Source of the DNA: a virus
Taxonomy: Duplodnaviria > Heunggongvirae > Uroviricota > Caudoviricetes
DNA length: 9,925 nt
Virus record (IMG/VR): IMGVR_UViG_2671180338_000006
Location: 1 to 9,925 of that record
Direction: 5' to 3' (one strand)
The notes under the pieces are model-generated. The model had not been told where the DNA came from and did not search any database. It was given only the letters and a program-made list of their open reading frames with translations. The position numbers were made by a program, and so were the translations under genes. This document shows, piece by piece, positions 1 to 9,925 of the stretch (within the stretch, counting starts at the first letter, position 1; each line of letters opens with the position of its first letter).

Positions 1-27
1 CGGTTAATTTATTCAGGGGAAGGCTGT

Positions 28-231
28 ATGGGAAAAGGTGGCGGTAAGGCACACACGCCTCGTGAGGCGAAGGATAATCTCAAATCCACGCAGATGATGA
101 GCGTGATTGATGCGATTGGTGAGGGACTGATAGAAGGTCCGGTGAAGGGACTGCAGAGTATCCTGGTGAACAAAACCCCGCTGACGGACACGGACGGTAA
201 TCCCGTGATACACGGTGTGACGGCGGTCTGA
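28..231 (+). CDS. J: J fragment 1 (N-terminal 67 codons, ends at in-frame TGA)
   Basis: ORF 28..231; the same frame continues to match gpJ immediately after the TGA (RAGEQEQTPPEGFESSG from 232). Confidence 0.6.
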   Translation: MGKGGGKAHTPREAKDNLKSTQMMSVIDAIGEGLIEGPVKGLQSILVNKTPLTDTDGNPVIHGVTAV

Positions 232-300
232 CGCGCCGGGGAGCAGGAGCAGACACCACCGGAAGGCTTTGAGTCCTCCGGTGCTGAAACCGGACTGGGC

Positions 301-2640
<2,340 letters not shown>

Positions 2641-3698
2641 GATAGGGAAAACCCATCTGGCTCAGGAGCTGTGGACGCAGATTGATAACGGTCAGCTTGC
2701 GCCTGACCTGGCTGAAATCAGGACGTCCATTACGGATGTCAGCAATGAAATCACGCAGACTGTCAATAAGAAACTGAAAGACCAGAGTGCGGCAATCCAG
2801 CAGATACAGAAGGTTCAGGTTGATACAAATAATAACCTGAACAGCATGTGGGCTGTGAAGCTGCAGCAGATGCAGGACGGACGCCTTTATATCGCGGGTA
2901 TTGGTGCCGGTATTGAGAACACCCCTGACGGCATGCAGAGTCAGGTGCTGCTGGCGGCGGACAGGATTGCGATGGTTAATCCTGCGAATGGCAACACAAA
3001 ACCGATGTTTGTTGGTCAGGGCGATCAGATATTCATGAACGACGTGTTCCTGAAACGCCTGACGGCCCCCACCATTACCAGCGGTGGAAATCCATCGGCA
3101 TTTTCCCTGACTCCGGACGGAAAGCTGACCGCTAAAAATGCGGATATCAGTGGCAGTGTGAATGCGAACGCCGGGACGCTCAACAATGTCACGGTAAATG
3201 AAAACTGTACGATTAAGGGCATGCTGGAGGCGACTCAGGTCAGAGGTGACTTCGTTAAAGCTGTATCCAAATCATTTCCGAAACAGGCTGGTACGTGGGG
3301 TAACACGGAAACACCAAACGGGACGGTTACAGTCACCATAAGCGATGATCATAACTTTGACCGCCAGATTATTATTCCGCCCATTATTTTTAACGGTATA
3401 GCGTATGACGATCCGGGGAGCGGAAATAACCCAGGAGGCACGCGATACACGGGTTATGGTTTTGAAGTTCGCAAAAACGGCGTATTAATCGCATCCAGAG
3501 AAACTAAAGGTGCCATTCCCGGTAGTTACAGTGCAGTTATTGATATGCCTAGTGGTGGTGGTAGCGTCACTCTGGAGTTTAAGATTTTCCAGAAAGGCAA
3601 TCAGGGGGCAGGCAATATCACCGACTGTACGGTGATTGTGACCAAAAAAGCGGCTTCCGGCATCAGTATTCGTTGAAATATTTATAACCCCAATAAAT

Positions 3699-3722
3699 GG
3701 CGTCAGGAATGACGCCTTTTTT
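3699..3722 (+). terminator. Rho-independent terminator downstream of J (copy 1)
   Basis: Stem ggcgtca, loop ggaa, stem tgacgcc, then tttttt. Confidence 0.7.
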
Positions 3723-3746
3723 ATTGCAGAAAAGCGAGAGGTAATT

Positions 3747-4751
3747 ATGCGTAAAGTTTGTGCAGCCATTTTGTCCGCAGCCATTTGCCTGGCCGTATCC
3801 GGTGCGCCTGCATGGGCGTCTGAACATCAGTCCACGCTGAGCGCGGGGTATCTTCATGCCCGGACCAACGTTCCCGGCAGTGATGATCTGAACGGGATTA
3901 ACGTGAAATACCGTTATGAGTTTACGGANCTGAACAGCATGTGGGCTGTGAAGCTGCAACAGATGAAGGACGGACGCCTTTATATTGCGGGTATCGGTGC
4001 CGGTATTGAGAATACGCCAGCAGGAATGCAGAGTCAGGTGCTGCTGGCGGCAGACAGGATTGCGATGATTAATCCTGCGAATGGCAACACAAAGCCGATG
4101 TTTGTTGGTCAGGGCGATCAGATATTCATGAACGACGTGTTCCTGAAACGCCTGACGGCTCCCACCATTACCAGCGGCGGTAATCCTCCGGCATTTTCCC
4201 TGACACCGGACGGAAAACTGACCGCTAAAAATGCAGATATCAGTGGCAGTGTGAATGCGAACGCCGGGACGCTCAACAATGTCACAATTAATGAGAACTG
4301 TCAGATTAAGGGGAAACTGTCAGCCAACCAGATTGAAGGCGATATAGTCAAAACAGTGGGTAAGGCTTTTCCGCGGGACTCCCGGGCACCGGAGCGGTGG
4401 CCATCAGGGACCATTACCGTCAGGATTTATGACGATCAGCCTTTTGACAGGCAAATTGTTATTCCGGCGGTGGCATTCAGCGGCGCTAAACATGAGCGGG
4501 AGAATAACGATATTTATTCGTCATGCCGCCTGATAGTACGGAAAAACGGTGCTGAAATTTATAACCGTACCGCGCTGGATAATACGCTGATTTACAGTGG
4601 TGTTATTGATATGCCAGCTGGTCGCGGCCACATGACGCTGGAGTTTTCGGTGTCAGCATGGCTGGTGAATAACTGGTATCCCACAGCAAGTATCAGCGAT
4701 TTGCTGGTTGTGGTGATGAAGAAAGCCACCGCAGGCATCAGTATCAGCTGA
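3747..4751 (+). CDS. In-frame fusion ORF: lom 5' fragment (3747-3928, signal peptide plus ~35 residues) joined across N3929 to a second J C-terminal receptor-binding module (3930-4751, allele 2)
   Basis: ORF 3747..4751 (334 aa) starts [28 protein letters not shown]... identical in style to lom at 4819, then after EFT-X continues [25 protein letters not shown]...[45 protein letters not shown]... ending [10 protein letters not shown], which is J C-terminal sequence. May be an assembly chimera. Confidence 0.5.
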
Positions 4752-4770
4752 ATTTTATAACCCATATACG

Positions 4771-4794
4771 GGCGCCAGAAATGGCGCCTTTTTT
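4771..4794 (+). terminator. Rho-independent terminator downstream of the second J module
   Basis: Stem ggcgcca, loop gaaa, stem tggcgcc, then tttttt; paralogous to 3699-3722 with compensatory stem changes. Confidence 0.7.
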
Positions 4795-4818
4795 ATTGCA
4801 GAAAAGCGAGAGGTAATT

Positions 4819-5418
4819 ATGCGTAAAGTTTGTGCAGCCATTTTGTCCGCAGCCATCTGTCTGTCCGTATCCGGTGCGCCTGCATGGGCGTCTGAACATC
4901 AGTCCACACTGAGCGCGGGGTATCTTCATGCCCGTACGAACGCTCCCGGCAGCGATAATCTGAACGGGATTAACGTGAAATACCGTTATGAGTTTACGGA
5001 CGCGCTGGGGCTGATTACGTCCTTCAGTTATGCCAATGCTGAGGATGAGCAAAAAACGCACTACAGCGATACCCGCTGGCATGAAGATTCCGTGCGTAAC
5101 CGCTGGTTCAGCGTGATGGCGGGGCCGTCTGTACGCGTGAATGAATGGTTCAGCGCGTATGCGATGGTGGGTGTGGCTTACAGCCGTGTGTCGACTTTCT
5201 CCGGGGATTATCTCCGCGTAACTGACAACAAGGGGAAAACGCACGATGTGCTGACCGGAAGTGATGACGGTCGCCACAGCAACACGTCTCTGGCGTGGGG
5301 GGCTGGCGTGCAGTTTAACCCGACCGAATCCGTGACCATTGACCTTGCTTATGAAGGTTCCGGTAGTGGTGACTGGCGAACGGATGCATTTATTGTTGGT
5401 ATCGGATACCGTATCTGA
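4819..5418 (+). CDS. lom: Lom-family outer-membrane protein (Ail/Lom/PagC/OmpX-type small beta-barrel), full length
   Basis: ORF 4819..5418 (199 aa). Signal peptide [24 protein letters not shown] with AWA-S cleavage motif; body ([78 protein letters not shown]) matches lambda Lom from memory. gagagg RBS 8 nt upstream of ATG. Position between J and stf as in lambda. Confidence 0.9.
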   Translation: MRKVCAAILSAAICLSVSGAPAWASEHQSTLSAGYLHARTNAPGSDNLNGINVKYRYEFTDALGLITSFSYANAEDEQKTHYSDTRWHEDSVRNRWFSVMAGPSVRVNEWFSAYAMVGVAYSRVSTFSGDYLRVTDNKGKTHDVLTGSDDGRHSNTSLAWGAGVQFNPTESVTIDLAYEGSGSGDWRTDAFIVGIGYRI

Positions 5419-5522
5419 CAACAGACGCCGATTTATCTTCTGTAAATATTGTTATGATACGCAGGTTCATCCACCTTATGGGGTGAACTGCGTTTGAGGA
5501 AACGTAAAGTTACACTGTCCTG

Positions 5523-5557
5523 AAGCCCGTGGCGTCACTGCTGCGGGCTTTTTTTAT
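5523..5557 (+). terminator. Rho-independent terminator downstream of lom, just upstream of stf
   Basis: Stem aagcccg (5523-5529), 14-nt loop, stem cgggctt (5544-5550), running into a T run to 5557. Confidence 0.7.
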
Positions 5558-5569
5558 TGGTGGAAAAGT

Positions 5570-8500
5570 ATGACAGTAAAAATTTCTGGCGTGCTTAAAG
5601 ATGGCACAGGAAAACCAGTACAGAACTGCACCATTGTGCTGAAGGCCAGACGAACCAGCAGCACGATGGTGGTGAACACGGTGGCCTCTGAAAATCCGGA
5701 TGAAGCCGGACGTTACAGCATGGATGTTGAGCATGGTCAGTACAGCGTCACCCTGCTGGTTGAAGGTTTTCCGCCTTCACATGCCGGGACCATTACCGTC
5801 TATGAAGGTTCCAGACCAGGTACGCTGAATGATTTTCTCGGTGCCATGACGGAGGATGATGTCCGACCGGAGGCACTGCGCCGCTTTGAGCAGATGGTGG
5901 AAGAGGTGTCACGTAACGCCTCCGCGGTTGCACAGAATACGGCAGCCGCGAAAAAATCAGCCAGCGAGGCGGCAACTCATGCAACCGATGCTGCAGCCTC
6001 AGCACGTGCCGCCAGCACGTCAGCCGGACAGGCCGCGTCGTCGGCTCAGTCAGCGTCTTCCAGCGCAGGAACGGCATCGACAAAGGCCCGTGAAGCAGCA
6101 AAAAGTGCTGCTGCAGAGTCATCAAAAAGCGCGGCAGCTACCAGCGCCAGTGCCGCGAAAACGTCAGAAACGAATGCCGCAGCATCACAAAAATCGGCAG
6201 CCACTTCTGCATCCACAGCGACCACGAAGGCGTCAGAAGCTGCCACCTCGGCACGGGGTGCGGCGGCCTCAAAAGAGGCAGCGAAATCTTCAGAAACGAA
6301 TGCATCATCAAGTGCCAGTAGTGCAGCTTCCTCGGCAACGGCGGCAGGAAATTCCGCGAAGGCGGCAAAAACGTCCGAGACGAACGCTAAGTCTTCTGAA
6401 ACAGCAGCGGGACAGAGCGCCTCAGCTGCGGCAGGTTCAAAAACAGCGGCTGCATTATCTGCCAGTGCCGCGTCAACAAGTGCCGGGCAGGCCTCAGCCA
6501 GTGCCACCGCCGCCGGAAAATCGGCAGAAAGCGCCGCATCATCCGCTTCAACAGCCACAACGAAGGCTGGCGAAGCCACTGAGCAGGCCACGGCAGCAGC
6601 GAGGTCAGCTTCCGCAGCGAAGACATCCGAAACGAACGCGAAAGCGTCGGAAACCCGTGCAGAATCCTCAAAAACGGCTGCCGCATCGTCCGCCAGTTCG
6701 GCGGCGTCATCGGCATCATCGGCGTCTGCTTCAAAAGATGAGGCGACCAGACAGGCGTCAGCAGCGAAGGGCAGCGCCACGACGGCATCCACGAAGGCGA
6801 CAGAGGCTGCTGGTAGTGCGACGGCAGCAGCTCAGAGCAAAAGTACGGCGGAATCTGCAGCAACGCGCGCTGAGACAGCGGCAAAACGGGCAGAGGATAT
6901 TGCATCCGCCGTGGCGCTGGAGGATGCGAGCACGACGAAAAAGGGGATAGTACAGCTCAGTAGTGCGACTAACAGCACTTCCGAGTCACTGGCGGCAACA
7001 CCAAAAGCCGTTAAGGCCGCGTATGACCTGGCTAACGGGAAATACACCGCACAGGATGCAACGACAGCACAGAAAGGGATAATCCAGCTAAGCAGCGCGA
7101 CCAACAGCACGTCTGAAACGCTGGCGGCAACGCCAAAGGCAGTAAAAGCAGCCAATGACAATGCTGAGAAACGTCTGCAGAAAGATCAGAACGGTGCGGA
7201 TATCCCTGGCAAAGACACCTTTACGAAAAATATTGGTGCCTGCCGTGCCTTCGGTGGGTCAGTAAGCACAACAACAGGAAACTGGACGACTGCACAGTTT
7301 ATCGAGTGGCTGGATTCTCAGGGAGCATTTAACCATCCATACTGGATGTGCAAGGGTTCCTGGTCTTATGGCAATAATAAAATCATTACTGATACTGGCT
7401 GCGGTAATATTCATCTCGCCGGAGCTGTCATTGAAGTAATGGGGATAAAGTCAGCGATGACGATCCGCATTACCACTCCGACCACATCCAGCGGTGGCGG
7501 AACAACCAACGCCCAGTTTACCTATATTAATCACGGAACAGATTATTCACCTGGCTGGCGAAGGGACTATAACTCCAGAAATAAGCCAACGGCATCAGAG
7601 ATCGGGGCGCTACCGTCAGGTGGAACAGCAGTATCATCAGTTAATCTGGCTTCAAAAGGTCGGGTAGCCGCGCTGACAGACAATACGCAGGGGGCAGCAG
7701 GTCTTGAGTTATACGAGGTGTATAACAACGGATATCCAACAGCGTATGGAAATATCATTCACCTGAAAGGGATGACAGCCGTTGGCGAAGGTGAGTTACT
7801 CATCGGCTGGAGTGGTACAAGCGGTGCTCATGCTCCGGCATTTATTCGTTCACGACGGGATACGACCGACGCAAACTGGTCGCCGTGGGCGCAGCTTTAC
7901 ACCTCGGCTCATCCTCCTGCAGAGTTTTATCCAGTCGGTGCACCAATCCCGTGGCCATCAGATACCGTTCCGTCTGGTTATGCCCTGATGCAGGGGCAGA
8001 CTTTTGACAAATCTGCTTACCCGAAACTTGCAGCCGCTTATCCGTCAGGCGTGATCCCTGATATGCGTGGCTGGACGATTAAGGGCAAGCCCGCCAGTGG
8101 TCGTGCCGTATTGTCTCAGGAACAGGATGGCATTAAATCGCACACCCACAGCGCCAGCGCATCCAGTACGGATTTGGGGACGAAAACCACATCGTCGTTT
8201 GATTACGGCACTAAATCCACGAATAACACCGGGGCGCATACGCACAGTCTGAGCGGCTCTACAAGTTCAGCTGGGGCCCACCAACATAGTCAGACTGGGC
8301 CCAGAACGAATAGCGGGAGTCAACCTACTGGAATGTTTCCGGCAGGGAGTACTCAAGTTAGCGGGACTAATCAGGTTGGTATCAGTGGCTCATTAACCAG
8401 TGGCACCTCCCAATGGGTAGGTAAATCATCTTCAGAAGGAAACCATACACACTCACTGTCCGGCACAGCAGCATCTGCGGGTGCACACGCGCATACTGTC

Positions 8501-8629
8501 GGTATTGGTGCTCATACGCACTCTGTTGCGATTGGTTCACATGGACACACCATCACCGTTAACGCTGCTGGTAACGCGGAAAACACCGTCAAAAACATCG
8601 CATTTAACTATATTGTGAGGCTCGCATAA
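5570..8629 (+). CDS. stf: Side tail fibre protein Stf (lambda Stf / T4 gp37-like), intact 1019 aa
   Basis: N-terminus [28 protein letters not shown]...[35 protein letters not shown] and C-terminus ...[31 protein letters not shown] match lambda Stf as recalled; Ala/Ser-rich shaft; HxH-rich distal tip. Stop TAA overlaps the tfa ATG (TAATG). Confidence 0.9.
5900..6900 (+). repeat. Low-complexity Ala/Ser/Thr-rich shaft region of Stf with recurring AKTSETNA-type motifs
   Basis: Motif K(T/S)SETNA occurs at least four times (about 6160, 6285, 6365-6390, 6620). The GC-rich codon periodicity creates long stop-free shadow ORFs in other frames and on the opposite strand. Confidence 0.8.
6938..7160 (+). 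repeat. Two tandem ~30-residue tail-fibre repeats in Stf (KGI[V/I][11 protein letters not shown][S/T][11 protein letters not shown])
   Basis: Copies at about 6938-7028 and 7070-7160, period about 132 nt; near-identical protein, many synonymous nucleotide differences. Confidence 0.8.
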
Positions 8630-9145
8630 TGGCATTCAGAATGAGTGAACAAGCACGGACCATAAAAATTTATAACCTGCTGGCCGGAACTAATGAATTT
8701 ATTGGTGAAGGTGACGCATATATTCCGCCTCATACAGGTCTGCCTGCAAACATCGTGGCATCTCGTTGAAGATCATCGGGGTAAAACGGTTTATGACGTG
8801 GCTTCCGGCGACGCGTTATTTATTTCTGAACTCGGCTCATTACCGGAAAATGTCACCTGGTTATCCCCGGAAGGGGAGTTTCAGAAGTGGAACGGCACAG
8901 CCTGGGTGAAGGATACGGAAGCAGAAAAACTGTTCCGGATCCGGGAGGCGGAAGAAACAAAAAACAGCCTGATGCAGGTAGCCAGTGAGCATATAGCGCC
9001 GCTTCAGGATGCTGTGGATCTGGAGATCGCAACGGAGAAAGAAACCTTGTTGCTGGAAGCCTGGAAAAAGTATCGGGTGTTGCTGAACCGTGTTGATACA
9101 TCAACTGCACCGGATATTGAATGGCCAGTAGCACCTATAGGGTAA
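8629..9145 (+). pseudogene. tfa: Tail fibre assembly protein Tfa (lambda Tfa family), frame-broken by an internal deletion
   Basis: From ATG 8629: [41 protein letters not shown] then out-of-frame residues and TGA at 8767-8769. Tfa similarity resumes in the +1 frame at 8753 ([28 protein letters not shown]...[16 protein letters not shown], stop 9143-9145). About 22 codons of lambda Tfa between GLPAN and SWHLVED are missing. Confidence 0.85.
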
Positions 9146-9894
9146 ATTCGTAATGATTACCTAAATACGTTATTCTTTTGTTAAAAAAGTGATTTTGCTA
9201 TAGGTAGGGAGTATGTTCTTGGATTAAGAATAAAAAATCGCCATGAAAGAGCTTCATGGCGAGTACATAAACGTACAAAATGTGATGAAAGTAGAGTGGC
9301 GTAAGCCACTATATTAAGATATGACAATAGCGAAGAAAAGTAAATAACATTTTATGGACGTTTAATTGTTAATTATAAAAACTAGAGTGCCCGATATTGT
9401 TTATCTTGCTTTAAAATAATGTACTCAAACCAAATTTTTGAGCTAAAAGCTCAAATAATATAAATGCAATAATAATGTTTAATAAGACAATTAGCTTGCT
9501 TTGTATTTTCATTTCGGAATACTGTTAAGTAACTTTGATGACCCTAACAATAGATCGGAATTTTCTTAGAGTCAATGGTCACTGTTTTTGCTTGCAAAGC
9601 AAATGTTTTGGTGGTTATAAGTTGTCTTAATATAGTCACGCATGCAACTTGTTCCATGCGGAGATTAAAGATTGGAATATAACGCGAAGATGGAATTAAA
9701 TTACATTTGCAATAATCAATTTATTATTACTCAATAATTACCGATATTATTATTGTAAATTAATCATTAGAGTGCAAAAAGAAATGTAACGGCAAAATAA
9801 GAGGACGATAGCTGAGAAAAAAGCGTGCTTTCCCAATCTGGGGCAAATCACGTCTGAATGACACCTGAAAACAGGTGGTAGCCTCAAGAAGGCT
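9146..9894. other. AT-rich region with no ORF of 60 aa or more on either strand; possible degraded cargo/moron locus or regulatory region
   Basis: Abrupt compositional shift from the GC-richer tail genes; several short hairpins (ccatgaa-agagc-ttcatgg at 9241-9259; ttgctt-gca-aagcaa about 9586-9600; cgcatg-N10-catgcg at 9639-9660). Confidence 0.5.
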
Positions 9895-9925
9895 GGTGAT
9901 GCTGCCAACTTACTGATTTAGTGTA
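9895..9925 (+). mobile_element. IS1 terminal inverted repeat (first 31 bp of IS1, truncated by the window edge)
   Basis: ggtgatgctgccaacttactgatttagtgta matches the canonical IS1 left end as I recall it (GGTGATGCTGCCAACTTACTGATTTAGTGTATGATGGTG...). Confidence 0.8.

Follow-up and report, generated by a model that had tools for sequence, protein, structure and literature searches.

An apparent tandem J receptor-binding module and Lom-J fusion in a Shigella sonnei prophage record, very probably produced by assembly

Invertible tail-fibre segments such as those of Mu (Gin/G), P1 (Cin/C) and e14 (Pin) require a site-specific invertase and inverted crossover sites, and diversity-generating retroelements require a reverse transcriptase together with template and variable repeats. 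Errors of assembly at repeated sequence are also described—the paper on the Sanger pipeline states that SSPACE and GapFiller, both of them greedy, can make false joins, and covers 299 S. sonnei assemblies averaging 405 contigs (PMC5320598), and gap filling has been reported to stall in repeats (PMC3446322). Here, we analyse a stretch of 9,925 bp (the window), which is the entire record CXBJ01000159.1 of the draft Shigella sonnei assembly GCA_001257935.1, and conclude, at a probability of roughly 0.96, that its apparent tandem J module and lom fusion are an assembly artefact in which two related prophages were strung together across Ns.

The only non-ACGT letters in the window are a run of 44 Ns at 2462-2505 and a lone N at 3929, which split it into three pieces (1-2461, 2506-3928 and 3930-9925), and collinearity with N-free relatives breaks exactly twice, matching these two N runs to the base. 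The first piece (1-2461) holds the 5' two-thirds of gene J from a prophage that we call X. The second, assigned to another prophage, Y, comprises a J 3' part with its own receptor-binding domain (2506-3676, with Pfam and PDB matches), a terminator-like hairpin (3699-3716), and lom codons 1-61 (3747-3928); the top protein matches for its J fragment are labelled Shigella sonnei. The third contains the 3' part of the prophage X J with an X-type receptor-binding domain (3930-4751), a terminator-like hairpin (4770-4789), a complete lom of the Ail/Lom family (4819-5418, 199 aa), stf, tfa, and flanking sequence. All of these features lie on the plus strand, the two gaps having no strand. Beyond the 44-N gap, the sequence resumes 135 nt further back in J, and at the second joint it passes from lom nt 182 through the N into J 'CTGAACAGCATGTGG'.

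A reading of the letters alone (the sequence-only reading) had described a tandem repeat with a single N at its joint, and 2837-3928 does recur at 3930-5000: the J parts (2837-3136 and 3930-4229) are 93% identical and the terminator-lom parts (3680-3928 and 4752-5000) 92% identical, with a 55-nt patch at 76% as the sole similarity between the two J distal domains. Its unit of about 1.1 kb is indeed present twice, but the copies are unequal in length: the J parts start 1093 nt apart, the terminator-lom parts 1072 nt apart. It also ascribed the same signature to the 44-N gap, and 2327-2461 recurs across that gap at 2506-2640 with 89% identity. The naming of the parts as J receptor-binding modules, terminators, and lom agrees with Pfam, PDB, and the predicted hairpins. 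Both distal modules clear the PF12421 gathering score of 26.2, at 91.4 and 134.5 bits, and can be aligned over their full length with lambda J residues 959-1131 (PDB 8iyk), at E 5e-44 for the X-type module and E 7e-33 for that of the second piece; the best PDB match of the X-type module is 9wca, 'A8 gpJ' (E 9e-68). Likewise, the reported in-frame passage from lom codons 1-61 into a J module was reproduced—ORF 3747-4751 is open, reading Lom residues 1-60, an X at residue 61, and then J sequence over 334 aa, and Pfam places Ail_Lom at 1-61 followed by Phage_Tail_Tip and Ig_GpJ_C. The lom fragment covers only positions 1-61 of the PF06316 profile, leaving the barrel incomplete, whereas the downstream lom spans positions 1-198 of 199 (416 bits), a full-length match. 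The 334-aa ORF is a by-product of pieces that happen to abut in frame.

The ordinary form of prophage X is found in four independent N-free assemblies (L003-L006), which encode a 1,019-aa Stf identical to that of the window and each carry J, terminator, and lom once only, in an ordinary J-lom-stf prophage; these draft sisters served as the comparison in place of a closed genome of the same lineage. Window positions 1-2461 align without gaps to 5704-8164 of these assemblies at 99.6-99.7% identity, and positions 3930-9925 align from 8361 at 99.98% with a single mismatch, leaving 196 bp between them. The same 196-bp spacing occurs in several complete E. coli genomes, among them UID2309220041, FDAARGOS_1255, ECAMP047, and THO-006. 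In a further N-free contig, L008, J runs directly into the head of the third piece. The accession prefix of L008, CXBQ, resembles the source prefix CXBJ. No closed E. coli genome of the collection contains the exact prophage of the window, the best reaching 94% coverage at 94% identity, and complete E. coli genomes with a match have a median of 2-3 matching places each, with up to 14.

The second piece has a different home. It aligns to 10334-11756 of the S. sonnei contig L012 at 99.5% identity (7 mismatches, no gaps), at a locus belonging to a different prophage whose own tape-measure, L, K, and I genes are 78-82% identical to those of X; there, J, terminator, and lom are unbroken, and lom goes on beyond codon 61. 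The piece also matches, at 98% identity, the normal J-lom of E. coli LD93-1 and that of NCTC9967. This separate Y locus is documented in an S. sonnei assembly other than the source, within a species that is clonal. The single J-terminator-lom arrangement in the sisters, taken together with L012, places the two copies computationally in two separate prophages, and the scaffolding chimera to which the sequence-only reading gave at least even odds is now almost completely supported.

Allele phase points the same way. All 50 of the 50 J sites that discriminate X from Y carry either the X or the Y allele in the window, and overlapping pieces hold opposite alleles throughout, with a reciprocal switch of phase: Y/X at 4 sites and then X/Y at 11. 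The tail of the first piece (2192-2366) has prophage-Y alleles, the second piece has X alleles at 2536-2545 and 2761-2797, and the switches fall within stretches common to X and Y. The 196-bp bridging segment is present in a single copy as an X/Y mosaic; within the second piece it is X sequence except at two sites, and being nearly X but mosaic it favours a collapsed consensus over a pure Y contig. Collapse of a repeat of identical sequence was rejected for the bridge, given the two deviating sites and the mosaic.

The record most probably arose by the following sequence of events. The S. sonnei genome would carry at least two paralogous lambdoid prophage remnants, X and Y, whose J and lom share exact stretches of 30-180 bp, among them one of 107 bp (182 bp in the consensus of this isolate). 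A short-read assembler would fail to thread reads through these common stretches, yielding three pieces, which a read-pair scaffolder would then link via the common sequence and set end to end, placing 44 N at the first joint and 1 N at the second. In true coordinates neighbouring pieces would overlap, by 135 bp in one case and about 1,090 bp in the other, and these overlaps would mimic a tandem duplication because they come from two paralogues of the same segment. The boundaries, origins, and allele phase of the pieces are directly observed; the software was most likely a Velvet + SSPACE + GapFiller pipeline, in which the nucleotide-by-nucleotide extension of GapFiller would stall where two paralogues vote about equally.

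The inner ends of the pieces bear on this choice of software. The second piece opens with a 30-nt exact match to the first and, following 43 shared nt, stops a single base short of the point in lom where X and Y next differ, and the third starts one base past an X/Y difference in J, with 29 shared nt following; three of the four inner ends thus have exact shared runs (30, 43, and 29 nt). The idea that every end bears a pure k = 31 de Bruijn signature was considered and rejected, as it fits the 30 nt and the 29 nt plus N but fails at the 43-nt end and at the end of the first piece, and the GapFiller stop rule accounts better than k = 31 for both flanks of the single N. That N falls on an X/Y-discriminating position both in lom (nt 183) and in J. 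It had been thought to mask a probable c; in parental phase, however, the neighbouring base is T on each side (ACGGAT in the prophage-Y lom and AATAATCTGAAC in the prophage-X J), and the N is a gap placeholder hiding no c. The stop of the first piece at 2461, 2 nt past a discriminating site, and the size of the 44-N run lie outside a simple rule of X/Y ambiguity. A third J paralogue may be involved, as hinted by the protein P0001, an S. sonnei 'J' of 608 aa whose sequence restarts internally.

An artefact could also have been made by reference-guided ordering of contigs and their concatenation with Ns, instead of read-pair scaffolding and gap filling, and on one reference J-lom the positions of all three pieces do overlap, which is what an ordering tool would set side by side. 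We regard this variant as unlikely: such tools usually add gaps of fixed length, whereas here there are 44 Ns and 1 N; pieces that stop at an ambiguous base once 29 or more nt are shared suit the GapFiller algorithm; and a published scaffolder and gap-filler pipeline made hundreds of S. sonnei assemblies.

A biological origin would require a tandem specific to this isolate, in which a Y segment comprising the 3' part of J, the terminator, and the 5' part of lom recombined, illegitimately or homologously, into the X J and the assembler then failed at both joints. If true, the prophage would hold two alternative J tips and an ORF joining a Lom signal peptide to a J tip—a stored cassette for host range, or a decoy that is secreted. 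In favour of such a tandem, the lom and J frames agree and each module is a genuine gpJ C-terminal receptor-binding domain, but we consider it very improbable. Both new joints are the only N runs of the record, whereas a real joint would show sequenced bases; J-lom is single in sister isolates and in complete genomes; Y has a locus of its own; and duplication predicts neither the reciprocal allele swaps nor a single mosaic bridge of 196 bp. Moreover, comparison with the J of E. coli VR50 shows the X J to be a pseudogene already: its reading frame meets a TGA at 229-231 and has lost 22 nt near 1901, so that a host-range cassette would have no working tail to serve.

Searches for the joint elsewhere also speak against a real tandem. 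Window positions 3300-4600 were collinear in 0 of 5,426 complete E. coli genomes, where the best hit covered 81% as two non-collinear pieces within one 1,092-bp J-lom. The lom/J joint was likewise absent from 185,579 species-representative genomes, from IMG/VR, and from JGI metagenome contigs, as searched with junction patterns of 51 nt (genome and viral contigs) and of 27 nt with the N as wildcard (genome and metagenome contigs); a control of the pattern on the window established that an N in the target does get matched. With the joint nowhere else in these collections and one J-lom in the sisters, the stored cassette or exported J-tip decoy of the sequence-only reading finds no support. The window also offers no machinery for a rearrangement: it has no ORF for a recombinase, invertase, or reverse transcriptase, its other ORFs being J, lom, stf, and tfa, and the inverted repeats within 2000-5800 are all short, with arms of 17-23 nt that are 83-88% complementary, and do not flank the modules. 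With inverted repeats and enzymes both absent from the window, an invertible cassette or DGR-type switching was rejected. Least credible of all is that real bases of a correct and contiguous sequence were masked with N, whether on purpose or for technical reasons, for although some collections do write stretches as N, masking is one-for-one and keeps collinearity, whereas here the sequence jumps back 135 nt at one run and from lom nt 182 into J at the other.

The main value of recognising a scaffolding chimera here is quality control, in that the record holds false joins between paralogous prophages. Two phantoms are among the genes called on it, the "Lom-J" fusion of 334 aa and a J fragment of 389 aa; proteins of this kind find their way into databases, where they may be misread as fused domains, as duplications, or as innovations in host range. 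Many sister S. sonnei drafts built by the same route probably contain similar false joins. The signature by which such joins can be recognised is simple: Ns exactly at the boundaries of repeat units, opposite paralogue alleles in the overlaps, and stops at bases that discriminate the paralogues.

Set against known systems, the likeness to the Mu, P1, and e14 segments and to diversity-generating retroelements is only superficial, consisting of two receptor-binding ends side by side; here the copies are direct repeats with N between them, and the window has no such ORFs and no flanking inverted repeats. Both modules resemble the C-terminal receptor-binding domain of lambda gpJ (8iyk/8xcj; 9wca; PF12421) from end to end, but they are two divergent alleles, of which the X type is nearer to 'A8 gpJ'. 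The false joins made by SSPACE and GapFiller at paralogous repeats are alike in having N at the breaks, piece ends in sequence common to the paralogues, switches of phase, and extension halted by bases that tell the paralogues apart, although the 44-N length and the exact end of the first piece are not fully accounted for. Finally, from the multiple paralogous lambdoid prophages or remnants of Shigella and E. coli we find no difference at all: both parental arrangements have the ordinary lambda-type order of J, terminator, lom, stf, and tfa, and the window joins portions of two such prophages in a single scaffold.

Through its 1,019-aa Stf protein (5570-8629), the window was traced to record CXBJ01000159.1 of assembly GCA_001257935.1, all 9,925 bp of which it covers. 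Apart from 44 consecutive Ns at 2462-2505 and a single N at position 3929, it consists of A, C, G, and T. A repeat search recovered 2837-3136 again at 3930-4229 (93%) and 3680-3928 again at 4752-5000 (92%), with strongly diverged J distal domains between these repeats that have one 55-nt patch in common (76%). The 135 nt before the 44-N gap (2327-2461) also recur directly after it (2506-2640, 89%), bearing out an earlier suspicion that the same signature would be present there. From the repeats and N runs, the record therefore consists of three pieces (1: 1-2461; 2: 2506-3928; 3: 3930-9925). The ORF crossing the single N (3747-4751) is open: its product starts with Lom residues 1-60, has X where the N falls, and continues as J up to the J stop. 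Its Pfam domains are Ail_Lom (1-61), then Phage_Tail_Tip, then the receptor-binding domain of the gpJ C terminus. Terminator-like hairpins follow the J end in both piece 2 (3699-3716) and piece 3 (4770-4789). Thus, the tandem repeat, N joint, and in-frame ORF described by the sequence-only reading are all present in the window.

We nevertheless conclude, with a probability of about 0.96, that this repeat structure is a scaffolding chimera of two prophages and not a real feature—the alternative that the sequence-only reading had itself offered, now supported by collinearity with relatives, the separate origin of piece 2, allele phase, and the absence of the joint elsewhere. An identical Stf occurs in eight other contigs, including four (L003-L006) of ~16.5 kb that are N-free and come from four different assemblies. 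In all four of these sisters, window 1-2461 maps to 5704-8164 without gaps (99.6-99.7%) and 3930-9925 maps to 8361 onward (99.98%, one mismatch), such that pieces 1 and 3 lie 196 bp apart, and the gene order is a single J, a single terminator, a single lom, and then stf. The distance from J start to stf start is 1,272 bp longer in the window, a surplus of 1,093 + 179 that matches exactly the offset of each repeat across its N site. The 196-bp spacing recurs in complete E. coli with this prophage type (prophage X; UID2309220041, FDAARGOS_1255, ECAMP047, and THO-006), and in a further N-free contig (L008, accession prefix CXBQ, similar to CXBJ) J runs directly into the head of piece 3. Piece 2 matches the X loci at 94% in the conserved J part only, its distal domain being without any match.

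The nearest proteins to the J fragment of piece 2 carry the name Shigella sonnei, and the best match of the piece is an S. sonnei contig (L012, GCA_900159355.1; 99.5%, 7 mismatches, no gaps). There it forms part of a different lambdoid prophage (prophage Y), whose upstream tape-measure, M, L, K, I, and J 5' genes are 78-82% identical to those of X; downstream of the J stop lie the same terminator, a lom running on beyond codon 61, and a tail-fibre gene. The piece-2 type also occurs in complete E. coli (LD93-1 and NCTC9967; 98%), again within an ordinary J-lom-stfR-tfaQ-pinQ prophage. Because piece 2 has its own prophage locus, the units flanking the N at 3929, previously taken as two copies of a duplication, are the J-lom junctions of separate prophages Y and X, and the single J-lom of each in L012, L003-L006, and complete E. 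coli argues against a duplication.

Allele phase was followed at all 50 sites that separate X from Y in the conserved J part, with X defined by the four concordant sisters and Y by L012. The window always carries the X or the Y allele, never a third, and overlapping pieces carry opposite alleles at every site: in the overlap of pieces 1 and 2, the first four sites (2357-2366 in piece 1, 2536-2545 in piece 2) are Y and X, respectively, and the next eleven are X and Y; in that of pieces 2 and 3, all 27 are Y and X. Piece 1 has further Y alleles at 2192, 2207, and 2216, and the 196-bp bridge (2641-2836) is a single-copy Y-X-X-X-Y mosaic. Reciprocal phase switches within shared stretches and a collapsed mosaic bridge are the expected result of mis-threading two paralogues and not of a duplication. 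The last base of piece 2 is lom nt 182, which closes a stretch (nt 140-182) identical in X and Y before they differ at 183-184, and piece 3 starts one base past a J site with T in X and C in Y, its following 29 nt being common with Y. Approached from either side, the single N therefore lies on a base that tells the paralogues apart. The proposal that it masks a c is not supported, since on each side it drew on the other paralogue: the lom of Y goes on with T, and in the J of X a T precedes CTGAAC. The first 30 nt of piece 2 match piece 1 exactly.

GapFiller extends gap edges base by base, working with an overlap of 29 nt and a majority threshold of 0.7, and leaving gaps open in repeats with alternatives at equal ratio (PMC3446322). 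The paper on Sanger's high-throughput pipeline, which combines Velvet, SSPACE, and GapFiller, lists 299 public S. sonnei assemblies (mean 405 contigs) and warns that these greedy tools can produce false joins (PMC5320598). Gap-edge extension by GapFiller would have stalled where X and Y differ, yielding the stop points flanking 3929. These fit the rule, although we infer the software; the artefact verdict is independent of which software was used. Two details fall outside the rule, namely why piece 1 stops at 2461, 2 nt past a discriminating site, and why the gap has 44 Ns; a third J paralogue, of the kind seen in P0001 (below), may have contributed.

Other S. sonnei draft contigs of the J-lom-stf region contain N runs (146 N in L009, 21 N in L011, and 9860-10000 in L012) or end inside J or lom; in S. 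sonnei, assembly problems are systematic here. A database S. sonnei 'host specificity protein J' (P0001, 608 aa) has an internal restart after ...AFSLTP, joining a third J variant to an X-type C-terminus without an X residue; it is probably a similar misassembly closed without Ns, and suggests that phantom J proteins are recurrent in S. sonnei drafts. The record's last ~45 nt (about 9880-9925), which we take to resemble the terminal inverted repeat of IS1 (GGTGATGCTGCCAACTTACTGATTTAGTGTA), match at least 5,000 records of plasmids, frequently in more than one place; the contig ends within a multi-copy element, a typical Shigella contig break.

A real rearrangement private to this isolate is very improbable. 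The stretch 3300-4600 is collinear in none of 5,426 complete E. coli genomes, the best places giving 81% coverage as two non-collinear pieces within one 1,092-bp J-lom. The lom|J joint, searched with the N as wildcard in a pattern that does match the window itself, was not found in 185,579 species-representative genomes, IMG/VR, or JGI metagenome contigs. The stored host-range cassette, the biological reading proposed earlier, is rejected on the single J-lom of the sisters, the absence of the joint from these collections, broken X J and tfa genes, and a window in which neither an invertase nor a reverse transcriptase nor inverted repeats flanking the modules were found.

In gene J of prophage X (28-2461), comparison with E. 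coli VR50 shows TGG changed to in-frame TGA at 229-231 and a frame-shifting 22-nt deletion near 1901 (10 + 12 nt in the alignment). Both lesions are common to the four S. sonnei sister assemblies and are therefore real lineage features, not assembly errors; the gene is a pseudogene in this lineage. The tfa gene (8629-9145, break near 8752) is ~65 nt shorter than in VR50 and in S. sonnei L009 and L010, where the 193-aa protein is intact; the deletion, common to L003-L006, shifts the frame to leave a short 5' ORF and a 150-aa ORF (8693-9145). With J a pseudogene and tfa frameshifted, there would be no functional tail for a stored cassette to act on. Elsewhere in the region, the N-terminal half of Stf includes a degenerate Ala/Ser/Lys-rich repeat (5945-6688) with eight irregularly spaced 33-nt copies (64-100% identity). 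Downstream of tfa, 9150-9870 is AT-rich (~700 bp) with no long ORF, and the matching stretch in E. coli OSUCMP42NDM is unannotated, between tfa and yodB/zinT.

The called 334-aa Lom-J fusion and 389-aa J fragment are phantom proteins, and the value of the case is as a warning. What is really present is a pair of J-terminator-lom junctions of the ordinary lambda type. Their distal modules, which represent two divergent alleles, both score above the PF12421 cut-off and align to lambda J 959-1131 (PDB 8iyk) and to 9wca; each is a true homologue of the receptor-binding domain of lambda gpJ.

Follow-up and report, generated by a model that had tools for sequence, protein, structure and literature searches.

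Organization of the window

The region analysed (hereafter the window) is a stretch of 9,925 nt, positions 1-9,925 of IMG/VR record IMGVR_UViG_2671180338_000006. It carries sequence of the lambdoid tail genes J, lom, stf and tfa, with the 3' part of J and the 5' part of lom each present twice (Table 1). The only non-ACGT characters, which the original prediction had overlooked, are one run of 44 Ns and one single N; they delimit three contigs termed A, B and C. The J gene begun in contig A is damaged: codon 68 (229-231) is an in-frame TGA, and a 22-bp deletion after 1893 shifts the frame. The 5' part of the complete lom is 92-95% identical to the truncated lom at 3747-3928 (repeat family D2). 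An open reading frame at 3747-4751 reads in frame across the N at 3929 as a fusion of truncated lom with J.

Table 1. Features of the window, numbered from its first nucleotide
Feature	Start	End	Strand	Description
Contig A	1	2461	+	5' 2.4 kb of gpJ, ATG at 28; PF24801, PF13550; defective lambdoid prophage
Contig A 3' end	2327	2461	+	89% identical to 2506-2640, where contig B begins (family D3)
N run	2462	2505		44 N; scaffold gap between contigs A and B
Contig B	2506	3928	+	3' part of gpJ (stop at 3676), J-lom spacer, first 182 nt of lom (3747-3928)
Bridge	2641	2836	+	196-nt J stretch, nearly identical in both prophages; single occurrence in the window, inside contig B
Proximal segment, copy 1	2837	3219	+	End of alpha-helical shaft and central straight fibre (Pfam Phage_Tail_Tip); family D1
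Allele 1 receptor-binding domain (Ig_GpJ_C)	3220	3676	+	PF12421, 91.5 bits; J stop codon 3674-3676
Single N	3929	3929		Scaffold join of contig B (truncated lom) to contig C (mid-J)
Contig C	3930	9925	+	Begins at the base directly after the single N, with copy 2 of the proximal segment
Proximal segment, copy 2	3930	4312	+	Start of contig C; family D1
Allele 2 receptor-binding domain (Ig_GpJ_C)	4313	4751	+	PF12421, 135.2 bits; J stop codon 4749-4751
lom, complete	4819	5418	+	Ail/Lom outer-membrane protein; PF06316, 416 bits
stf	5570	8629	+	Side tail fibre; open reading frame and domain annotation
tfa	8629	9145	+	Tail-fibre assembly gene, split over two frames

Divergence between the two J copies

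The DNA alignment of the two J copies was divided into three segments by a two-changepoint fit. Identity is 93.0% over 383 nt in the left flank (2837-3219 against 3930-4312) and falls to 50.9% in the middle segment (3220-3708 against 4313-4780); in the right flank, comprising the J-lom spacer and the 5' end of lom (3709-3928 against 4781-5000), it is 95.5% over 221 nt. At the protein level the copies share 96% identity proximally and 44% distally. This pattern of divergence is far beyond chance. Both J copies and the translations quoted for them in the original prediction are present in the sequence, as is the abrupt change from a near-identical proximal part to a divergent distal one.

The breakpoint had been placed at 3190 and 4283. 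A sharp boundary does exist, but the changepoint fit sets the fall in identity some 30 nt (10 codons) further downstream, after NENC(T/Q)IKG. A second boundary, absent from the original prediction, is found about 30 nt past the J stop codons, where identity is regained. The first of these boundaries lies at about residue 980 of lambda J, where the central straight fibre ends and the receptor-binding domain (RBD) begins. Motifs that had been noted as anchors are indeed kept in both copies, with FDRQ, IDMP.G and KK..GIS aligning between the two copies and also with lambda J and A8 gpJ. Between these framework motifs the RBDs differ in length; one indel-bearing segment reads AYDDPGSGNNPGGTRYTGYG in allele 1, and its counterpart in allele 2 has 15 residues.

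Identity and occurrence of the receptor-binding domains

Both distal blocks were recognized by the profile of the gpJ receptor-binding domain (PF12421, gathering cut-off 26.2 bits), with allele 1 covering positions 1-134 and allele 2 positions 1-135 of its 135. In both copies PF12421 directly follows PF09327, and the RBD forms the extreme C-terminus of J. The solved lambda J structure (8iyk_J, residues 860-1131) is matched with E-values of 5e-97 by allele 2 and 4e-84 by allele 1. Judged by these profile and structure matches, both blocks are bona fide gpJ C-terminal receptor-binding domains.

Each domain is well represented in deposited phages. The allele 1 RBD is 97-99% identical in amino acids to J of phages Evi, 2B8, cdtI, 2851, mEp332, mEp460_ev081, ev207 and several Stx2 phages, while that of allele 2 is 94-97% identical to J of JLK-2012, vB_EcoS-640R1, PhiR55_1 and many Stx2a phages. 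Among complete E. coli genomes, a J-lom stretch covering at least 80% of contig B occurs in approximately 1,167 of 5,426, and one covering at least 80% of the start of contig C in approximately 3,250 of the same 5,426. In the deposited phages each RBD type ends a single-copy J gene. Apart from the two types never being adjacent in those records, no substantive difference separates deposited lambdoid J proteins from the tips in the window. Both tips are already catalogued variants and represent ordinary, known cassette variation of the J tip.

Comparison with J tips of known receptor

Structures of the lambda gpJ RBD have been reported as PDB 8IYK, 8XCJ/8XCK and 8XCG (Nat Commun 2024, PMC11101478), and the solved homologues include the lambda-LamB structure, 8XCJ. 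As in lambda gpJ, the PF09327 central straight fibre is followed by a C-terminal Ig-like RBD, with lom, stf and tfa next in order, and both alleles align with lambda J across the whole RBD with the framework motifs kept. Unlike lambda J, however, the RBDs are only 40% (allele 1) and 43% (allele 2) identical to it and carry indels between the framework strands, and LamB binding therefore cannot be assumed for either allele. Neither shows the closeness to lambda J of the LamB-type class (lambda, phi21), since both are no closer to it than is A8 gpJ, at 44%. Phage phi21 natively uses LamB (phi21 paper). The original prediction had allele 2 looking closer to lambda J, which does not hold at 43% against 40%, and allele 2 as a lambda-like (LamB) tip was rejected on the same figures.

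The best solved-structure match of both alleles is A8 gpJ (PDB 9WCA/9WCB, 'A8 gpJ 713'). A8 gpJ is a natural E. coli prophage tip whose lambda chimera recognises OmpC instead of LamB, and both A8 and 1A2 gpJ are established OmpC binders (Nature 2024, PMC11338833). In the A8 chimera the fusion was engineered at the conserved motif that also marks the natural boundary in the window. Allele 2 matches structure 9wca with an E-value of 2e-120 and is 67% identical to A8 over the RBD, including shared segments of 23 and 19 residues, whereas allele 1 is only 45% identical. An identity of 67% is too low for receptor specificity to be transferred from A8 to allele 2. That the two tips bind different outer-membrane proteins, and so represent two receptor specificities, is plausible.

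Other sources on lambdoid tips were consulted as well. The C-terminus of Gifsy-1 J is 18% identical to that of lambda (Gifsy-1 paper). A receptor-prediction preprint covers GpJ of Drexlerviridae and not lambda-type tips, a paper on Chi sites in lambdoid phages held no receptor data, and a literature search on the allele 1 phages mEp332, mEp460 and PhiR29 returned nothing on receptors.

Contig ends and positions of N

Three long direct-repeat families break exactly at the Ns: the two members of D3 (2327-2461 and 2506-2640) abut the 44-N run, D2 ends at 3928, and copy 2 of D1 starts at 3930. The flanks of the 44-N gap are not colinear, as they overlap by 135 nt in reference coordinates; the two D3 members are the same J codons of two different J genes. 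Exact identities are found at the contig ends. The first 30 nt of contig B equal 2327-2356 of contig A, the first 29 nt of contig C equal 2837-2865 of contig B, and the last 43 nt of contig B equal 4958-5000 of contig C. Exact shared k-mers of this size (29-43 nt) at contig ends are expected at branch points of a de Bruijn graph. A single N is the way in which some scaffolders record an unresolved negative gap; in principle it could also be an ambiguous base within genuine sequence.

Junction searches and N-free relatives

A 121-nt query spanning the junction of truncated lom and J matched 15,563 places in 4,362 complete E. coli genomes, none covering both sides, such that the junction was found in 0 of 5,426 genomes. 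A wider junction query matched a normal J-lom locus only in two pieces of permuted order. Exact matches to the junction numbered 0 in GTDB representative genomes and JGI metagenomes, which fits an artefact; this particular search is silent on the source record, since a pattern containing N may fail to match the N of a record. Contig B is found in one piece, 96.5-98% identical, as gpJ and lom of complete genomes.

Relatives of the window, which are other isolates than the source strain, connect its parts differently. Three N-free IMG/VR contigs (L083, L084 and L085) carry window 1-2461 (in L084 only the 3' 1.1 kb of it) and the sequence from 3930 onward at 97.8-99.6% identity, with the two parts linked by the 196-nt bridge. 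In L083 the bridge is identical to window 2641-2836 at 194 of 196 positions, and the part equivalent to contig A is 99.6% identical, with the same TGA and the same 22-bp deletion. There A, bridge and C form one J gene whose reading frame continues to the end of allele 2. A fourth relative, L086, likewise runs from A through the bridge to C, followed by a single N and then a second J gene ending as window 2506-3374 at 99.5% identity; allele 1 is thus carried in a separate J gene. An artificial construct of A, bridge and C gave a single ungapped alignment to single gpJ genes of complete genomes.

We also examined 80 allele 1 loci from IMG/VR. The proximal segment occurred more than once in five of them, exactly the five that hold single Ns, and every time the N sat at a non-colinear junction between J and lom. 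Each of the 75 N-free loci has one copy. One scaffold, L003, has the order allele 1, truncated lom, N, allele 2, lom, with the join at the equivalent of window position 4207 and not 3930.

Origin of the tandem arrangement

From the anatomy of the sequence and its relatives, we consider it very likely (probability about 0.93) that the window is not continuous DNA but three contigs from two lambdoid prophages, mis-joined in a draft E. coli-type scaffold. Three short-read contigs covering the tail regions of these prophages would have been strung together. In the real genome contig A would lead through the 196-nt bridge directly into contig C, giving one J pseudogene with the allele 2 RBD at its end and, downstream of it, lom, stf and tfa in the normal lambda order (J-lom-stf-tfa). 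Contig B, which has only J and the 5' end of lom, would come from a second prophage and hold the end of its J gene, with the allele 1 RBD, and the start of its lom. The scaffolder would have placed B between A and C because B is nearly identical in parts to both.

With three contigs from two prophages, the original prediction would have compared two paralogous J genes. What stands of it is that two clearly different RBD types are present; they are not alleles of one locus, since the tandem layout was made by scaffold joins at N characters and N-free relatives join A to C. The paralogues would share a common fibre shaft (93% in DNA) and the J-lom spacer with the lom 5' end (95.5%), and would differ in 150-aa Ig-like tip cassettes (44% in amino acids). 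Such a pattern is expected of exchange by recombination in conserved flanks, the familiar lambdoid mosaic, and presumably arose in that manner. On the same reading, the J pseudogene that starts in contig A would have the allele 2 RBD as its true C-terminus. Because that gene has a premature stop and a 22-bp frameshifting deletion, allele 2 is probably not expressed as a functional tip in the source genome.

The two prophages presumably resided in the same cell. Alternatively, the scaffold would be mis-joined but contig B would derive from another strain, present in a mixed culture or as a contaminant, instead of a co-resident prophage. The window holds nothing that links B physically to the same chromosome, and the best complete-genome matches of B (98.0%) and C (99.7%) are in different strains. 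On the other hand, complete E. coli genomes normally hold several lambdoid prophages, with J and lom queries matching at a median of 2 places per genome and at up to 14. L086, an independent isolate scaffold, holds both the A-C prophage and a J gene ending in B sequence (99.5%). Furthermore, scaffolding depends on links from read pairs, and within one genome the shared 196-nt and lom segments supply these. We therefore regard a second strain as an unlikely source of contig B.

The arrangement could also be taken at face value, as a genuine tandem J(allele 1)-lom'-J'(allele 2)-lom within one prophage, arising from unequal recombination between two prophages, the Ns being uncalled bases. The copies are direct repeats, their 93-95% identical flanks could support unequal crossing-over, the lom'-J fusion remains in frame across the N, and L003 shows the same order. 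Yet the sole Ns in the 9,925 nt fall, to the base, on the two duplication junctions, none of the complete E. coli genomes searched contains the lom'-J junction, and in N-free relatives that share the private lesions A leads directly into C. The join in L003 lies elsewhere, again at an N, which is the pattern of an assembly break and not of an inherited junction. The second copy starts mid-domain without its own start codon or promoter context, and the window contains no recombinase, invertase or inverted repeat able to use a second cassette. With the Ns at the junctions, the shared k-mer ends, the absent junction and the N-free relatives against it, a real tandem duplication was rejected as highly improbable.

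Programmed switching in the manner of Mu Gin, P1 Cin or diversity-generating retroelements was considered in this connection and finds no support in the window, where the second cassette is attributed to scaffolding. No inverted repeats of at least 40 nt were detected in the window, the copies being direct, and no recombinase or reverse transcriptase was present among its annotated open reading frames (J, lom, stf, tfa). That the scaffold order is real, with one prophage holding two directly repeated J 3' cassettes with different tips and a lom fragment between them, is if anything slightly less probable still. If it were true, recombination in the 93-95% flanks could swap or delete a tip and thereby change receptor use within a lineage.

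Lastly, the distal blocks of one J gene could differ through noise from sequencing or assembly, a possibility that the original prediction had itself raised. Only the Ns and pseudogene lesions of a draft-quality record speak for it. It was rejected, as many independent phage and bacterial genomes carry each block at 94-100% identity and each forms an intact Ig_GpJ_C domain over the full PF12421 profile.

Implications for draft assemblies and J tips

Mis-scaffolding of two lambdoid prophages, as proposed for the window, has counterparts among drafts of multi-prophage E. coli. The window has contig ends in shared k-mers and Ns exactly at non-colinear joins, and the same repeat-induced fault is seen in the 5 of 80 allele 1 loci and in L086. 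Care should be taken with draft E. coli and Shigella assemblies and with catalogues derived from them, such as IMG/VR, in which near-identical lambdoid tail modules break contigs in J and lom. The resulting scaffolds can present false 'tandem J alleles', false lom-J fusion reading frames (here 3747-4751) and false truncated genes. Because duplication and Ns coincided every time here, such duplications should first be checked against the positions of Ns.

The two tips in the window bring nothing new to the catalogue of J tips. The underlying biology is established: J tips are interchangeable Ig-like cassettes of 150 aa that lie between conserved fibre-shaft and J-lom sequences, and natural tips of this family have already been grafted onto lambda, retargeting it from LamB to OmpC (PMC11338833).

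Gene content of the window and comparison of the J copies

ORF annotation and a Pfam profile search showed that a lambda-type tail region occupies the window on the plus strand. Two non-ACGT stretches, neither of which was mentioned in the original prediction, divide it into contig A (1-2461), contig B (2506-3928) and contig C (3930-9925).

Features of the window and of its long direct repeats
Feature	Position	Strand	Profile or remark
gpJ start	28	+	PF24801, PF13550
first J 3' end	stop at 3676	+
lom fragment (lom')	3747-3928	+
second J 3' end	stop at 4751	+
lom, complete	4819-5418	+	PF06316
stf, side tail fibre	5570-8629	+	PF08400, PF03406, PF07484
tfa, tail-fibre assembly	to 9145	+	PF02413
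44 N	2462-2505		non-ACGT stretch
single N	3929		non-ACGT stretch
repeat family D3	2327-2461 and 2506-2640		flanks the 44 N
repeat family D2	ends 3928
repeat family D1, copy 2	starts 3930

Within stf, region 5870-6900 encodes about 340 Ala/Ser-rich residues in which imperfect repeats occur (AAKTSETNA, [10 protein letters not shown]). AT skew there reaches 0.45, long spurious ORFs occupy alternative frames and the minus strand, and the region is found at about 97% identity in E. coli VR50. Directly downstream of tfa, GC content falls sharply to 28-37% (9200-9925), and no convincing ORF was found within that segment. Several complete E. coli genomes carry 9130-9925 at 99.9% identity, the sole annotation beneath the match being 'tail fiber assembly protein'.

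When 2837-3928 and 3930-5000 were aligned as DNA, a two-changepoint fit separated a left flank (2837-3219 versus 3930-4312) of 93.0% identity, a middle block (3220-3708 versus 4313-4780) of 50.9% identity, and a right flank of 95.5% identity comprising the last 221 nt, that is, the J-lom spacer and the 5' end of lom. The corresponding protein identities are 96% for the proximal and 44% for the distal part, so that the near-identical proximal and divergent distal segments originally described for the two copies are borne out. The breakpoint expected at the conserved/variable boundary is present as well, though about 30 nt downstream of where it had been placed, and a second boundary lies downstream, just beyond the J stop codons. 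Because conserved sequence flanks it on both sides, the variable block is a cassette. The anchor motifs said to be kept by both copies are indeed kept, and in the alignment they are also conserved in lambda J and A8 gpJ; the largest indels fall between conserved framework motifs.

The tandem layout is a scaffolding artefact

Scaffolding has artificially placed the two J tips side by side, a conclusion on which several independent lines of evidence concur. All three long direct-repeat families found by the repeat search terminate to the base at Ns; no inverted repeats were found in the window. At their ends the N-delimited pieces share exact k-mers with their neighbours. Contig B opens with 30 nt identical to 2327-2356 of contig A, contig C opens with 29 nt identical to 2837-2865 of contig B, and contig B closes with 43 nt identical to 4958-5000 of contig C. 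Such shared ends are typical of de Bruijn-graph contigs at repeat forks. When placed on the complete prophage of E. coli VR50 (L001), the three contigs overlap one another and are not consecutive (A at 3322-5804; B at 5670-6383 and, more weakly, again at 6663-7071; C from 6001 on).

When 121 nt spanning the lom'|J junction at 3929 served as query, 15,563 places were matched, distributed over 4,362 of the 5,426 complete E. coli genomes, and no place extended over both sides of the junction. A 741-nt junction query aligned solely in two pieces that are permuted relative to an ordinary J-lom locus, and no exact copy of the junction turned up in scans of GTDB representative genomes or of JGI metagenomes. 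A 334-aa ORF (3747-4751) opens at the lom start codon and continues across the single N into the middle of J ('...[16 protein letters not shown]...'). The scaffold join has made this in-frame lom-J chimera, and gene prediction would list it as a spurious fusion protein.

The true connection was obtained by searching IMG/VR with the junction of a 22-bp deletion private to contig A. Three N-free contigs (L083, L084 and L085) hold window 1-2461 (in L084 its 3' 1.1 kb) together with 3930 onward at 97.8-99.6% identity. In L083 exactly 196 nt lie between the A and C parts, 194 of which are identical to window 2641-2836, and a single frame, the one entered after the deletion, stays open across this bridge as far as '...[10 protein letters not shown]'. 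Contigs A and C therefore hold a single J gene that terminates in allele 2 (4313-4751). The bridge is present in the window only within contig B because it is near-identical in both prophages. Joined artificially, A, bridge and C likewise align without gaps or interruption to individual gpJ genes in complete genomes. The fourth match, L086, is a scaffold with single Ns, in which A-bridge-C runs to the 5' end of lom and is followed by an N and a second J gene. The part of L086 that matches window 3930-4877, before this N, is 100% identical, and the 3' end of the second J gene matches 2506-3374 at 99.5%. Since that gene carries contig B sequence, allele 1 (3220-3676) belongs to a separate J gene.

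These comparisons demonstrate two paralogous J genes, 93-95% identical in DNA over the fibre shaft and the downstream spacer/lom and differing in their receptor-binding domain (RBD) cassettes, and an artificial juxtaposition of their tips. A genuine dual-cassette locus with both tips truly in tandem, as the window is written, is extremely improbable. The tandem tips, the sole unusual feature of the window, are not real.

The mis-joining artefact is systematic in IMG/VR loci. Among 80 IMG/VR loci encoding allele 1, 75 lack Ns and carry the proximal segment once; it is present twice in five (L003, L008, L037, L055 and L058), which are exactly those with single Ns, in each case at a non-colinear join. 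L003 repeats the window's order (allele 1, lom', N, allele 2, lom), yet its join lies elsewhere, as expected of assembly breaks and not of an inherited junction. Single-N joins of non-colinear J/lom pieces occur in several IMG/VR prophage records from draft isolate genomes, L086 included, and duplicated J segments coincide with Ns in every IMG/VR case examined. Two different viral contigs of one IMG genome (IMGVR_UViG_2537562191; L034 and L080) each encode a tip 98% identical to allele 1, so the same J tip type can be present in more than one prophage per genome.

State of the A-C prophage

The J gene of contig A contains a TGG to TGA change (W68*) at 229-231 and, after 1893, the 22-bp deletion between CTGAC repeats, which shifts the frame, leaving ORFs at 28-231, 301-1944 and 1938 onward. 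Both lesions recur in N-free L083 and are thus inherited rather than sequencing errors; allele 2 terminates a J pseudogene. The tfa gene is split in two frames. The first (MAFRMSEQ...) begins at 8629, where it overlaps the stf stop, and ends after about 46 codons; the Caudo_TAP match resumes in another frame (ORF 8693-9145). Compared with E. coli VR50, tfa lacks about 63 nt (between L001 10790 and 10854). The split is consistent with a decaying prophage and, judged by the lesions in J and tfa, the A-C prophage is probably defective.

Identity of the two tips

Both distal blocks are full-length Ig_GpJ_C domains (PF12421; 91.5 bits for allele 1 and 135.2 bits for allele 2, cut-off 26.2 bits), directly following Phage_Tail_Tip (PF09327) in each copy. 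The solved lambda J and 'A8 gpJ 713' are homologous to both alleles. Three elements make up the C-terminal part of lambda gpJ, namely an alpha-helical shaft, a central straight fibre of beta-prism type and an Ig-like RBD, and the RBD inserts four bottom loops into LamB (PMC11101478). By alignment, the conserved segment corresponds to lambda J residues 860 to about 980, the shaft end and straight fibre, and the variable cassette to the RBD. A8 is a natural prophage tip which, when grafted onto lambda, delivers DNA via OmpC and not LamB (PMC11338833). The suggestion that allele 2 is closer to lambda J did not hold: RBD identity to lambda J is 43% for allele 2 versus 40% for allele 1. To A8 gpJ, allele 2 is 67% identical, allele 1 45% and lambda 44%; allele 2 is thus not lambda-like and lies nearest to this OmpC-type tip, which at 67% is too distant for specificity to be transferred.

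Closer relatives are plentiful. The J tips of phages Evi, 2B8, cdtI, 2851, mEp332, mEp460_ev081, ev207 and several Stx2 phages match allele 1 at 97-99% identity, and those of JLK-2012, vB_EcoS-640R1, PhiR55_1 and many Stx2a phages match allele 2 at 94-97%. At least 80% of contig B is covered by a J-lom stretch in roughly 1,167 of the 5,426 complete E. coli genomes, and the start of contig C to the same extent in roughly 3,250. Both tips belong to a curated family and are already catalogued, J tips are known to be exchanged as cassettes and are used in this way for engineering, and no feature of the window falls outside known kinds. From established lambdoid mosaicism and knowledge of gpJ, the cassette pattern would have arisen by homologous recombination in the conserved flanks, and the bottom loops of the two tips probably bind outer-membrane proteins or porin variants that differ between them.
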